A stretch of DNA of 64,000 nucleotides from Ignavibacteriota bacterium. Lineage in GTDB: Bacteria > Bacteroidota > Ignavibacteria > UBA10030 > CAVZMI01. Positions 1 to 64,000 of the stretch are shown in pieces. Both the position numbers and the translations under genes were made by a program. How positions within the stretch are numbered: the first letter of the stretch is position 1; each line of letters opens with the position of its first letter. The notes below the pieces were generated by a model that was given only the letters and a program-made list of their open reading frames with translations, did no database searches and was not told where the DNA came from. The stretch lies in the NCBI GenBank assembly GCA_963835935.1, contig CAWIHK010000001.1:6933-70932 (forward strand), in the 5' to 3' direction.

Positions 1-1081
1 GGCAAGAACGAATTGTCCGGCTTAAAATTACAGTGATGATCTTTTTCGTTTCAGTATTTTTATTTTTTTTTATTTCATCAAAAACAAATCCAATTTCATT
101 CCGAACATGTGGAGAATACCATTTATCCAAAAAAGTATCTTCTTTATCCTGCCGTATTTTTATTCTGTACTCTTTCACAAGATTTTGAAAAATCGGCAAA
201 AACTCTTTTGCTTTCTCCGGTCCATAGGTTTCTTCATCAATCTCATCTCGCTTCAATTTATATTTATATTCCGGTACAGGAAAATATTCATTGTTAAATT
301 TGTAGAGTTCCTGCAAAAGTTTTTCTTCAAAATCGACTGTATGAGAATTAGCAAGAAATGATTTCAAGGCATGGGTAATTCTGTTTATTTCATTCTGGAC
401 ATCAATCAAATCAAATTTTGTAACTTTGCAGTTACTAATCAGCGCATTAAAGGTAGAGATATCGATACCAATGGCGTGCATACCTAATTCATTCGCCTGC
501 ACCAGAGTTGTACCGCTGCCGCAAAAGGGATCTAGAATAATATCGCCTTTATGGAAATACACTTCTTTTTTAAAACCATCAGTGTGGCTGTCTAAAAAGT
601 ATTCAACCAATTGTGGAATAAATTTTCCTTTGTACGGATGGAGACGATGAACGTGTTTTGTAGTTTCAGCTTCCTTGTATTGATCAAATGACAAATCCCA
701 ATTTAAATCTTTACCAAGCTGATCTTTCCACGTTAATTCTCTGTGGCCATTAAAAGATTTATAATATGCAGTTAATTCTTTCTTGGAAATTTGCGTAGTG
801 CCATTATCGCCGTACTTCTTGATCCGGCCATATTGAATCAGATAGGAAATATTGGATGGTGTTACGTTTTTCCCCATATATTCTGAAGCCCATTTGGCGG
901 CTTCTTTTATATCCATCAAATCAGAAGAACTGTTCTGTATTATTGATTCAAGAGATAGATTTGATTGAGAGGAAGAGATATTGGCAACGTACACTGCTTT
1001 TTGTTCTGCGACTCGAGATTTAACAAGAGTAATTTTCTTTTTTTTAGGGTTGGCCTTCTTTTTTTTATCTAGTTTCGCCAT
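1..1081 (-). CDS. Site-specific DNA methyltransferase (N4/N6 family), 5' part; runs off the left edge
   Basis: Missing from the ORF track (no stop in window). Hand translation from ATG at 1081 gives MAKLDKKK...HRLHPYKGKFIPQLVEYFL...ILDPFCGSGTTLVQANELG (SAM-binding motif I). Confidence 0.88.
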   Translation of the reverse strand, partial: MAKLDKKKKANPKKKKITLVKSRVAEQKAVYVANISSSQSNLSLESIIQNSSSDLMDIKEAAKWASEYMGKNVTPSNISYLIQYGRIKKYGDNGTTQISKKELTAYYKSFNGHRELTWKDQLGKDLNWDLSFDQYKEAETTKHVHRLHPYKGKFIPQLVEYFLDSHTDGFKKEVYFHKGDIILDPFCGSGTTLVQANELGMHAIGIDISTFNALISNCKVTKFDLIDVQNEINRITHALKSFLANSHTVDFEEKLLQELYKFNNEYFPVPEYKYKLKRDEIDEETYGPEKAKEFLPIFQNLVKEYRIKIRQDKEDTFLDKWYSPHVRNEIGFVFDEIKKNKNTETKKIITVILSRTIRSC

Positions 1082-1236
1082 TTTCTCTTATGTCCTTAGA
1101 AAGGAAATATATTTTGAATGTATCGGTTTTCTAAAGAGAATGCAAGAATTGATTTCGGAATGCGGATTGTCGATTTTCGGAATGTGATAGTGCCATCTCG
1201 TATTCCGCAATCCCACTTCCGTAATCCGCACTCGTT

Positions 1237-2406
1237 CTAGCTTGCTCTTAACGCTGTTACTATATTCAGCCTCGCCGCTCTTACCGCCGGCATGAAGCCG
1301 CCAACGATTCCCATAATGACTGAAAAAACTAATGAATAAATCACCGTCTTGGTTGTCAGCGCAAAACCGAAAGCGATTTCAGCAAATGACTCAAAGTTTA
1401 CAGTCGAGATTGTCACCGTCTGAAGCAACGTTGCAAGAAGGATTCCACAGATTCCGCCGAAAATTGAAATCGAAATTGATTCGATTAAGAATGCGAGTAA
1501 AATATTTCGCCGGCGAAATCCTAAAGCGCGAAGTGTGCCGATTTCAACTGTTCGGTTGGCTACTGCGGCGTACATGGTTATTGCCGCGGCTATCACCGCT
1601 CCGAAGCTGAAAATAATTGTCACTGCTAGTCCGAGAACACGAATGAATGTTCCTAAAAAACCCGATTGGTCGGTATAAAATTTTTGTTCACGTTTTATCT
1701 CATATTGATTCAACCGGGGCTCATGGTCGAAACGTGCTTTCATCACGTCAAAGTCTTCCGGTTTGCTCAACCTGATAATCATCGACGAATACACCGGCCG
1801 CCCGAATACCGGCATCAGTTGATCGGCATCGCCCCATATTTCCGAATCGAATGCCGATCCACCGGCGTCAAAAACTCCAACTATAGTCCAGTAACGGCTT
1901 CCCATACGTATCGACTTACCGAGCTGGGTTCCTTCAAATCCTTTCGCGACCGATCGACCGACGACAATTTCCGGTGATCCAGAATTGAATGGCCGGCCTT
2001 CTATAAAATGTACTTGTCTCCGGATTGCGTACGCCATCGGTGAAATACCGCGTGCCGTGACATTTCCTATATCGTGTGTGCCAAGTCTGAAGAGATTAAC
2101 GATGACAACTGTCTCCGGTGACGCGAGTTGTTTGTTATCGGATGTGACAGCAATCTCAGGCATCGTTTTAATGTAACTCGCATTGTCACGATCAAGTCCA
2201 CTCATGATGTCCGATGTCGCTCCTTTTCGTATCACGACGGCATTATCCACTTCACCACTGCTAACAAGTGTTTTTTCCAACCCGTTTGCCAGCATCAACA
2301 CCGCAGTGAATACGAACACAACGAGTGTAATGCCGCCGACTGTCAGAGTTGTTGTCAAGCGACGCGTCCAGAGATTGCGTATGTTGTATTTCAATGGAAT
2401 TTTCAT
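1237..2406 (-). CDS. ABC transporter permease, MacB/FtsX family
   Basis: N-terminal TM, periplasmic domain, RTVEIGTLRALGF motif, C-terminal TMs. Confidence 0.92.
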   Translation of the reverse strand: MKIPLKYNIRNLWTRRLTTTLTVGGITLVVFVFTAVLMLANGLEKTLVSSGEVDNAVVIRKGATSDIMSGLDRDNASYIKTMPEIAVTSDNKQLASPETVVIVNLFRLGTHDIGNVTARGISPMAYAIRRQVHFIEGRPFNSGSPEIVVGRSVAKGFEGTQLGKSIRMGSRYWTIVGVFDAGGSAFDSEIWGDADQLMPVFGRPVYSSMIIRLSKPEDFDVMKARFDHEPRLNQYEIKREQKFYTDQSGFLGTFIRVLGLAVTIIFSFGAVIAAAITMYAAVANRTVEIGTLRALGFRRRNILLAFLIESISISIFGGICGILLATLLQTVTISTVNFESFAEIAFGFALTTKTVIYSLVFSVIMGIVGGFMPAVRAARLNIVTALRAS

Positions 2407-2433
2407 TTAAACCTCAAATTAAGTATTTAGAAT

Positions 2434-2823
2434 TCAGGAGACAGAAGACAGAATTGAATGTGAATATGCATAAAGTAATTTTCCGACTTCATCAAGTTGA
2501 TTAAATAATTCGCCACTTTCTCCATAATGTAAATCAGTTGTTAAAATAATATAGTATCGACATTCTTCAAGCGAGCCTTGTACAATATTCAAAAATCGGG
2601 CTTTATCTGCTCGACCTCGTTTTTTAAATCCTTCAGCAATATTTGCCGGAATGGAAATAGCTGCACGTCGAAATTGAGATGTCAATCCATATATTTCATG
2701 TTTAGGAAAATTTTCAGAATATCGATAAACAGAAAGAACGAGCTGATGAGCTTTTTGCCAAACGATGAGGTCCTCAAATCGCTCCGCGGGCTTTCGTTTT
2801 ATACTGTCTTCTGTCTTCTGCAT
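2434..2823 (-). CDS. Four helix bundle protein (23S rRNA IVS-protein/Avd-like family)
   Basis: FEDLIVWQKAHQL...FPKHEIYGLTSQFRRAAISIPANIAEG...GSLEE signature. Confidence 0.93.
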   Translation of the reverse strand: MQKTEDSIKRKPAERFEDLIVWQKAHQLVLSVYRYSENFPKHEIYGLTSQFRRAAISIPANIAEGFKKRGRADKARFLNIVQGSLEECRYYIILTTDLHYGESGELFNQLDEVGKLLYAYSHSILSSVS

Positions 2824-2840
2824 TCTATATTCTGTCTCCT
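2436..2840. repeat. Inverted heptamer (CAGAAGA-type) arrays bracketing the four-helix-bundle gene
   Basis: aggagacagaagacagaa (2436-2453) is complementary to ctgtcttctgtcttctg (2804-2820) and ttctgtctcct (2830-2840). Confidence 0.8.
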
Positions 2841-2847
2841 AACCTAT

Positions 2848-3999
2848 TTACCTCAATCCATCGACGATGCTGGTTCTCAATGCCCGTATCAATGGAAAAA
2901 TTGAAGAAAGAATTCCTACCATCAGGGCAAATGAACCTGAAAGAATAACCGTCGATGGTTCGACGCTAAAAACAGGAAAAATCATAGAAAACTGTTCCCC
3001 AATTCCTGCAGCTGCGGGGTAGGTAAGAAGAATTCCAATGGCGCCCCCAGTTAATGCAATCGCCATCGATTCACCTAATATTAAACCGAAAAGATGTCCG
3101 CTCGAAAATCCGAGCGTCTTCAGTACCGCATATTCCTGAATTCGTTCGCGCGCTGTCATAATCATTGTATTAGCCAGAACAAGCAAAATGACTCCGATGA
3201 TTATGAAGGATATGATTCTTATCGCTGTGATAATAGCGCCGCTCATAGAAATAAAATCATGCTGGAATTCCTTTTCCGTTTCTGTTTTTGTTTCCGCCGG
3301 CGAGTTTTTAAATAAGCTATCGATCCGACTTGATACGAAAGAGACCATTGATGGGTCCTTAACTTCAACAACGTACCATCCCACATTCCCGACACGTCCG
3401 GGAGATATTTGCGCCAATCGTTCATCGACACTTTTCCAATGCAGGAAAAATTGTGTTTCATCAACCACTGTATTGTTTCCATGGTAGATTGAACGAACTA
3501 CGAATTGCCACTCGCCGGGGAATATATCTCCTTTTATCGTCACGATGTCGCCGAGTTTAAAATTGTATTTCTCGGCAAGCTTCTTCCCGACAAAGCATGA
3601 ATTTCTTTCTTTCATAAACTGCGCGAAGTTCTCTTTTGAATCGGGCAGATACTCTGGATAGATTTCAAAAAAATGATCGACATCGACTGCAAACCGAGCG
3701 AAAAAATTGCTATTGTCGATGTATGTCCCTCCAAACCAGTTTGCGTACGATATATTTGTCACGCCTTGAATCTGCATGATTTGTTCCCTGTACGCTAACG
3801 GAAGTGGGAAGATAAATGAAACCGCATGGCGCACGATAAGTCGATCCTGCGCCGATTCTTCCTCGCCAACATACCAGGCAGTGATCACGGTGGACAGCAG
3901 GGTGTACGCCCAGATCGCGATCGTAATCCCCATGATGGTTAGCAAAGTGCGCAGTTTATGTCGCAAAAGATTTTTATAAATTAACTTAAAGACTTTCAT
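2848..3999 (-). CDS. ABC transporter permease, MacB/FtsX family
   Basis: RERIQEYAVLKTLGFS motif; 4-TM FtsX topology. Confidence 0.92.
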   Translation of the reverse strand: MKVFKLIYKNLLRHKLRTLLTIMGITIAIWAYTLLSTVITAWYVGEEESAQDRLIVRHAVSFIFPLPLAYREQIMQIQGVTNISYANWFGGTYIDNSNFFARFAVDVDHFFEIYPEYLPDSKENFAQFMKERNSCFVGKKLAEKYNFKLGDIVTIKGDIFPGEWQFVVRSIYHGNNTVVDETQFFLHWKSVDERLAQISPGRVGNVGWYVVEVKDPSMVSFVSSRIDSLFKNSPAETKTETEKEFQHDFISMSGAIITAIRIISFIIIGVILLVLANTMIMTARERIQEYAVLKTLGFSSGHLFGLILGESMAIALTGGAIGILLTYPAAAGIGEQFSMIFPVFSVEPSTVILSGSFALMVGILSSIFPLIRALRTSIVDGLR

Positions 4000-4016
4000 C
4001 TGTCATTCTCCGAAAA

Positions 4017-4691
4017 TTATTGAAGTTCACCTTTATCAAGATGACGCACGGTATGCGCTTTTTCCGCTGCGCGAGGATCATGAGTAACTACGATGATAGT
4101 CTTTTTGAATTCTTTGTTAAGCCGCTCCATAAGAATCATAATTTCATCCGCAGATTTTTTATCGAGATCTCCGGTCGGCTCATCGGCAACAAGCAGTAAC
4201 GGATCGGTAACAATTGCGCGTGCAATTGCAACTCGCTGTTCCTGTCCGCCGGATAACTGTCGCGGATAATGATGCATCCGATCACTAAGTCCCACAACTG
4301 CAAGCGAAGCTTCCACATGTTCTCTCCGGCCTTTCTTGGAAAGATTTGTCAAGAGGAGTGGAAGCTCGACGTTTTCAAACGCAGTTAGTACCGGCAGAAG
4401 ATTATAAAACTGAAAAATGAAACCGATATTTCGCGCACGCCACTTTGCGAGCTGTGTTTCATTGAGAGATGGCACATCGGTACCATTCACGTGAATCGTT
4501 CCGCTGTCGGGTCTATCGATTCCTGCTATGAGATTAAGCAAAGTAGTTTTTCCGGAACCAGATGGTCCCATGAGTGCAAGAAATTCACCTTCCGGAATAG
4601 AGAATGAAATATTTTGCAGAACAGGAATCTCAATGCTATCACGATGATACGATTTGTAAAGATTTGAAATGAATACAATTGGTTCAGCCAT
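4017..4691 (-). CDS. ABC transporter ATP-binding protein (MacB/LolD-like)
   Basis: Walker [27 protein letters not shown]. Confidence 0.96.
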
Positions 4692-4708
4692 TGGATCTCC
4701 AGTAATTA

Positions 4709-5902
4709 TTATTGCTGCTTTATTTTAATTTTTTGTCCGGTGTGTAATTCTTCCGAAGGATTGAGAACTACACGATCGCCGTTTGCCAGACCGGCTAACA
4801 CTTCTATTGCATTACCGCTTGTACTCCCGAGAGTTACCGGAGTTTCAGTCAGAATGTTATCTCTAACAATGAAGACAATTTTGTTTTTATCATGTGTGAT
4901 AACAGCAGTACTGTTGACTAACAGCATCGGTTTTTGTTCTACGGCTTGTTGAGAAAGCGCTTCTGTCAAAAATGAAACTTTCGCACTCATATCCGGAAGT
5001 ACTCGGTCATCCTTGTCAAGAAATTTCACCTTAGTCCGCACAGTTGCTTTCGATCTATCTACTGTCGGTACAATTTTCGTGACTTCACCCCGATACCGTT
5101 TGTTTGGATATGCGTCGAGTGTGATTTCACAAGGCTGGCCGGTTATCACGCGTTCGATGTTGGATTCAGATACATCCGCTTCCACTTGGAGAGAATTCAT
5201 GTCTGCAAGCGTGACGACATCGCCGCGTGAACCTAACGATGTTCCGAATGGCGCAATCACTTCACCGACATCAGCATCTTTTGTAAGAACCGTTCCGTCG
5301 AACGGCGCACGGATTCGCGTATTCTCAAGTGCAACTTCGGCCTGATCGATAAGCGCTTTCGCGACATTGATGGAGGCAATAACTTTGTTGTATTGAGCTT
5401 CCGCGGCATCAAGATCGGCTTGCGACGCAAGGTTGGAAGCGAATAATTTTCGAGTTCGTTCAAGGTTTTGTTGCGCAACGACTAGATCGGCTTTGTTCAA
5501 TTCATAATTTGCTTTCGCCTGGGCGAGCGCGCCGAGGACATCGCCATCTTCCAATTGGCCGATGAGCATTCCTTTTTTCACATGATCGCCTTCAACAACC
5601 GCGAGCATGACCAGGCGTCCGGTGCCTTTGGAAGCAATTGCAGCTTTTCGCTGTGCAACGACATAACCGCTTGCCGCGAGAACAGATTTTCCCTGCGCAA
5701 TTGCCGTTTGTGTGACGATTGTGGTTTCAACTTCGGGCGTGTTCTTGAATACTCCGCTAAGAATTAAAGTAACTACGACGGCTATACCAACCAAGATAGG
5801 AAGAATCAATCGAAGTTTATTTTTCCTGCCAACTGTTTCTTGTGACGGTGCATCATGGTCGATTCTTAATTTTGAAAGATCTGCTTCACGTGATGTTGAC
5901 AT
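4709..5902 (-). CDS. Periplasmic adaptor (membrane fusion) subunit, MacA-like
   Basis: N-terminal TM, lipoyl half-motifs (VVEGDHVKKG, IRAPFDGTV), coiled hairpin. Confidence 0.93.
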   Translation of the reverse strand: MSTSREADLSKLRIDHDAPSQETVGRKNKLRLILPILVGIAVVVTLILSGVFKNTPEVETTIVTQTAIAQGKSVLAASGYVVAQRKAAIASKGTGRLVMLAVVEGDHVKKGMLIGQLEDGDVLGALAQAKANYELNKADLVVAQQNLERTRKLFASNLASQADLDAAEAQYNKVIASINVAKALIDQAEVALENTRIRAPFDGTVLTKDADVGEVIAPFGTSLGSRGDVVTLADMNSLQVEADVSESNIERVITGQPCEITLDAYPNKRYRGEVTKIVPTVDRSKATVRTKVKFLDKDDRVLPDMSAKVSFLTEALSQQAVEQKPMLLVNSTAVITHDKNKIVFIVRDNILTETPVTLGSTSGNAIEVLAGLANGDRVVLNPSEELHTGQKIKIKQQ

Positions 5903-6041
5903 AGTTTCCTTTCTTTGTTCGATGGCATTCAGCCATCATCTTTCATATTTTCTAAAATAACCAATTTTCTAAAAAATACTTTTCAATTCTTGCTCTCATC
6001 AATTCTATTATTGTCATTTTTCTAACTTAATAAATTAGTAA

Positions 6042-6244
6042 CTGATGTTACGCAGAATGCAAAAACTTGTGTTAGAAATAAATTTATAGCCACGAGCTTT
6101 AGCTCGTGGCTCAGAAATTAAAAACAATTTGGGGTTTTAACCCCATTTTCGATGATTTAATCAGGGCTAAAGCCCGTTTCATTATATTTTTCCAGTTCCA
6201 CGACCTAAAGGTCGTGGCAATACATCTTTTTTGCGTAACATCAG
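6042..6244. mobile_element. MITE-like element (203 bp) containing REP-like hairpins
   Basis: 13-bp perfect TIRs CTGATGTTACGCA (6042-6054)/TGCGTAACATCAG (6232-6244); flanking direct repeat TTAGTAA (6035-6041, 6245-6251); four internal palindromes; related copy at 37181-37314. Confidence 0.85.
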
Positions 6245-6270
6245 TTAGTAAGTTTACCGGGAAAAAAATC

Positions 6271-6366
6271 AATATCATGTACGACTACCCGAAGTTGCGA
6301 GCGAAGAGAACAATTCGGGCAGAGCGACCATTGGAAGCGAAACCGGGTAGCCGATGTTGTGATATT
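6271..6366 (-). other. attC-like imperfect inverted repeat
   Basis: Minus strand reads TCACAAC-at-CGGCTACCCG...CGGGTAGTCG; arms 6282-6291/6344-6353 and 6271-6277/6360-6366. No clear R' box. Confidence 0.45.
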
Positions 6367-6624
6367 CGAACTTCTTATTTTAATTTAATATTATTCCCAG
6401 TGATTTTGCAATTTTAATTTAAATAAAATTGGCAATAACTGTATATTTCGCTTCGCATATTAAAAAATCATGTTGGGATCACCATTGGCGCTAAGCGTGC
6501 TGTCTGTTTGAATACCGCCCAGAGTAACAGGGAAAAAGAAGGCGCCAAGCTCATCGTTGTAGCTGTCAAGACAGAATGCGACCCAATCGTCGATTATCGC
6601 GTCTGGCATCTTTGGTTTTGATCT

Positions 6625-6660
6625 GATTGGGTTGACTGTCGTAACAGTGAAACCCGACAT
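6625..6660. repeat. REP-like palindrome
   Basis: gattgggttga...gtgaaacccgacat resembles the GTTGGGTTGA...GAAACCCAAC class of REPs; degenerate inverted partner atgttgggatcac near 6470. Confidence 0.5.
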
Positions 6661-6725
6661 AAATGTTTTCATGTTATGCCATGTGCGTTTTTTTATTCTA
6701 ATAAAAAATAGCAAAATTCATATAT

Positions 6726-7637
6726 TTAAAATTTGTACATCCTTTGATAACTGCTTATTGCTTTCATCATATCATCTTTATTTTCCAGGAAGGGCATATG
6801 TCCAACATCACTACCCCAAAGTATAATATTTGGAAATTTAACATCCTTATAATGTTCCGGTCCAACACACCAATCTTTTTTGCCATAAAAAAACAACACA
6901 GGTATTTCTATATTACCAGTTTCCTTAAAAAAATTAATCCAATAATCTTTTATAGTCATTGCAATACTACCGAATTCCCAATTCCAATTTGGTATCTCAC
7001 TACAGGCTTTATTAATAATTTCCATATTTTTACGATCTGAAAACAGCATTTTCCACATTAAATCTTTCTTGTTTAAAGCAGAGATCAAACTATCCCACCG
7101 TACTTCTGTTGGAATTGTTTCATCTTTAAAATATTGGGGATTTGTTATATTTAAAAATTCACAGGCTTTTGGACACCAACTTGTTTGATAACTTTCTTCA
7201 AAATTCAACACACAATTAATCATAATCATTCCTTTGATAGCCTGAGGGAAACGTAGAACATAACCCATTTGTAAAACTCCTCCAAAGGAATGTCCCAATG
7301 TAATCCACTGTTTAATACCCAATGCTTTTCTCACTTCCTCAAAATCTTTAACCATCCTATCCATGGAGTAATTTTTATCTTTAGGGCTTGAAGAACGGCA
7401 TACTCCCCTTTGGTCTAAATAAATCATTTGAAAATGTTGTTCTAACGAATCGCCTACTAATTTTTCAAGCCAATAACCTCCACTACCTGGTCCACCATGA
7501 AGATATAAACATGGTATTCCCTTTCCTTTGATTGTAACATATAAATCCACACTATCAGATGTTATAATGTGTTTCACCTGAGCATGAGATTCAATAGCCA
7601 AAACTAAAATCAGAAATAATAAAATTAATTTTTTCAT
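6726..7637 (-). CDS. Secreted alpha/beta hydrolase (proline iminopeptidase-like)
   Basis: Signal peptide, HGGPG, DQRG, nucleophile GHSFGG, C-terminal GH; AT-rich. Confidence 0.9.
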   Translation of the reverse strand: MKKLILLFLILVLAIESHAQVKHIITSDSVDLYVTIKGKGIPCLYLHGGPGSGGYWLEKLVGDSLEQHFQMIYLDQRGVCRSSSPKDKNYSMDRMVKDFEEVRKALGIKQWITLGHSFGGVLQMGYVLRFPQAIKGMIMINCVLNFEESYQTSWCPKACEFLNITNPQYFKDETIPTEVRWDSLISALNKKDLMWKMLFSDRKNMEIINKACSEIPNWNWEFGSIAMTIKDYWINFFKETGNIEIPVLFFYGKKDWCVGPEHYKDVKFPNIILWGSDVGHMPFLENKDDMMKAISSYQRMYKF

Positions 7638-7708
7638 ACATTTAGCATATCATAATCAACATTGAGAATTATACGAAGGTTTCGTTATTTTGTTGCTAAT
7701 AAACCCGC

Positions 7709-8509
7709 TTACGGAAAAATCTCAAGCTCCGCAAAAACTTTTTTCGTAATCTCAAGACGGGCTTTTCCGAAAAGATCATCCGGACTATTTCGTTCGATGC
7801 AGGTGGCGAAGAAATAAATATCTTTCCCACGTTCGACATAACCTACAAGCCAGCCAATGTTTTTTAAATCGCGTATCGCAAACCCGGTCTTTGCATGAAG
7901 AATTGCGGCTGGAGTCTGTTCAAGTATCATAATATTTTTCACGATATCAATCGATCGGCGCGAAACCGGCAGTTGATAATAATACATACGCCGGAGAAAA
8001 TCAATTTGTTGAGATTGTGAAATGCGCAAACTTCCATCAAGCCAGAAGCGGTCGATCCCTCCGGAAATGTCTCGGTTACCGTAATTCATTGTATCGACAA
8101 AGTGCTGCATCCTTTTCTCGCCTATCCGGCGCGCGACTTCCTGATAAAACCAAACGACGGAATTAGCAAACGCAGATCGAAGCGTATGATTTCTATTCCA
8201 GCTTTCAATATTATAATGTGTACTATCCCATTTAATTACTTCGTTAGTATCTTTTATAACTCCGGTCTCGAGCGCTATTAACGAGTTTGGAATTTTAAAA
8301 GTTGAAGCCGGAAGAAATGATGAATCGGATCTACCCGGATTGTTGGTGATGAAACAAGAATCTTTTTCAGAATAAATCAGAATAGAACCGTAAACATTAT
8401 GTTCTTCAAAGTATTTAACAAAGCCAGGTTTTACGATGATTTTTGGCTGTGCAATCGACAAACTTGTAAAGAAGATGATGACAAGAACAATCCAAAATCG
8501 GTAAATCAT
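7709..8509 (-). CDS. blaOXA: Class D (OXA-type) beta-lactamase
   Basis: Signal peptide; PASTFK (SxxK), SVV (SxV), YGN, FWLDG, KTG. Confidence 0.9.
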   Translation of the reverse strand: MIYRFWIVLVIIFFTSLSIAQPKIIVKPGFVKYFEEHNVYGSILIYSEKDSCFITNNPGRSDSSFLPASTFKIPNSLIALETGVIKDTNEVIKWDSTHYNIESWNRNHTLRSAFANSVVWFYQEVARRIGEKRMQHFVDTMNYGNRDISGGIDRFWLDGSLRISQSQQIDFLRRMYYYQLPVSRRSIDIVKNIMILEQTPAAILHAKTGFAIRDLKNIGWLVGYVERGKDIYFFATCIERNSPDDLFGKARLEITKKVFAELEIFP

Positions 8510-8630
8510 TCGATTATCTCCTAAATATCATTATTAATAAAGTTAACCAAATTGGGGTCGAAAGGAAAGAACTACTTCCTGTATCACATCAAGATTACCT
8601 CTCTTCATTCCGAAAATAGTACTAGATACT

Positions 8631-11600
8631 TTGGAACTTATCATGGGAATGATCATAAGTCAGTGGGCAAACTACGATAATTTGTATGTGCCTACTATTA
8701 TAATTGCCGGCGCTTTGTTGGTAAGCATCCTGATCATATTTATCATCCTTCTCATCCGTCAACGAAAACACCTTGGTAAAAAAGTCCAGAGACAAATCTC
8801 CGATATTTGCGAGAAAGAAGAACGCTTGGAGTTGGTCATTGAGGGAACAAACATCGGGATGTGGGATTGGTACGTTCAAACCGGAACGGTTGTCATCAAC
8901 GAACGCTGGGCTGAGATTCTGGGCCGCACACTCAATGAACTTACACCATTCAGCGTGAACACTTGGTTCGATTTATGCCACCCAGATGACTTAGTCCAGA
9001 TGCGGGAAATTCTCTCGAAACATTTTGCGGGTGAGACAAAGCTGTTCGACTTCGAATATCGGATGAAACATAAAGATAACCACTGGGTCTGGGTTCAAGT
9101 ACGCGGCAGAGTTGCAGATTGGACATCCGACAAAAAACCGCTTCGGATGACCGGCACTCATCTGGATATTTCAGAAAAGAAACGCGTTGATGAACTAATT
9201 TGGGAAAATGAAGAAAAATACAGAGCTATCTTTTCAACTTTCGTTGATCTTTATTACAAGACCGATTTGAATGGAACGATATTAGTTCTGTCCCCTTCCG
9301 TCTTTAGCCTATCAGGATATACTCCTGAAGAATTAATCGGCAAAAATGTGTCGAGCGTCTACGCCGATCCTGAAAACCGTAACGACATGATCGCGCAATT
9401 GAAAAAACATGGCAGGGTGAATGATTTCGAAACTGTTCTCTTGAAAAAAAATGGGATTCACGTACCGGTTTCCATCACGAGTCAATTGCTAGCCGACAAT
9501 GAAGGACGACCGATAGCTATTCAAGGTTCAATCCGTGATATAACTAAACGAAAACAAACAGAAGAAGCTCTTCGTGTCAGCAAACAAGCAACAGAAACTA
9601 TCCTTCAATCACTTCAAAGCGGAGTAATGATCGTTGATACGAAGACGCACACAATTATAGAAGTTAATCCTGCCGCTTGCGAATTGATAGGAGGAAAACG
9701 GGATGAACTTGTCGGGCATAAGTGTCACGAATTTGTTTGTCCGGCCGAAGAAGGAGCATGCCCGATCACCGACAAGAAAACGACTGTCGATAATTCGGAT
9801 CATACACTGTTGCGTATCGACGGAACTGCAGTGCCAATTTTGAAGACAATCGTCCCCATTACTCTTGGCGATCGATATTGTCTTTTAGAATCGTTTGTCG
9901 ATATTTCCGCACGTAAACAGATGGAAGTTGCCTTGCGGAAAAGCGAGACACAGCTCCGGGCTATCACCGATTCAGCGCAGGATGCAATTTTTATGACCGA
10001 CCCGGAAGGATTAGTTGAATATTGGAATCCTGCAGCCGAGCGTATTCTCGGCTTTGAAGCAAGCGAGATTATGGGACAAACGCTTCGCGCCCTCTCTTCA
10101 ATCGACCAACCATTTATCGATTTGGGAAAAATCGATATCGATTCTGAAAATACCGCCGCTGGAAAAACTTTAGAGATGAAAGTTGTCCGCAAAGACGGAC
10201 GGGAAATCATGATCGAGCTTTCACTGGCAACAGTACAACTCAACAACAAATATCACACAGTAGGTACTCTGCGCGATGTTACTGTAATACGGCAGGCAGA
10301 AAGAGATCTTGTAATTGCTAAAAAAGCTGCAGAGAATGCGAACAATGCCAAGAGTGAGTTTCTTGCAAACATGAGTCATGAAATTCGGACACCGATGAAC
10401 GGAATCATCGGGATGGTGGAATTACTGCTAGCAACAACGTTAGCGCCCGAACAGCGATACTATGCAGAAATCGTTCGAACGAGCGCCGAGAGTTTACTTT
10501 TAATTATCAACGACCTCCTTGACTTTTCAAAAATCGAAGCCGGAAAATTCGAACTTGAAAACATCAACATCGATTTGCGTTCTTTTCTTGATGAGATCGT
10601 ATCATTGTTTGCTCTTCGCGCTCAGGAGAAGAAATTGGACTTTATTTGCACGCCAGATCCGGATGTCCCAATGTCTCTAATCGGAGATCCCGGGCGCCTC
10701 CGGCAAATATTAACGAATTTGATTGGCAATGCTCTCAAATTTACATCGAAGGGAGAAATAACAATCGGCGTAAGTCTTGCATCGGCGATCAGAGATAACA
10801 ACGTGGTGTTGCGTTTCTCGGTGCGTGATACCGGTATAGGCATTCCTAAAGACAGAATCGGATTGCTGTTCGAGCCGTTTTCACAAGTGGATGCTTCGAC
10901 GACCCGCGAGTATGGTGGAACCGGACTTGGGCTGGCCATATCCAAACGGCTTGCGAGGTTGATGGGAGGCGAAATCGGAGTAAATAGCACTGAAGGAAAA
11001 GGTTCGGAATTTTGGATTACGACAAAGTTTAGTGTTCAACACACCAGCAGTATTTCTGTGAAAGCCCCAAAAGAAATTCAAGGTATTCATATTTTAATCG
11101 TTGATCCGAATAATGTAAACCGTAATTTTATAACGACTCAGCTTCGATCGTGGGGTGCACGCGTCACGGAAGCATCCGAAGGATTTCTCTCGGTACAAAA
11201 ACTCGACGAAGCTTTCTTCAACAACGATCCGTTTACTTTAGCAATCATCGACATGCAATTACCAGGAAACGATGCGGAACCTCTTATCCATCTAATCAAG
11301 AATGACAGGAGATTCAGCACCATGTATCTTTTGTTGATGACTTCACTCGGTTCGCGCGTTGATGTAATAAAATTGGTAACGAATGAACATCATGCCTGCA
11401 TAACAAAACCGATCAGAATTTCAGAGCTATCAGAGACGCTCTCGATCCTGATGTCGAATCATAAGCAAAACAGCTCGGAGCAATCATCAGCAAGTTCAGG
11501 CGAAACCGAGGAAATTAATGACAGCCCAATATATATTCTTGTTGCCGAAGATAATCTCACGAATCAACTGGTTGTAGTCGGGATTCTCAAGAAATTGGGG

Positions 11601-12317
11601 TACGACAATGTGACTGTTGTTTCGAACGGAGCCGAAGCGATAAGAGCCCTCGAGCGTTATCCGTACGATTTAATTTTTATGGATATCCAAATGCCGGAAA
11701 TGGACGGATTGGAAGCCGCAAGACATATTCGTGATCGGCAATCGATAGTTCTTGATCATAAAGTTCCGATTATCGCGATGACTGCACATGCCATGCATGG
11801 AGATCGGGAGCGCTGTCTCAATGCAGGAATGAATGATTATCTGCCAAAACCTATAACACCCAATACAGTGTGTGAAGTACTTCAACATTGGGCGCCGAAA
11901 AATAGAGATAGGCGTGCGATGAAGTCCGTGATAAAAGGATTTTATTCAAAAATTCCTCGGTCTCCGGAATTTGAGAATGATAATAATGTGGTGTTTGACA
12001 GAGCAGGCCTGCTCGAACGAGTTATGGATGATGAGAAATTGATGCGAGAAATCATCGACGGATTTATCCGGGACACACCCAACCAGATTGATGTGCTCCA
12101 AACACATATTGAGTCGAACGACTTACCAAGAGCACAAGATGAAGCACACGGAATAAAAGGGTCATCAGGAATAGTCGGGGGAGAGGCGATGTGTCGAATC
12201 GCGTTCGAAGTTGAGAAAGCATGCAAAACCGGCAACAAAGAAAAAGCTTTTACGCTTTTGCAGGATCTACGATCCCAATTTGATCTATTAAAGAACGCGA
12301 TGCAGTATTTGAAATAA
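8631..12317 (+). CDS. Hybrid sensor histidine kinase (TM, 4 PAS, HisKA, HATPase, 2 REC, Hpt)
   Basis: FLANMSHEIRTPMNG, GGTGLGLAI, FMDIQMPEMDG, AHGIKGSSG; start codon uncertain. Confidence 0.95.
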   Translation: MELIMGMIISQWANYDNLYVPTIIIAGALLVSILIIFIILLIRQRKHLGKKVQRQISDICEKEERLELVIEGTNIGMWDWYVQTGTVVINERWAEILGRTLNELTPFSVNTWFDLCHPDDLVQMREILSKHFAGETKLFDFEYRMKHKDNHWVWVQVRGRVADWTSDKKPLRMTGTHLDISEKKRVDELIWENEEKYRAIFSTFVDLYYKTDLNGTILVLSPSVFSLSGYTPEELIGKNVSSVYADPENRNDMIAQLKKHGRVNDFETVLLKKNGIHVPVSITSQLLADNEGRPIAIQGSIRDITKRKQTEEALRVSKQATETILQSLQSGVMIVDTKTHTIIEVNPAACELIGGKRDELVGHKCHEFVCPAEEGACPITDKKTTVDNSDHTLLRIDGTAVPILKTIVPITLGDRYCLLESFVDISARKQMEVALRKSETQLRAITDSAQDAIFMTDPEGLVEYWNPAAERILGFEASEIMGQTLRALSSIDQPFIDLGKIDIDSENTAAGKTLEMKVVRKDGREIMIELSLATVQLNNKYHTVGTLRDVTVIRQAERDLVIAKKAAENANNAKSEFLANMSHEIRTPMNGIIGMVELLLATTLAPEQRYYAEIVRTSAESLLLIINDLLDFSKIEAGKFELENINIDLRSFLDEIVSLFALRAQEKKLDFICTPDPDVPMSLIGDPGRLRQILTNLIGNALKFTSKGEITIGVSLASAIRDNNVVLRFSVRDTGIGIPKDRIGLLFEPFSQVDASTTREYGGTGLGLAISKRLARLMGGEIGVNSTEGKGSEFWITTKFSVQHTSSISVKAPKEIQGIHILIVDPNNVNRNFITTQLRSWGARVTEASEGFLSVQKLDEAFFNNDPFTLAIIDMQLPGNDAEPLIHLIKNDRRFSTMYLLLMTSLGSRVDVIKLVTNEHHACITKPIRISELSETLSILMSNHKQNSSEQSSASSGETEEINDSPIYILVAEDNLTNQLVVVGILKKLGYDNVTVVSNGAEAIRALERYPYDLIFMDIQMPEMDGLEAARHIRDRQSIVLDHKVPIIAMTAHAMHGDRERCLNAGMNDYLPKPITPNTVCEVLQHWAPKNRDRRAMKSVIKGFYSKIPRSPEFENDNNVVFDRAGLLERVMDDEKLMREIIDGFIRDTPNQIDVLQTHIESNDLPRAQDEAHGIKGSSGIVGGEAMCRIAFEVEKACKTGNKEKAFTLLQDLRSQFDLLKNAMQYLK

Positions 12318-12527
12318 AAAAATATCGCAACTACTCAGCTTACTAAATACGCCAAACACACGATAAAAAATTTTGAAGAAAAATAAAATCCTTATATTGC
12401 AATTTAAGTATGATCTCTTCAATTCTTTCGTTTTTTTATTCCCTATCACACTTTTACGGATGCAACCACAAGATACCCTTCCGCTTGCAACTCTACCCCA
12501 AACTGTCGTATATTAATACTTATTATA

Positions 12528-12616
12528 GGCGGGGGTCGTCCAGAAATCATGGATCAAGAGTTTTCCGATCATGCCAAGTTTACACGTAAAAAATTTTTCT
12601 GGACGGCCTTTCGCTT
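12528..12616 (+). promoter_or_regulatory. Long 5'-leader hairpin with an upstream sigma70-like promoter
   Basis: gcgggggtcgtccagaaa pairs with tttctggacggcctttcgc; TTGCAA-N18-TATATT at 12485-12514. Confidence 0.45.
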
Positions 12617-12625
12617 TTCTATTTT

Positions 12626-14989
12626 ATGAAAGAATCCTTGAGAAAAATATGGTTTCATGTTCTCCGGGCTGTAGAGTGGAGACAGAATTTATTTGTACGC
12701 ATCATCATCGGTGTAGTCATCGTGATGATGATCTCAGCCCTTTTCCCCGGCGGGACAACTATCGAAATCCAGAATAAGCCCGGTTCGGTTTGGACCGAAC
12801 GAGACCTTATCGCACCTTTTTCATTTCCTATTTACAAAGACGACCAGCAGTACCGTGAAGAACTCCGCAATGCTTCGCAATCTGTAATTCCGGTATTCGA
12901 GCGCAACGAAAAGGTATCAACGTCGGCAATCGATAGCCTGAATCTTTTATTCACACTTCTTGAACCATTCCTACGGTCAAAAAATGTAAGTCAACCATTG
13001 GCAGGACAAGGTGATTCGATCGATCTCCCCACCATGATGAAGCAGATTCAATTACGGCTTACGTCTCACGAATGGGAGATTCTCGGTTCGTTGAGGTCGA
13101 CGGGAATATCGACACAATTTCTGAAACAAAAAATCCAGGAACTTCTTCAAACCCTTTATTCGAACGGTATCATCGATCAGCGAAAAGAAAGATTAACAAA
13201 CCAGACGATTGCGCTCCGTAAAAACGTCGAAGAACAATTAGTCCCGTTGACAAAACTCGTAGATATCAATGAATCTGCTCAGCGTTTGCTCGACGGACTT
13301 ACGAGTGCAATTCAAAGCGATAACGACACAATGATGATCGCCTATAAGATAGGATTGTGTTTTCTCAAACCAAATATAATTTTCAACAAAGACCAGACCG
13401 CGAAGGAAATTACAATTGCCGAAGTTAAAGTCCCACGAACGCTCGGACTGATACAGGAAGGTTCTCTCGTAGTTGCCCGCGGTGAACGGGTCTCTGATGA
13501 TGTGAAGCTCCGGCTCGATTCCTATCAAAGGTTTGCCTCAGAGCGTAATGGGCAAGAGCAAACGTTAGGACAATATCTTGGAAATATTATTCATGTAACC
13601 GTCATCATCGTATTCTTCCTGCTCTATCTCTACCTGTTCCGAAAAAAAATCATCACGGACAACTTGATGATGCTTCTCATCGGAGTAATTTTTTTCCTCG
13701 GCGGATTGATGGCCTGGATTACGCGCCAATTCGATATTGCACTCCCTCTGGAATATGTTATTCTTGTTCCTGCGCTCGCTATGGTTTTAACGATTGCTTT
13801 TGACTCTCGTGTCGGATTTTACGGAACTGTTGCAGTCTCGCTCTTAGTGGGTGGAATTCGCGGAAACGATTATGCCGTTGTCCTCCCCGCACTCGTGGCA
13901 GGTGCATTCGCGGCATACACAGTGCGAAATGTTACACATAGAACACAAATATTTCGTTCGCTCGGTTATGTGTTTTTAGGTTACGCGGTAACTATAAGCG
14001 CGCTCGCGCTGGAAAGAGGCGACAGATGGTCTACCATTGGAATCGAAATCGGAATGGCTGCAATCAATGCTGTTTCATCGCCTGTTCTAACGTTCGGTTT
14101 GCTGATCGTCTTCGAACGTGTTTTTCGAATAACTACCGATCTTCGTTTGATCGATCTTTCGGATGATAATCATCCATTGTTAAAAAAACTTTCGGAAGTT
14201 GCCCCCGGTACGTTTCATCACAGCATGTCGATGGGTATTCTTGCGGAAGCCGCCGCCGAAGCAATCCAGGCACACTCGCTCCTCGCACGGGTCGGCGCTT
14301 ATTATCACGATATAGGGAAAATCGATAAACCGGAATATTTTGTGGAAAATCAGGATTCGCCTAAAAGCAAACACGACAGACTTAAACCTCGCATGAGCGC
14401 TTTGATTCTTATTAATCATGTCAAAGAAGGAATCGATCTTGCCCGGTCGAATAAACTGCCGGATAAAGTTATCGACTTCATTCCCGAACATCACGGCACC
14501 AGTTTGATCTCATATTTTTATCACAAAGCACACAGGCGCAGATCGGTCAAAGAAGATGTAAACGAAAACGATTATCGTTATCCGGGACCAAAACCCCAGT
14601 CGAAAGAAACCGGAATCGTGATGCTCGCAGATGGAATCGAAGCATCGGTACGCGCGTTAGACGATCCAACCCCTTCTCGGATTGAATCGCAAATTGATGC
14701 CATTGTCAAAACGCGTTTCAATGACGGACAACTGGACGAATGCGATCTCACTTTGAAAGATCTGACAAAAATCAAAGAGGCATTTTTACGGGCACTGACT
14801 GGAATTCATCATGCACGGATAAAATATCCCGGAGCCGAAGACACGATCGTTACCGAACAAGAAGAGCAGATGATTCCTGAACAGGAAGAACCGGCACCGC
14901 CGATGAACGAACCACAGCCGTTACAAAATCCGCCGGAAGTGAGTGAAGAAAATAAGACGGATTCCAACACTCAAGACTCGTCTGCATGA
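12626..14989 (+). CDS. 7TM-HD phosphohydrolase (PgpH-like cyclic-di-AMP phosphodiesterase family)
   Basis: Large extracytoplasmic domain, 7 TM, APGTFHHS, YYHDIGK, EHHGT, YRYPGPKPQSKE. Confidence 0.9.
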   Translation: MKESLRKIWFHVLRAVEWRQNLFVRIIIGVVIVMMISALFPGGTTIEIQNKPGSVWTERDLIAPFSFPIYKDDQQYREELRNASQSVIPVFERNEKVSTSAIDSLNLLFTLLEPFLRSKNVSQPLAGQGDSIDLPTMMKQIQLRLTSHEWEILGSLRSTGISTQFLKQKIQELLQTLYSNGIIDQRKERLTNQTIALRKNVEEQLVPLTKLVDINESAQRLLDGLTSAIQSDNDTMMIAYKIGLCFLKPNIIFNKDQTAKEITIAEVKVPRTLGLIQEGSLVVARGERVSDDVKLRLDSYQRFASERNGQEQTLGQYLGNIIHVTVIIVFFLLYLYLFRKKIITDNLMMLLIGVIFFLGGLMAWITRQFDIALPLEYVILVPALAMVLTIAFDSRVGFYGTVAVSLLVGGIRGNDYAVVLPALVAGAFAAYTVRNVTHRTQIFRSLGYVFLGYAVTISALALERGDRWSTIGIEIGMAAINAVSSPVLTFGLLIVFERVFRITTDLRLIDLSDDNHPLLKKLSEVAPGTFHHSMSMGILAEAAAEAIQAHSLLARVGAYYHDIGKIDKPEYFVENQDSPKSKHDRLKPRMSALILINHVKEGIDLARSNKLPDKVIDFIPEHHGTSLISYFYHKAHRRRSVKEDVNENDYRYPGPKPQSKETGIVMLADGIEASVRALDDPTPSRIESQIDAIVKTRFNDGQLDECDLTLKDLTKIKEAFLRALTGIHHARIKYPGAEDTIVTEQEEQMIPEQEEPAPPMNEPQPLQNPPEVSEENKTDSNTQDSSA

Positions 14990-15897
14990 ATCATTTGGTT
15001 GAATCATACTTTCGGTTTCTTCGATTGGAAAAAAGTTTGTCGAAGGAAACGCTTTCTGCATATAAATTTGATCTCGAACGTTATATAAAATTCTTAAAGG
15101 AACAAACAATCCAAACACCAGATGCTATCAACGAAAAACACTGCTCTGCTTTTTTTAGTGTATTAAAAGAACTCGGATTAGCTCCATCGAGCATGGCGCG
15201 GAATTTTTCGGCAGTGAAAGGCTTTCATCGATTTTTAGTTGCGGAGGGAGCGGCGGCGACTAATCCGATGCAATACCTCGATCCGCCGAAATTACCGAAG
15301 AATCTTCCGGATGTATTGAGCCAAAATGAAATGTTCGCGATTCTTGATCAACCCTCTAAAACTGTAGCACGGGATACGAAACATGAACGCCTTCTGCTCC
15401 GAGATCGGGCACTTTTGGAAGTTTTATACGCATGCGGACTGCGTGCATCCGAACTCTCGGGGTTGAAGCAACACGATGTTTTTTTCGACGATCAAATTAT
15501 CCGTGTGATCGGAAAAGGCTCAAAAGAACGGCTGGTGCCGATCGGGCGTTCAGCGATTCATTGGATCAAAAAATACCAAAACCACAGCCGAAGATTTCTG
15601 GCACATCCACAAAAAAGCAAGGATATTCTTTTTCTGAATGCACGCGGCGGGCCGCTTACACGAATGTCGATTTGGAATATCGTGCGTTTTTATTCCAATG
15701 CTGCAGGAGTGAAAAAAGAGGTTCATCCGCACACATTCCGGCATTCGTTTGCGACACATCTGCTCGAAGGCGGCGCAGATTTGCGCGCCGTGCAGGAAAT
15801 GCTCGGCCATGCCGACATCGGTACGACTCAAATTTACACTCATATTGACCGAGAATACTTAAAAGAAGTTCACAAAACATTTCATCCGAGAGGCTAA
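14986..15897 (+). CDS. xerD: Tyrosine recombinase XerD
   Basis: GLRASEL, GKGSKERLVP, HPHTFRHSFATHLLEGGADLRAVQEMLGHADIGTTQIYTH; no IntI-specific insertion. Confidence 0.92.
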   Translation: MNHLVESYFRFLRLEKSLSKETLSAYKFDLERYIKFLKEQTIQTPDAINEKHCSAFFSVLKELGLAPSSMARNFSAVKGFHRFLVAEGAAATNPMQYLDPPKLPKNLPDVLSQNEMFAILDQPSKTVARDTKHERLLLRDRALLEVLYACGLRASELSGLKQHDVFFDDQIIRVIGKGSKERLVPIGRSAIHWIKKYQNHSRRFLAHPQKSKDILFLNARGGPLTRMSIWNIVRFYSNAAGVKKEVHPHTFRHSFATHLLEGGADLRAVQEMLGHADIGTTQIYTHIDREYLKEVHKTFHPRG

Positions 15898-16565
15898 TGG
15901 CTGATTCTTTATATATTGTTCCAGTGCTCTTGATGTCCGTCGTCCTGCATGAAATAGCACACGGCGTCGTTGCACTATGGTGCGGCGATCCAACAGCGAA
16001 AGAAATGGGGCGCCTGACATTGAATCCGATTCCGCATATCGATCTGATCGGTTCTATTATTGTTCCATTGATTTCTTTGCTGTCTGTCGGAAGGGTTTTT
16101 ATAGCATGGGCTAAACCCGTTCCCATAAATCCTTATAATTTTAGGCATGGAAAACGTGACGACATTCTTGTGTCCGCTGCCGGGCCTGTTACAAATTTTC
16201 TTGTCGCCGCATTTTGCACGATCGCCGTTATACTCGCTGTCAAAATATTAAATCTGATGGATGCTACATCGCCGGAAGTCGTGAAAGACTTCGGTGATTA
16301 TTTAGTGAAGATGTTCTATTCCGGTATCTATCTTAATATTGTGCTCGCAGTTTTTAATCTGATTCCCGTTCCACCTCTTGACGGTTCTCATGTACTGGCT
16401 TCATTTCTCCCGGATGAGGCGGCAAATAGTTATCGTTCGGTTGGATTTTTCGGAATTTTCATTATCATTATATTAATGGATATTCCTCTTGTGAACAGGA
16501 TATTCTTTAGTTTGATTAATATTTTGGCGTTTCCGTTCATAGAAATAATTCGATTGTTTGCATGA
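15897..16565 (+). CDS. Site-2 protease family (M50) membrane metalloprotease
   Basis: HEIAH, AGP, NLIPVPPLDG. Confidence 0.92.
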   Translation: MADSLYIVPVLLMSVVLHEIAHGVVALWCGDPTAKEMGRLTLNPIPHIDLIGSIIVPLISLLSVGRVFIAWAKPVPINPYNFRHGKRDDILVSAAGPVTNFLVAAFCTIAVILAVKILNLMDATSPEVVKDFGDYLVKMFYSGIYLNIVLAVFNLIPVPPLDGSHVLASFLPDEAANSYRSVGFFGIFIIIILMDIPLVNRIFFSLINILAFPFIEIIRLFA

Positions 16566-16610
16566 TGGAAAGAAACCGTTATCAATAAAAAAGAAAGCTC
16601 GATAAATTCG

Positions 16611-17894
16611 ATGTCAAGGAAATCGTTTTATTATGATTCTGAAAATAAATTTTGGTGTGAAGGATGTTCCATCGAATCGCTCGCACAAGAATTCGGAACG
16701 CCATTATACATTTATAGTGCCGCAGAACTAGATGAAAATATTACTCGGGTACGACAAACTATCAACGACGTCCGGGGATCCATTGCTTATGCCTTAAAGG
16801 CTAATGCAAACCCTTCGATTCTCAGTCGATTTGTAAAAGCTGGAATCGGAGCCGATGTTGTATCAGGCGGTGAATTAATGACAGCGCTTCGATCAGGATT
16901 TCCACCATCGTCGATTACTTATGCCGGGGTCGGAAAACGTGATGAGGAGATAGAACTGGCGTTGCAGTCGAATATCAATGCATTAGTTATAGAATCAATA
17001 CAGGAGTTGGAGGTTGTTAACGATATAGCAAAACGGCTGAATACTACAGCGCGTATTCTCATCCGCGTGAATCCGGATATTGACGCAGATACACATCCAT
17101 ATATATCCACCGGATTACGGATGAATAAATTCGGCATCGAAATCGATCAGGCCGCTCCGGTATTTGCACAGGCCGCCTCCATGCCCGGAATCGATTTGCT
17201 TGGAATTCATACGCATTTAGGATCGCAGATTATTAAATCGTCTCCTTTCGTAGCAGCAGTACAATCACTCGTCAGGTTTATCGAAGAATTACGTACATCC
17301 GGAACTCATCTTCGTGTTCTTGATCTTGGCGGAGGTTTTGGCGTGCAGTACATTAATGCTCTGCACCACAAAAATCTGCCGAAAGAAGAAGCTGATAATC
17401 AACTACAAGAATTTTCGTTTGAAATAATCCGATCGATCATTCCATACATCCGGTCGACAGGATGCTCGTTCGTCATTGAACCGGGCCGATCTCTCGTAGC
17501 ATCGAGCGGCGCTATTGTGACGAAAGTTCTTTTCACGAAAAAAACATCCGTGAAAAAATTTATCATCGTCGATGCCTCAATGACGGATTTAATACGCCCC
17601 AGTTTATATCATGCGTACCATCAAATTGTTCCGGCGCAATTGGAAACTCAGGGGGCCGAAATGGTCGATGTAGTCGGGCCCGTCTGTGAAACGACTGATT
17701 TTATCGCAAAAGATCGAGTGATGCCGCCGGTAGAACGAGGAGATATTTTGGCTGTCCTGACAACAGGAGCGTACGGATATGCACTGGCATCCAATTATAA
17801 CATGAGACCCCGCTCCGCAGAAGTTTTAGTGGAAGGTAAGCATGCTCAACTCATTCGAAAACGCGAAACGTTGGATGATTTGTTCAAACGTTGA
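16611..17894 (+). CDS. lysA: Diaminopimelate decarboxylase
   Basis: YALKAN, HLGSQ, DLGGG, EPGR, GPVCE, GAYG...SNYN. Confidence 0.95.
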   Translation: MSRKSFYYDSENKFWCEGCSIESLAQEFGTPLYIYSAAELDENITRVRQTINDVRGSIAYALKANANPSILSRFVKAGIGADVVSGGELMTALRSGFPPSSITYAGVGKRDEEIELALQSNINALVIESIQELEVVNDIAKRLNTTARILIRVNPDIDADTHPYISTGLRMNKFGIEIDQAAPVFAQAASMPGIDLLGIHTHLGSQIIKSSPFVAAVQSLVRFIEELRTSGTHLRVLDLGGGFGVQYINALHHKNLPKEEADNQLQEFSFEIIRSIIPYIRSTGCSFVIEPGRSLVASSGAIVTKVLFTKKTSVKKFIIVDASMTDLIRPSLYHAYHQIVPAQLETQGAEMVDVVGPVCETTDFIAKDRVMPPVERGDILAVLTTGAYGYALASNYNMRPRSAEVLVEGKHAQLIRKRETLDDLFKR

Positions 17895-17958
17895 CAGTGG
17901 AGAAAAGTGTATGATGGAAAAATATAATTACTATTATTCAACAAATTGGTAGGAGTAG

Positions 17959-18951
17959 ATGAAGGAATATACGGTAGCAATCGCAGGAGCAACAGGTCTG
18001 GTAGGCCGCAAGATGATTCAAGTATTAGAAGAACATAAATTTCCGGTGAAAAAATTAGTTCCACTTGCATCGGAACGGTCGGTAGGAAAAGAAGTTCAGT
18101 TCAACGGAAAATCGTGGGCAGTGAAAAAACTCGACGCTAATTCTTTTATCGGTGTCGACATTGCATTGTTTTCCGCCGGTGGAAGCGTAAGCAAAGAATT
18201 CGCGCCTTATGCGGTGAAAGCGGGAACGCTGATGATCGACAACAGCAGCCAGTTTCGCATGGACCCGGATGTCCCCCTGGTTGTACCCGAAGTGAACCGC
18301 AGTGACATTTTTAAACACAAAGGGATTATCGCAAATCCGAATTGTTCAACAATTCAAATGGTTGTTGCACTGAAGCCGTTGCACGATAAATATAAAATCA
18401 AACGAATTGTCGTCAGCACTTATCAATCGGTTACAGGTGCGGGAAAAAAAGGTGTCGATCAACTCCAAAAAGAAATTCAGAACGAAGAAGTGGTGGACCC
18501 GAAATTCCCTTATCCGATTGCATACAATGTCCTGCCGCACATAGATGTGTTTTTGGAGGATGGGTACACGAAAGAAGAACGCAAGATGATGAATGAGACC
18601 CGAAAGATTATGGGCGATGCTTCAATTCAAGTCAGCGCAACCTGTGTTCGGGTACCGGTCGTGGGCGGACATAGTGAAGCCGTTAACGTAGACTTCGAGC
18701 GTCCGTACGAACTGGAAGACGTGCGAAAAATTCTTAGTAAAGCCCCGGGCGTAATCCTTCAAGATGATCCATCAAAGAATTTATATCCGCTGGCAATCAA
18801 GGCGTGGGATCGTGATGAGGTATTTGTCGGCCGTCTTCGCCGCGATACTTCCATTGCAAACGGACTGGACCTCTGGATTGTCTCAGACAATCTGCGAAAA
18901 GGAGCGGCCACAAATGCTGTCCAAATTGCCGAAGAGTGGATTAAGGGATAG
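17959..18951 (+). CDS. asd: Aspartate-semialdehyde dehydrogenase
   Basis: GATGLVG, ANPNCSTIQ, DNLRKGAATNAVQIAE. Confidence 0.97.
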   Translation: MKEYTVAIAGATGLVGRKMIQVLEEHKFPVKKLVPLASERSVGKEVQFNGKSWAVKKLDANSFIGVDIALFSAGGSVSKEFAPYAVKAGTLMIDNSSQFRMDPDVPLVVPEVNRSDIFKHKGIIANPNCSTIQMVVALKPLHDKYKIKRIVVSTYQSVTGAGKKGVDQLQKEIQNEEVVDPKFPYPIAYNVLPHIDVFLEDGYTKEERKMMNETRKIMGDASIQVSATCVRVPVVGGHSEAVNVDFERPYELEDVRKILSKAPGVILQDDPSKNLYPLAIKAWDRDEVFVGRLRRDTSIANGLDLWIVSDNLRKGAATNAVQIAEEWIKG

Positions 18952-18962
18952 AAAAGAGAAGG

Positions 18963-19013
18963 AAGGATAAGGGTAAGATCAAGGTTAAGATCAAGATAGA
19001 GATTAAGGTTGAG
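18963..19013. repeat. Degenerate hexamer tandem repeat (GATAAG/GGTAAG/ATCAAG/GTTAAG)
   Basis: Six-base periodicity visible directly after asd. Confidence 0.6.
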
Positions 19014-19126
19014 AATTTAAATTATATTCTGTATGAACCATTTGAGATGTTAGATTGCTGGACTCTGATTTTTTCAAAATTCTTTAGATCACTTAGATTG
19101 CAATATAAATAGAGAAAATAGTTTTC

Positions 19127-21238
19127 ATGGATATTATAGAAATCATTTCTTCGTTACATGAGATCGCGTACAATTTATGGTGGACTTGGAATCCTGAAGC
19201 ACAGGAAATTTTTGCAGAACTTTCACCTTATACCTGGCGATTTTCGAATCATAATCCTGTAGCGGTCCTCAAGCATGTCTCGGAACAGGAATTGTCGTCG
19301 CGTCTTCATGAAACAGATTTTTCACAGCGCATTGAACAAGTGGTTGAAGAATTCCGATCGTACATGGCCAAGAAGAGTACTTGGTGTGAAAATCCTAACT
19401 CAACCGATCTCGAAGAACCAATTGCTTACTTCAGCGCCGAATTTGGGTTGCACGAATGTCTTCCCATCTATTCCGGAGGCCTCGGAATTCTCGCCGGCGA
19501 CTTTACAAAATCAGCCAGCGATCTCGGAATCCCTTTCGTCGGCATTAGTCTTTTTTACAGGTACGGTTATTTTCAACAGAGAATCGCGCCGGATGGCTGG
19601 CAGCATGAAGAATATCCCGCACATGATCCGGCTACCCTTCCGATCAAACTTGTCGCCGATGACTTCGGCATACCGATCATCGTCAGTGTCGAAATCAACC
19701 ATACAAATGTTTCATTCCATGCGTGGGAAGTCAATGTTGGTCGGGCAAAAATATATCTACTCGATACGAACAGGCCCGAAAACGAAGAACATCTCCGCGA
19801 TCTAACAGGAAGAGTTTACGGCGGGGATACCAGTATCCGTATCTCGCAGGAGATTGTACTCGGCATCGGCGGCGTTCGCTTGCTTCGAGCTCTCGGCATT
19901 ACACCTCGCATGTACCATATGAACGAAGGACATTCGGCATTCCTTACACTCGAATTATTACGTGAACAGCTTGCTGAAGGAAAAACTCCAGAAGAAGCCC
20001 ATGAAAATATCCGGACGAAATGTCTTTTTACAACACACACACCCGTTCCTGCAGGACATGACAGATTCACTCCGGGATTATTCGAATTTATGTTTTCGCG
20101 CTTTTCACAAAATATTCCTTTACCGATGAAAAAACTGCTCGCCTACGGCAAGGTGAATCCGGATGATGATCATGAACAATTTTGTATGACGGTCTTGGCT
20201 TTACGAATGAGCGCACAAGCAAACGGAGTCAGTGAATTGCACGGTGAGGTCAGCCGAGAAATGTGGAAATCGTTGTATCCGTCTGTCGAGGTTGATAAAA
20301 TTCCAATCGGTCATGTGACGAATGGAATATACACCGCCGGCTGGGCATTGGAAACTGCACATCAATTTTGGAAAAAGCGCTTCGGGTTCGACTGGACAGA
20401 ACGCTTGCTGGATCAATCGTACTGGAAAGAATTAGCATCAGGCAATTATGCAAACGATGGACAACTATGGGCTCTCCGCTACACCTTGCGGCGAAATTTA
20501 ATTGAATTTGTCCGTCGGCGTTTGAGAGAACAACATACGCGTCACGGAGAAGATGCGGCAGGAATTTTTGATTCTATTCTTTCGGCTGATAAAATCACAA
20601 TCTGTTTCGCCAGACGGTTTGCTACTTACAAGCGTGCACCTCTTCTGTTCAGAAACATGGAACGGATTATCGACATCGTGAATAATCCTCATCGTCCTGC
20701 ACAAATTATTTTCTCGGGAAAAGCTCATCCGAGAGACGATGATGGAAAACGATTCATCAAATTTATTATCGAGATGACGCGGCATCCTCAATTGTTCGGG
20801 AAAGTAATTTTCCTTGAAGACTATGACATCAATGTAGCACGTTATCTCGTAGCAGGTGCTGACGTTTGGCTGAACACACCACGCCGTCCTCTCGAAGCAA
20901 GCGGTACGAGCGGAATGAAAATTGCAATTCATGGCGGATTGCATGTCAGCACACTTGACGGATGGTGGCGAGAAGCGTTCGATGGTGAAAACGGTTGGGC
21001 TATCGGTGAAGACGCCGCTAACGACGATCAGGAGTGCCAGGATGCTCAAGATGCCGCATCCCTATATAAGACACTAGAACAAGATATCGTTCCGCTTTTT
21101 TATCAACGAGATGCTGATGGTATTCCACATGGATGGATCCGCCGAATTAGACATTCGATGAGTACAATCATCCCGGCATATAGCGCCGAGCGGATGGTTG
21201 CCGATTATATAAAAAAATACTATCATACAATACAATAA
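19127..21238 (+). CDS. glgP: Alpha-glucan phosphorylase
   Basis: YSGGLGILAGD, HMNEGH, ARRFATYKR, EASGTSGMK (PLP lysine). Confidence 0.96.
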   Translation: MDIIEIISSLHEIAYNLWWTWNPEAQEIFAELSPYTWRFSNHNPVAVLKHVSEQELSSRLHETDFSQRIEQVVEEFRSYMAKKSTWCENPNSTDLEEPIAYFSAEFGLHECLPIYSGGLGILAGDFTKSASDLGIPFVGISLFYRYGYFQQRIAPDGWQHEEYPAHDPATLPIKLVADDFGIPIIVSVEINHTNVSFHAWEVNVGRAKIYLLDTNRPENEEHLRDLTGRVYGGDTSIRISQEIVLGIGGVRLLRALGITPRMYHMNEGHSAFLTLELLREQLAEGKTPEEAHENIRTKCLFTTHTPVPAGHDRFTPGLFEFMFSRFSQNIPLPMKKLLAYGKVNPDDDHEQFCMTVLALRMSAQANGVSELHGEVSREMWKSLYPSVEVDKIPIGHVTNGIYTAGWALETAHQFWKKRFGFDWTERLLDQSYWKELASGNYANDGQLWALRYTLRRNLIEFVRRRLREQHTRHGEDAAGIFDSILSADKITICFARRFATYKRAPLLFRNMERIIDIVNNPHRPAQIIFSGKAHPRDDDGKRFIKFIIEMTRHPQLFGKVIFLEDYDINVARYLVAGADVWLNTPRRPLEASGTSGMKIAIHGGLHVSTLDGWWREAFDGENGWAIGEDAANDDQECQDAQDAASLYKTLEQDIVPLFYQRDADGIPHGWIRRIRHSMSTIIPAYSAERMVADYIKKYYHTIQ

Positions 21239-21466
21239 TACCCGAATATGCTACGAAATAGTTACATCTTTTTTTGATCTAAATAAAGGTAAAAATCATT
21301 AAAAAGATGTTCGGGCAAGAAAATATCAACCTCGTGATATATCTAATGCTTAATCTGTATTATAAGGATGAACAAGACTATTATTAAAAAATATACACTT
21401 TACACTTGAAACTATACCTTTCATTTTGTATCATAAATTGAGGATTTGCAAATACTCGGAAGGTTT

Positions 21467-22528
21467 ATGTCTGATAGAAGTTCGGCTGATCGATTGAAAC
21501 GCGCTGGGGATTTTTTCAAGCGAAGAGAATATGAAAAAGCCCTTGAAGAACTTGACCTCCTGCTGAAGGACGAGCCGAATAACATGTATGCCCGTGCTGC
21601 GAGAGAGAAAGTACGAACTACCCGGGATTTGGCATTTGAACTTGGAGCGTCTGAGCGCACGAAAGACCTGGAAAAAAAGAAGATGATGGCCATTGAGACT
21701 TCTCAACGGACTGAACATCAACAACTTCTCGCTAAGATTGAAGAAGAAGGACAAAAGCGCCGTAATAATGAAATCCAGAAAAAAGTAGAAGCGGACCAAA
21801 CTCGTGTCAACGATGAACGCCAACATCGTTACATTACAGCTTTGTCCGAAGCATGGTCCGATGGCATGCTCACTGAAATCGAAGCGCAGCACCTTGCAGA
21901 ACTCCGTGAAAAATTAAAAATCGAACCTGCAATTCACGACGAGTTCCAACCAAAAGTGAGACTTGATGCATACGTTAACGCTTTGCGCGAGGCATGCCGT
22001 TCAGGCCAAGCTTCGATCAGCAAGCCGGATACGTTTGAGGAGCTGAGGCAGCGTTTTGGAATTTCATTCGACGAACATATGAAAGTTGCCGGCGCAATCG
22101 CATGGCAGTTAAAAGTAGCTGAAACCAAAGGCGCGGTAGTTGTGGTCGATGACGATCCATTGACTCTTCGAATTGTAAGAATGAATTTTGAACAGGTCGG
22201 ATACATCGTAGAAACATTTAATGATTGTGAAGAGGCTTTACAGTTTATCACGGAACATCGACCTGATCTGGTCATTTCCGATATTGTATTCACACCTCCG
22301 AAAATTAATGGTTTCGCATTCTTTGAAAAAATTCGCCAGACTCCCTCTTTAGTGCCGATACCTTTTATTACAATGAGTGCGATGTCAGACAGGCCGCGAA
22401 TCATAGCCGGAATGCGGCTGGGCATCGACGACTTTTTTGCGAAGCCGCTTGATTTTGCTTTACTCCTAGCTTCTGCAGAAGGGAAAATTCGACACTTCCA
22501 TGAACTGATGAAGCACCATTACACTTGA
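21467..22528 (+). CDS. Response regulator with N-terminal TPR/coiled-coil region and C-terminal receiver domain
   Basis: VVVDDD, PDLVISDIVF, AKP in the C-terminal part; ATG at 21467 has a GGAAGG RBS. Confidence 0.82.
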   Translation: MSDRSSADRLKRAGDFFKRREYEKALEELDLLLKDEPNNMYARAAREKVRTTRDLAFELGASERTKDLEKKKMMAIETSQRTEHQQLLAKIEEEGQKRRNNEIQKKVEADQTRVNDERQHRYITALSEAWSDGMLTEIEAQHLAELREKLKIEPAIHDEFQPKVRLDAYVNALREACRSGQASISKPDTFEELRQRFGISFDEHMKVAGAIAWQLKVAETKGAVVVVDDDPLTLRIVRMNFEQVGYIVETFNDCEEALQFITEHRPDLVISDIVFTPPKINGFAFFEKIRQTPSLVPIPFITMSAMSDRPRIIAGMRLGIDDFFAKPLDFALLLASAEGKIRHFHELMKHHYT

Positions 22529-22603
22529 TATGACCGGAATAGTAATCCTTAATTTCGATTAGCCAATCATTGATTTTTCATTATTACTAATTATAGAGTA
22601 TTC

Positions 22604-22975
22604 ATGAATCTCATCCATCTCGACCATGAACCCCCATTAGCAATATATCGGTGGGGATGGCGTTATCATCATATCGGAATCCCTGTACAACATCAAATCC
22701 CAAATGAATATTATATTCCACATTTAAAAATTGCAGTGGCAGGATTTGAGACAAGCCCATGCGGAATCCAGTGGATGCGATTTGATAATGATGCACCTTA
22801 TCCTGAAATTATCAAAACGCTTCCTCATGTCGCATTTGAAGTCGATGATTTGGACAAGGCAATCGAAGGCATGGAAATCATTGTGCCACCTAATTCACCT
22901 TCAAACGGTGTTCGGGTTGCGATGATTGTACACGATGGTGCACCGGTGGAGTTGATGGAATTCAACAAGAGATAG
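22604..22975 (+). CDS. VOC/glyoxalase-like protein
   Basis: YHHIGIP, HVAFEVDDL, PVELMEF. Confidence 0.75.
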   Translation: MNLIHLDHEPPLAIYRWGWRYHHIGIPVQHQIPNEYYIPHLKIAVAGFETSPCGIQWMRFDNDAPYPEIIKTLPHVAFEVDDLDKAIEGMEIIVPPNSPSNGVRVAMIVHDGAPVELMEFNKR

Positions 22976-22988
22976 AAGCATTTTCCCT

Positions 22989-23828
22989 ATGCTGTTCATC
23001 GCCGTGAAAAAAAATACGATACTGTTTCCGATTATGATTGCCGTCGCCATTCTTTTCCTGATTGGTTGCGGCAGCACACAGGAATTACAAACCGTTTCCC
23101 AAAAGCAATCCCCACTCTTTAAATTGTGGAAGAATGATTCATTGTTGAAGATAATTCAGAGAAAAAAAATTTATCTCGCCGATTTTTCCGGTGATCCATC
23201 CTCCTACTTTGCCGAGCAATGCGAATATTTCTTTAATAAACTCCAACCACAAAAGATATTTATTCATCCGACGGACTCGTTCTTGCGGTCTTCCAACCAG
23301 AATGTACTGAATGATACCTTTATGTTTTCTACGCCGCTTCACTTTCGGACAGACGGCACGATGACAGGTACCATTACAAGAGATGATATCTCTGCAATAT
23401 TGTTCGATGCGGATTATGGTAAAAACTTATGGAGTGTAAAAATTCCACTCATTTGGTACCCGCGAACCTCTTTAAACCAGCGCCTCAGAATTGCAGCAGC
23501 ACAATTAGTCAGCACATTCACAGACGCCGAATTCGGCCTTTATGTCATGGAACCTGAATGGTATTCGAAAGAATTTCGGCAACTCCACATGATCAATGAT
23601 GATGCCGGTGTTGTTGTCGATGATTATACCAACAATTCCCATGCAGGTGACGCAGGAATCGAGAAAAACGACCTTATAATCGCGGTCGATGATATCTTTA
23701 TCTACGACTTTCCGACAATGATTGCTTCAATATTTAATAAAAAGCCGGGGGATATAGTAATATTGTCGATCCTCCGGGATGGGAAAAAATTAACAAAATC
23801 GCTTCAACTTATCAGTCGTACTTTTTAG
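22989..23828 (+). CDS. Putative lipoprotein with C-terminal PDZ domain
   Basis: LIGC lipobox; SHAGDAGIEKNDLIIAVD...KPGDIVILSILRDG. Confidence 0.75.
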   Translation: MLFIAVKKNTILFPIMIAVAILFLIGCGSTQELQTVSQKQSPLFKLWKNDSLLKIIQRKKIYLADFSGDPSSYFAEQCEYFFNKLQPQKIFIHPTDSFLRSSNQNVLNDTFMFSTPLHFRTDGTMTGTITRDDISAILFDADYGKNLWSVKIPLIWYPRTSLNQRLRIAAAQLVSTFTDAEFGLYVMEPEWYSKEFRQLHMINDDAGVVVDDYTNNSHAGDAGIEKNDLIIAVDDIFIYDFPTMIASIFNKKPGDIVILSILRDGKKLTKSLQLISRTF

Positions 23829-24141
23829 TCTGATATTTTACCAACAAAGTTTGATGTGGATATCCCGTATTTATATTTTGATTTTTTGGTTTTTACGAAA
23901 TTGCACATAAAAAATGCTTGCGTTTAAATAAAAAATCGTCTAAGTTGCGGGTGCAAATAACAGTACACCGTGTTTTGCGCTTAATACACAATCACGTGGC
24001 TCGAAATATTTTTCGCCCAGCATATGTGTGATCCTCGCGGTTTGAGTTCCCCCGGAAACACGTTCGTGACGCATTGCGTTATTAAGAGGCAACAAAGGCT
24101 GTACAGATCTTTTGTACAATTTTGTAGAAAGGGTTTGTTCC

Positions 24142-24348
24142 ATGGAACAGGGAACAGTGAAGTGGTTCAACGCCGCGAAGGGTTATGGTTTTATTCAACG
24201 GCCTTCGGGAGAAGATGTTTTCGTCCACTTTAAAGCCATCAACGGCGACGGCTACCGTTCGCTAAACCAAGGCGACAAGGTAGAATTCGAAGTTGAAAAC
24301 GGTCCGAAAGGGCTTCAAGCCGCAAACGTCACAAAAATTCCACAGTAA
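24142..24348 (+). CDS. cspA: Cold-shock protein (CspA family)
   Basis: [18 protein letters not shown]...DVFVHF...[10 protein letters not shown]; start corrected to 24142. Confidence 0.96.
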
Positions 24349-24370
24349 CGTGTAAGGTTTGCCGACTCAT

Positions 24371-24409
24371 CCGAAGTCTCACCCAAAAGGTGAGACTTCG
24401 GCGTTTTTA
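24371..24409 (+). terminator. Intrinsic terminator after csp
   Basis: 13-bp perfect stem ccgaagtctcacc/ggtgagacttcgg followed by cgttttt. Confidence 0.85.
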
Positions 24410-24702
24410 TCAACCCCTTAAATATTTTCCATCACACAAAAATTAAAAACATTTAATCAACCATGCAACGTAAATGGTTAAAGAAATCCGTCATTTCACC
24501 GATAATAAAATTATAGACTTTATATGTTGCAAAACGAGCACTAAAAACAAATGTATTTTGTTCTTTTTAATCAAGAGATGATATCTGAAAATTAAGATAA
24601 AAGTTCTTCTTCGAAAAATGATTGTAACAAGAGCGTAAGTAAAAAGAATTTAATAAATGGATATCGTGGTAAATTAAAACCCTTCCACGAAAGGAAAATA
24701 AA

Positions 24703-24858
24703 ATGAAAGCTTTTTTCTGGACAGCCATCATAGCTTCAGCTATCGTGGTACCGTATCTCCTCTTCAAAAAAAGAGAAGATGAATTTTATTCACCCCTCAA
24801 CTATGATGGTTCACCTGGGTATGATATAGACGATTATCTGGATGATTCCGGTTTCTAA
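24703..24858 (+). CDS. Small (51 aa) single-TM protein, below the ORF-track cutoff
   Basis: AAGGA RBS; MKAFFWTAIIASAIVVPYLLFKKREDEFYSPLNYDGSPGYDIDDYLDDSGF. Confidence 0.65.
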   Translation: MKAFFWTAIIASAIVVPYLLFKKREDEFYSPLNYDGSPGYDIDDYLDDSGF

Positions 24859-24979
24859 TCAATGAATCAACCCAACAATCCTAACAGGGGGAAAGATACT
24901 TCTATTATATTGAAGCGAATGAATATCTACGTCTTTTTCAAAAATACCTGAGGAAGACAAATCATATCTATAATAACTA

Positions 24980-26296
24980 TTACTTCAGATAATATTTCAA
25001 CGGATTTGGAAAAACCCTACATTCTTCTGCCACTCGAAAATTATTAACAGCACCATCATCACGCAGCTTGTAAAGTTGCGGTACAATCCTGTCACGAATC
25101 TCGGTCGGTGTAAGAGGATTTATGTAAATGCTTGTTCCTCCTTCAAAGCCAGCGGGCACATTAATCCGCCATTTAATCATGATATGCCAGGGCATTTTAT
25201 GGACTGCATCGATTGGAGTATAGTACCATTCCTCATTGCATGAAATTTGGCTTCCCATAGCTTTATGAATTGCGTGAACGAGGTCGCTCATACCGCGGAT
25301 TTCTTCCTCGTTGTGTTCATACGGCCGACAATTGTATGATTTGGAATATATCTCGATCGTCGGGAAACGATGTCCGATTCCGACTAGAGCCATTGCATAA
25401 TCGTTTTCTGCAAACACAAGATTTAGCTGCGCTGCAAAATTCGCCCCGTTCTCATTGAAAACATTCGGATCCTCGCGAACCATGCGGATCTGTTGTGTAA
25501 TCGATTCACCCCATTCATCAAGAGCAACCAGTTGTTTGTGCAAATGGTCGAATGAAGCTCCTCCAGCTCTCAACCAATTTTGGAAAACGCTGATATATCG
25601 AATGTAGCGGTTGTTTTCAAAAATGCGCCTCATCGCCTGGATAGTAATTTTATAATACTGGAAGTGTTCTTCGGTTGTCATTTCGCCGGATGAGAACAAT
25701 TCAGTGTCCCATTGGGCGCCCACTTTATAATGTTTGCGGGCAATTATTAGTTCATGTCCGCCGCCGAAAAATGCATCCGCCATGGAAATCTTTTCTTCAA
25801 GCGGCATCGAATCGATATATTCATCGGTCTTTCCCCCCATCCGCATTTTATATGCAAGAATATTGAGGAGGTGATTGAGGCCGGCAGGATTGGCAATGTA
25901 TTCTTCGCGCCACGCACGGTTGGCTTCTGTCAAACGATAACCGTAATTTTTTCGCCAGTAATCGATCGTAACGATTTCGAATAAATTAGCAACACAACGA
26001 AATTCAGCAACTGTATTAAAATATTGATCTGGTGGAACGTGGAACAGATTAATGCAATTGCCATTCTGATTAATAAAACGCGCTTTTTCCGGCGGCGTGT
26101 CGAAATATCTTGTTTGACAAAAACTGCAATAATCCTCGAGTTCCTTTTTTTCGAGTCGTTTTGCTGTGGGTGGAATTTCATTAGCAATAGGTTTATTGAA
26201 GCGGCCTGGTACGGACCAAACTTCAGTACCTATAAACGGGTTAATTTGCTTTACGGTCCCGTCTGCCATAATATTGTAATAAACATTATTATGCAT
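24980..26296 (-). CDS. DUF4921-like protein (GalT/HIT-fold nucleotidyltransferase-like)
   Basis: FQNWLRAGGASFDHLHKQ resembles the GalT GASxxHxHxQ motif; CSFC zinc motif. Confidence 0.75.
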   Translation of the reverse strand: MHNNVYYNIMADGTVKQINPFIGTEVWSVPGRFNKPIANEIPPTAKRLEKKELEDYCSFCQTRYFDTPPEKARFINQNGNCINLFHVPPDQYFNTVAEFRCVANLFEIVTIDYWRKNYGYRLTEANRAWREEYIANPAGLNHLLNILAYKMRMGGKTDEYIDSMPLEEKISMADAFFGGGHELIIARKHYKVGAQWDTELFSSGEMTTEEHFQYYKITIQAMRRIFENNRYIRYISVFQNWLRAGGASFDHLHKQLVALDEWGESITQQIRMVREDPNVFNENGANFAAQLNLVFAENDYAMALVGIGHRFPTIEIYSKSYNCRPYEHNEEEIRGMSDLVHAIHKAMGSQISCNEEWYYTPIDAVHKMPWHIMIKWRINVPAGFEGGTSIYINPLTPTEIRDRIVPQLYKLRDDGAVNNFRVAEECRVFPNPLKYYLK

Positions 26297-26343
26297 ATCG
26301 CTTCCCTCTCAATTCCACTCTTCGAGTGCGATGAAAATCCGTT

Positions 26344-27750
26344 CTATTTTCCCGTTGCAGAGTGCAGTAGTGCCTCTACTTTTTCGGGACTGTCGGCTTC
26401 AGCATAAAATCTAATTATCGGTTCGGTTCCCGAAGCCCGCACAAGCAGCCAACCACCATCGATAAAAAATTTGTGTCCATCCGAATCGGATCGCAATTTC
26501 ACTGCATAACCGGCAACTTCTTTCACATTCTTACTGAACTTTGCCATAATCCGGTTCTTTTCTTTTTCTGTAAGGTGCGCGTCCTGACGGCTGAAGAAAT
26601 GAGGGCCATACTCATCAACCAATTCCTGGACAAGTTCACTCAATTTCTTTCCGCGTTTTGCCATGATTTCGCAAACAAGGAGGCCAAGATAAATTCCATC
26701 GCGCTCGGGCAGATGGCCTTTGACTCCAAGTCCGCCGCTCTCTTCGCCGGCGATTAAGATATCGCGCTCCACCATCAATTTACACAAATATTTAAATCCG
26801 ACTTGTGTTTCATGAAGCATCAAACCGTATTTCTCGCACATCTGATTGACCATGGTAGTGACGGAAATCGATTTTGCGACTTCACCCGTCATCTTCTTTT
26901 CTTCAACCAAATATTTTAAAATGATGCAGAAGATTTTATGAGAATCGACAAAGTTGGCTTGTTCATCGACCATGCCGATTCGATCTGCGTCTCCATCGGT
27001 AACCATCGCAACATCGTAACGGCCGCTCTTCATCAGTTCAATTGTTGCCGGCATGTTGGGCGGCAACGGCTCTGGATTTGCGCCTCCGAACGACGGGTTA
27101 AATTCCTGCCGGATTCCGGAAATCCCCGGGATGATTTGTTCCACCACACCCTGTCCGGCGCCGTGCATCGCATCATATAATATCCGGATCCCCTTCTGTT
27201 GAATTGCATCGCAATCGATCTTCGATTTAATATCGGGGATATAGATGTCATGCAAATTCAGCATTATAATTTTTTTCTTTTTGATCAAATCGGAAAGCGG
27301 CAACGCTTTTGCATACACCGATGACGACCTCTTTAAAATAGCAGGAAGTTTCTTCTCCACTTTTGCAACATCTTCAGGATCGGATGGTCCGCCGTATTCT
27401 CCTTTTAATTTATACCCATTATATTTTCCCGGATTGTGACTTGCCGTAATGACAACACCGGCGGCGGCATTCAATTTTTTCACCGCGAGAGAAATCGCGG
27501 GAGTAGTTGCAATCACCGGTGACAATATTACTTTAATATTTGCCGTTGCAATCACGCGAGCGGCGCCTTCCGCGAATTCCTTCGATTCAAAACGGGCATC
27601 GTAGCCTATTACAATTCCATTCTTAATTTTCTTGTGCTTTTTATAAAACTCTGCGGTCGCCTTGGCAACCACCGCAACATTTTCATATGTGAAATCGTCC
27701 GCGATGATCGCGCGCCATCCGTCGGTTCCGAATTTAATTTTCACACCCAT
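26344..27750 (-). CDS. Phosphoglucomutase/phosphomannomutase family protein
   Basis: FGTDG, TASHNP, DGDADR, GEESGG, RASGTEP. Confidence 0.95.
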   Translation of the reverse strand: MGVKIKFGTDGWRAIIADDFTYENVAVVAKATAEFYKKHKKIKNGIVIGYDARFESKEFAEGAARVIATANIKVILSPVIATTPAISLAVKKLNAAAGVVITASHNPGKYNGYKLKGEYGGPSDPEDVAKVEKKLPAILKRSSSVYAKALPLSDLIKKKKIIMLNLHDIYIPDIKSKIDCDAIQQKGIRILYDAMHGAGQGVVEQIIPGISGIRQEFNPSFGGANPEPLPPNMPATIELMKSGRYDVAMVTDGDADRIGMVDEQANFVDSHKIFCIILKYLVEEKKMTGEVAKSISVTTMVNQMCEKYGLMLHETQVGFKYLCKLMVERDILIAGEESGGLGVKGHLPERDGIYLGLLVCEIMAKRGKKLSELVQELVDEYGPHFFSRQDAHLTEKEKNRIMAKFSKNVKEVAGYAVKLRSDSDGHKFFIDGGWLLVRASGTEPIIRFYAEADSPEKVEALLHSATGK

Positions 27751-27784
27751 TGCATAATCCTTAATTATCTGTTTATAAACCGAG

Positions 27785-27816
27785 CAAGGGACGCGATTGA
27801 ATGCCGCGCCCCTTGT
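27785..27816. terminator. Stem-loop between eno and pgm (terminator or REP-like)
   Basis: caagggacgcg...cgcgccccttg imperfect inverted repeat. Confidence 0.45.
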
Positions 27817-27834
27817 AGTGGTAAAGATCGTGAT

Positions 27835-29124
<1,290 letters not shown>

Positions 29125-29227
29125 TCAATTTCCTTGTCTTAAAATTTGGGAATAATATTAAAATGTTCTTCCATAATGTTCAGAATTATGTAGAAATATA
29201 ATAAATAAAAAAGAAGGTGAAAAGCAA

Positions 29228-30589
29228 TTATCTTCTCCAACGATAGACGCATGATGACCAGAAAGCATCGGGGGGATAACTGTAAAATGTATAAACGGGA
29301 TTTTCAGCAAAACGCATTTCAGGACTTATTCCGAATCGGAATATCGCGTAATTCTGCTGGTATTCATACGCCCAAGCCTCGTTGTAAACTTCGCAGGTAA
29401 CCTGATCCGGCTGGCCTGCTACAATATAAACCATCCCCATCGGTGTCCGCCAACCTTCGACGTACGAGTTAAACAATTCATTTGCCTGTTGGACGCGTAA
29501 ATAAAATTCCTGCCTAAGAGATGTATTGAGAGTTTTAGCCCAGAACTCCTCCAATCGTCGTGCCCTTTCAATCTTGTCTGGCGGGGCTGTCAAGGAATCA
29601 AATTCATTTCGAAAAGCGATGTATGCCAACGGCGCTATTAATTCATCGACATCACGGATAGCCGGGAAATTGGGATTGTGAATCATCAATGAACGCCCTA
29701 TCGCAATTGTATCAACCTTGCCATCATGATAACGTGATACCTTTGAAACAATTTGATAATCGCCAGGTGGTGGAATCTTGAAAGTTGAAAAAATTTGTGA
29801 TGGTTGATTTTTTGAGACGAACATGGTGTCCCGATATATTGCAGCCGTGTCGAAATGCGGTGTGAACAAGCCGCTTGTCATGAAATATTCGTTAAGGTTA
29901 AATGGATTGTAGGTGTGTTTTTTTTCGTAATCAAGTGTGAATTTTCGGAGCGACGTGACGGCCCATATCGTGTCTCCGGATAAACTATCATACACTTCTT
30001 GAAATGAAGCTAACTCCTTCCCCTTCCCAAGATCATCAGGATGGATGGGAGAGATTGTATGGACACCATTCGCCTCGGCCACATCATTCAACAACATAAG
30101 ATCGCTCGCAGCGATCGTTGTATTCTCAGGACGGACAAAAAATTTTCTTGTTACTAAACGTTGCTGTAACGAACGGCCGTCTGAAATAGTTACTTCAAGC
30201 GAGTACTCTCCTGTTCCGAGCATGAATGAATGTAATCCTGGATCATATCGATCGATTGTAGTTTCAGCATAGGTGTTTACTGAAAGTGTTTTCGACGTTT
30301 CCCATGTCGCAACGGTTTTATCATCTCGATCTAAAACACTGAAAGTCAACGAATAATAAGCAGTAAATTTATTTCCCTCTTTCTCGAATTTTAAATTTTT
30401 GAAGGGAACCTCAAAAAGAATATCGACGCGGCTATTCCGGTTTGTCGCATAGTTCAAAATATCCAACTTAATGTCGGGCAGGAAGAATTTTTCCACCATT
30501 CGGGTGTAATAACAACGTGTGAAGTGCTGTGGCGATCCGCATCCAAGCAACATCATCAGAGAAAAGAAAAAAAAGATCGTCTTCTTCAT
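29228..30589 (-). CDS. GWxTD-domain-like lipoprotein
   Basis: LLGC lipobox; C-terminal FW...EFYLRVQQANELF...EGWRTPMGMVYIVAGQPD. Confidence 0.75.
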   Translation of the reverse strand: MKKTIFFFFSLMMLLGCGSPQHFTRCYYTRMVEKFFLPDIKLDILNYATNRNSRVDILFEVPFKNLKFEKEGNKFTAYYSLTFSVLDRDDKTVATWETSKTLSVNTYAETTIDRYDPGLHSFMLGTGEYSLEVTISDGRSLQQRLVTRKFFVRPENTTIAASDLMLLNDVAEANGVHTISPIHPDDLGKGKELASFQEVYDSLSGDTIWAVTSLRKFTLDYEKKHTYNPFNLNEYFMTSGLFTPHFDTAAIYRDTMFVSKNQPSQIFSTFKIPPPGDYQIVSKVSRYHDGKVDTIAIGRSLMIHNPNFPAIRDVDELIAPLAYIAFRNEFDSLTAPPDKIERARRLEEFWAKTLNTSLRQEFYLRVQQANELFNSYVEGWRTPMGMVYIVAGQPDQVTCEVYNEAWAYEYQQNYAIFRFGISPEMRFAENPVYTFYSYPPDAFWSSCVYRWRR

Positions 30590-30774
30590 TTTACTGTCCC
30601 CTTCCGTATGGCCGATCTCTTAAACAACACTAAAAATAATACCGGCAGAAAGAAAATGCAAGAAGAAGAGAATAGATAATAAATACAATCTATTCGAAAT
30701 AGTAACTATCAAAAAAAACGGATTATGAATTTTGATACTCATAATCCGTCACATTTTCAAAGAAATAAAATTGC

Positions 30775-33217
30775 TTAAAACTTGATCGATAAACCGAATG
30801 AGGGAATAATCGGCCAGAGCTTAACTTCCTCTCTATAAGGAGTTCCATTACTTCCGATTCGGTAACTGTATCCCATGATGTTTTTCTTGTTGAGAACATT
30901 GCTGATATCGAGATAATAATCAACGGGAGTTCCGAACCATTGAAATTGTTTTGTAACCCGCACGTCCAGCCTGCTATAAGCGGGGAGATGGGCTGAATTC
31001 ATTTCGTTGACCTGCCATTGCCATTTTTTCGTCGATTTGTCGTAGACAGCCGTCGATGGTGTATATGCGAAACCGCTTCCGTAAGTGAATCGGGTATTGA
31101 AGCTCCACAGCTTACCAAGCGCAATATCGCCGACAAACGCAAGTGTATGCCGCTGATCGGTATAACGTGAAAATTGTATGTCACTGCCGTTGAATTTTTC
31201 TTTTGCTTCACACAAGCCATAACTCACCCAACTATAAAATCCGGGCAGCGACAACATTGCATAGACATCGACACCGCGAGCGAAACCGTTCGCATCGTTT
31301 TTCCGTGTGTAATTAACTTCACCTTCGCTCGATACCTCGGCATGGATGAGATCATCATATTTTTTATAATATCCTTCAACTTTAAAAGTCAATAACGTCT
31401 GTGCTTCGATGTCGGAAATTGCATTATATTCCACACCAGTGATATAATGAATTGCGTGTTGAGCTTTCGTATTCGTGTCAGAAGCTACCGAATAAGCTAA
31501 TTGACTTGGAATAGGAAATTGATAATAATGCCCCCATGAACTCCTAAGCGTCAGAGCGGGTGTTAATTTATACGACATACTCAGCCGGGGGCTCCAAACA
31601 GTCTGGCGATCTAATTCAAAATAATCAACACGTCCGCCGAGGTTCACAAGTAATTCATCAGTGATTTGTACCGCGTTCTCAATAAATCCGGCCACTTTGT
31701 GCGTCGTCGTGTGAATGCTGCTGAACTCCTGGTCGACTTGATTCTCATACCGGCTGGTGGTTGTGGTATCCGGATACTTGGATGTATTCTGCATTTCCGT
31801 GATGAGACGGTAATCGTTAAGATCCTGATCGTATCTGATGTTCTGATAACTGGCGCCGGTTTTTATTGCATAACCGGAGATTACCTGAATATCGGTTTGA
31901 AGTAAACCCTCAAGAGTTCTTATTTTGAGTACATTATCCCTCAGCCAGCTTTGATTGTAATTATAAAAGAACGAAGTATCCCTTACGATATCCTGATGAA
32001 AATTAGATGCCGAGGAGTAATTCTCCATGTCTCGCTGGTCGTAAAGGGAAATCTCGGTTTTCAGAACAAGCGATGGAGAAACAATGTTCACATTCTGCAA
32101 TGCGACCATGCTGCTATAATATTGAGCGCGATCATCTTGCGTGTCCTCCGTGAGGTTCGTCAAATACAAAGGTTTATTACGAAATTGATTTGTGTAATGG
32201 TACGGACCGTTATATGTTGGATCGGGTTCTTCGGTGAAGTTGTCTCCGGCATGGATAAATTTGAACATCATTTTATCACTTGAAGAAAGCGAATAGGACA
32301 AAACTCCTTGAACATCATAGAATGAGGGTTTGATATTCTGGGGATAAGCCGATCATTTTCATCGCATATTGAAAATAACTTCTTCGGACACCAAGAATAA
32401 ACGTTCCATCTTTTCCCAGCGGCCCTTCTATCAATCCGTCAACATCGGTAACACTCACACCGACAGATCCTTTTATCCGTTCTTTTGATCCTTCCCGATA
32501 ATCCATACTAACAACGGAACTTAATTTGTCTCCGTAACGGGCAGGGAATCCACCGGTAATCATATCGATCTTTTTAATCAAATCAACATTAAAAATTCCC
32601 ATACTCGCATTTGATGCTTCTTTGAGATGATACGGTTCGTAAACCTGCGTACCGTTCACAAGAACAAGGTTTTCATCCTGGTTCCCTCCCCTGACATTGA
32701 ACTTGGCACTGAATTCATTATTTGCCGAAACACCCGGAAGCATTTGAATCGAACGCAATACATCAGGCATAACAGTCGACGTTTGAGTAATTTTTTCGCT
32801 CTGCAATGTCAAAGCGTTGATCTCGGACGAGGCAGCCGAATCTCCCATCGCGCTTGCATAGACCGTGACATTCTGAAGAACTACATCGGTTGTATAAAGC
32901 TTTACAACTAACGAAATATTTTTGTCTTCGATGTTCAACGGAACAATTTCTGTTTTATAACCCACAAAACTGCATCGTAAAGAATATTTCCCCGCGGGGA
33001 GTTGTAATTGGAAATTTCCATTTTCATCGGCGATGACTCCCTGCCGCGTTCCCATCACTGCGATGGTTGCGTATGGAAGGACATCGTTCGTGGAAGCATC
33101 ACGTACAACACCTTTAAGACTGAGCGTCTGATCTGCAACTCCGCCATATAATTGTGTGAAGAAAAATAGAATTAATAAAATACATTTCGCCGTTATGAAA
33201 TAGTAATTTTTTGACAT
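30775..33217 (-). pseudogene. TonB-dependent receptor split by a one-base frameshift (ORFs 32315-33217 and 30775-32301)
   Basis: Carboxypeptidase-reg-like and plug domains (VRGGNQDENLVLVNG, GGFPARYG) in the first ORF; beta-barrel ending in F in the second; removing one base near 32330-32343 restores ...PSFYDVQGVLSYSLS. Confidence 0.85.
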
Positions 33218-33418
33218 TGATATTCCTGCCCATTGTTCTTATTAAAAACGATACACTGATTGTTTTGCTCTTGTTACGTTGGCGACCTTAAATTAGATCG
33301 GGATGAAACAGGGAACAGCTATGATCCATTTCCATACGTACATTGATATAAAATACGTAATTTATATCAAAAAAGTTACAAAAATCGTCCGGCGTGATCT
33401 TCCTTTTCAAAGAATATA

Positions 33419-35689
33419 CTATTCAGAATGTCGGGTAAACCATTCGCACAACTCGATTCGTTTTTCTATATGATTCTTCTCTGCAATTTGATCTGTGTAG
33501 TTAAGTGCATTCCAGTAATGATACATCGCATGTTGATACTCGCCATGTGTGAATAACAATTCTGCTGCAATCATGTGGAATGAATAATTCAATGTAGGGA
33601 AAGGAAGTGAACAAGGTGTATTTTGGATTTGATTCCATAATGTACTCGAATGATTTTCCGCGGTGTTTAATCGCATCAGAAGATAAAAAAGAAAATCCTT
33701 CGGCATTGTTGTAGAAGAATTCAACATATTTTCAATAATATTTTTTCGCGATGAATCGTCTTCAGCTTGGTAATATTTTCTCATGAAGAATGCTTCCGGA
33801 TCGTACAATAGCCACGTTAATCGGATTGATGCTGCTTCATCATAATATCTTGAAAAATGATGGCCGAACACTTCAGAGTAAATGAACTTTGCATTGAGAC
33901 AATCGCCTTTGAAACAGAGAGCGTCGGCATAGATAAGCATCAGCGCCGGCGGCAGAGATTCTTTTTTCTCTCTCACAAGCGGAGCGACCAGCGCCGCCAC
34001 GCTATCATACTGCTGCATTCGAAAGTATGTTTGTGCAATCCTGATTAAAGCATCTTCACTCTCGGTTTGTTTATAGGCTTCCCCGAATTTTTCGAGTGCG
34101 AGGTCGTACCGTTTGTCATTAAAAAATCGCATCGCCTTGGTCATCAACTCAGCCGCCGTACGCGCACAAACGATGCGATGTAGCGGTTTCCGGTGAAACA
34201 TCAATCTCATGTGAGATTCATCTCCATCGGAAATATTTATCGTTTGAATATATTCTTCCCATTCCTGAATGATACTTTCTTCGCTTCTATAATATGCATG
34301 CTCAAAACTTCCGGTGCGATACAATTCTTTCATGCGGTCGACGCCGTATCGGTCAATCAAAAAACGGACGAAAGATCCGGCGAGAGTATAACCGACATTT
34401 GGAGAATGTGAAAAAAATCCGGTGACCGAGAGCAACTGATTCATGTCGAAAGGAATTCCAAACTCAATCATCCCGGCCGCGTATTGGTGTGATGTTCGTT
34501 CTTCATCGTTATCCGCAAAAGCAACAGCCAATCCTTCGATAAGCGCAAACCGCGGACTGATTCTTAGAACCGGCATCCCGAAATTCGCGGAGACAACATG
34601 CACTAGTTCGTGATGAAGCGCTTGCTCCCACGAATCGGCGCTGAAAAACATTTCTCTTTTCATCGGCTTTGTCACTGCCGCCACACCGGTTCCAAGCAGT
34701 ATTCGCTTTTGGGCTGAAGAAGAAAAAATATACGATTGAATTCTTTCGTCAGGCATAGTATGAAGTCTGCTGAAGATATCCATAAGATAAAATTCATGTT
34801 CGCCGGCAACCTGTTTTATTTCCTTCTCAGAAAATAATTGTGGAGAATAATAAATGTCGAAATGTTTTGTGGAATATTTCCCTCCAAGTTCTTTTTGAAC
34901 GTAGTGATAAGATGATTCAAACCCGATTTCATTCCGATAAAAATAACTGATTCCGAATATCGCCAGAAGGATCGACACCACGAGTACTTTCCGGACATCG
35001 GAATAAATAAATTTCAGTTTCCAAATTTTTCTCCAGAAAGAATTGGTAAGAATTGAATACTGAACAATTATTTGTGTGAGTATGAGAAAAAGATAAGCGC
35101 TGAGAACCGTCAGCAAACGATGATACAAAAGAACGACTGAAATCGAAACACCTTCATCATAATACACTCCGGGAATAAATCCGTACAAAATATTATACGA
35201 GAACAATGAAACGTCGTTATAAAAAAGATAGACCGGATGAAGTAAAATTATGAATACACAAAATATGAAAATTATTCTCGGATGACGAACAGTGACTTCG
35301 AGAAAAAGCGCAAATGAAACAGCCCACACCGACGACACAACCGGAATAAGAATGAAGAACATCACACCGGTCATGAAATCACAATTTCTTACAAAGAAAC
35401 TATTAACCGCCATCACGAGGATGGGAACGCCGGATACGAGACAAATTCGCATTATAATAGTGTAAAAGAAATTACGAAGTGAACGGGGTGAGTTTTTTTC
35501 ATCAAATGAAATTTGGCGGGATGCGAGTGAAATTGTATACAGCCCGGCGGCTACTACCGACACAATTCCGAAGATTGCGCTGAACTCATATCCTAAATAA
35601 TTTACAAGAGGAAATTGCGTACACAAAATACTGATTATCACATAAACAAAAATCAATCTCGTGAATGGTGCGAATCGCGGAATCTTCAT
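33419..35689 (-). CDS. Membrane protein with gluzincin-like (HExxH...E) peptidase domain and TPR-like C-terminus
   Basis: Several N-terminal TMs; HHELVHV followed by LIEGLAV. Confidence 0.7.
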   Translation of the reverse strand: MKIPRFAPFTRLIFVYVIISILCTQFPLVNYLGYEFSAIFGIVSVVAAGLYTISLASRQISFDEKNSPRSLRNFFYTIIMRICLVSGVPILVMAVNSFFVRNCDFMTGVMFFILIPVVSSVWAVSFALFLEVTVRHPRIIFIFCVFIILLHPVYLFYNDVSLFSYNILYGFIPGVYYDEGVSISVVLLYHRLLTVLSAYLFLILTQIIVQYSILTNSFWRKIWKLKFIYSDVRKVLVVSILLAIFGISYFYRNEIGFESSYHYVQKELGGKYSTKHFDIYYSPQLFSEKEIKQVAGEHEFYLMDIFSRLHTMPDERIQSYIFSSSAQKRILLGTGVAAVTKPMKREMFFSADSWEQALHHELVHVVSANFGMPVLRISPRFALIEGLAVAFADNDEERTSHQYAAGMIEFGIPFDMNQLLSVTGFFSHSPNVGYTLAGSFVRFLIDRYGVDRMKELYRTGSFEHAYYRSEESIIQEWEEYIQTINISDGDESHMRLMFHRKPLHRIVCARTAAELMTKAMRFFNDKRYDLALEKFGEAYKQTESEDALIRIAQTYFRMQQYDSVAALVAPLVREKKESLPPALMLIYADALCFKGDCLNAKFIYSEVFGHHFSRYYDEAASIRLTWLLYDPEAFFMRKYYQAEDDSSRKNIIENMLNSSTTMPKDFLFYLLMRLNTAENHSSTLWNQIQNTPCSLPFPTLNYSFHMIAAELLFTHGEYQHAMYHYWNALNYTDQIAEKNHIEKRIELCEWFTRHSE

Positions 35690-35738
35690 GTGATAATTTC
35701 ACTCGATAAAAAATTCTGGCGCTTGTCTCATCAAGAAG

Positions 35739-37001
35739 CTAATACTCTTCCCCACTTGCCCTGGAAATACGTGCGCCAAGACTTTGAAGTTTTGCTTCGA
35801 TCGATTCGTAACCGCGGTCGATATGGTACACGCGGAGTACTTCGGTTGTTCCCTCAGCCACTAATCCGGCGAGAATTAAAGAAGCCGATGCCCGCAAATC
35901 TGTCGACATGACTTTCGCTCCGACCAACCGTGCGACACCTTTTACGATGGCTGAGTTTTCTTTCACTTCAATATCAGCGCCGAGACGAACCAACTCCGGA
36001 ACATGTGCAAACCGATCGGAATAAATGGTGTCGGTAACAACACTCGAACGGTCAGCAATCGCCATTAATGCTATCCATTGCGCTTGCAGGTCGGTAGGGA
36101 ATCCGGGAAAAATTGCCGTCGTAACATCGACTGATTTTATTGTAGTCGGAGCTTCGAGTTCGATCCATGTGTCGCCGCATTGAATCGTCGCGCCTGCATC
36201 TTCGAGCCGCGCCAGCAACGCGGATAAATGCCGGGGATTGCATCGATCAATCCGGACTTTCCCTCCCGTGATCATTCCGGCAATTAAAAATGTTCCGGCT
36301 TCAATACGGTCGGGGATTGTTGTTTCGTCTGCCGGATGCAATTCGTCGACACCTTCTATTTCGAGTTTCGCAGTACCGATGCCATGAATTTTTGCTCCCA
36401 TCATATTTAAAAATTCCGCAAGCTCGGTTATTTCAGGTTCAATCGCTGCGTTCTCGATAACCGTCGTTCCCTTCGCGAGCACGGCCGCCATCATTACATT
36501 GCCGGTTGCGCCGACGCTCGAAACATCGAAAATTATTTTCGCTCCCTTCAACCGTTCCGCCTTCGCGATGATGTAGCCATGATCGAGTTCCACCTCGGCT
36601 CCGAGCCGGAGCATTCCTTCAATATGCAAATTCACCGGCCGCGGGCCCCAGGCACAACCACCGGGGAGAGAAACTTTCGCGTACCCATAACGCGAGACCA
36701 ACGGACCAAGAACATAAATTGAAGCGCGCATCTTTTTCATATATTCATAAGGAGCTTCAAACTTGCTTACGCGGAATGTATTTAAAGTGAGTGTTTCTCC
36801 CTGACGATCGGTTTCCACTCCCATCATTTCCAAAAGTTTTTGCATCGAAACAATATCCCGCAGATTCGGGGTATTATGCAATCGATATGTTCCGCTGGCA
36901 AGCAATGTTGCCGGCATCAACGCAAGCGATGCGTTTTTCGCACCGCTTATGGCAACACTGCCTTGAAGTTTTACTCCGCCGTTGATAACAAATTTATCCA
37001 C
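35739..37001 (-). CDS. murA: UDP-N-acetylglucosamine 1-carboxyvinyltransferase
   Basis: GAKNA, MRASIYVLGPL, LPGGCAWGPRP, PDRIEAGT, TDLRA; probable GTG start at 37001. Confidence 0.97.
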   Translation of the reverse strand: MDKFVINGGVKLQGSVAISGAKNASLALMPATLLASGTYRLHNTPNLRDIVSMQKLLEMMGVETDRQGETLTLNTFRVSKFEAPYEYMKKMRASIYVLGPLVSRYGYAKVSLPGGCAWGPRPVNLHIEGMLRLGAEVELDHGYIIAKAERLKGAKIIFDVSSVGATGNVMMAAVLAKGTTVIENAAIEPEITELAEFLNMMGAKIHGIGTAKLEIEGVDELHPADETTIPDRIEAGTFLIAGMITGGKVRIDRCNPRHLSALLARLEDAGATIQCGDTWIELEAPTTIKSVDVTTAIFPGFPTDLQAQWIALMAIADRSSVVTDTIYSDRFAHVPELVRLGADIEVKENSAIVKGVARLVGAKVMSTDLRASASLILAGLVAEGTTEVLRVYHIDRGYESIEAKLQSLGARISRASGEEY

Positions 37002-37069
37002 CTGATTTCTTCCCAAAATGTTTTAATGAAGTTACGAAGTTGTGTGCGGATTTGCAATTGAAAAGACTC

Positions 37070-37157
37070 ATTACTTCGGGAGTATAACTCCCTCAGAACA
37101 AGCCGATATAACAAAGACAAAGAACGTTTCGAGGGAGCTCCGCTCCCGAGGCAAATG
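37070..37157. repeat. Inverted pair of REP-like hairpins (REPIN-like)
   Basis: cttcgggagtataactccctc and gagggagctccgctcccgagg are each hairpins and are inverted relative to each other. Confidence 0.6.
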
Positions 37158-37180
37158 GAATCTCCTCATATCATTATTAA

Positions 37181-37314
37181 CGGGCTTTAGCCCTAATCAA
37201 ATTATTGAAAATGGGGTTGAAACCCCATAGTGCTTTTTATTCTCTGATCCACGAGCTAAAGCTCGTGGCAATAAAATTATTTCTACATAATTATTGCATT
37301 CTACGTAACATGAG
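37181..37314 (-). mobile_element. Partial, diverged second copy of the 6042-6244 MITE (inverted)
   Basis: Reverse complement aligns by eye with 6042-6176, including TIR (ctcatgttacgta), ccacgagctttagctcgtgg, ggggtttcaacccc, gggctaaagcccg. Confidence 0.8.
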
Positions 37315-37602
37315 TTATTAAATTGCTTGCCCATAAATTCACAGCTAAAGAATATACTTGCAGACTTGATTTCTTAAAGTCTAATCCGAAATCCAAATTC
37401 TGCAATCCGCATTCACAATGCTTGCTTTTCCCAAAATATCCTCCTACATTTTCGCAGTAATTTGTTTCATATCTATAAAGCAAAAAATATTTTCGATAGA
37501 ATGATTGTGGTTGGAATATATCCGGATGCAAATTTAAATATCGATCTTAGACCGAAACCATATAAACAGTAGTTAGGTTGCCAACAAGAGAAGGGTAACT
37601 TC

Positions 37603-38130
37603 GTGGAATATGTTAAATCGATTTTAGATGTTCTCATCAAAAATATAGAATGGTTGTTTTCTGGAGTTGGAGTTGTTTTTTTAATCTGGGTAGTCAATAA
37701 ATTATCTCTGAGCAATAGAGCACGGCTTAAGGTTCGCGTCGCAGAAACAGTTTCATTTATACAAATTGTCAATAATGATTACATTGGTCCAAATATTCCA
37801 TTGCTTGGAATAACTATAACAAATTTAGGAAAAAATACAGTATTTGTGCGTCAACCTTTAGTTTGGCTATCAAAAAAAGTTGAAGATACACATACATTTC
37901 AGTTGTTACGAGTTAACGACCATTTAAATTATCCTGTAGAACTTTCACATGGGCAAGAATTTCGCATAGAAATTAAGACTGAAGCATTATACGATCAGTT
38001 GCTCAGCAATTTAAAAGATAAAGTTTTTATAAAAATTCAAGTTGAAGATACACTTGGGCGAAAATATTATTCAAGAAAACTCACCGTGAAAAGAATTCGG
38101 GAGTTTAATCAAATTAATAATACGCGATAA
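37603..38130 (+). CDS. Gene cassette 1: hypothetical protein with N-terminal TM
   Basis: AT-rich ORF preceded by core site GTTAGGT (37572-37578) and followed by an attC. Confidence 0.8.
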   Translation: MEYVKSILDVLIKNIEWLFSGVGVVFLIWVVNKLSLSNRARLKVRVAETVSFIQIVNNDYIGPNIPLLGITITNLGKNTVFVRQPLVWLSKKVEDTHTFQLLRVNDHLNYPVELSHGQEFRIEIKTEALYDQLLSNLKDKVFIKIQVEDTLGRKYYSRKLTVKRIREFNQINNTR

Positions 38131-38137
38131 TTGACGG

Positions 38138-38285
38138 CGCTAACCAAGCGCTGAAGCTGACGGAATATGCGCGGGTGCAAAAGTCCGCGCAAAATGGTAA
38201 GGATAAAATTTAAATATGAGTTCGGCGCTAGGAAGGAACAATTTGAAGGTTTACAGTACCGCAGCTTAGCCGCCAATCGTTAGGC
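38138..38285 (+). other. attC site (intact)
   Basis: R'' CGCTAAC (38138-38144); L'' gctGaagctgAcgg (38150-38163) pairs with L' ccgcagcttagc (38259-38270) leaving two extrahelical bases; R' GTTAGGC (38279-38285). Confidence 0.88.
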
Positions 38286-38307
38286 CGCTAATCTTTGGAA
38301 TAAAACA

Positions 38308-38868
38308 ATGGAAGAATGGATCAAGTTCTATACTCCTTATTTTGCAAACGAAGATGAAGCTCATGAATTCGTAGAATGTTGTGAAAATGGGTCAGGTGCA
38401 AGTTCTGCAAAATTAATTATGCATCAAACACAACGACTCATTTCTTTATCAAAAGATGTATCAGTTCTTCGTCAGGGGTATGATGGTCTTCAATTGTTAT
38501 TTCTCATTATTTGTGCTGAGAATGTGGCTAAACTTGCGTATAATTTTAACAAGGAAAGTAGCTCACGGAAGTACGTCAAAATATTCTTTACCGAATTTCT
38601 TAGCGAAGTTGATAAGAATTGTCTTATACAAGGCGTTGTTGGATTTAATAACGAACATCTATCCCTTGAAGCAATTGTTATGGCATTTTATAAAATTCGA
38701 TGTGAAGTTGTCCACGAAGGCAAAAGCTGGGGATTTTCTTTCAGTAAGAATGGATCGCAAATGTTTAGTTTGCCAAATTTTATAGTACGTATTCAATTAA
38801 AAGAGTTACGCGACATTATTGTTAGAGGCTCTATTTGTGCAGCCAATAAATCGTTAATCGCGGCCTAA
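38308..38868 (+). CDS. Gene cassette 2: putative HEPN-superfamily protein
   Basis: Cassette ends gttaggccgc/gcggcctaac are perfect complements; protein has E-containing helix (CAENVA) and R-X4-H motif (IRCEVVHEG). Confidence 0.7.
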   Translation: MEEWIKFYTPYFANEDEAHEFVECCENGSGASSAKLIMHQTQRLISLSKDVSVLRQGYDGLQLLFLIICAENVAKLAYNFNKESSSRKYVKIFFTEFLSEVDKNCLIQGVVGFNNEHLSLEAIVMAFYKIRCEVVHEGKSWGFSFSKNGSQMFSLPNFIVRIQLKELRDIIVRGSICAANKSLIAA

Positions 38869-38899
38869 CCACTTTAAAAAGGAAAAAGTCAAGAGAAAA

Positions 38900-39186
38900 T
38901 AGATCTCCCGAGACATCATAACATGAATGATGTCGAAAATGTTCATTGAATTAATAAAGACCGATGCGTGCTGGTGCCGCATACTCTATCGAGTGGACAA
39001 CCGCTCGAACGCAATGACGTCCAAACCACTTTACGGATTTACTTCCAATTCATTCATATATCAATGAAGGAAGTTCGTCTCGGCAAAGCGAGACACTCCA
39101 GATATTAAAACGGCACAACGCCTATCTTCCCAATCCAGGCGACGATGCTCAAGGCAATCAGTTAGGCATCCGGGCTTGATAGGCGC
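38900..39186 (-). ncRNA. Predicted bridge/seek RNA of the IS1111-type element
   Basis: Guides matching target (39161-39167, 39135-39141) and donor junction (39101-39107, 39026-39033), each pair flanking hairpins and closed by stems; transcript ends are approximate. Confidence 0.85.
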
Positions 39187-40163
39187 GGCCACTGCTGTGA
39201 TTTCTGTCGACTAATCGGTTGCCCCTTGAATCCTTTATATTGTGATTTATTTTTTAAAATATAATAGACAATCTTCGCAAGTTCTTTGGCAACACAAGCG
39301 CGAGCGATGGCTTGTCCGGAACGCCTGGCACGTTTCAGATAGAAGCGTTTGTATTCTGCATAATATTGAATGGCATGAACAGCAGCATCGGAGAAAGCGA
39401 TCTTAAGATATTTATTGCCGTCTTTACTTGAGCGATGATGCATAGAGCGATTGGAGTTATCGGCTGCGGGCACGAGACGGCAATAGGAGACAAAATGTTT
39501 ATCTGAATCGAAGCGTTCGATGCCGTCGATTTCGAGATAGATGGTAAATGCCGAGAGTTTGCCGATGCCGGGAATGTAGAGAAGTCGTTGGATATCGTCG
39601 TTGGGAATCAGGACCGGATGGAGAGATTTTTCGAGTGCAAGGATCTGCTCGGCGAGTGTATCGCGCGTATGTTCTAAGACAGCGAGTTGGAAACGATACG
39701 GATCAGGCACAGAGCCGTTAAACTTTGCATGAATGCTTTTGAGTCGTCGTAGTGTGTCGGAATGTTGCTGGACAAGGCGTAAACGAATGCGCATGGTATC
39801 GCGCAGACCTCGCAATTCACGGCTGATTTTGTGAGCGCGTGGAATAAGATTCTGTCGTAAAAGTATGGCGAGGGTTTGCGAATCAACTTTATCTGTTTTA
39901 ACTTTAGCATAACTGATGGCTTTGAGATATTTGGCATGAGCAAGAACGAGTTCGATACCGTGATCGCTGAGAAGATCGTTGAGCCAGTACCAACCTGTTG
40001 TAGATTCGACGACAGCTTGATGAGAGCCGGGCAAGGACTGGAAATAATCGAGCACACAATGATCGATATTTTCAATGCGTTGTTGTTTGACGACAGTACC
40101 GTTATCATCAACGGTTGTGATATACGAGTTATCAGAATGCAGATCGATACCTGAGTAATACAT
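39162..40163 (-). CDS. IS110-family DEDD transposase/recombinase (333 aa)
   Basis: GIDLH, VVEST, KTDKVD (D-E-D-D), IPGIGKLSA, YCRLVP...DNS, GNKYLK; ATG at 40163 with AAGGAG RBS. Confidence 0.95.
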   Translation of the reverse strand: MYYSGIDLHSDNSYITTVDDNGTVVKQQRIENIDHCVLDYFQSLPGSHQAVVESTTGWYWLNDLLSDHGIELVLAHAKYLKAISYAKVKTDKVDSQTLAILLRQNLIPRAHKISRELRGLRDTMRIRLRLVQQHSDTLRRLKSIHAKFNGSVPDPYRFQLAVLEHTRDTLAEQILALEKSLHPVLIPNDDIQRLLYIPGIGKLSAFTIYLEIDGIERFDSDKHFVSYCRLVPAADNSNRSMHHRSSKDGNKYLKIAFSDAAVHAIQYYAEYKRFYLKRARRSGQAIARACVAKELAKIVYYILKNKSQYKGFKGQPISRQKSQQWPRLSSPDA

Positions 40164-40284
40164 GGGAATCTCCTTTTGCGCCTGAGGCGCATCAGCCTTT
40201 GGCTGAGATCGTGAATGTTGTTTACTTCGACAATGAGCAATGTACATAATCGGGAGATTCCTTTTTGATAATATCCAGGCGCTC

Positions 40285-40358
40285 CCCGACAAAGAACGTC
40301 GGGATTCTCAATTCGACCACGACTTACCTAAAGAACGATAAGTCTGTCGAATTGGAAC
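40285..40358. repeat. 74-bp double-hairpin insert within attC
   Basis: cccgac-AAAGAAC-gtcggg followed by caattcgac...gactta-cctAAAGAACga-taagtc...gtcgaattg. Confidence 0.7.
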
Positions 40359-40503
40359 AAGCTGACGGAAAAAGCGCGCGCGTTGAAAGTTTAAATTGTG
40401 AATTTAGGTAAGGTATCACGCGCGACGGCGGTAAAGTTGGAAGATTATCAGTGCCGCAGCTTAGCGCCGATCCTGCTTAGACAAATAAAGTAAAGAATTT
40501 CTT

Positions 40504-41000
40504 ATGGAAACCAATTATTATATGATCCAGGAAAGCGAAAGAATAATTATAATTTGTATAGTGATGATCAGTTTAGGAAAACTAATTGACTGGTTTCTTC
40601 GAAAGAGGTAAAAAGACCAAATTTTAGAATCTCTAAAGCGTTTCGAAAATTTGTTAGCAAAGACTTCTATAAAAGAATGGCAATGGCTTATCGCAAAATA
40701 CTTATTAGATTCATTTAATAAAATTAGAAATTTCTGGCATAAAATAATGTTTATTTTCGAACCAGATGATGATCTAACAAAAAATGAATTAAGAGCATAT
40801 TCTTTTCCGGAAGATTTTAGAAAATTTACAAAAGAAGGCTTTTATGGTCTTGCACTTGTGTTCCTTCTCATGATAATGCCATTAATTTTATATTCATGGG
40901 GTATTAAAAATAATATTTGGTTTCTTACTACTTTGCTTCTTCCAGGGATTTTTATATCGCTGTTTCCTATAATAGCGATAATTCTAGTAATAATCAGAAT
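40504..41000 (+). pseudogene. Gene cassette 3: membrane protein with in-frame TAA (40609-40611), interrupted by IS4
   Basis: ATG at 40504 is in frame with ORF 40651-41043; a single stop separates them; the IS4 left end starts at 41001. Confidence 0.7.
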
Positions 41001-42367
41001 CACACTTGTCCAAAATAAAATCTCCGGAAAGTGGTACCTTTAAGGTGGAAACCAAAAAAGAACAACCACAAACCGGAGCGACATATGTCACATAAGGGTA
41101 CGAACATTTTTTCACAAATAGTAGAATATATTGATAAAAAAGAATTCGCCCGAATAGTTCGTAAGAATAACGGGGAACGTCATACAAAAGGATTTTCGTG
41201 TTGGGAACAATTGGTGAGCATGCTATTCTGCCAACTTGGGAAAGCCCAGTCCTTGCGAGAAATTTGCGGTGGATTGGCGACATGCATGGGAAGACTGTCA
41301 CACCTTGGATTAAAAGAGAGTCCCAAGCGGTCAACATTATCCTATGCAAATGGGCACCGATCATATGAGATTTTTGAAGAAACATTTTATCAGGTTTTAC
41401 AACACGCTCAAACATGTATACAAGGGAAAAAGTCGTTCCGATTTAAAAATAAACTTTTTAGCATGGATGCGACAACCATAGACTTATGTTTGAATTTATT
41501 TGACTGGGCAAAATTCCGTCGGAAGAAGGGGGCAGTGAAACTCCACATGTTGCTTGATCACGATGGATATCTTCCTGTGTTTGCCCACATTACCGATGGA
41601 AAAACACATAAAGCAACAGTCACAAAGAACAAAATTGCCAATGATTTCAGCTTTCCCGCCGATAGCATCATCGTCTTTGACCGAGGATATAACGACTACG
41701 AACAATTCGCCCATTGGTGCGATCAGGACATTTACTTCGTAACCCGCATGAAAAGTAACGCAACGTATGATGTTGTTCAAAAGAACCCCCTACCTCAGAA
41801 CAGCAATATTCTGAAAGACGAGATTATTCAATTTAACGGCCCGGTCACTTCAGAAAAATGTGAGTATGACCTTCGCCGGATCGAAGTATGGGACGAGAAG
41901 AACCAGACGATCCTGGTCTTACTCACCAATCATTTACGATTTGGCAGTACAACGATTGCCCGGATTTACAAAGAACGATGGCAAATAGAGATCTTTTTCA
42001 AAACACTGAAGCAGAACTTGAAAATCAAAACTTTTGTCGGCACCAGCGCCAATGCTTTGAAAATTCAAATTTGGACAGCATTACTTGTCATGCTAATTCT
42101 TAAAATACTTAGAGCAAAGGCTATGTTTAAATGGTCACTCTCAAATCTTGTCGCAATGTTGAGATTCAATCTCTTTACGTACCGGGATCTCAATGAATGG
42201 CTCAATGATCCATTTCAGAGTCCACCATTTGTGCCAGATGTTCAGCTTTCTTTATTTGATCTTGGACAGCATTCAGGGGCTTACTCCAAGACTTTCCTAA
42301 AATATTGTCCAAATTGAGCCATGATCAATAGTTTTTTATCTATATCTATTTATTTTGGACAGTAGTG
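41001..42367 (+). mobile_element. IS4-family insertion sequence
   Basis: 19-bp imperfect TIRs cacacttgtccaaaataaa / tttattttggacagtagtg; no flanking direct repeat visible. Confidence 0.88.
41085..42317 (+). CDS. IS4-family DDE transposase (DUF4372-like N-terminus)
   Basis: MDATTI, VFDRGY, YKERWQIEIFFK (YREK signature); ATG at 41085 with GGAG RBS. Confidence 0.95.
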   Translation: MSHKGTNIFSQIVEYIDKKEFARIVRKNNGERHTKGFSCWEQLVSMLFCQLGKAQSLREICGGLATCMGRLSHLGLKESPKRSTLSYANGHRSYEIFEETFYQVLQHAQTCIQGKKSFRFKNKLFSMDATTIDLCLNLFDWAKFRRKKGAVKLHMLLDHDGYLPVFAHITDGKTHKATVTKNKIANDFSFPADSIIVFDRGYNDYEQFAHWCDQDIYFVTRMKSNATYDVVQKNPLPQNSNILKDEIIQFNGPVTSEKCEYDLRRIEVWDEKNQTILVLLTNHLRFGSTTIARIYKERWQIEIFFKTLKQNLKIKTFVGTSANALKIQIWTALLVMLILKILRAKAMFKWSLSNLVAMLRFNLFTYRDLNEWLNDPFQSPPFVPDVQLSLFDLGQHSGAYSKTFLKYCPN

Positions 42368-42725
42368 AAGCCAAGTATTAGTATGGTAATACAATATTAT
42401 ATTTAGCAGTACTATTTGATAATACAATCCTCTTTGTAATAATTACTCAGTGGTGTTACGCGCAAAAGATGAATTAGAAGCCGTGCCTTTGGCAGATTCC
42501 TTCGGAACGAAATATGAAATGGTTTCTGGAGCTTTTTTCTCAAACGGCGCTGCGTGAGGATTAATAACAGATTAATTCTTGTTTTCCGGTGTTCGCGTTC
42601 TTTCATCGTTTTTGAAAGAGAGTAGTATGTAGATTATCTCTCTTGCTCGAAAGGAACTATAAATTATTTTTCAATTATCTATTGACTTTTTACATAACAG
42701 CTTGGGGCGCTGGATTGCCATCAAG

Positions 42726-43622
42726 TTATTTCAAAAGAACAAGTCTAATTGATTTTGATTCATTATTTACACGTACAACACATAGATATACACCGCTAGA
42801 TTTATTTAACGCGTTCCAAATAATAGAATGATTCCCGCTTTCGAGTACACCATCAAATACAGTTTCAACTAACTTTCCCAAAATATCATAAATACATATT
42901 GTTGTTTCCGATCTGCTTGAAATATTAAAAGATATTACCGTAGCAGGATTAAATGGATTAGGATAATTTTGTTCAACAACAAAATTTTGCGGGCCCTCTT
43001 TTGATTTATTCGTTTCGACTGAAGTTACTACCTTATTTGTGAGCGTATCATATGCAATAGTTTCTATCCCTCCATAATCATGAAAAGCCGTTTGGATAAC
43101 ACCTGCTGACTTTACTACTGTAGTTGTATCCGTTTCTGTAAATCCATGTAAAAATGATGAGTATTCAGTAATAATTAATGTATCTTGTAATGCTGCTGGC
43201 GAGTAGCGCGAAAGCAGTGTTTCATTTGACGATAAAAAAAGATAGGGATAAATATTTTCTGACGCATATAAGGTCAATTTATGATTACCACTTAAATTTT
43301 CAACAATTGTAAACAAAGTAGAATCGATAATTGTATATGATGTATCAGACTCATGTCGAGGAATCTCATCAAAGCTATAAACGACATTCCGTTTTTCCTG
43401 AAAATTCCAAATAATCGAATCTGGAGTTACATTATTTGAAAGTACAGTATATTGTGCTTTGCCATCATACCATGAAAAAGTAGATATTATTGGATTTTCA
43501 ATCAGGCAATGATATGCGAACGTCCACCTATTGCCAACACTTAATGGAAAAAAATCATTAGAAGATGTTTGTGCAAGAACAACCGATGGAACAAATAAAA
43601 ACCAAAAATATTTATAATTCAT
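42726..43622 (-). CDS. Secreted protein with T9SS type A C-terminal sorting domain
   Basis: Signal peptide; EQNYPNPFNPAT...IYDILGKLV...SSGVYL...LVLLK. Confidence 0.88.
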   Translation of the reverse strand: MNYKYFWFLFVPSVVLAQTSSNDFFPLSVGNRWTFAYHCLIENPIISTFSWYDGKAQYTVLSNNVTPDSIIWNFQEKRNVVYSFDEIPRHESDTSYTIIDSTLFTIVENLSGNHKLTLYASENIYPYLFLSSNETLLSRYSPAALQDTLIITEYSSFLHGFTETDTTTVVKSAGVIQTAFHDYGGIETIAYDTLTNKVVTSVETNKSKEGPQNFVVEQNYPNPFNPATVISFNISSRSETTICIYDILGKLVETVFDGVLESGNHSIIWNALNKSSGVYLCVVRVNNESKSIRLVLLK

Positions 43623-43717
43623 ATTATCCTATCTGCTGTTTTTGTTGGCTAACTTTTATTTATTATGGTTCCCTCATTAAGCCGGGGTTTTAATTATGGT
43701 CAATATATCATAATTTA

Positions 43718-44048
43718 TTAATGGACACGCTCCAAACCGTCGATAGTCATTACATCGATCAACGATGCAGCATCTTTATATTAACGTATGCACCGCTGAA
43801 GTTATGATGAACCGGTCCCCGATTACAAAATCCACAGTGAATCCTGAGCCTACCTTCATATACCTCTCGCGGCAGGGTACTTCGACTTGATCTTGACGGG
43901 CTTCTCATAACCGTTTTCCGTTTTAACGGGCTGGGCGTTGGTGATCTCCTTCACCGCCATGGTGAGCATCATTCACTCGATCCAATAGACAATATCCACT
44001 TCAAGCGTCTTCGGAACATCATCAGACGTCTTGAATTTTCCCGGTTTA
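43718..44048 (-). pseudogene. Decayed gene fragment
   Basis: Higher-GC stretch with protein-like pieces (KTENGYEKPVKIK, GFTVDFVIGDRFII, MTIDGLERVH*) broken by stops and frameshifts. Confidence 0.45.
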
Positions 44049-44334
44049 AATTTTCAAACCAAGTTCAATGCTCCTACTTGTACCGCAAGCCTTTGTCTAA
44101 GACTATTATTTTTTACAATTTGATAAAGTAAAGAACAACTTTTTGAAAAGTTAGAAGCTTTTTTTAATATAGTCAAGTTTGTTGCGAAAGATATTGCAAT
44201 AAGTTCCTGAAGTAAACTTTTCCACAAATCGACAATCCCGAATCCACAATTCAATTTGAGCTTCATTTTTTTATTTATTAGCTTTATCTTTCAATAAATC
44301 AAATTTAAAAATTTTGGATATTTTAAGGATACTT

Positions 44335-45843
44335 ATGAAAAAACGATTCTTTTTATTTCTTATCGTATTCAGTGTCATTTCGATTTCTTATGCTGCTGAA
44401 GACGGCTTTACATCCGTCCAATCTCAAGTCGTCGAACAAACACTAAAGAATGGTTTAAAGATTATCATCTTGCCGCGGCACGACGCGCCGGTGGTTTCAT
44501 TTCATACGTACGTCGATGTTGGTTCGGTGAATGAGGACAGAGGCATTACCGGTCTGGCTCACATCTTCGAGCATCTTGCTTTTAAAGGAACATCAACTAT
44601 CGGTACGAAAGATTATAAAAAAGAAAAAATATCTCTCGAAAAACTCGATCATGCCTGGGAAACTTTACGCACCGAGGAACGGAAAGGTGATAAAGCAGAT
44701 TCTACAAAACTCATCCAACTTCGATCCGCATTCGAACAAACTCAGGCAGAAGCGTCTTCCTACGTGGTGAATAACGAGTACGGCCAAATCACCGAAGAAA
44801 ATGGCGGTGTTGGTTTGAATGCAAACACTTCGTGGGAAGCCACACAATACATCATCAGTTATCCATCCAACAAACTTGAATTATGGATGTCTCTCGAATC
44901 ATCGCGATTTCTCGATCCGGTGTTTCGTGATTTCTACAAAGAAAAAAATGTAGTAATGGAAGAACGGCGCATGCGGACTGAAAGCAGTCCCGTTGGAAAA
45001 TTAATTGAAGACTTCCTTTCCGTTGCTTACAAAGCTCATCCATATCGCGATCCTGTGATTGGATACACGAGCGATCTGGAATCGATTACTCGAACTGACG
45101 CGATCAATTTCTATAAAAAGAATTACGTTCCGTCGAATATCGTGGTCGGAATTGTCGGCGATGTGGATCCGGCTGAAGTTATTCGTCTTGCTGAAATTTA
45201 TTTTGGAAGAATTTCAGCCGGACCAAAACCGGAAGCGCTGCGGACAATCGAGCCGCCTCAGCATGCCGAGAAGAGGGTTTTGCTCCATGAACATTCACAG
45301 CCATTTTTTGTGATGGGATATAAAAAAGGATCGATGCTCGATCCGGACGATGCAGTCCAGGATGCCATCACAGATTTGATGAGTTCCGGCAGGACGTCGC
45401 GGCTCTATCGTTCGTTAGTGAGAGATAAAAAGATTGCAATAGATGCCGGAGGATTTTCAGGTTTTCCGGGACAAAAATTTCCAAACATGTTTGTATTTTA
45501 CGCCGTTCCCGCGCAAGGAAAAACGAATGCCGAATGTCAGTCGGCGATCGAAGCAGAAATAACAAAATTGAAAAATGAACCGGTTGACGACGAAACACTA
45601 AAAGCCGTCAAGACACGCGCGAAGGCGGAGTTAATTCGTTCACTTGCTTCAAACAGCGGATTCGCCGGTGCTCTTACATTCTGGCAAGTGATGACCAACG
45701 ATTGGCACAACATGTTCAAGCAATTAGACAACATAAACGCCGTGACGGCGGCAGATATTCAACGCGTCGCGAAACAAATTTTCACGGACGATAACCGTAC
45801 CATCGGAACAATCGAACCGGTGAGTGAAGAGAAGGAGAAATAA
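44335..45843 (+). CDS. M16 (pitrilysin-family) peptidase, catalytic subunit
   Basis: Signal peptide; inverted zinc motif HIFEH; EKNVVMEERR; HPY. Confidence 0.93.
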   Translation: MKKRFFLFLIVFSVISISYAAEDGFTSVQSQVVEQTLKNGLKIIILPRHDAPVVSFHTYVDVGSVNEDRGITGLAHIFEHLAFKGTSTIGTKDYKKEKISLEKLDHAWETLRTEERKGDKADSTKLIQLRSAFEQTQAEASSYVVNNEYGQITEENGGVGLNANTSWEATQYIISYPSNKLELWMSLESSRFLDPVFRDFYKEKNVVMEERRMRTESSPVGKLIEDFLSVAYKAHPYRDPVIGYTSDLESITRTDAINFYKKNYVPSNIVVGIVGDVDPAEVIRLAEIYFGRISAGPKPEALRTIEPPQHAEKRVLLHEHSQPFFVMGYKKGSMLDPDDAVQDAITDLMSSGRTSRLYRSLVRDKKIAIDAGGFSGFPGQKFPNMFVFYAVPAQGKTNAECQSAIEAEITKLKNEPVDDETLKAVKTRAKAELIRSLASNSGFAGALTFWQVMTNDWHNMFKQLDNINAVTAADIQRVAKQIFTDDNRTIGTIEPVSEEKEK

Positions 45844-45845
45844 TC

Positions 45846-47981
45846 ATGAAGAAAATATTTTTAATTTTCCTCTTCATCATCGTCGCGGTTGTTTCCTTGC
45901 CGGCTCAACAAACAAAAACTGGGAAACCAAAATCGTACAAAGAACTGCGGTATCCAAAACTCAGAGAGATCACAATTCCGAAACCGGATACGCTTCAACT
46001 TTGTAACGGCTTGCGGATTTATTTGCTCGAAGATCATTCACTTCCTCTTATCGATGCACAAATTCTCATACACACCGGATCGCGATATGAACCAGCGGAT
46101 AAAGTCGGCCTTGCCGGAATAGTAGGAGAAGTGATGCGAACAGGAGGCACTACATCGAAGACAGGCGATCAATTCGACGATGAACTTGAAAAAATTGCGG
46201 CTTCCGTCGAAACGTCGATTGGAACATCGTCAGGTTCCGCGTCGATGTCGGTTATGAAAGAGGACATCGATAAAGGATTGTCGGCGCTGGCGGATGTTCT
46301 GATGCATCCTGCGTTCCCGGAAGATAAAATCGAGCTTTCAAAAATTGAAATAAAAAGTGAAATATCGCGGCGAAACGATAATGTCGGATCAATTGCGGCG
46401 CGTGAATTCCGGCGTCTGATTTATGGGCCGGATAATATTTATGGCCGCATCGTGGAATATGAGCACGTCGACAACATCACCCGCCAGGACTTGATCGATT
46501 TTCATAATAAATATTTTGCTCCGAATAACGCGCTCATGGCAATATGGGGAGATTTCGATGTGAGCGCCATGAAAGCAAAGATTAAAGAATATTTTGGAAG
46601 TTGGGAAAAACAACAACTCGATGTTCCGGCACTTCCGCCGATTCCGCAATCGCATGGAAACTCTGCTTATTTTATTTCGAAAGAAGATGTCAATCAAGCG
46701 AATATTTATATCGGACATCTCGGCGGAATTCTCAGCGACCCGGAGAGCGAAGCGCTCAATGTTGCCGACCAGATTTTTGGCGGAGCATTCGCTTCACGGC
46801 TCTTCAAACGTATCCGATCCGATCAAGGACTTGCGTACAATGTCGGAAGCAATTGGGGTGAGAACTTCGATCATCCCGGCATCTTCACAATCTCGGCAAG
46901 TACAAAATCGCAAAGCGCCGTCAAAGTATCACGCGAGATTATAAAAGAATTGGAGGAGCTGCTGAAGAACGGGATTACAGATGCCGAATTAAAATTCGGA
47001 AAAGAATCACTGCTGAATTCGTTTGTATTCAATTATGACACGAAAGAAAAAATAATCTCACAAATTCTCGAACAGGAGTTTTACAATTATCCGGAGGATT
47101 TTCTTCCAAAACAAAAACACACGATCGAAGCGCTGACAAAAGAAGATGTCATGTCTGCCGTACGAAAAAGATGGAAACCTGAAGATCTCACAATCCTTGT
47201 AGTGGGAAAAGAAAAAGATTTCGACGAGCCGATGAAGAATTTGAATCCGGATTATAAAACAATCGATATAACGATTCCACAACCGCCGGAAAGAATTCCT
47301 GAAGCGACACCCGAAACAATCGAACGCGGAAAAGAACAGTTGCGCAAATCGCTCGAAGCGGCGGGAGGCAAACTTCTTCTGAACATTCACGACATGAGCA
47401 TTTCGGGTAAAACAACTTTGACAACTCCTCAGGGAGACATTTCGATGACGACAGAAACGAAATTGCTTTTTCCGTGTAAGTGGATCGAAGTGATGCAGTC
47501 TCCTTACGGTGAAATCCGGTTCATATATGACGGCATATCGTTATGGATGAAGAATCCGCAGGGAGTTATAGAAGTAAGCGGAGTTCAAAAAGAAGAAATG
47601 CAAAAAGAATTTGTCCGGAACCCGGTTTCCGTTCTCCAAAATTTTGAAAAACCGGAATATCAGATTCAATATTTTAAAGATGAAACAATCGATAGTATTT
47701 CAGCGGCGGTAATAATTGTGCGGCATATTCCTACAAATTCCATCACGAAGTTTGTGATAGATAAAAAAACGAATCTTCCGTTGAAAGCGATTGCAAAATC
47801 TATCGGCATGAATGGTCCGGAAGAAATCGAAACGACTTATTCCGACTATCGAGACATTGGAGGAGTAAAAATCGCTTTCAAAGAACTGACATTATCGAGC
47901 GGAAAAAAAGTCGCCGAGACAATCTTTTCGAATGTCGGCATTAATTCCGGCTTGTTGGAAGAGTCATTCAAGAAGCCTTAA
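45846..47981 (+). CDS. M16 peptidase non-catalytic subunit with extra C-terminal domain
   Basis: Lacks HxxEH; has SRLFKRIRSDQGLAY (R/Y pair); about 240 aa beta-rich extension. Confidence 0.88.
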   Translation: MKKIFLIFLFIIVAVVSLPAQQTKTGKPKSYKELRYPKLREITIPKPDTLQLCNGLRIYLLEDHSLPLIDAQILIHTGSRYEPADKVGLAGIVGEVMRTGGTTSKTGDQFDDELEKIAASVETSIGTSSGSASMSVMKEDIDKGLSALADVLMHPAFPEDKIELSKIEIKSEISRRNDNVGSIAAREFRRLIYGPDNIYGRIVEYEHVDNITRQDLIDFHNKYFAPNNALMAIWGDFDVSAMKAKIKEYFGSWEKQQLDVPALPPIPQSHGNSAYFISKEDVNQANIYIGHLGGILSDPESEALNVADQIFGGAFASRLFKRIRSDQGLAYNVGSNWGENFDHPGIFTISASTKSQSAVKVSREIIKELEELLKNGITDAELKFGKESLLNSFVFNYDTKEKIISQILEQEFYNYPEDFLPKQKHTIEALTKEDVMSAVRKRWKPEDLTILVVGKEKDFDEPMKNLNPDYKTIDITIPQPPERIPEATPETIERGKEQLRKSLEAAGGKLLLNIHDMSISGKTTLTTPQGDISMTTETKLLFPCKWIEVMQSPYGEIRFIYDGISLWMKNPQGVIEVSGVQKEEMQKEFVRNPVSVLQNFEKPEYQIQYFKDETIDSISAAVIIVRHIPTNSITKFVIDKKTNLPLKAIAKSIGMNGPEEIETTYSDYRDIGGVKIAFKELTLSSGKKVAETIFSNVGINSGLLEESFKKP

Positions 47982-48221
47982 AGAACGCATAAGATTTCTT
48001 TTCATCAAGGCTGATTCTTAGCGGTCTGAAATCTTTTCTAGATTCCAGACTGCACTTGATATGACGCTACTTGAATGAGAGAATCCAGAAGCTTGAGAAG
48101 ATTAAAAACAAAGAAGACTGATTTATTTTAGGGTGTGACTACAGGTGTAATTCAATCTTGCTTCTATCTCATTTTGTGTCTATAATAAACTTTACGAACG
48201 AACATTATTTCAGACAATTAC

Positions 48222-49397
48222 TTGATACCGCGAATCATATTAAAAAAAGGGGAAGAACACAGAATACTCGAAGGACATCTCTGGGTGTTCAGCAACGAGA
48301 TTCATTCGATCGAAGCGGGTTCACCTGCAACAGGCGACATTGTCGATGTTCGAAGAATCGATGGAAAGTTTTTAGCAAGAGGATTTTATCACCCTCATTC
48401 GTTGGTGGCTGTACGGATTCTAACTTTTGATGATGTTGAAATAGATCCAGACTTTTTTAAAACACGAATCCGGCAGGCGGCCGAACTCAGGAAAATACTG
48501 TATCCAGAATGCAATTCATATCGTCTGATCTATGGCGAAAGCGATTTTCTTCCCGGCTTGATCGTCGATAAATTTGACACGATTTTATCACTGCAAATCC
48601 TATCGGCCGGGATGGAATTACGCCTTCAAACTATCGTAAAAATATTGTTGGAGGAATTTTCTCCAGAATCCATGATTGAAAAGAACGAGTCTTTTCTTAG
48701 AAAATTGGAAGATTTGCCCGATCGTTCAGGATTTCTTTTCGGTGAAAAATCATCGGTAATGATAACGGAAAATGAAATTCGATACGTCATTGATGTAGCG
48801 GGAGGCCAAAAAACCGGATTTTTCCTCGATCAACGCGAGAATCGCAAGGCTATCAGACGTTATACAAAAGGGAAACATGTTCTTGATTGTTTTTGCAATG
48901 ACGGAGGATTTTCCTTAAACTCCTGCTATGGCGGTGCGTCTAATGTTTTAGGCATAGATGTTTCGGATGGCGCAATCACGCGTGCACGATCTAATGCCGA
49001 AGAAAATAAAATGAATTCGGTTTGCCGTTTTGAAGTGAGCGATGTTTTTGAGCGGCTACAGAAAGAAGTAAACTCTGACGCACAATTCGATGTTATTATT
49101 TTAGATCCGCCTTCGTTCACAAAAAGCAGAAAGACGGTGAACACGGCAAAAAAAGGATATAAAGAAATCAATACCGCGGCAATGAAAATTTTAAAACGAG
49201 GCGGTATTTTGGCCACAGCTTCTTGCTCGCATCATATACTTGAACAAACGTTTTTAGAAATTATTCGAGAAAGCGCTATGGCGGCAAGTAAATCGATCCA
49301 ATTGCTCGAATGGCATGGAGCCGGGCCTGACCATCCAGTCTTACCGGCAATGCCCGAGACGAAATATTTAAAATTCGGAATTTTCAGGATTTCATAA
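48222..49397 (+). CDS. RlmI-like SAM-dependent rRNA methyltransferase (PUA domain)
   Basis: GHLWVFSNEI, ESDFLPGLIVD, GQKTGFFLDQR, LDPPSF. Confidence 0.9.
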   Translation: MIPRIILKKGEEHRILEGHLWVFSNEIHSIEAGSPATGDIVDVRRIDGKFLARGFYHPHSLVAVRILTFDDVEIDPDFFKTRIRQAAELRKILYPECNSYRLIYGESDFLPGLIVDKFDTILSLQILSAGMELRLQTIVKILLEEFSPESMIEKNESFLRKLEDLPDRSGFLFGEKSSVMITENEIRYVIDVAGGQKTGFFLDQRENRKAIRRYTKGKHVLDCFCNDGGFSLNSCYGGASNVLGIDVSDGAITRARSNAEENKMNSVCRFEVSDVFERLQKEVNSDAQFDVIILDPPSFTKSRKTVNTAKKGYKEINTAAMKILKRGGILATASCSHHILEQTFLEIIRESAMAASKSIQLLEWHGAGPDHPVLPAMPETKYLKFGIFRIS

Positions 49398-49410
49398 ATC
49401 TGGGGGTACT

Positions 49411-50112
49411 ATGAAGAACATTTTATTTTTTGTTACGTTGGCAGTATTCATATCAATCTCCGTCAATGCCCAACAAACAACGTCGACCACAAAAAATCCA
49501 TCTGCTACATCGCCTTTGCTTTATCCTACCATTCCTTCGGATACAATTGGGTTAACGCAGTCTTACGGACTCGACATTCTTTTTTCAACAAATGGATTTG
49601 GCCTTGGTTTATTTTACCGGTGCGATTTAAATAAAACAATTCAGGGGTTTGCATCATTTGCAATTTCAGAATCGAAAGATGAAAGCGAATTCGATCAGTA
49701 CGATCCTTATACGGGCGAGAGTTATTCCCCCGGAGAAATCAATCGATTCTTAATTTTTCCATTAAGCTTCGGAATACAGTACAGAATATTCGAAGACGAA
49801 ATAATGGACAATTTCCGGCCATACCTCACGGCCGGTGCAGGCCCAACAGTAGTCTTCTCGAGTCCTTATGATAGAGAATTTTTTAACAGTCTGAGATATG
49901 GCAAAGCATATTGGACATATAATAGTTTCATCGGCCTGGGTGCATTTTTTGGCAATCAGCGTGGAAGTTTTCTTGGATTCAATTTCAGATATTATTTTAT
50001 ACCGATTGCAGGAGGGCTTCCGAGTATGCAGAACCAGGTGACCGGTGACATCATGAATAAAAAAGATTTTGGAGGATTTTTTATCTCTTTAACTCTCGGG
50101 ACAAGTTATTGA
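49411..50112 (+). CDS. Outer-membrane beta-barrel protein
   Basis: Signal peptide, amphipathic strands (RPYLTAGAG), terminal aromatic residue. Confidence 0.7.
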   Translation: MKNILFFVTLAVFISISVNAQQTTSTTKNPSATSPLLYPTIPSDTIGLTQSYGLDILFSTNGFGLGLFYRCDLNKTIQGFASFAISESKDESEFDQYDPYTGESYSPGEINRFLIFPLSFGIQYRIFEDEIMDNFRPYLTAGAGPTVVFSSPYDREFFNSLRYGKAYWTYNSFIGLGAFFGNQRGSFLGFNFRYYFIPIAGGLPSMQNQVTGDIMNKKDFGGFFISLTLGTSY

Positions 50113-50136
50113 GTGTGTGATAGGAACTAATCCAAT

Positions 50137-50742
50137 TTATAGTTTTTTTGAAAATGAAAGTTTTTGCACTTCTTCATACCGAAAACAACTAACCAAATGA
50201 TCATTCACCATTCCTGCGGCCTGCATAAATGCATAACAAATTGTAGGCCCGACAAATGTAAATCCGCGTTGCTTTAAATCTTTGCTCATCGTCTCGGCTG
50301 CTTTACTAACAGCAGGTAATTGTTTCAGCGTTTTAAAACGATTTACTTTCATTCTGTGATTTGTGAATTGCCAGATATAGTTATCGAACGATCCGAACTC
50401 TTTTTGAACTGTCAGGAAGAGTCGGGCATTCTTCACGGTTGAAAGTATCTTCAATCTATTTCGAATTATACCTTCATCCTTGAGCAAGCGTTGTATATCT
50501 TTTTCTGTGAAACGTGCTATTCGCACAGGATCATAATTCCTGAAAGCCTTGCGGAACGCTTCTCGTTTTTTCAAAACAATCGACCAACTTAAACCAGCCT
50601 GGAAGGCATCCAGCATCATGAATTCGAAGAGCTTGCGATCGTCGTGAAGCGGAACGCCCCATTCCGTATCGTGATATTCGATCATTAACGGATTGTCTGT
50701 CGGCCATGGACAGCGTTCTCTGTTTTGCAGTTTTGACGGCAT
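50137..50742 (-). CDS. tag: DNA-3-methyladenine glycosylase I
   Basis: RCPW, YHDTEWG, FQAGLSW, FVGPTICYAFMQAAGMVNDHLVSC. Confidence 0.96.
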   Translation of the reverse strand: MPSKLQNRERCPWPTDNPLMIEYHDTEWGVPLHDDRKLFEFMMLDAFQAGLSWSIVLKKREAFRKAFRNYDPVRIARFTEKDIQRLLKDEGIIRNRLKILSTVKNARLFLTVQKEFGSFDNYIWQFTNHRMKVNRFKTLKQLPAVSKAAETMSKDLKQRGFTFVGPTICYAFMQAAGMVNDHLVSCFRYEEVQKLSFSKKL

Positions 50743-50793
50743 GGATAAAGATAAAAGGAAAACGGTAAAAGTAAAAAAATAAAATCGACTAAA

Positions 50794-51339
50794 TTAGAAA
50801 AAAAGTAAATGAACAATAAAGAGCGCCGCGAGCGCTCCGGTAAGATCGGCCATGAGTCCGGCCGCAATTGCATGGCGTGTGTTCTTTATTCCTACCGCTC
50901 CGAAATAAACCGCAATCACATAAAATGTCGTCTCGGAACTTCCGTAGATTGTCGAGACAAGGACTCCTATGAAACTGTCGGGGCCGTGCGTTTTCATGAT
51001 ATCGCTCATCAAACCGAGAGAACCGCTTCCGGAGAGCGGACGCATCAATACCATCGGCAGAGCTTCGGCCGGCATCCCAATCAATCTCGTTACCGGATCG
51101 AGCAATCGAACAAACAACTCGAGGGCGCCGCTCGCTCGAAAAACTCCAATCGCGACGAGCATGCCTACCAGATATGGAATGATTCGCACGGCAACATTAA
51201 ATCCGTCTTTTGCTCCATCGATGAAACAATTGTACACGTTCACTTTTTTTATCAATCCGGCAATTAAAAAAAAGAGGATGAGCAGTGGAATGGAAAAAGT
51301 CGCAATCGCTGTTAATACTATCTTTAGGAATTCCATCAT
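50794..51339 (-). CDS. spmB: SpmB-like nucleoside-recognition (Gate) membrane protein
   Basis: MRPLSGSGS, GSSETTFYVIAVYFG. Confidence 0.88.
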   Translation of the reverse strand: MMEFLKIVLTAIATFSIPLLILFFLIAGLIKKVNVYNCFIDGAKDGFNVAVRIIPYLVGMLVAIGVFRASGALELFVRLLDPVTRLIGMPAEALPMVLMRPLSGSGSLGLMSDIMKTHGPDSFIGVLVSTIYGSSETTFYVIAVYFGAVGIKNTRHAIAAGLMADLTGALAALFIVHLLFF

Positions 51340-52319
51340 TCATTCTCCTTCTTACCACGATTGAAGATCGAGAACCGTTGAAGAAATTTCGAGGTCAGGA
51401 TTCCTACCACTGTTGCTAATGACGCGCCAAAAATTGTTGTACCGATGATTATTGTCGGATTCGCCGAGCCAAGTCCCGCACGAATGGCAATTGCCGTTGC
51501 CGGTATCAGTGTTAATCCGCCGGTATTTATCGCAAGAAAGGTGACCATCGGATTTGATGCAGAAGTTTTTTTCGTATTTAAAGTCTGCAATTCTTCCATT
51601 GCTTTTATTCCGAGTGGTGTTGCCGCATTACTGAGGCCGAGCATATTTGCGGCAATGTTCATCACCATCGCAGCCATAGCCGGATGATCCGGCGGCACTT
51701 CAGGAAAAATCCGGCGCATGATGGGAGAGAGAAATTTCGTGATGACTTTCAAAATTCCAGCCGCTTCGGCGATTTTCATCATCCCGAGCCAGAGAGCCAT
51801 TATTCCGATCAACCCAAGTGCGATTGTAACCGCTGTGCCGGCATATTCGAACATCGTTTGCGTAACAGCTCTCAATCGAACCAACGTCACTGCATCAAAA
51901 AGAATGGTTGAGTGAATTTCCAGTTTTCCATCTTTATATAAATGTCCGATGATTTCTGATTCGCCGATAAGTTTGTCTTTCGTTCCAAGTGCTTCAGCCA
52001 TCGTCTGCCAAATCCGTGGGGAAGAAGAAGAAAGCAACAATTGAATTTTGCGTTCCTTTCTTAGAACTAAAACGTTCTGTCGTATTGTATCTTCAACAAT
52101 GGAAGATTCACTCAAATTGTAAAAATCGGCAAATTGTTTTCTGGAAATAATCATTTCTCCGGCTTGAGTGTTGCCTGTTGAATTATTTTCATCCAAACGC
52201 AACACGACATCGAGAGGAATGCCGTTCCGGTAATTGTTTTGCATCTGATCGGCGACATCATTCCCAACAGCGCAAAGAATTCCAATCACAAGAAGAGTTA
52301 ACCAGATATAGTTCAGCAT
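51336..52319 (-). CDS. spmA: SpmA-like membrane protein with an inserted soluble domain
   Basis: MLNYIW, ANMLGLSNAATPLGIKAM, FLAINT. Confidence 0.88.
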   Translation of the reverse strand: MLNYIWLTLLVIGILCAVGNDVADQMQNNYRNGIPLDVVLRLDENNSTGNTQAGEMIISRKQFADFYNLSESSIVEDTIRQNVLVLRKERKIQLLLSSSSPRIWQTMAEALGTKDKLIGESEIIGHLYKDGKLEIHSTILFDAVTLVRLRAVTQTMFEYAGTAVTIALGLIGIMALWLGMMKIAEAAGILKVITKFLSPIMRRIFPEVPPDHPAMAAMVMNIAANMLGLSNAATPLGIKAMEELQTLNTKKTSASNPMVTFLAINTGGLTLIPATAIAIRAGLGSANPTIIIGTTIFGASLATVVGILTSKFLQRFSIFNRGKKENE

Positions 52320-52342
52320 AATGATCCGTTCGTTGAAGAATA

Positions 52343-52945
52343 TTAGAAACGAACCTGCAAATTTAAACCAACAGCATCGGGACGCGCTAAAAGATTCAGA
52401 TGAACCGATTTTCCCTGATTAAAATCGTACAAACTTGCGTCGACGTAAGCATCGATAATATTTAATGCGTACTCAATTCCCAGATAGCCTGCAAAGGCAT
52501 CCCGTTCATTGTGGTAAAAGTTTCTGACACTTAGATATTGATTACTGATATCTATTGCTCTTGTATCCTTATTCAGATAGGGAGACGAATTGATACATGA
52601 GGTATAGAGATCACGATAATTATGATACAATTTATTCAAATCAATCCAGTTGTATACAAACCAGGCTGCAAACCCGGCGAGAATAGGCACTTTCCAGTAT
52701 GAGCCATTGTAAACCTGGCCGGCGCCGGGAATAACCGCAGAAAGGCACATTGCGAGAAGAGGCGACTTCGATTGTTTGTACGGGACACTAAGCGAATCTG
52801 CAAAATGGAGAGTGTCATTTTGAACAGGGCCGGGCTGAAAAGTCGGAAGAAAATTTGTATCAGGCCGTGCACTGGTTGTTTGTGCATGAAGAGTTGCGCT
52901 TACACACAGAATTGAAATTATTATTATGATGTTTTGAGGCCGCAT
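52343..52945 (-). CDS. DUF5683-like protein
   Basis: KSPLLAMCLSAVIPGAGQVYN...YWK, NIIDAYVDA. Confidence 0.78.
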   Translation of the reverse strand: MRPQNIIIIISILCVSATLHAQTTSARPDTNFLPTFQPGPVQNDTLHFADSLSVPYKQSKSPLLAMCLSAVIPGAGQVYNGSYWKVPILAGFAAWFVYNWIDLNKLYHNYRDLYTSCINSSPYLNKDTRAIDISNQYLSVRNFYHNERDAFAGYLGIEYALNIIDAYVDASLYDFNQGKSVHLNLLARPDAVGLNLQVRF

Positions 52946-52950
52946 GCGTT

Positions 52951-53334
52951 TTAGATTACCGCTATAACTTCGATCTCGACACCAACATCACGCGGAAGGC
53001 GAGCCACCTGGACTGTGCTTCGTGCCGGACTTTCGTGCGCGAAGTATTCAGCGTAGACTTCATTCATCGCGGTGAATTCATTCATATCTTTGAGAAAGAC
53101 AGTTGTTTTCACGATGTTCCGGAACGATGTCCCAGCTTCGTTTAAAATCGCTTTGATATTTTCACAAACACAACGCGTCTGTGATTTGATATCACCAATC
53201 ACAACATTTCCGGTCGATGGATCGATCGGTATCTGACCGGCAAGAAATAAAAAGCGTCCTGAAGCAAGTACAGCTTGATTATATGGCCCGATTGGTAACG
53301 GCGCTTTTTCTGTTTTAATAACAGCGCGCTCCAT
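52951..53334 (-). CDS. ridA: RidA/YjgF family enamine deaminase
   Basis: [29 protein letters not shown]. Confidence 0.93.
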
Positions 53335-53346
53335 AATTCTATCCTC

Positions 53347-54255
53347 CTATTTTTCCGTCAAGAGTTCGAGAATGCGTTCTAAATCCTCTGGCGAATAATA
53401 TTCGATGACAATTTCACCTTTGCCTGTCGGGTGAGATTTTATCTGGACTTTAGTACCGAGCGCATGCCGCAAACGCGATTCCATGTTCCGGATTCCGCCG
53501 TCGGCCGGTGGTGACGGAATTGTGCCACCCTTGTGTTGGACGGTCGGTTTGGTGCCGATGTTCCGCGCAAGCTCTTCGACTTTGCGAACGGATAATGCTT
53601 CTCTGACTATTTTTTGCCAGACTTTTAATTGTGCCGCCTCATTTGGTAATCCGATCAAAGCACGCGCATGGCCCATGGAAATTTCTTCACGTCGTAAACT
53701 CCGTTGAATACGTTCCGGAAGTTTTAGCAAGCGGAGAAAATTCGTAACCGTCGACCGGTCTTTCCCGATTTTTTTTGCTACAAGATCCTGTGTCAAACGG
53801 CACTCATCAATAAGCCGCTGATATGAAATTGCAATTTCAATCGGATTTAAATGTTCGCGCTGAAGATTTTCAACAAGAGCAAGCTCGAGCATTTCTTCAT
53901 CGGTTGAAACCTCGATGATATATGCCGGGATGGCCTTTAGCCCAATATCCTGCGATGCGCGCACACGGCGTTCACCTGAGATCAATTCGTACATTCCGCC
54001 CGCAACGCGCCGCACTGTGATCGGTTGAATAACGCCTTTTTCCTGGATCGAGCGCTTAAGATCTTCGAGCGCTTCCGCATCAAAATCCATGCGCGGTTGG
54101 AAAGGATTTGGTTTTACTTTTACAAGATCGACAGTAGCGATGATATTGGGTTGACCGTTATCGGAATCTTGTATGTTGGAATAAACAGAGACGTCGCCGC
54201 TTGTCGAGCGCTGAATCAATGCGCTCAAACCTTTTCCCAGAACTGTTTTGCCCAT
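53347..54255 (-). CDS. parB: Chromosome partitioning protein ParB
   Basis: LGKGLSALI, NPFQPR, GERRVRA, ENLQRE, HTH. Confidence 0.96.
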   Translation of the reverse strand: MGKTVLGKGLSALIQRSTSGDVSVYSNIQDSDNGQPNIIATVDLVKVKPNPFQPRMDFDAEALEDLKRSIQEKGVIQPITVRRVAGGMYELISGERRVRASQDIGLKAIPAYIIEVSTDEEMLELALVENLQREHLNPIEIAISYQRLIDECRLTQDLVAKKIGKDRSTVTNFLRLLKLPERIQRSLRREEISMGHARALIGLPNEAAQLKVWQKIVREALSVRKVEELARNIGTKPTVQHKGGTIPSPPADGGIRNMESRLRHALGTKVQIKSHPTGKGEIVIEYYSPEDLERILELLTEK

Positions 54256-54284
54256 GCGTTCTGTACTTCTCCGTCCAATTATTG

Positions 54285-55055
54285 TTATGATTTATTATTC
54301 TGAAGAATTTCTTTTGTCAATTCCATATAATTCCTCGTTCCGCTTGAAATTGCGTCGTAGAGGATGATCGGTTTTCCAAAGCTCGGAGCTTCACTTAATC
54401 GGACATTCCGTGTGATAATGGTCGAAAACACCTTATCACCAAAATATTTTTTAACTTCATCCACAATCTGATTCGATAATCTCAGGCGGCCGTCGAACAT
54501 CGTCATCAAAACACCCTCAACATCAAGATGTGAATTGAGGTTCTTCTTGACGATATTGATTGTGTTCAATAATTGGCTCAATCCTTCGAGCGCATAGTAC
54601 TCGCATTGAACAGGGATGAGAACCGTATCCGCCGCAGTAAGCGCGTTAAGCGTCAACAACCCGAGAGAGGGCGGACAATCGATGATGATATATTTGTAAT
54701 GTTTTCTGATTTTTTCCAGTGCGCGTTTCAACATTGTTTCGCGATTTGAATACTCTACCAGTTCCACTTCTGCACCGACAAGATTCACATGTGAAGGAAG
54801 AATAGAAAGAAATGGCACCTCCGTTTTTACGATCGCTTCTGCCGGTTCAATTTGATGGATTAAAACTTCATAAGTTGTTTTTCCCGAATCTTCCTTTTCA
54901 ATTCCTACACCGCTCGTGGCATTTGCCTGCGGATCGATATCAACCAAAAGCGTCTCATATTCTGCCACACCTAGACACGAAGCAAGATTCACCGCTGTCG
55001 TTGTCTTACCAACTCCGCCTTTCTGATTCGTGATCGTAATTATTTTTCCCAACAA
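54285..55055 (-). CDS. parA: Chromosome partitioning ATPase ParA/Soj
   Basis: NQKGGVGKTT, DIDPQANAT, DCPPSLG, EAPSFG. Confidence 0.96.
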   Translation of the reverse strand: MLGKIITITNQKGGVGKTTTAVNLASCLGVAEYETLLVDIDPQANATSGVGIEKEDSGKTTYEVLIHQIEPAEAIVKTEVPFLSILPSHVNLVGAEVELVEYSNRETMLKRALEKIRKHYKYIIIDCPPSLGLLTLNALTAADTVLIPVQCEYYALEGLSQLLNTINIVKKNLNSHLDVEGVLMTMFDGRLRLSNQIVDEVKKYFGDKVFSTIITRNVRLSEAPSFGKPIILYDAISSGTRNYMELTKEILQNNKS

Positions 55056-55124
55056 ATCACTCCTGAAATTAATTATTTAAAGATAAATCAATCCAATTAC
55101 TTTTTAAAAAATCGATAGAGATGA

Positions 55125-55366
55125 AATGTAAACGTGAAACATCGTGAAACAAATATAAATTATTTTTTGAGGTATTGCAATCAAAATATTAGTTATCAAC
55201 AGCTTATCCACGATTATTTTTTAATTGATAATCGGTTTCTAATTGTTTATTTTTCTACACATTATTGTAATATTAGAATTGAAGCCTAAAATTGCGATAT
55301 TAAATAAAGACTTTATCCACATCCGGATGTGGAAAAAATGTCATTTTGGGAGATAAATGTGGAAAA
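55125..55366. promoter_or_regulatory. DnaA-box cluster with parS-like half-sites (candidate oriC)
   Basis: TTATCAACA 55193, TTATCCACG 55204, TTATCCACA 55313, TGTGGAAAA 55328 and 55358; CGTGAAACA twice at 55133-55151; very AT-rich. Confidence 0.65.
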
Positions 55367-55733
55367 GTTAGGATTAATTGGTATTGGAGGCTTTGCAGGC
55401 AGTGTTTTTCGGTACTTAATGCAAGGTTTGATTCATAAGTGGACCGGACCGGGTTTTCCTTATGGCACGTTCGTTGTTAATATCCTCGGTTGTTTTTTCA
55501 TTGGATTAATCATGACTCTGTCAGAGGAACGCTTTTTGATCAGTCAAAATTTGAGGATATTTTTAACTGTCGGGTTGCTTGGCGGCTTTACAACGTTTTC
55601 TTCTTTCAGTTACGAGTCATACTCTTTATTCCAACAAGGTGAATATCTTTACGTGGCTTTTAATACATGGGGAAGTATTATTTTTGGTCTGCTTGCAACC
55701 TGGTGCGGTGCAGTTCTCGCACGGTTGTTTTAA
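55359..55733 (+). CDS. crcB: Fluoride efflux channel FluC/CrcB
   Basis: GGFAGSVFRY, GTFVVNILG, GGFTTFSSF; probable GTG start at 55359. Confidence 0.95.
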   Translation: MEKLGLIGIGGFAGSVFRYLMQGLIHKWTGPGFPYGTFVVNILGCFFIGLIMTLSEERFLISQNLRIFLTVGLLGGFTTFSSFSYESYSLFQQGEYLYVAFNTWGSIIFGLLATWCGAVLARLF

Positions 55734-55756
55734 TTTTTTGAGAAAGGGTTGATGTT

Positions 55757-56110
55757 ATGAATCTTTCAGGAGAAGGAAAACTACTCCGGATTTTTATCGG
55801 AGAGGCAGATAAAATTCATGGTAAACTGCTTTACGAAAAAATTGTTGAGCTTGCACGGCAGGATGGAATGGCCGGCGCGACTGTTCTTCGCGGTGTTGAA
55901 AGCTTTGGAGCATCGAGCAGGATTCATACGGCGAAGATCCTGCGTCTGTCCGAAGATCTTCCAATGGTAATTGAAATTATAGATACAAAAGAAAAAATCG
56001 AGGCACTCCTTCCAAAAATCGATATGGTGTTGAATGATGCCGATTGCGGCGGAATTGTGACGGTTGAATCAGTCGAGATTTTAAAATATTTTCATCAGCG
56101 GAAGAATTGA
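55757..56110 (+). CDS. DUF190 (PII-like) protein
   Basis: LLRIFIGE, GATVLRG, LSEDLP; commonly found next to crcB. Confidence 0.9.
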   Translation: MNLSGEGKLLRIFIGEADKIHGKLLYEKIVELARQDGMAGATVLRGVESFGASSRIHTAKILRLSEDLPMVIEIIDTKEKIEALLPKIDMVLNDADCGGIVTVESVEILKYFHQRKN

Positions 56111-56127
56111 GACTGTAACTCTACAAT

Positions 56128-56739
56128 TTAATCCTCCACTAAAATAACGATCAACTCGCGCGGGCCGTGCATTCCTTGAATTAGTATCTTCTCAATATCA
56201 GCCGTACGGCTTGGCCCGGTTATAAAGATCATACTGCTGAGATTAGCAGGCCATTCCTCGTTACCGATTGCCCAGTACCGGAAAAATTCTTCCATATTTT
56301 GATACAATTTTCTTTTTGATGCGATGACGATATGACGGCTCGGTAATAAAGACGCTGAACGCCGAGAAAATTTTCCGTGGCAAATTACGATGGTTCCGGT
56401 CTCCGCTATCAATCCGTCGCACGATGTTACACCTGTTTCGGCTTCAAGAATATTGTCGGTGGATTTCCATTGACTTAAATCATACTTCTCTAATTCATGG
56501 TCGTTTGCAATGAATACTTTTCCGCTGATCTTCAACAGCATTTCAAGCTGTTCGGCAATGGATTTCTCGGAAGCTGGAATGCACAATCCGCCGACGGATT
56601 GAATTCTTTCGGAAAATAATTTAATCGCATCTCTTTCTTGCATCGGCTGTTGACGGCTGCTTTTCACTCCCGATTTTTCTGATGTGTCGGATCCCGATGA
56701 TATATCGAGTTGTTTTAATATTGATTCACGTTCATCCAT
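56128..56739 (-). CDS. lutC: Lactate utilization protein C (LUD domain)
   Basis: IAETGT, ITGPSRTADIE, GMHGP. Confidence 0.9.
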   Translation of the reverse strand: MDERESILKQLDISSGSDTSEKSGVKSSRQQPMQERDAIKLFSERIQSVGGLCIPASEKSIAEQLEMLLKISGKVFIANDHELEKYDLSQWKSTDNILEAETGVTSCDGLIAETGTIVICHGKFSRRSASLLPSRHIVIASKRKLYQNMEEFFRYWAIGNEEWPANLSSMIFITGPSRTADIEKILIQGMHGPRELIVILVED

Positions 56740-58132
56740 CGTTCTCGGTTTGCTCCTTCCACAATTGGCGGAATGTTTTTTTCGCCGGCTTAGGGAAGTT
56801 CCTCGTCTTTGACCAGATGGGAACTCTCATCGTGTTTCCTCTCCCCATAATCTTACCATAAATTTTTGCACCCAATGTTGCCGCTGCAAGTGTTCTTGAA
56901 TTCTTCAAAAGAATCACCCAGAGTTTAAAAATTATTTTTTCCGTTTTTTTTGATAATTTATGATCGACAATAGCAGATCGTTGGTGCAGCAGAAGCCGAT
57001 GAATTGGAATTTTAACCGGACAGATATCCGAACAACTTCCGCACAAAGAAGACGCGAATGGCAATGCTTTGGCATCATCGAGATTTGTCATCGATGGTGT
57101 GAGGATAGAACCGATCGGCCCGGGATACACCGAACCGTATGCATGTCCGCCGATGGTTTGATAAACCGGACAAATATTCAAACACGCCCCGCATCGGATA
57201 CATTTTAACATCGAGCGTAATTCTGGATCCTGAAGAATGGAAGAGCGGTTGTTGTCAACAAGGATGAGATAAATCTCTTCCGGGCCATCCGTATCTTCAT
57301 CCTTTCTGTGAGACTGTATGACCGACACATAACTCGTCATGCGCTGGCCTGTCGCGCTTCGTGGAAGCATTCTCAAGAAAAGAGGGAGATGATCGATCTT
57401 TGGAATAATTTTTTCGATGCCGGTGATTGCGATGTGAGTCTTCGGCAAAGTTGTTACGAAGCGAGCGTTTCCTTCATTTTCAATGATGACAATAGAACCG
57501 GTTTCCGCGATTAAAAAATTTGCACCGGTTATTCCGATATCGGCATCGAGAAACTTTTGCCTGAGCGTTGCACGCGCCGCCGCGGTTAATTGCTGTGGAT
57601 CATCCGTATAAGGAATATTTAGTTCCTTTGAAAAAAGCTCGCCGATTTGTTTCCGCGATAAATGAAGTGCGGGAGCTGTAATGTGCGATGGCGGTTCATG
57701 ATTTAATTGTACGATGTACTCGCCAAGATCGGTTTCGACAATTTCACAACCTTGCGATTCGAGAAATGGATTAAGAGCAATCTCTTCCGTCACCATTGAT
57801 TTCGATTTTACAATAGATCGTGCCTGTTTGAGCCGCACGATGCTATAAACCAGCAAACATGCAGATTCCGCCGTTCGTGCCCATAAAATTTTGATGCCGT
57901 GTGCCGACGCATTTTTTTCAAATTCTTCGAGGTATTGACCGAGATGTTCAAGAACTTCTTCTTTGATCTCCGAAGCTTCGATCCGCCAATCTTCCCAATT
58001 TGAAATTTCACTGACAACTTTTTCACGTGCTGCAAGTGTGTGTTTTGTCGCCTTCAACAAATTTTCGCGCAACTGTGCGTTATGGATTGCTTGATGCGCG
58101 TTGGATAAAAATTGTCGAGATTTTTTCTGCAT
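56732..58132 (-). CDS. lutB: Lactate utilization protein B (Fe-S)
   Basis: KSKSM, ETDLGE, CIRCGACLNICP, CGSCSDICP. Confidence 0.93.
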   Translation of the reverse strand: MQKKSRQFLSNAHQAIHNAQLRENLLKATKHTLAAREKVVSEISNWEDWRIEASEIKEEVLEHLGQYLEEFEKNASAHGIKILWARTAESACLLVYSIVRLKQARSIVKSKSMVTEEIALNPFLESQGCEIVETDLGEYIVQLNHEPPSHITAPALHLSRKQIGELFSKELNIPYTDDPQQLTAAARATLRQKFLDADIGITGANFLIAETGSIVIIENEGNARFVTTLPKTHIAITGIEKIIPKIDHLPLFLRMLPRSATGQRMTSYVSVIQSHRKDEDTDGPEEIYLILVDNNRSSILQDPELRSMLKCIRCGACLNICPVYQTIGGHAYGSVYPGPIGSILTPSMTNLDDAKALPFASSLCGSCSDICPVKIPIHRLLLHQRSAIVDHKLSKKTEKIIFKLWVILLKNSRTLAAATLGAKIYGKIMGRGNTMRVPIWSKTRNFPKPAKKTFRQLWKEQTENDG

Positions 58133-58138
58133 GGTTAA

Positions 58139-58852
58139 TTATTGCCTGGCTAAAATTTCTGCAAGGTGGATTGACTTAATATTTGTTTTTTTTCTTCGCA
58201 TGTAGCCGTCGATCTGCATTAAACAGCTTGAATCGTTCGCGGTCACATATTCAACTCCTGCTTTCATGATGTTTTGGACTTTTCTATCGGCCATCTCAGT
58301 CGAAATCTCCGGATACTTCACCGCAAACGTTCCGCCAAACCCACAGCATCTATCGCTTTCTTCCATTTCGATCAACTCAAGTCCCTTAACCTTACTTAGT
58401 AATAAACGAGGTTCTTCTTTGATTTTGAGTTCACGAAGTAAATGACATGAGTCGTGATATGTTACTCGATGCCTAAACCGCGCACCAATATCGATAACTT
58501 GTAGTTTATGGACGATGAATTCTGAAAACTCATAGGTTCGTTCGCAAAGTTGGCGATAGTCTTCCGGCATATCTTCAGGCCATAATTCTTTATACAAATT
58601 TCGAATCATACTCACACACGAGCCGCTTGGTCCGACAATGTATTCGCTTCCGTCAAATATTTTTAACCAACGTTCTGCAACCGATCGAGCCTCGTGACGA
58701 TAACCGGTATTCATCGCCGGTTGTCCGCAGCAAGTTTGTTTGGGATTATACTCCACATCGACTTCAAGCCGGCGGAGAATAGAAAGCATTGCAATACCCG
58801 TTTCCGGATAGAATTGGTCAACCAAACATGGTATGAAAAGAGATACACGCAT
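58139..58852 (-). CDS. lutA: Lactate utilization protein A (CCG domains)
   Basis: QTCCGQP, YHDSCH, RCCGFGGTF. Confidence 0.93.
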   Translation of the reverse strand: MRVSLFIPCLVDQFYPETGIAMLSILRRLEVDVEYNPKQTCCGQPAMNTGYRHEARSVAERWLKIFDGSEYIVGPSGSCVSMIRNLYKELWPEDMPEDYRQLCERTYEFSEFIVHKLQVIDIGARFRHRVTYHDSCHLLRELKIKEEPRLLLSKVKGLELIEMEESDRCCGFGGTFAVKYPEISTEMADRKVQNIMKAGVEYVTANDSSCLMQIDGYMRRKKTNIKSIHLAEILARQ

Positions 58853-58879
58853 AATGATTATTTAGTTCGCGCTGAAAAA

Positions 58880-59001
58880 CCTTTGTGTCCTTCATAGATT
58901 GCCAACTCACCTTTGCGAACTTTGTGGTTAACCACAGAGCCCACAGAGAGTAAATGGCTTTTCCCGAAGGGATCCCTTTCGGACTATGAAGAACACAAAG
59001 G
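58880..59001. repeat. Nested inverted repeat built from 9-mer units
   Basis: cctttgtgtccttcatag (58880-58897)/ctatgaagaacacaaagg (58984-59001); central ctttgtggttaaccacagag. Confidence 0.7.
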
Positions 59002-59098
59002 AATATTTTATATTACTCATAGTTTAATTGACTTTTTCAGTGAGAACTATTTATAAATGTAACTATTGATGGTATAAAAAGAAAGGAATAATGTGAAG

Positions 59099-59140
59099 AT
59101 AGAAAACAGAAAACAGAAGACAGAAAACGGAAGACAGAAT
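59099..59140. repeat. Orphan heptamer tandem array (CAGAARA)
   Basis: agaaaac agaaaac agaagac agaaaac ggaagac agaat; same unit as at 2436-2453. Confidence 0.75.
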
Positions 59141-59182
59141 GAGTCGTGAATGGAGTTTCAAAATTTACAGAGGCCAAAGAGA

Positions 59183-60472
59183 TCAGGTTTTCTGCTGTTT
59201 CTTTTTTGCGGCGGGGAAGAGAATGTTATTGAGTATCAATCTGTATCCGGGAGAATTTTTATGCAGTGCGAGGTCTGTCGGTGGATCCCAAACTGCATGT
59301 TGGTAATCTTCCGGATCGTGGCCGCCGTAAAAAGTAAAAGTTCCGCGTCCGAAGTTACCGTGCAAATATTTTACTTGCTCGGTTCCTTCTTTTTGGGCTA
59401 AAATCGTAATGTTCCGTTTTATCAGATTTTTTTTGAATCCTGTTGTCTGTCCCATGAAGCCCTTGATGATATTCACGTGATCTTGTGTCAACATAGTCGG
59501 CACCGGATCGTACTTGGCGGAAAAATCGAACAGCGTGAAATAATCTGTGTTCGGATCCATAATCGGAACTGGATCGCTCGGCGGAATATCGATGTCGGAA
59601 TATTCGTAGATCAACGGATTCATCACCAGCTTGAAATTTTCAAAGGCGAGAGTTTTGGAAAAATCTAATTTCTTTTGCGCATCCGGATCGGGCGGATCGC
59701 CATCGAACATGACATCGGCGATATTCGTGTTCTCGGCGGCAAGAGCAATGTCGAATGTATCTGTTGCAGAACACATCGCAAAAAGAAATCCGCCATTTCC
59801 GATATAAGCTTTGATGGCACGCGCAACGGCTTTTTTCATTTCGGATACTTTTTTAAATCCAAGTTTGGCGGCCATCTTTTCATTTATCGCAACCTGGTCG
59901 ATGTACCATTGTTGCGTTGAATAATTGGCGTAAAATTTTCCATACTGGCCGGTAAAATCTTCATGATGTAAATGAAGCCAGTCGTAATCTTTTAATTTTC
60001 CATGGAGGACTTCTTCGTCCCATACTTTATCGTACGGGATTTCAGCGTACTCGAGTGCCAGAGTTACGGCATCATCCCACGGATTAAAATTCGGAGGAAC
60101 GTAAACTGCAATCTTCGGAACTTTTTCGAGCAGGACAATATCCATATTATTATCTTCTTGCTGGATTTCGGCGAGTATCTGATTGGCTTGAGTTCCGTTG
60201 ATGGTTTCGAATGATACTTCACGGATTCTACATTCGCGGGCAAACTCTTCATGATAATCGAACATGAACGAACCGCCGCGGTAATTGAGCAGCCAATCGA
60301 CATTCAATCCATTCTTCAAAACGAAGAATGCTATTCCATAAGCTTTGAGATGATTCGTCTGTTGTAAGTCCATCGGGATCAGAATTTTTTGAGCAAAAAC
60401 AGGCAGCGTCAAGATTATACAGAGGAGAAAACTCAGCCAAAGTTTAATTCTCCTATGATTAGATGGACTCAT
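59183..60472 (-). CDS. Conserved secreted protein (often labelled 'asparagine synthetase B' in Bacteroidota; function unverified)
   Basis: WLLNYRGGSF, PWDDAVTLAL, WLHLHHEDFTGQYGKFY, GHDPEDY, PGYRLILNN. Confidence 0.75.
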   Translation of the reverse strand: MSPSNHRRIKLWLSFLLCIILTLPVFAQKILIPMDLQQTNHLKAYGIAFFVLKNGLNVDWLLNYRGGSFMFDYHEEFARECRIREVSFETINGTQANQILAEIQQEDNNMDIVLLEKVPKIAVYVPPNFNPWDDAVTLALEYAEIPYDKVWDEEVLHGKLKDYDWLHLHHEDFTGQYGKFYANYSTQQWYIDQVAINEKMAAKLGFKKVSEMKKAVARAIKAYIGNGGFLFAMCSATDTFDIALAAENTNIADVMFDGDPPDPDAQKKLDFSKTLAFENFKLVMNPLIYEYSDIDIPPSDPVPIMDPNTDYFTLFDFSAKYDPVPTMLTQDHVNIIKGFMGQTTGFKKNLIKRNITILAQKEGTEQVKYLHGNFGRGTFTFYGGHDPEDYQHAVWDPPTDLALHKNSPGYRLILNNILFPAAKKKQQKT

Positions 60473-62382
60473 ATCGATTCACCTCTGAGGCGTCGGATTC
60501 GTATTCGAGCGTCATCTGTAAAAAATGAAGAAGGGAATTGTTCCAGCAGTCGTTCATATGTCTGGATTGCTTCCTGCTTTTTGTCGGCATCGTGTTCGTA
60601 AATATCGCCGATCATGAAGAGAGCTTTGTCGGCGTAAATACTTTCTGCATATTCATGCAGAAGGCGTTCGCATGCTTGGATCGCATCCGGCCAATGTCCG
60701 ATGCGGCGGAACCATTCAGCTTTTCGAAGAAGCACGTCGTCGAAGAGCAGCGTGCTCTTGAATCTTTGAAGAATATCATCTAGAAGCGCAAGCGCTTCAG
60801 AATAATTTCGTTGTTCAGTAAGGAATTCAGCTTTGGCGTAAAGAATTAAAGCTTCGCGGTCCACCTTGATGTGTTGTTGTAAGAAAATTTGAAGTTCGAG
60901 TGCGTCGTTTGCCACATCGAATTTCGAAGCGGCCGCGAGAGGCTTCAGTTGCGCAAGGACGCTGTCGAATTCTCCTCTATAATATGAAATACGAATTGAT
61001 TTCATCGAAGCTAGCTGCCGTACGTCATCTACGAATCCGTTTTCCGGAGATAAAAGAATGCTGTAGAGTGAATCTGCTTTTTGGAGATCGCCGCGTGCTG
61101 TATAGACATCGCCTAAGAGAAATAAAACCGCCGGAGTATATCGAGCGGAAGAATATTCACTGAGAATTTTTTTCAAAAGGTCGATGGAGTTGTTCAATTC
61201 AAAAAAAGAATTGTAATATAACGATGCGGCTCGAATCAAACTCTGCAATCCGTAATCGGAGCCGGGATAATCTTCCGCAATTTTCTTATAAAGGGCGATA
61301 GCTTTTCTTAATTGGGAAGAATTTTGCTCGGCATTGTTTCCTGTTCGGCCGGATGTATCCGACCGGAGAGCTTGTTCTTCGATCGCATGGGCGCATCCGA
61401 ACCGTGCTTGCGGAATCAGCGTTGAATCTTCCGCGTGATCGATAAAAAATTGAAAGCTTCTTTGTGCGATCGAGTAGGCACGATCCTGCATCATTTGTTC
61501 TCCGAATGATAAAATCTCTTTTCCATTTGCTTTCACCAGGCCGTCGATATGTTGTTCAACGGCGAATGCATCGTCGTACCGTTTTGCTTCCAGCAGAATC
61601 CACCCGTAGATTTTTTGATAGTCGATGTCGGAAGAATTTTCCAAAGCCATTGCCGAACTCACCTTCAATGCCGCTTGCAATCCGTCGGGTTTTGATGTGT
61701 ATGAAGAAATTCGAATGCGAACATTATCCAGCATCGTGCCGTTTGACAATTTCAAGAGAGCTAAATATTCCCGGGTTGCATCTTCATATCTGAGGATAGC
61801 GGAATACAATCCGGCGATGTCCTGTGTGAAGTTGAGTTTATCTGTGCTTTGCTCGCGGCCTTTCTCCAGCATAGAAATTGCTTTTTCGTATTGCCGATTC
61901 CAGATTACAAAATGCGCGATGGCTCGATAAGCTCCTGCCGAATTACCTAACGTACGAATTCCTTCTTCCCAAATTTCAAATGCCTTCTTCTGATCGCCGG
62001 ATTTAAAATATGCATCGCCCAAATATCCGATAAGAGTAATATCTGTTCTATTTGTTTCCAGTTCGCGGTGCAAGATTGCGATCAATGAATCATATTGCTT
62101 CAATTGTGTGTAGCAGCGCCGGACCCCGTCAAAAAAAATTATATTAGTAGGCGTTGCATTGTACAGTTGCCGATAAAACCCGAGCGCTTTTTCATAATCA
62201 CCGGCATGCTCGAACGCGTTCGCCAGTTGATTCCAACGATTGAGTGAATCTCCGCGCAGTTGAAGATATTGATTCGCGTTGTTATTCCGATTGGTTTGTG
62301 CATAAACGAGACGTGAAAAAAGTAGGAGAACAATAAGAACCGGCAAGAACGGCAAAATGTTATTCAATCTTAATGAAACCAT
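60469..62382 (-). CDS. Secreted tetratricopeptide-repeat protein
   Basis: Signal peptide from Met at 62382; many TPRs. The longer track start overlaps dxr. Confidence 0.85.
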   Translation of the reverse strand: MVSLRLNNILPFLPVLIVLLLFSRLVYAQTNRNNNANQYLQLRGDSLNRWNQLANAFEHAGDYEKALGFYRQLYNATPTNIIFFDGVRRCYTQLKQYDSLIAILHRELETNRTDITLIGYLGDAYFKSGDQKKAFEIWEEGIRTLGNSAGAYRAIAHFVIWNRQYEKAISMLEKGREQSTDKLNFTQDIAGLYSAILRYEDATREYLALLKLSNGTMLDNVRIRISSYTSKPDGLQAALKVSSAMALENSSDIDYQKIYGWILLEAKRYDDAFAVEQHIDGLVKANGKEILSFGEQMMQDRAYSIAQRSFQFFIDHAEDSTLIPQARFGCAHAIEEQALRSDTSGRTGNNAEQNSSQLRKAIALYKKIAEDYPGSDYGLQSLIRAASLYYNSFFELNNSIDLLKKILSEYSSARYTPAVLFLLGDVYTARGDLQKADSLYSILLSPENGFVDDVRQLASMKSIRISYYRGEFDSVLAQLKPLAAASKFDVANDALELQIFLQQHIKVDREALILYAKAEFLTEQRNYSEALALLDDILQRFKSTLLFDDVLLRKAEWFRRIGHWPDAIQACERLLHEYAESIYADKALFMIGDIYEHDADKKQEAIQTYERLLEQFPSSFFTDDARIRIRRLRGESI

Positions 62383-62455
62383 ATTATAAATATATGTAAA
62401 AAATGTTCGATTTCCATTCCTTGATTCAGATTCTCCATTTCCGTACCTTGATATT

Positions 62456-63601
62456 ATGTTGAAGAATATCGCCATACTAGGTTCCACCGGCTCAATCGGC
62501 TGCAACAGCTTGGAAGTTATCGAAAATTTGCCTGACCGGTTTCGGGCCTCATACCTGACGACGAACAAAAACATAGATTTGTTAATTCAACAAATCCGGA
62601 AGTTCAAACCGGTTGCAGTTGTCGTTCTCGATAGAAGTGCGGGCGAAAAACTTCGGAGTATGGTGTTCGATAAGACCGAAGTATTAGTCGGTGAAGAAGG
62701 ATTGATCGAGATTGTCCAGCGAGATGATGTAGATATTGTTATCAACTCTCTCGTAGGTTTTGCAGGATTGCGTCCGACAATCGAGGCAATCCGAAAGCGA
62801 AAATCGATAGCGCTTGCAAACAAAGAAACGCTCGTCGTTGCGGGTGAAATAATTACTGGGTTGGTAGAAGAATTTAATGTATCGTTGGTACCGATCGACA
62901 GTGAACACAGCGCTATACTTCAATGTTTGAGAGGTGAGAATGCGGGAAGTGTTTCCCGTTTGATACTTACTGCTTCGGGCGGGCCTTTCAACACACGCAA
63001 GAAGGAAGAGTTTTCTTCGTTTACTGTCGCAGAAGCATTGAACCATCCGAATTGGAAAATGGGAAATAAAATTACGATTGATTCCGCCACGTTGATGAAT
63101 AAAGGTTTGGAGGTAATGGAAGCGCGGTGGCTTTTTAAACTACTGCCGGAAAAAATCAACGTTGTCATTCATCCTCAATCTATTATTCATTCGATGGTGG
63201 AATTTGTCGATGGTTCGATTAAAGCACAGCTTGGCATTCCGGATATGAAGATTCCGATTCAGTATGCACTCACGTATCCGGAACGGATGGCGTCGCCGTG
63301 GGCGAAGCTTGACTTCACAAAAATTCCGGAAATGACATTCTCTGCTCCCGATTTTGACAAGTTCGAATGTCTTGGACTCGCTTTCGAAGCAATGAACCGC
63401 GGCGGAAGCGCCCCGGCTGTAATCAATGCCGCAAATGAAGTTGCGGTGGATATGTTTTTAAAAAATAAAGTTCGCTTCAGCGAGATTCCACGCATGATAC
63501 GAACCGCGCTCGATCGATTGCGAATTGTCGATCATCCGGAGCTGCCGCATATCTTTGAAGCAGACCGCGCGACACGCGAATTATTAATTGGATATCAATA
63601 A
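62456..63601 (+). CDS. dxr: 1-deoxy-D-xylulose 5-phosphate reductoisomerase
   Basis: LGSTGSIG, LANKE, DSEHSA, TASGGPF, HPNWKMG, NKGLE. Confidence 0.98.
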   Translation: MLKNIAILGSTGSIGCNSLEVIENLPDRFRASYLTTNKNIDLLIQQIRKFKPVAVVVLDRSAGEKLRSMVFDKTEVLVGEEGLIEIVQRDDVDIVINSLVGFAGLRPTIEAIRKRKSIALANKETLVVAGEIITGLVEEFNVSLVPIDSEHSAILQCLRGENAGSVSRLILTASGGPFNTRKKEEFSSFTVAEALNHPNWKMGNKITIDSATLMNKGLEVMEARWLFKLLPEKINVVIHPQSIIHSMVEFVDGSIKAQLGIPDMKIPIQYALTYPERMASPWAKLDFTKIPEMTFSAPDFDKFECLGLAFEAMNRGGSAPAVINAANEVAVDMFLKNKVRFSEIPRMIRTALDRLRIVDHPELPHIFEADRATRELLIGYQ

Positions 63602-63664
63602 CAGATGTTACACAATTCGAAATTCTACATTCGAAATTCGAATTTCTCAATTGGGGGTTTTTGA

Positions 63665-64000
63665 ATGAATATATTGACCAACATTTTTTATTTTATCATC
63701 ACCTTCGGCATTCTGGTGCTGGTACACGAATTAGGACATTTCCTTGCCGCGAAGTTTTTCCACATGCGCGTAGATATTTTTTCGATCGGTTTCCCACCGC
63801 GAGCTTTCGGTAAAAAAATCGGAGAAACGGATTATTGTATTTCATGGATTCCGATAGGAGGCTTTGTTAAGATCGCCGGAATGATAGATGAAAGTTTTGA
63901 TACGGAATTCTTGAATCATGATCCGCAGCCGTGGGAATTTCGCTCAAAGCCGATGTGGCAGAGAGTTATTGTGATGGGCGCTGGAATTACAATGAATGTG
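63665..64000 (+). CDS. rseP: RIP metalloprotease RseP, 5' part (runs off the right edge)
   Basis: Hand translation: VLVHELGHF...FSIGF...[12 protein letters not shown]...AGITMN; follows dxr. Confidence 0.93.

Follow-up and report, generated by a model that had tools for sequence, protein, structure and literature searches.

An intact IS1111-type insertion sequence (IS), lying in the R''-proximal end of an attC site and carrying a 3' bridge/seek RNA with two internal-loop modules, is in our judgement the best explanation, and a highly probable one, of the element found on the minus strand of the window (the whole stretch of 64,000 nucleotides that was analysed). The earlier note had read the locus as an IS110/IS1111 recombinase with a two-loop guide RNA aimed at attC, and that reading is supported by the covariation of guides with flanks, by compensatory exchanges within the RNA helices, by the conserved catalytic residues and by an attC-like target. 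From its sequence the element appears to be an intact IS1111-type member of the IS110 family. The element and its ends comprise:

40274 to 38869, minus strand: insertion sequence proper, 1406 nt, delimited by a three-paralogue alignment and 63 parsed relatives
40258 to 40266, minus strand: left subterminal inverted repeat AAAAAGGAA, conserved in alignments with paralogues and relatives
38884 to 38876, minus strand: right subterminal repeat TTCCTTTTT, the partner of AAAAAGGAA
38876 to 38892, minus strand: right-end block, consisting of the -35-like hexamer TTGACT (38892-38887) and the right subterminal repeat
39162 to 40163, minus strand: recombinase gene, 333 aa, whose stop codon TAA (39164-39162) falls within the right target guide

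On the minus strand the left junction (marked by a slash) reads ...GAGCGCC-TGG/ATATTA, with the left target at 40281-40278, the core at 40277-40275 and the left end starting from 40274; the right junction reads ...TAAAG-TGG/TTAGGC, with TGG at 38871-38869 and the right target at 38868-38863. Three additional copies within this genome, together with 77 loci from other genomes, confirm where the element begins and ends. The interval given previously for the element, 38863-40284, contains the whole IS but also takes in target flanks, because the junctions put the IS itself at 40274 to 38869. The core TGG is present at both junctions while uninterrupted CGCC-TGG-TTAGG sites have a single TGG, and insertion therefore occurred without target duplication. 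The non-coding DNA 3' of the gene measures 293 nt (from the stop at 39162 to the right end at 38869), versus 111 nt on the 5' side (40274-40164). TTGA[CT] always lies 24 nt from the right end in the parsed elements (63/63, as captured by the parsing regex). Once a circle forms, TTGACT is predicted to be spaced 18-19 nt from the left-end ATATTA/TATTAT; by analogy with ISEc11 and IS621, the circle junction probably builds a promoter (right-end TTGACT, left-end TATTAT) that would drive both the gene and the RNA.

The recombinase matches PF01548 (DEDD_Tnp_IS110) over residues 5-143 (E 1.4e-15, 57.9 bits, cut-off 29) and PF02371 (Transposase_20) over residues 192-275 (E 7.1e-17, 62 bits, cut-off 21.3). 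Alignment to the bridge recombinases IS621 (PDB 8wt6) and ISCro4 (PDB 9t56) (Durrant et al. 2024; Hiraizumi et al. 2024) identifies D7, E53, D91, D94 and S237 as the catalytic residues: KTDKVD (D91/D94) aligns with KTDTVD, and S237 in ...ADNS237N... with the Ser of ...ESG... in IS621. The corresponding literature on IS621 gives S241 as the catalytic Ser and names D102/D105 (PMC11208158). Matches by phmmer to ISCro4 (E 6.3e-8) and IS621 (E 6.2e-6) cover residues 63-319 only. Ser occupies the catalytic motif in 57 of 59 full-length relatives, where it is followed by N (23), G (20) or A (14), the motif being absent in two. The window sequence RLVPAADNSN retains L, P and S of the IS1111 motif GL-P----S(t)G, the first G being replaced by R and the last by N. 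The earlier note had called the enzyme compact; its 333 aa are as described, but not special, since published IS1111 recombinases have 330-350 aa (PMC11187229). IS4321/IS5075 can be aligned over residues 5-311 (92% of the recombinase) at 23.2-23.7% identity, and an IS110-type element from the same genome over residues 51-144 only. The best plasmid-borne IS110-family protein is 34% identical to the window recombinase. A reference of the ISKpn4/ISPa21 type was sought among plasmids, and two candidates, H4 (Pseudomonas) and H32 (Klebsiella), were inspected; neither is in an integron.

It seems unlikely to us that the window copy is a stranded, immobile relic in which the perfect match of guides and flanks would simply record the last insertion. 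It is the sole copy of its sub-lineage in the genome, as a relic might be, and the other three copies (88-92% DNA identity) differ in the left target guide and in the donor guide; against this, the open reading frame and its catalytic residues have been kept, no damage is seen in either end, in the subterminal repeats or in any of the four guides, and nowhere is the sequence broken. The intact IS that we favour is flanked by the following target features:

40275 to 40281, minus strand: left target flank CGCC (40281-40278) followed by TGG (40277-40275), in the same sense as the left target guide and matching it 7/7
38863 to 38868, minus strand: right target flank TTAGGC, opposite the attC R'' box, which is GCCTAAC on the plus strand (38863-38869)
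40275 to 40485, plus strand: rest of the interrupted attC, with the L'' arm CCAGGCGCT, then AGCTGACGG, CCGCAGCTTAGCGCC and GCTTAGAC
38137 to 38287, plus strand: neighbouring intact attC-like site, GCGCTAAC ... GCTGAAGCTGACGG ... CCGCAGCTTAGCC ... GTTAGGC, 3' of the cassette ORF 37603-38130

With RYYYAAC ... GTTRRRY as the consensus for the attC boxes, R'' of the interrupted site is GCCTAAC, whereas its R' (GCTTAGAC) deviates from the canonical form; the site also holds an extra stretch of ca. 75 nt (about 40290-40365), which recurs next to paralogue L004. Cassette ORF 38308-38868 ends inside the R'' box GCCTAAC, with the stop codon TAA at 38866-38868. In the neighbouring site the R''/R' boxes and the L''/L' arms pair with bulges when folded as bottom-strand DNA (z only -1.67). 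Two to three such ORF-plus-site units are co-oriented in the window, and the IS lies antisense to the cassettes, near the 5' (R'') end of attC. As far as boxes and predicted fold can tell, the target has attC anatomy. Beside the relatives, 42 of the 77 loci hold a total of 93 uninterrupted sites at a median spacing of 959 bp, every one on the strand of the IS (93 versus 0); the reconstructed empty target CGCC-TGG-TTAGG (CGCCTGGTTAGG) is uninterrupted in 13 of them. Many independent insertions occupy the same position of these co-oriented attC-like repeats. The window's own genome has heterogeneous attC sites, for which a looser attC regex was uninformative: the empty-site regex gave one true site among 11 matches, nhmmer with a left-flank profile gave four short-type sites, and at C2:117382 CGCCTGGTTAGG is followed by another IS.

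An RNA-guided element whose target is no working attC, being instead another palindromic repeat family or a set of decayed attC relics, is in our opinion quite improbable. The low number of nhmmer sites, the weak z-score, the length of the window sites (about 150 nt and more than 200 nt), the deviating R' and the location of the integrase on another contig (C5, not beside the window) would all suit it. Yet this integrase is a bona fide integron integrase IntI (484.5 bits versus the TIGR02249 cut-off of 265), and complete integrons have been reported in Ignavibacteriae (PMC9024848). The paired boxes with their bulges, the stop codon within R'' and the one-sided series of repeats every few hundred bases beside the relatives likewise speak for attC, as do the position and orientation of the IS, which are those described for the IS1111-attC group (PMC3001079).

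The four guides would reside in a predicted bridge/seek RNA of ca. 215 nt (39186-38974), which starts 25 nt inside the recombinase gene and lies ahead of the right-end block. Its parts, all on the minus strand and with the modules, the first closing stem and the other helices placed by folding, are:

39118 to 39186, minus strand: target-binding module
39186-39178 with 39126-39118, minus strand: closing stem of the target module
39174-39170 with 39133-39129, minus strand: inner helix of the target module, CCCGG/UUGGG
39167-39161, minus strand: right target guide GCCUAAC, 7/7 match
39160-39143, minus strand: hairpin between the target guides
39141-39135, minus strand: left target guide CGCCUGG, 7/7 match
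38974 to 39116, minus strand: donor-binding module
39116-39110 with 38980-38974, minus strand: closing stem of the donor module, GTGCCGT/GCGGCAC, 7 pairs of which one is G-U
39107-39101, minus strand: right donor guide UAAUAUC, 7/7 match
39100-39097 with 39038-39035, minus strand: UGGA/UCCG helix, enclosing hairpins 39095-39076 and 39074-39041
39033-39026, minus strand: left donor guide UAAAGUGG (DNA TAAAGTGG), 7/7 match
39022-38998, minus strand: hairpin 3' of the left donor guide
about 38995-38986, minus strand: conserved CGAUAGA motif

The strings quoted in the earlier note (GCCTAAC, CGCCTGG, TAATATC and TAAAGTGG) are each found at the minus-strand coordinates it gave. The same is true of its two closing stems, CGCCTATC (39185-39178) with GATAGGCG (39126-39119) and GTGCCGT with GCGGCAC (39110-39116/38974-38980), and RNAfold returns the two-loop architecture as drawn when the four guides are kept unpaired. 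The frame 'guide-UG ... CG-U-guide' is literal in the window, but relatives keep only its 'guide-UG' half, in both loops. Right-guide-first order likewise holds, GCCUAAC lying 5' of CGCCUGG, but as the published IS1111 order it is not special. The CGAUAGA motif (GAUAUU in the distant group) was weighed as a fifth guide and is partly complementary to the right donor guide; in the distant group its counterpart GAUAUU lengthens the closing stem.

That the 294 nt of non-coding sequence contain all four heptamers far exceeds what chance would give: among 200,000 mononucleotide shuffles of 39186-38893 (294 nt), 188,039 held none of them, 11,688 one, 273 two, and none held three or four. Rfam 15, which may lack an IS1111-type model, gave no relevant match in 36000-43000 (E<=1; a lone lncRNA match elsewhere was at chance level). 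A look-up of sequencing runs containing this stretch listed no RNA run, and five DNA runs with small shares of it (0.04-0.19). The full structure was tested on 11 closer sequences, in which 82.5% of the cells are paired, compared to 34-43% when the partners are slid, and 29 of 60 pairs have changed on both sides, a number that 0 of 500 shuffles reached. Within this set the first closing stem is 100% paired, with 6 of its 9 pairs changed on both sides, and the UGGA/UCCG helix switches from A-U to G-C in three sequences. In a broader set of 33 sequences six pairs of the first closing stem carry compensatory changes, with up to four pair types per pair; RNAalifold on the MAFFT alignment of these 33 recovered this stem only, because the variable hairpins were misaligned.

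Covariation of the guides was assessed over 62 elements, representing 32 guide sets, 61 unique sites and 35 end sets; 15 of 78 elements were left unparsed (contig ends or regex failure) and L059 was dropped for a mis-extracted guide. The left target guide matches its flank at 333 of 427 positions (permutation mean 254) and the right target guide at 371 of 427 (mean 338), while the left and right donor guides match the element's ends at 238 and 232 of 245 positions, respectively (means 191 and 219). Covariation of guides and flanks across homologues had been proposed as a check, and each guide indeed beats all 20,000 permutations over the 32 guide sets, in a comparison uncorrected for relatedness and for host-specific attC types. 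With one site per lineage the target guides still score 170/224 (left) and 196/224 (right), versus 137 and 181, and again 0 of 20,000 permutations reached these values. Retargeting can be read directly in L078-L096, where guides UGCAUUG and ACAUAAC go with flanks TGCATTG and GTTATGT, and in L022, where guide CCCUAAC goes with flank GTTAGGG. On the donor side the left guide changes along with the right end, both at one position (A, G or C) and in the core (AGG, CGG or ATG): AAAG/AAAA/AAAC-UGG, AAAGAGG, UAAGCGG and AAAGAUG each pair with the right end of the same element. This donor-side covariation can partly reflect co-inheritance, since guide and end sit in one element. The left target guide matches loosely: the three paralogues share GCGCUGG at sites CCGC, CGAC and CGCC-TGG (6, 4 and 4 of 7), and the nine-copy lineage L027-L036 scores 5-6 of 7 for the left target guide and 5-7 of 7 for the right one. 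In the group of 53-63% identity the middle core base is often off guide (guide UGG, flank TTG/GTG), and L037 has a poor guide match on every side. The last core G is present in 61 of 62 left flanks and in 62 of 62 right ends.

That all of these are DNA-level features only (protein-binding sites or leftovers of earlier insertions), with attC found through protein-DNA contacts or its folded form and no guide RNA involved, is very improbable indeed: the lack of an Rfam match in the region searched, the structured nature of attC sites, the recognition of attC structure by other elements and the one to three mismatches tolerated by the left guide in several copies would fit, but the guides covary with host flanks outside the element, the helices between the guides are kept by compensatory changes although these segments diverge completely in sequence among sub-lineages, and the arrangement is that of experimentally proven seek/bridge RNAs.

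Under the RNA-guided reading that we prefer, the IS would have inserted without duplication at the R''-proximal attC end, antisense to a small cassette array. In the target module, GCCUAAC would base-pair with the right target (G+TTAGGC) on the top strand, and CGCCUGG with the left target and core on the bottom strand. In the donor module, UAAUAUC would base-pair with the element's left end (G+ATATTA) on the top strand, and UAAAGUGG with the right end and core on the bottom strand, the two ends being joined in the excised circle (TAAAG-TGG-ATATTA). The 333-aa DEDD/Ser recombinase, acting as a tetramer, would then exchange strands at the shared position. From IS621, ISEc11 and ISKpn4 we infer that the RNA is made, processed and bound by the enzyme, and that it directs catalysis.

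The related elements come from genomes labelled Ignavibacteriota/Bacteroidota and use at least three target dialects: ...TGG/TTAGG; ...TTG/TTAGG or TTATG; and TGCA-TTG/TTATGT. In the window's genome an IS110-type element (468 aa) that has its guide region on the 5' side is inserted 4 nt away, at TGGTTAG/G, and in other genomes a third IS110-family element lies at a distance of 16 nt. We tentatively suggest that several unrelated RNA-guided IS110-family lineages may share the R''-proximal end of attC as a landing pad in Ignavibacteriota-type genomes; each would have reached it independently and retuned its guides. Targeting of attC by guide RNA would have arisen more than once if the proteobacterial IS1111-attC group proves not to be the sister of this clade. 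The data speak for a colonisation of the sedentary integron cassette arrays of environmental bacteria by several RNA-guided ISs, at times next to each other, which bears on the decay or freezing of such arrays. The 32 guide sets, with their sites and ends, constitute a natural series in an IS1111-type system, which is much less studied than IS621: strict positions (TTAG of the right target, the last core G and the donor guides) can be told from loose ones (left -3 to -5 and the middle core base). The covariation also supports the presence of a donor-binding loop in RNA of the IS1111 type, a subject not taken up in the seekRNA paper. The compact, divergent pair of enzyme and RNA is a candidate for ortholog screens.

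The IS1111-attC group (ISKpn4, ISPst6, ISPa21 and ISPa25) was reportedly treated by Tetu & Holmes in 2008 and by Post & Hall in 2009. The window element shares with this group a DEDD/Ser recombinase of ca. 330-350 aa, a long 3' non-coding region, inverted repeats in subterminal position, a guide RNA that has its top-strand match on the 5' side, and insertion into the R'' end of attC in antisense and without duplication. It differs by its host, which is labelled Ignavibacteriota/Bacteroidota and not one of the Proteobacteria that harbour the group, and by the residue following the catalytic Ser, which is Asn in the window sub-lineage and Gly/Ala in the group. Its subterminal repeat measures 9 bp and leaves 8 nt beyond it at the left end and 4 nt plus the TGG core at the right; this is shorter than the usual published form (Hall) of 11-13 bp with 7 and 3 nt outside, but within the range of 7-17 bp given by Durrant (PMC11208160). 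Purified seekRNAs have been described for the attC-targeting ISKpn4 and ISPst6, and one is predicted for ISPa25 (Siddiquee et al. 2024, PMC11187229); in IS1111-type 3' seekRNAs the segment matching the top strand precedes the one matching the bottom strand, the opposite of the IS110 order (PMC11187229). A bridge RNA is predicted in the right end of 93% of IS1111s (PMC11208160), and ISPa21/ISPst6 are inserted close to the 5' end of attC and run antisense to the cassettes (PMC3001079).

With IS621 and ISCro4 the element has in common the two-loop RNA, in which left guides read the bottom strand and right guides the top strand, the composite DEDD plus Ser active site, and a short core with its last base fixed and the preceding one looser (CT in IS621, T being invariant). 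It resembles them only weakly in sequence (E 6e-6 to 6e-8) and, unlike them, carries its RNA in the right end and not in the left; the guide order is reversed, and the donor module is larger, with a branched loop and three hairpins. The canonical IS1111-family members of enterobacterial plasmids, IS4321/IS5075, have the same domain order but target the inverted repeats of Tn21-type transposons (according to the title of Partridge & Hall 2003), whereas the window element targets attC. Group IIC-attC introns are also RNA-based and likewise enter attC close to its 5' end, in antisense orientation to the cassettes (PMC3001079), but they are retroelements with a ribozyme and a reverse transcriptase and have no component in common with the window element. 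Mobile elements of this kind were first explained in 2024, and the findings agree with what Siddiquee et al. and Durrant et al. reported in that year. Both the mechanism and the attC-targeting habit are already published, and no new mechanism is involved; at 23% identity to IS4321/IS5075, the window element represents by all appearances a new, divergent lineage in Ignavibacteriota-labelled genomes.

The insertion sequence (IS) is of the IS110/IS1111 type, lies on the minus strand, and occupies an integron-type attC site. On that strand the region reads ...GTCGGGGAGCGCC-TGG|ATATTATCAAAAAGGAATCTCCCGA ... TTGACTTTTTCCTTTTTAAAG-TGG|TTAGGCCGCG. The main features, with the RNA modules taken from a fold in which the guides were held single-stranded, are:

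40274..38869, minus strand: IS proper, 1406 nt
40163-39162, minus strand: recombinase gene, 333 aa, the sole gene of the IS
39186-39178 with 39126-39118, minus strand: closing stem of the first module; inside it lie CCCGG paired with UUGGG, the right target guide, a hairpin and the left target guide
39116-39110 with 38980-38974, minus strand: closing stem of the second module; inside it lie the right donor guide, UGGA paired with UCCG around two hairpins, the left donor guide and one more hairpin

An earlier note had proposed an RNA-guided recombinase programmed against attC at 38863-40284. Its observation is confirmed: every string it quoted is found where it was placed, and the interval holds the IS, although it also takes in target flanks. 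The genome carries four copies, the other three with 96-100% protein and 88-92% DNA identity. Their alignment fixes the ends, since ATATTA at the left and ...TTTTTAAA[G/A]TGG at the right are common to all and the sequence outside diverges. In the three paralogues the first closing stem is CGCCTATC/GATAGGCG against CGTGTGCA/TGCACACG in the window, a fully compensatory change; both inner hairpins and the left target guide differ in sequence; and the left donor guide has one base changed, in step with the right end (G to A). Besides the outer subterminal repeat there is an inner inverted repeat, ATCTCCCGA / TCGGGAGAT (40258-40250 and 38911-38903, minus), which persists in relatives as CTCCC / GGGAG. 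The left-end GGAATCTCC (40261-40253, minus) is the exact complement of GGAGATTCC (40172-40164), which spans the ribosome-binding site just before the ATG, and the pair covaries (GGAACCTCC with GGAGGTTCC in L022, L023 and L026, three loci with relatives); from its sequence it looks like a hairpin that would hide the ribosome-binding site on transcripts reading in from beyond the IS. A solo 3' remnant of ca. 190 nt in the same genome (C6:240984-241155, locus L101) starts at the second inner hairpin and extends as far as the right end, is followed by TTAGAC, and has a donor guide, AAAAUGG, mismatched to its own right end, AAAGTGG.

The recombinase carries the Pfam domains DEDD_Tnp_IS110 and Transposase_20. 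Among solved structures phmmer matched only ISCro4 (9t56, E 6.3e-8) and IS621 (8wt6, E 6.2e-6). In the alignment to IS621, KTDKVD falls on KTDTVD, and the Ser of ...ADNSN... on the Ser of ...ESG..., named S241 in PMC11208158; the catalytic set is D7, E53, D91, D94 and S237. The residue after the catalytic Ser is Asn in 23/59 relatives (the closer group), and Gly (20) or Ala (14) in the wider clade.

The four guide heptamers each occur once in 294 nt (39186-38893). In 200,000 shuffles of this stretch three or four heptamers were never found, and two in 273. Our scan for relatives with one genome per species gave 77 loci, almost all in metagenome-assembled genomes labelled Ignavibacteriota, Ignavibacteria or Bacteroidota, which split into groups of 75-88% and 53-63% identity. 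The 74 loci with the hit in place, the window and the three paralogues make 78 elements, and in 63 of these both ends and the four guides could be extracted (15 failed, at contig ends or because the pattern failed). After removal of L059, whose guide was mis-extracted, 62 remained; they represent 32 different guide sets, 61 unique sites of insertion and 35 end sets.

Matches of guides to flanks or ends (observed; permutation mean):
left target guide: 333/427; 254
right target guide: 371/427; 338
left donor guide: 238/245; 191
right donor guide: 232/245; 219

With guide sets permuted among lineages, 0/20,000 permutations reach the observed value for any guide, and the same holds with one site per lineage. 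Guides and flanks thus covary across homologues, a check that the earlier note had proposed, in a test that leaves relatedness in; on the donor side, co-inheritance can account for covariation. Natural retargeting is clearest in the lineage L078-L096, in which guide UGCAUUG faces flank TGCATTG, guide ACAUAAC faces GTTATGT, and donor guide AAAGAUG accompanies right end AAAGATG. Against strict programming stand the paralogues, sited with one common left guide at CCGC, CGAC and CGCC (6, 4 and 4 of 7); a nine-copy lineage with a left match of 5-6 of 7; L037, which matches poorly throughout; and the distant group, where guide UGG is often opposite flank TTG or GTG. Only the last base of the core is fixed: the 62 left flanks end in TTG (27), TGG (26), GTG (5), GGG (3) or TAG (1), and the right ends in TGG (22), ATG (21), AGG (12) or CGG (7). 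This resembles IS621, for which PMC11208158 gives an invariant second core base and a looser first.

Folded without constraint, the non-coding region gives z = -2.28. When the two-module fold was applied to 11 closer-group sequences, 82.5% of cells pair, versus 34-43% with partners slid by 1-3 columns; both sides change in 29/60 pairs, and 0/500 shuffles reach the observed covariation, a comparison somewhat favourable to the structure as it was derived from one of the 11. RNAalifold on 33 sequences kept only the first closing stem, with compensatory changes in 6 pairs and up to four pair types. The predicted RNA starts about 25 nt inside the recombinase gene, whose stop codon TAA (39164-39162) supplies the UAA in guide GCCUAAC. 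Between the last hairpin and the donor-module closing stem (~38995-38986, minus) all relatives carry a conserved motif in the same place: CGAUAGA in the close group, a partial complement of the right donor guide, and, in the distant group, AGAUAUUA, its full complement. In the free RNA such pairing may mask this guide.

On the target side, an ORF at 38308-38868 (plus) stops with a TAA inside GCCTAAC (38863-38869), where the IS follows; the interrupted site resumes at 40275 (plus) as CCAGGCGCT ... AGCTGACGG ... CCGCAGCTTAGCGCC ... GCTTAGAC. The preceding unit has an ORF at 37603-38130 and an intact site at 38137-38287, GCGCTAAC ... GCTGAAGCTGACGG ... CCGCAGCTTAGCC ... GTTAGGC, whose bottom strand forms a fold with paired R and L boxes and bulged bases (z only -1.67). 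Pfam gave no match for either cassette ORF. A single integron integrase in the genome scores above the curated cut-off (484.5 bits vs 265); it is not beside the window but at C5:861452-862396, 162 nt from the contig end, so its cassette array may continue on another contig. Near the relatives we found 93 uninterrupted sites (89 distinct) in 42/77 loci, all on the IS strand, up to five per 6-kb locus, with a median spacing of 959 bp. The pre-insertion site that the earlier note had reconstructed, CGCCTGGTTAGG, is present exactly in 13 of these 93, and an L''-arm motif is common, within 24 nt, to 47/62 unique occupied sites. The reading of an RNA-guided IS aimed at attC is supported. A stretch of ca. 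75 nt inside the interrupted attC (~40290-40365, plus), with the small inverted repeats CCCCGAC...GTCGGG and TCAATTCGAC...GTCGAATTG, recurs at 88% identity in the attC beside paralogue L004; either a miniature insertion or a variable centre of the attC could explain it.

Further elements are evidence for crowding of several RNA-guided insertion sequences at one end of attC sites. A second IS110-family element, unrelated to the IS, is present in six identical copies in the same genome (C2:117395-119020, in locus L100 at ~496-2125; C6:72352, C1:293806, C1:846606, C2:148682 and C2:932020). Its 468-aa product has the domains PF01548 and PF02371. In its 5' non-coding region of ca. 220 nt lie CCCGTTGGTTAGG and CCCGTTTGGAAGAG, which resemble a left target guide and a left donor guide, respectively, in the same frame. 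At the left junction all six copies have ...T[G/T]GTTAG|GCAACCC, and the right end is ...CTTGGAAG|. Three copies occupy that attC end too, 4 nt away from the site of the IS, and one is joined directly to the right end of paralogue L002, an end that recreates the TGGTTAG target. A third element (L039, L042 and L060, ~1100-2420 in each locus; 21-24% identity, 3' non-coding region) occurs in other genomes, with the orientation of the IS, in the L'' arm of the very attC that the IS occupies. It ends ...TTGACTTTTTACATAA, only 16 nt upstream of the point where the IS inserted, and its non-coding region holds GCTCAAGCTTG, complementary to flank CAGCTTGAG. In L024 the neighbour is again a different IS110-type element (~2100-2418), whose right end touches the IS. 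Two units downstream in the window, a gene for an IS4-type DDE transposase (DUF4372 and DDE_Tnp_1; 41031-42317, plus) overlaps the end of a small ORF (40651-41043). For insertion sequences in general, the cassette cluster is a sink.

The IS1111 family has a long non-coding region downstream of the gene, from which a seekRNA of 70-100 nt co-purifies with the enzyme (Siddiquee et al. 2024, PMC11187229). There the top-strand match lies 5' of the bottom-strand match, the reverse of IS110 types, and the enzymes measure 330-350 aa; therefore the right-guide-first order and compact 333-aa enzyme singled out by the earlier note, both present, are family traits and not special. For 93% of IS1111 elements a bridge RNA was predicted in the right end, with target and donor loops drawn for three (Durrant et al. 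2024, PMC11208160). The attC-programmed guide RNA is already described as well: one end of attC sites is the target of ISKpn4 and ISPst6, and is predicted to be that of ISPa25 (PMC11187229), and ISPa21 and ISPst6 lie near the attC 5' end, antisense to the cassettes, in the position and orientation of our IS (PMC3001079). Complete integrons have been reported in Ignavibacteriae (PMC9024848). Our literature search returned no paper joining Ignavibacteria with IS110 or attC-targeting elements (the one integron match was IntegronFinder 2.0), and from 2024, for bridge RNA with attC/integron and IS110, nothing closer than PMC11187229 and PMC11208160. As to the mechanism itself the added value is moderate to low; there is some in the natural series of guides and targets for the IS1111 type, which has received less study, and in the evidence for several RNA-guided insertion sequences sharing one attC end. 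The IS is a new, divergent member of an already described kind, insertion sequences with a guide RNA for attC: its host group differs from that of the published, proteobacterial attC-targeting IS1111 elements, the best plasmid-borne relative of its recombinase has 34% identity, IS4321/IS5075 have 23% over 92% of the length, and its subterminal repeat is 9 bp, with outer extensions longer than the usual 7 and 3.

Follow-up and report, generated by a model that had tools for sequence, protein, structure and literature searches.

A Predicted Guide RNA Whose Target-Binding Loop Overlaps the 3′ End and Stop Codon of an IS110-Family Transposase Gene in Ignavibacteriota

Introduction

As described in the text of PMC11187229, the seekRNA-guided insertion sequences ISKpn4, ISPst6, and ISPa25 share with the element presented here a DEDD transposase, a guide RNA located 3′ of the transposase gene (tnp), and a target at the end of an attC site, and in these elements, as in ours, the top-strand match lies 5′ of the bottom-strand match. 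They are set apart from our element by that description, and the hosts here are Ignavibacteriota or Bacteroidota MAGs. The same text gives a longer non-coding stretch after tnp as the IS1111-type layout, with which the insertion sequence (IS) described here agrees, and presumes co-transcription of the seekRNA with tnp from a junction promoter, as we also presume for our element. The RNAs bound by the transposases of ISEc11, ISPa11, and ISKpn4 are placed there in the non-coding region downstream of tnp, whereas the loop reported here starts about 30 nt inside the ORF. Bridge RNAs of IS1111 elements are also located in the right non-coding end in the text of Durrant et al. (PMC11208160).

The bridge RNA of IS621 resembles the RNA predicted here in that it has two internal loops, each carrying a top-strand and a bottom-strand guide, around a core dinucleotide, according to the texts of PMC11208160 and PMC11208158. 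In both systems, extra bases beside a guide match the non-cognate partner (the handshake guides of PMC11208158, as its text describes them). The two differ in that the IS621 RNA lies upstream of the CDS with the guide order reversed (texts of PMC11208160 and PMC11208158), whereas ours lies downstream. IS5075 likewise has an IS110-family transposase and a long 3′ region with a stretch complementary to the right flank. IS5075 and IS4321 target the terminal repeats of Tn21-family transposons, whereas the target here is attC. In one IS5075 copy (L090, NZ_CP092513.1), the ORF stops at 1582–1584 and AAAACGGAA lies at about 1681–1689, roughly 97 nt downstream and without overlap; the assignment of this stretch as the guide is our own reading of that single copy.

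A literature search confined to the text of the papers found no statement that a guide overlaps a transposase ORF or its stop. The term “stop codon” has 0 occurrences in the text of PMC11187229 and PMC11208160, and where tnp terminates relative to the RNAs is drawn in Figure 3 of PMC11187229; an overlap drawn only there would escape a search of the text. Here, we describe an IS in which the predicted target-binding loop and one of its guides extend across the end of the transposase ORF.

Results

The Insertion Sequence and Its attC Target

The window, by which we mean the whole 64,000-nt stretch of DNA analysed, contains two plus-strand ORFs (37603–38130 and 38308–38868), each followed by an imperfect palindrome of about 155 bp of the attC type. 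An IS interrupts the attC of the second of these cassettes directly after GCCTAAC (38863–38869), the box within which the ORF of cassette 2 (38308–38868, plus strand) terminates on TAA. Four copies of the IS, 88–100% identical, occur in the same genome, and their alignment fixed both ends of the element. The features of the IS and its target are as follows.

38872–40275, minus strand: insertion sequence, 1404 bp, ends set by aligning the own-genome copies
40278–40284, minus strand: left target half GAGCGCC, the rest of the interrupted attC, from the copy alignment and junction strings
38863–38869, minus strand: right target half GTTAGGC, which is the R″ box GCCTAAC (plus strand) in the attC of cassette 2, read from the sequence
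38876–38884, no strand: subterminal inverted repeat, right arm AAAAAGGAA (plus strand), partner at 40258–40266, 9/9 matches
38887–38892, minus strand: TTGACT, putative −35, with TTGAC or TTGAT 23 nt before the flank in loci where the right junction was found

In the transposase sense, the left junction reads GAGCGCC-TG-GATATTATC and the right junction TTTTTAAAG-TG-GTTAGGC, a copy of the TG core abutting both sides of the IS (40277–40276 and 38871–38870, minus sense). TG stands at both junctions in the window copy and its close relatives, without a longer target duplication. In the subgroup of relatives with 53–57% identity (L035–L087), the junction base often departs from the guide on either side: on the left, T frequently takes the place of the guide's G ahead of GATAT, and on the right, GTTA is preceded by G or by T (AAAGAG or AAAGAT) within one type of IS. 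This looks like heterogeneity of the core, or a crossover one base off relative to the close group, and the crossover point is placed tentatively.

Outside the ORF, the element has 290 nt between the stop (39162) and the right end (38872) and 112 nt between the left end (40275) and the ATG (40163). The spacers from the subterminal repeat to the core are 4 nt on the right and 9 nt on the left, for which the text of PMC11187229 gives 3 and 7 bp. A second subterminal inverted repeat lies further in (38896–38911 and 40250–40265). From their sequence, TTGACT and the left end GATATT may together form a junction promoter once a circle forms. A sigma-70 scan of the minus strand within the IS, which covers sigma-70-type sites, found no promoter-like site. 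The preliminary description of this locus had proposed that the RNA must be processed from, or compete with translation of, the transposase mRNA, and this would fit both the result of the scan and the proposal of Siddiquee et al. in the text of PMC11187229.

The insertion site and orientation are fixed. The right junction was located in 73 insertions, 69 of which abut GTTA, attC status having been read in the genome of the window copy only. This group of elements reportedly carries the name IS1111-attC, said to come from Tetu and Holmes in 2008. The only integron integrase above the curated cut-off in the genome of the window copy (TIGR02249, 484.5 bits against a cut-off of 265) is encoded on another contig (G000:C5:861452-862396); the attC cluster of the window and the three other IS sites, which are on contig 2, therefore lie away from the integrase, and the cassettes in the window are a small attC cluster distant from it. 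It had further been stated that cassette genes often end on the TAA of this box. Such an end was read in 12 of 68 flanks, compared with 3 and 1 of 68 in two control frames, an enrichment that bears out the tendency but not a rule.

Several other sequences were observed around the IS and its relatives. In the remainder of the interrupted attC (40285–40367), some 80 bp of additional sequence separate the left target half from the conserved CCGTCAGCTT and contain an inverted repeat of their own (GTTCCAATTCGAC ... GTCGAATTGAGAATC, minus sense). This additional sequence is also present at L004 and missing from L002 and L003, and pieces of it occur elsewhere in the genome without the IS (L006–L008); it may be a small MITE-like element that is likewise found in attC sites. 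At L005 (G000:C6:240989-241155), a solo 167-bp piece has 92% identity to the right end of the IS, with no adjoining transposase or target loop. At L084, about 300 nt past the loop, the right end does not meet a GTTA box but runs straight into another copy of that IS's internal donor-loop region, a partial duplication in tandem or nested form. A second, unrelated transposase gene (DUF4372 and DDE_Tnp_1, 428 aa) is located at 41031–42317 on the plus strand, about 750 bp beyond the IS.

The Transposase and Its Family

The IS carries a feature assigned by protein families, listed below, whose reading on the minus strand (40163 to 39165, with TAA at 39164–39162) agrees with the C-terminal sequence R-L-S-S-P-D-A-stop given earlier.

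39162–40163, minus strand: transposase ORF, 333 aa plus the TAA stop (39164–39162), assigned by Pfam and NCBIfam

The protein matched DEDD_Tnp_IS110 (PF01548, 57.9 bits) and Transposase_20 (PF02371, 62 bits) in Pfam, and NCBIfam NF033542, “IS110 family RNA-guided transposase”, over residues 4–307 with 162.5 bits against a cut-off of 140. A phmmer search matched it to the structures of IS621 (8wt6) and ISCro4 (9t56), with alignments ending at query residues 317–319; the IS621 protein itself ends near query residue 317. An AlphaFold2 model built from 44 sequences had a mean pLDDT of 84, with residues 321–333 below 50. Among the matches listed by a tblastn search of plasmids, identity to IS5075/IS4321 was about 23% over 92% of the query.

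Structure and Covariation of the Target-Binding Loop

A scan of one genome per species yielded 79 homologous loci, nearly all in MAGs of Ignavibacteriota or Bacteroidota, with relatives at 53–88% amino acid identity. The loop was recovered in 74 instances (70 from these loci and the 4 own-genome copies), which amount to 49 distinct sequences. The RNAalifold consensus of these 49 RNAs consists of an outer 3-bp helix, a 9-bp closing stem, a CCC/GGG segment, and an apical hairpin.

39112–39191, minus strand: target-binding loop (outer helix, closing stem, CCC/GGG, internal loop with two guides, apical hairpin), from RNAalifold and pair counts in 49 RNAs
39178–39186, minus strand: 5′ strand of the closing stem, within the ORF (third base of Pro326 through Ser329), pairing with 39126–39118
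39118–39126, minus strand: 3′ strand of the closing stem, past the stop, from covariation
39144–39159, minus strand: apical hairpin between the guides, 4/4 modelled pairs covarying

In the window copy, CGCCUAUC (39185–39178) is perfectly complementary to GAUAGGCG (39126–39119) over 8 bp, and the other three copies in the genome have CGUGUGCA/UGCACACG in place of CGCCUAUC/GAUAGGCG. Across the 49 distinct RNAs, 97.2% of the paired cells could pair, compared with 81.2% after shuffling and 35–42% after sliding, and 174 cells were changed on both sides, compared with 49 in the shuffled set. The covariation score was 0.50 versus 0.17, and none of 500 shuffles (0/500) reached it. Compensatory changes were present in 7 of the 9 closing-stem pairs and in all 4 of the hairpin pairs, so that the closing stem proposed earlier is borne out both by its complementarity and by these changes. 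A further proposed pairing, CCCGGAU with AUUGGG, was retained in part: CCC/GGG is invariant (49/49), which leaves no room for a covariation signal, whereas the next two pairs could form in only 29 and 19 of the 49 and showed no covariation.

The covariance model (R1) matched the own genome at exactly four positions, one per IS copy, and matched 8 of 151 sampled genomes of the class, the own genome being counted. An E-value scan of 36000–43000 against Rfam returned one chance-level lncRNA match and nothing relevant. Within the transposase ORF, a 20-nt stretch (39907–39926) is 85% complementary to the guide and hairpin region (39148–39167), probably by chance.

Guides of the Two Loops and Their Matches

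The internal loop contains two segments that match the two target halves, and a second loop downstream contains two that match the ends of the IS.

39161–39167, minus strand: 5′ guide GCCUAAC, made of the last sense codon, UAA, and C, complementary to the flank GTTAGGC in own-genome copies
39133–39141, minus strand: 3′ guide CGCCUG (same sense; left target half plus TG core), then GAU, with which the IS begins at its left end; the nine bases repeat the left junction
39101–39107, minus strand: donor-loop 5′ guide UAAUAUC, antisense to the IS left end GATATTA, matching 7/7 here and 5–7 of 7 in homologues
39021–39034, minus strand: donor-loop 3′ guide GUAAAGUGGUUUGG, consisting of the right end AAAG, the TG core, and GUU, from covariation with the right end

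The complement of the 5′ guide, GTTAGGC, stands immediately outside the right end of the IS (38869–38863, minus sense). Among the 73 insertions with a located right junction, 69 flanks start with GTTA, consistent with the earlier statement that the UAA(C) of the guide pairs with the (G)TTA of the attC box. A perfect 7-mer match between guide and flank was observed in only 25 of the 73. At the three variable guide positions, 158 of 219 bases matched the flank, compared with 117 by permutation, and 0 of 20,000 permutations gave a value as high. Reducing the set to 35 distinct guide/flank pairs did not alter this outcome (68 matches versus 48); the 73 loci are related copies sharing genomes, and these counts are to be read as covariation of guide and site, not as 73 independent trials. 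Examples of such pairs are CCCUAAC with GTTAGGG, UUCUAAC with GTTAGAA, and ACAUAAC with GTTATGT.

The 3′ guide with its appended bases, CGCCUG-GAU, is identical to the left junction GCGCCTGGAT at 40281–40273 and varies with the left flank in relatives. In the second loop, GUAAAGUGGUU within 39034–39021 is the right end plus core plus GTT, the GUU of the RNA corresponding to the first 3 nt of the right target half. The variants of this donor guide (AAAGUG, AAAAUG, AAACUG, AAGAG, AAGCG, AAGAU, and AUGGU) occur together with the same variant of the right end. The second, or donor, loop appears to read the ends of the IS in the same way as the target loop reads its site. By analogy with IS621, the GAU and GUU bases would be handshake-like; the handshake guides of IS621 lie beside the top-strand RTG and RDG, as the text of PMC11208158 has them, whereas GAU and GUU here come after the same-sense guides and reproduce the integrated junctions. 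Taken together, the pairing pattern and the guide matches support the assignment of the structure as the target-binding loop of a bridge/seekRNA.

Overlap of the Loop with the ORF and the Stop Codon

The ORF ends in ...Q-W-P-R-L-S-S-P-D-A-stop, encoded toward the end by CGC CUA UCA AGC CCG GAU GCC UAA, and the last nine codons together with the stop form the 5′ half of the stem-loop at 39191–39112. Trp325 and Pro326 contribute to the outer helix, Ser330 and Pro331 to CCC, and Ala333 (GCC) plus UAA and the following C to the guide. The loop had been described as encoded inside the ORF. This holds only for about 30 nt, which make up its 5′ half and take in the outer helix, CCC, the 5′ guide, and one strand of the closing stem (the 5′ one); the 3′ strands come past the stop, together with the apical hairpin and the 3′ guide. 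That one guide contains the stop codon was confirmed, GCCUAAC occupying 39167–39161. Because the covarying 5′ strand of the stem and the flank-tracking guide lie upstream of and across the stop, the functional RNA must include coding sequence.

To survey the stop, the ORF of each relative was read from the start of the match to the first stop at the 79 loci. Among the 74 readable loci, 54 ended on the TAA of NNN-TAA-C at the same position in the loop, at 53–88% amino acid identity. The others of the 79 comprised 5 that run off the contig, 16 with a premature stop (34–321 aa; broken copies), and 4 that end nearby, two of which (L026 and L078) have UCAC for UAAC and run on for 4 and 71 codons, and two of which (L067 and L080) are frame-shifted. 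The UAAC of the guide is nearly invariant across homologues. Since UAA pairs with the near-invariant GTTA, base pairing with the target is enough to hold the stop in place, with no need for selection on it as a stop; from these alignments, selection on UAA as a stop would be inseparable from selection on UAAC as a guide.

In the 47 distinct intact ORFs, the third-position entropy of the last 11 codons was 0.78, compared with a mean of 1.28, and was the lowest of 331 windows, which is the synonymous-site constraint that the preliminary description had proposed to look for at this end. The stem pairs that fall on the third positions of the invariant Pro326 and Arg327 covary (G-C/A-U/G-U and C-G/U-A/A-U), and the next five stem pairs fall in codons 328–329, the residues of which are variable (entropy of 1.5 and 2.1 bits). 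The last two residues vary most in the tail, by about 1.56 and 2.74 bits in the same 47 ORFs; the three variable bases of the guide are exactly the last sense codon, and the last residue was found as A, P, S, I, V, or T. This wide variation of the last two residues implies that natural retargeting only swaps the C-terminal residue. The overlap amounts to genuine dual coding, with a retargeting cost that looks small. W325, P326, R327, S330, and P331 are invariant or nearly so, and K321, S322, and Q324 (K-S-x-Q), which directly precede the RNA, are kept as amino acids while their codons vary synonymously. The conservation of these two sets of residues means that the tail is more than neutral read-through and may serve a purpose that a picture in which the RNA alone prevails would miss.

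Discussion

On the evidence above, the element would be an IS1111-type member of the IS110 family, RNA-guided, with a two-loop bridge/seekRNA in its long 3′ region, and we consider this explanation as a whole highly probable: a standard RNA-guided transposon of the IS1111 type that is unusually compact and calls for no new mechanism. According to this explanation, the target loop would begin with the last 30 or so nt of the transposase ORF. As the target always begins with GTTA, the guide would always carry UAAC, and the ORF would run past the conserved protein core until it meets the UAA of the guide. Where the two codes collide, the RNA would mostly win, with stem changes placed on synonymous third positions of Pro and Arg or on free residues, and the C-terminal residue would just follow the guide. 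The RNA would be expressed, would arise by processing of the transposase transcript, most likely as a piece cut from it, and would be bound by the protein. What would be new is the overlap of a guide with the stop codon, the RNA-guided mechanism of IS1111-type elements being already known. Judged against the one IS5075 copy, the overlap appears to be specific to this lineage.

The alternative that survives best holds that the overlap is a functional coupling rather than compaction, a transcript being either translated or folded as the guide. To translate the last nine codons, a ribosome has to open the closing stem, and it terminates inside the guide; in variants of this idea, a transposase bound to the loop on its own mRNA prevents translation from finishing (autorepression), the new protein loads in cis on its release at the guide, or excision of the RNA leaves a message without a stop codon. 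In its favor, the position and frame of the stop are kept in those 54 of 74 readable loci across the whole identity range, the conserved peptide K-S-x-Q-W-P-R-(hydrophobic)-x-S-P suggests a selected tail atop its own RNA site, and Siddiquee et al., in the text of PMC11187229, propose co-transcription followed by processing, “likely by the transposase”. Against it, the last two residues vary freely, the tail has a pLDDT below 50 and no counterpart in IS621 or ISCro4, the guide of IS5075 lies about 97 nt past the stop (our reading of one copy), and the text of PMC11187229 places the seekRNAs of ISEc11, ISPa11, and ISKpn4 downstream of tnp. As guides lie downstream of tnp elsewhere, coupling is not needed for the mechanism in general, and we regard it as unlikely for this locus. 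The preliminary description had gone further in stating that dual coding ties target choice to translation termination. That the C-terminal residue changes with the target is borne out, but a costly coupling is not, the residue varying freely; the claim was overstated because the last residues are free, the stop is kept by pairing, and the tail is of low confidence and extends beyond the solved homologues.

The remaining alternative, that the stem-loop is merely a 3′ mRNA hairpin (a stabiliser or terminator), that GCCUAAC/GTTAGGC is a coincidence, and that the protein alone picks the target, agrees with the three exact occurrences of GTTAGGC in the window (the chance level for a 7-mer) and with the lack of an Rfam family match, but it is extremely improbable given that the variable bases of the guide follow the flank, each of the two junctions recurs over 9–10 nt in a 3′ guide, the second loop tracks the IS ends, the structure has an internal loop with no U-run after the stem-loop, and the family is annotated as RNA-guided.

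Returning to compaction of a standard element as the preferred explanation, a regulatory role of termination inside the guide could still be superimposed on it, although we hold this to be improbable. One form of such a role is a switch, in which a transcript serves as message or as guide and further translation is stopped by bound transposase or by maturation of the RNA, and in which the conserved floppy tail (K-S-x-Q-W-P-R...) would be translated from the stretch of RNA to which the protein binds later on; we rate the two parts of this proposal jointly as unlikely. If it were true, an RNA-guided transposon would have built-in copy-number control and cis-preference.

Bridge RNAs and seekRNAs are described as non-coding products, and the lineage described here would write part of its target loop and one guide in coding sequence. 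Annotation pipelines and covariance models confined to non-coding ends can clip such RNAs. The element would also add a further attC-targeting lineage outside the characterised ISKpn4, ISPst6, and ISPa25, with which it was compared by description in the text of PMC11187229. Reprogramming such an element changes the last residue of its transposase, and altering the UAAC part of the guide could remove the stop. The arrangement would thereby offer a clean system for the interference between translation and guide formation on one transcript.
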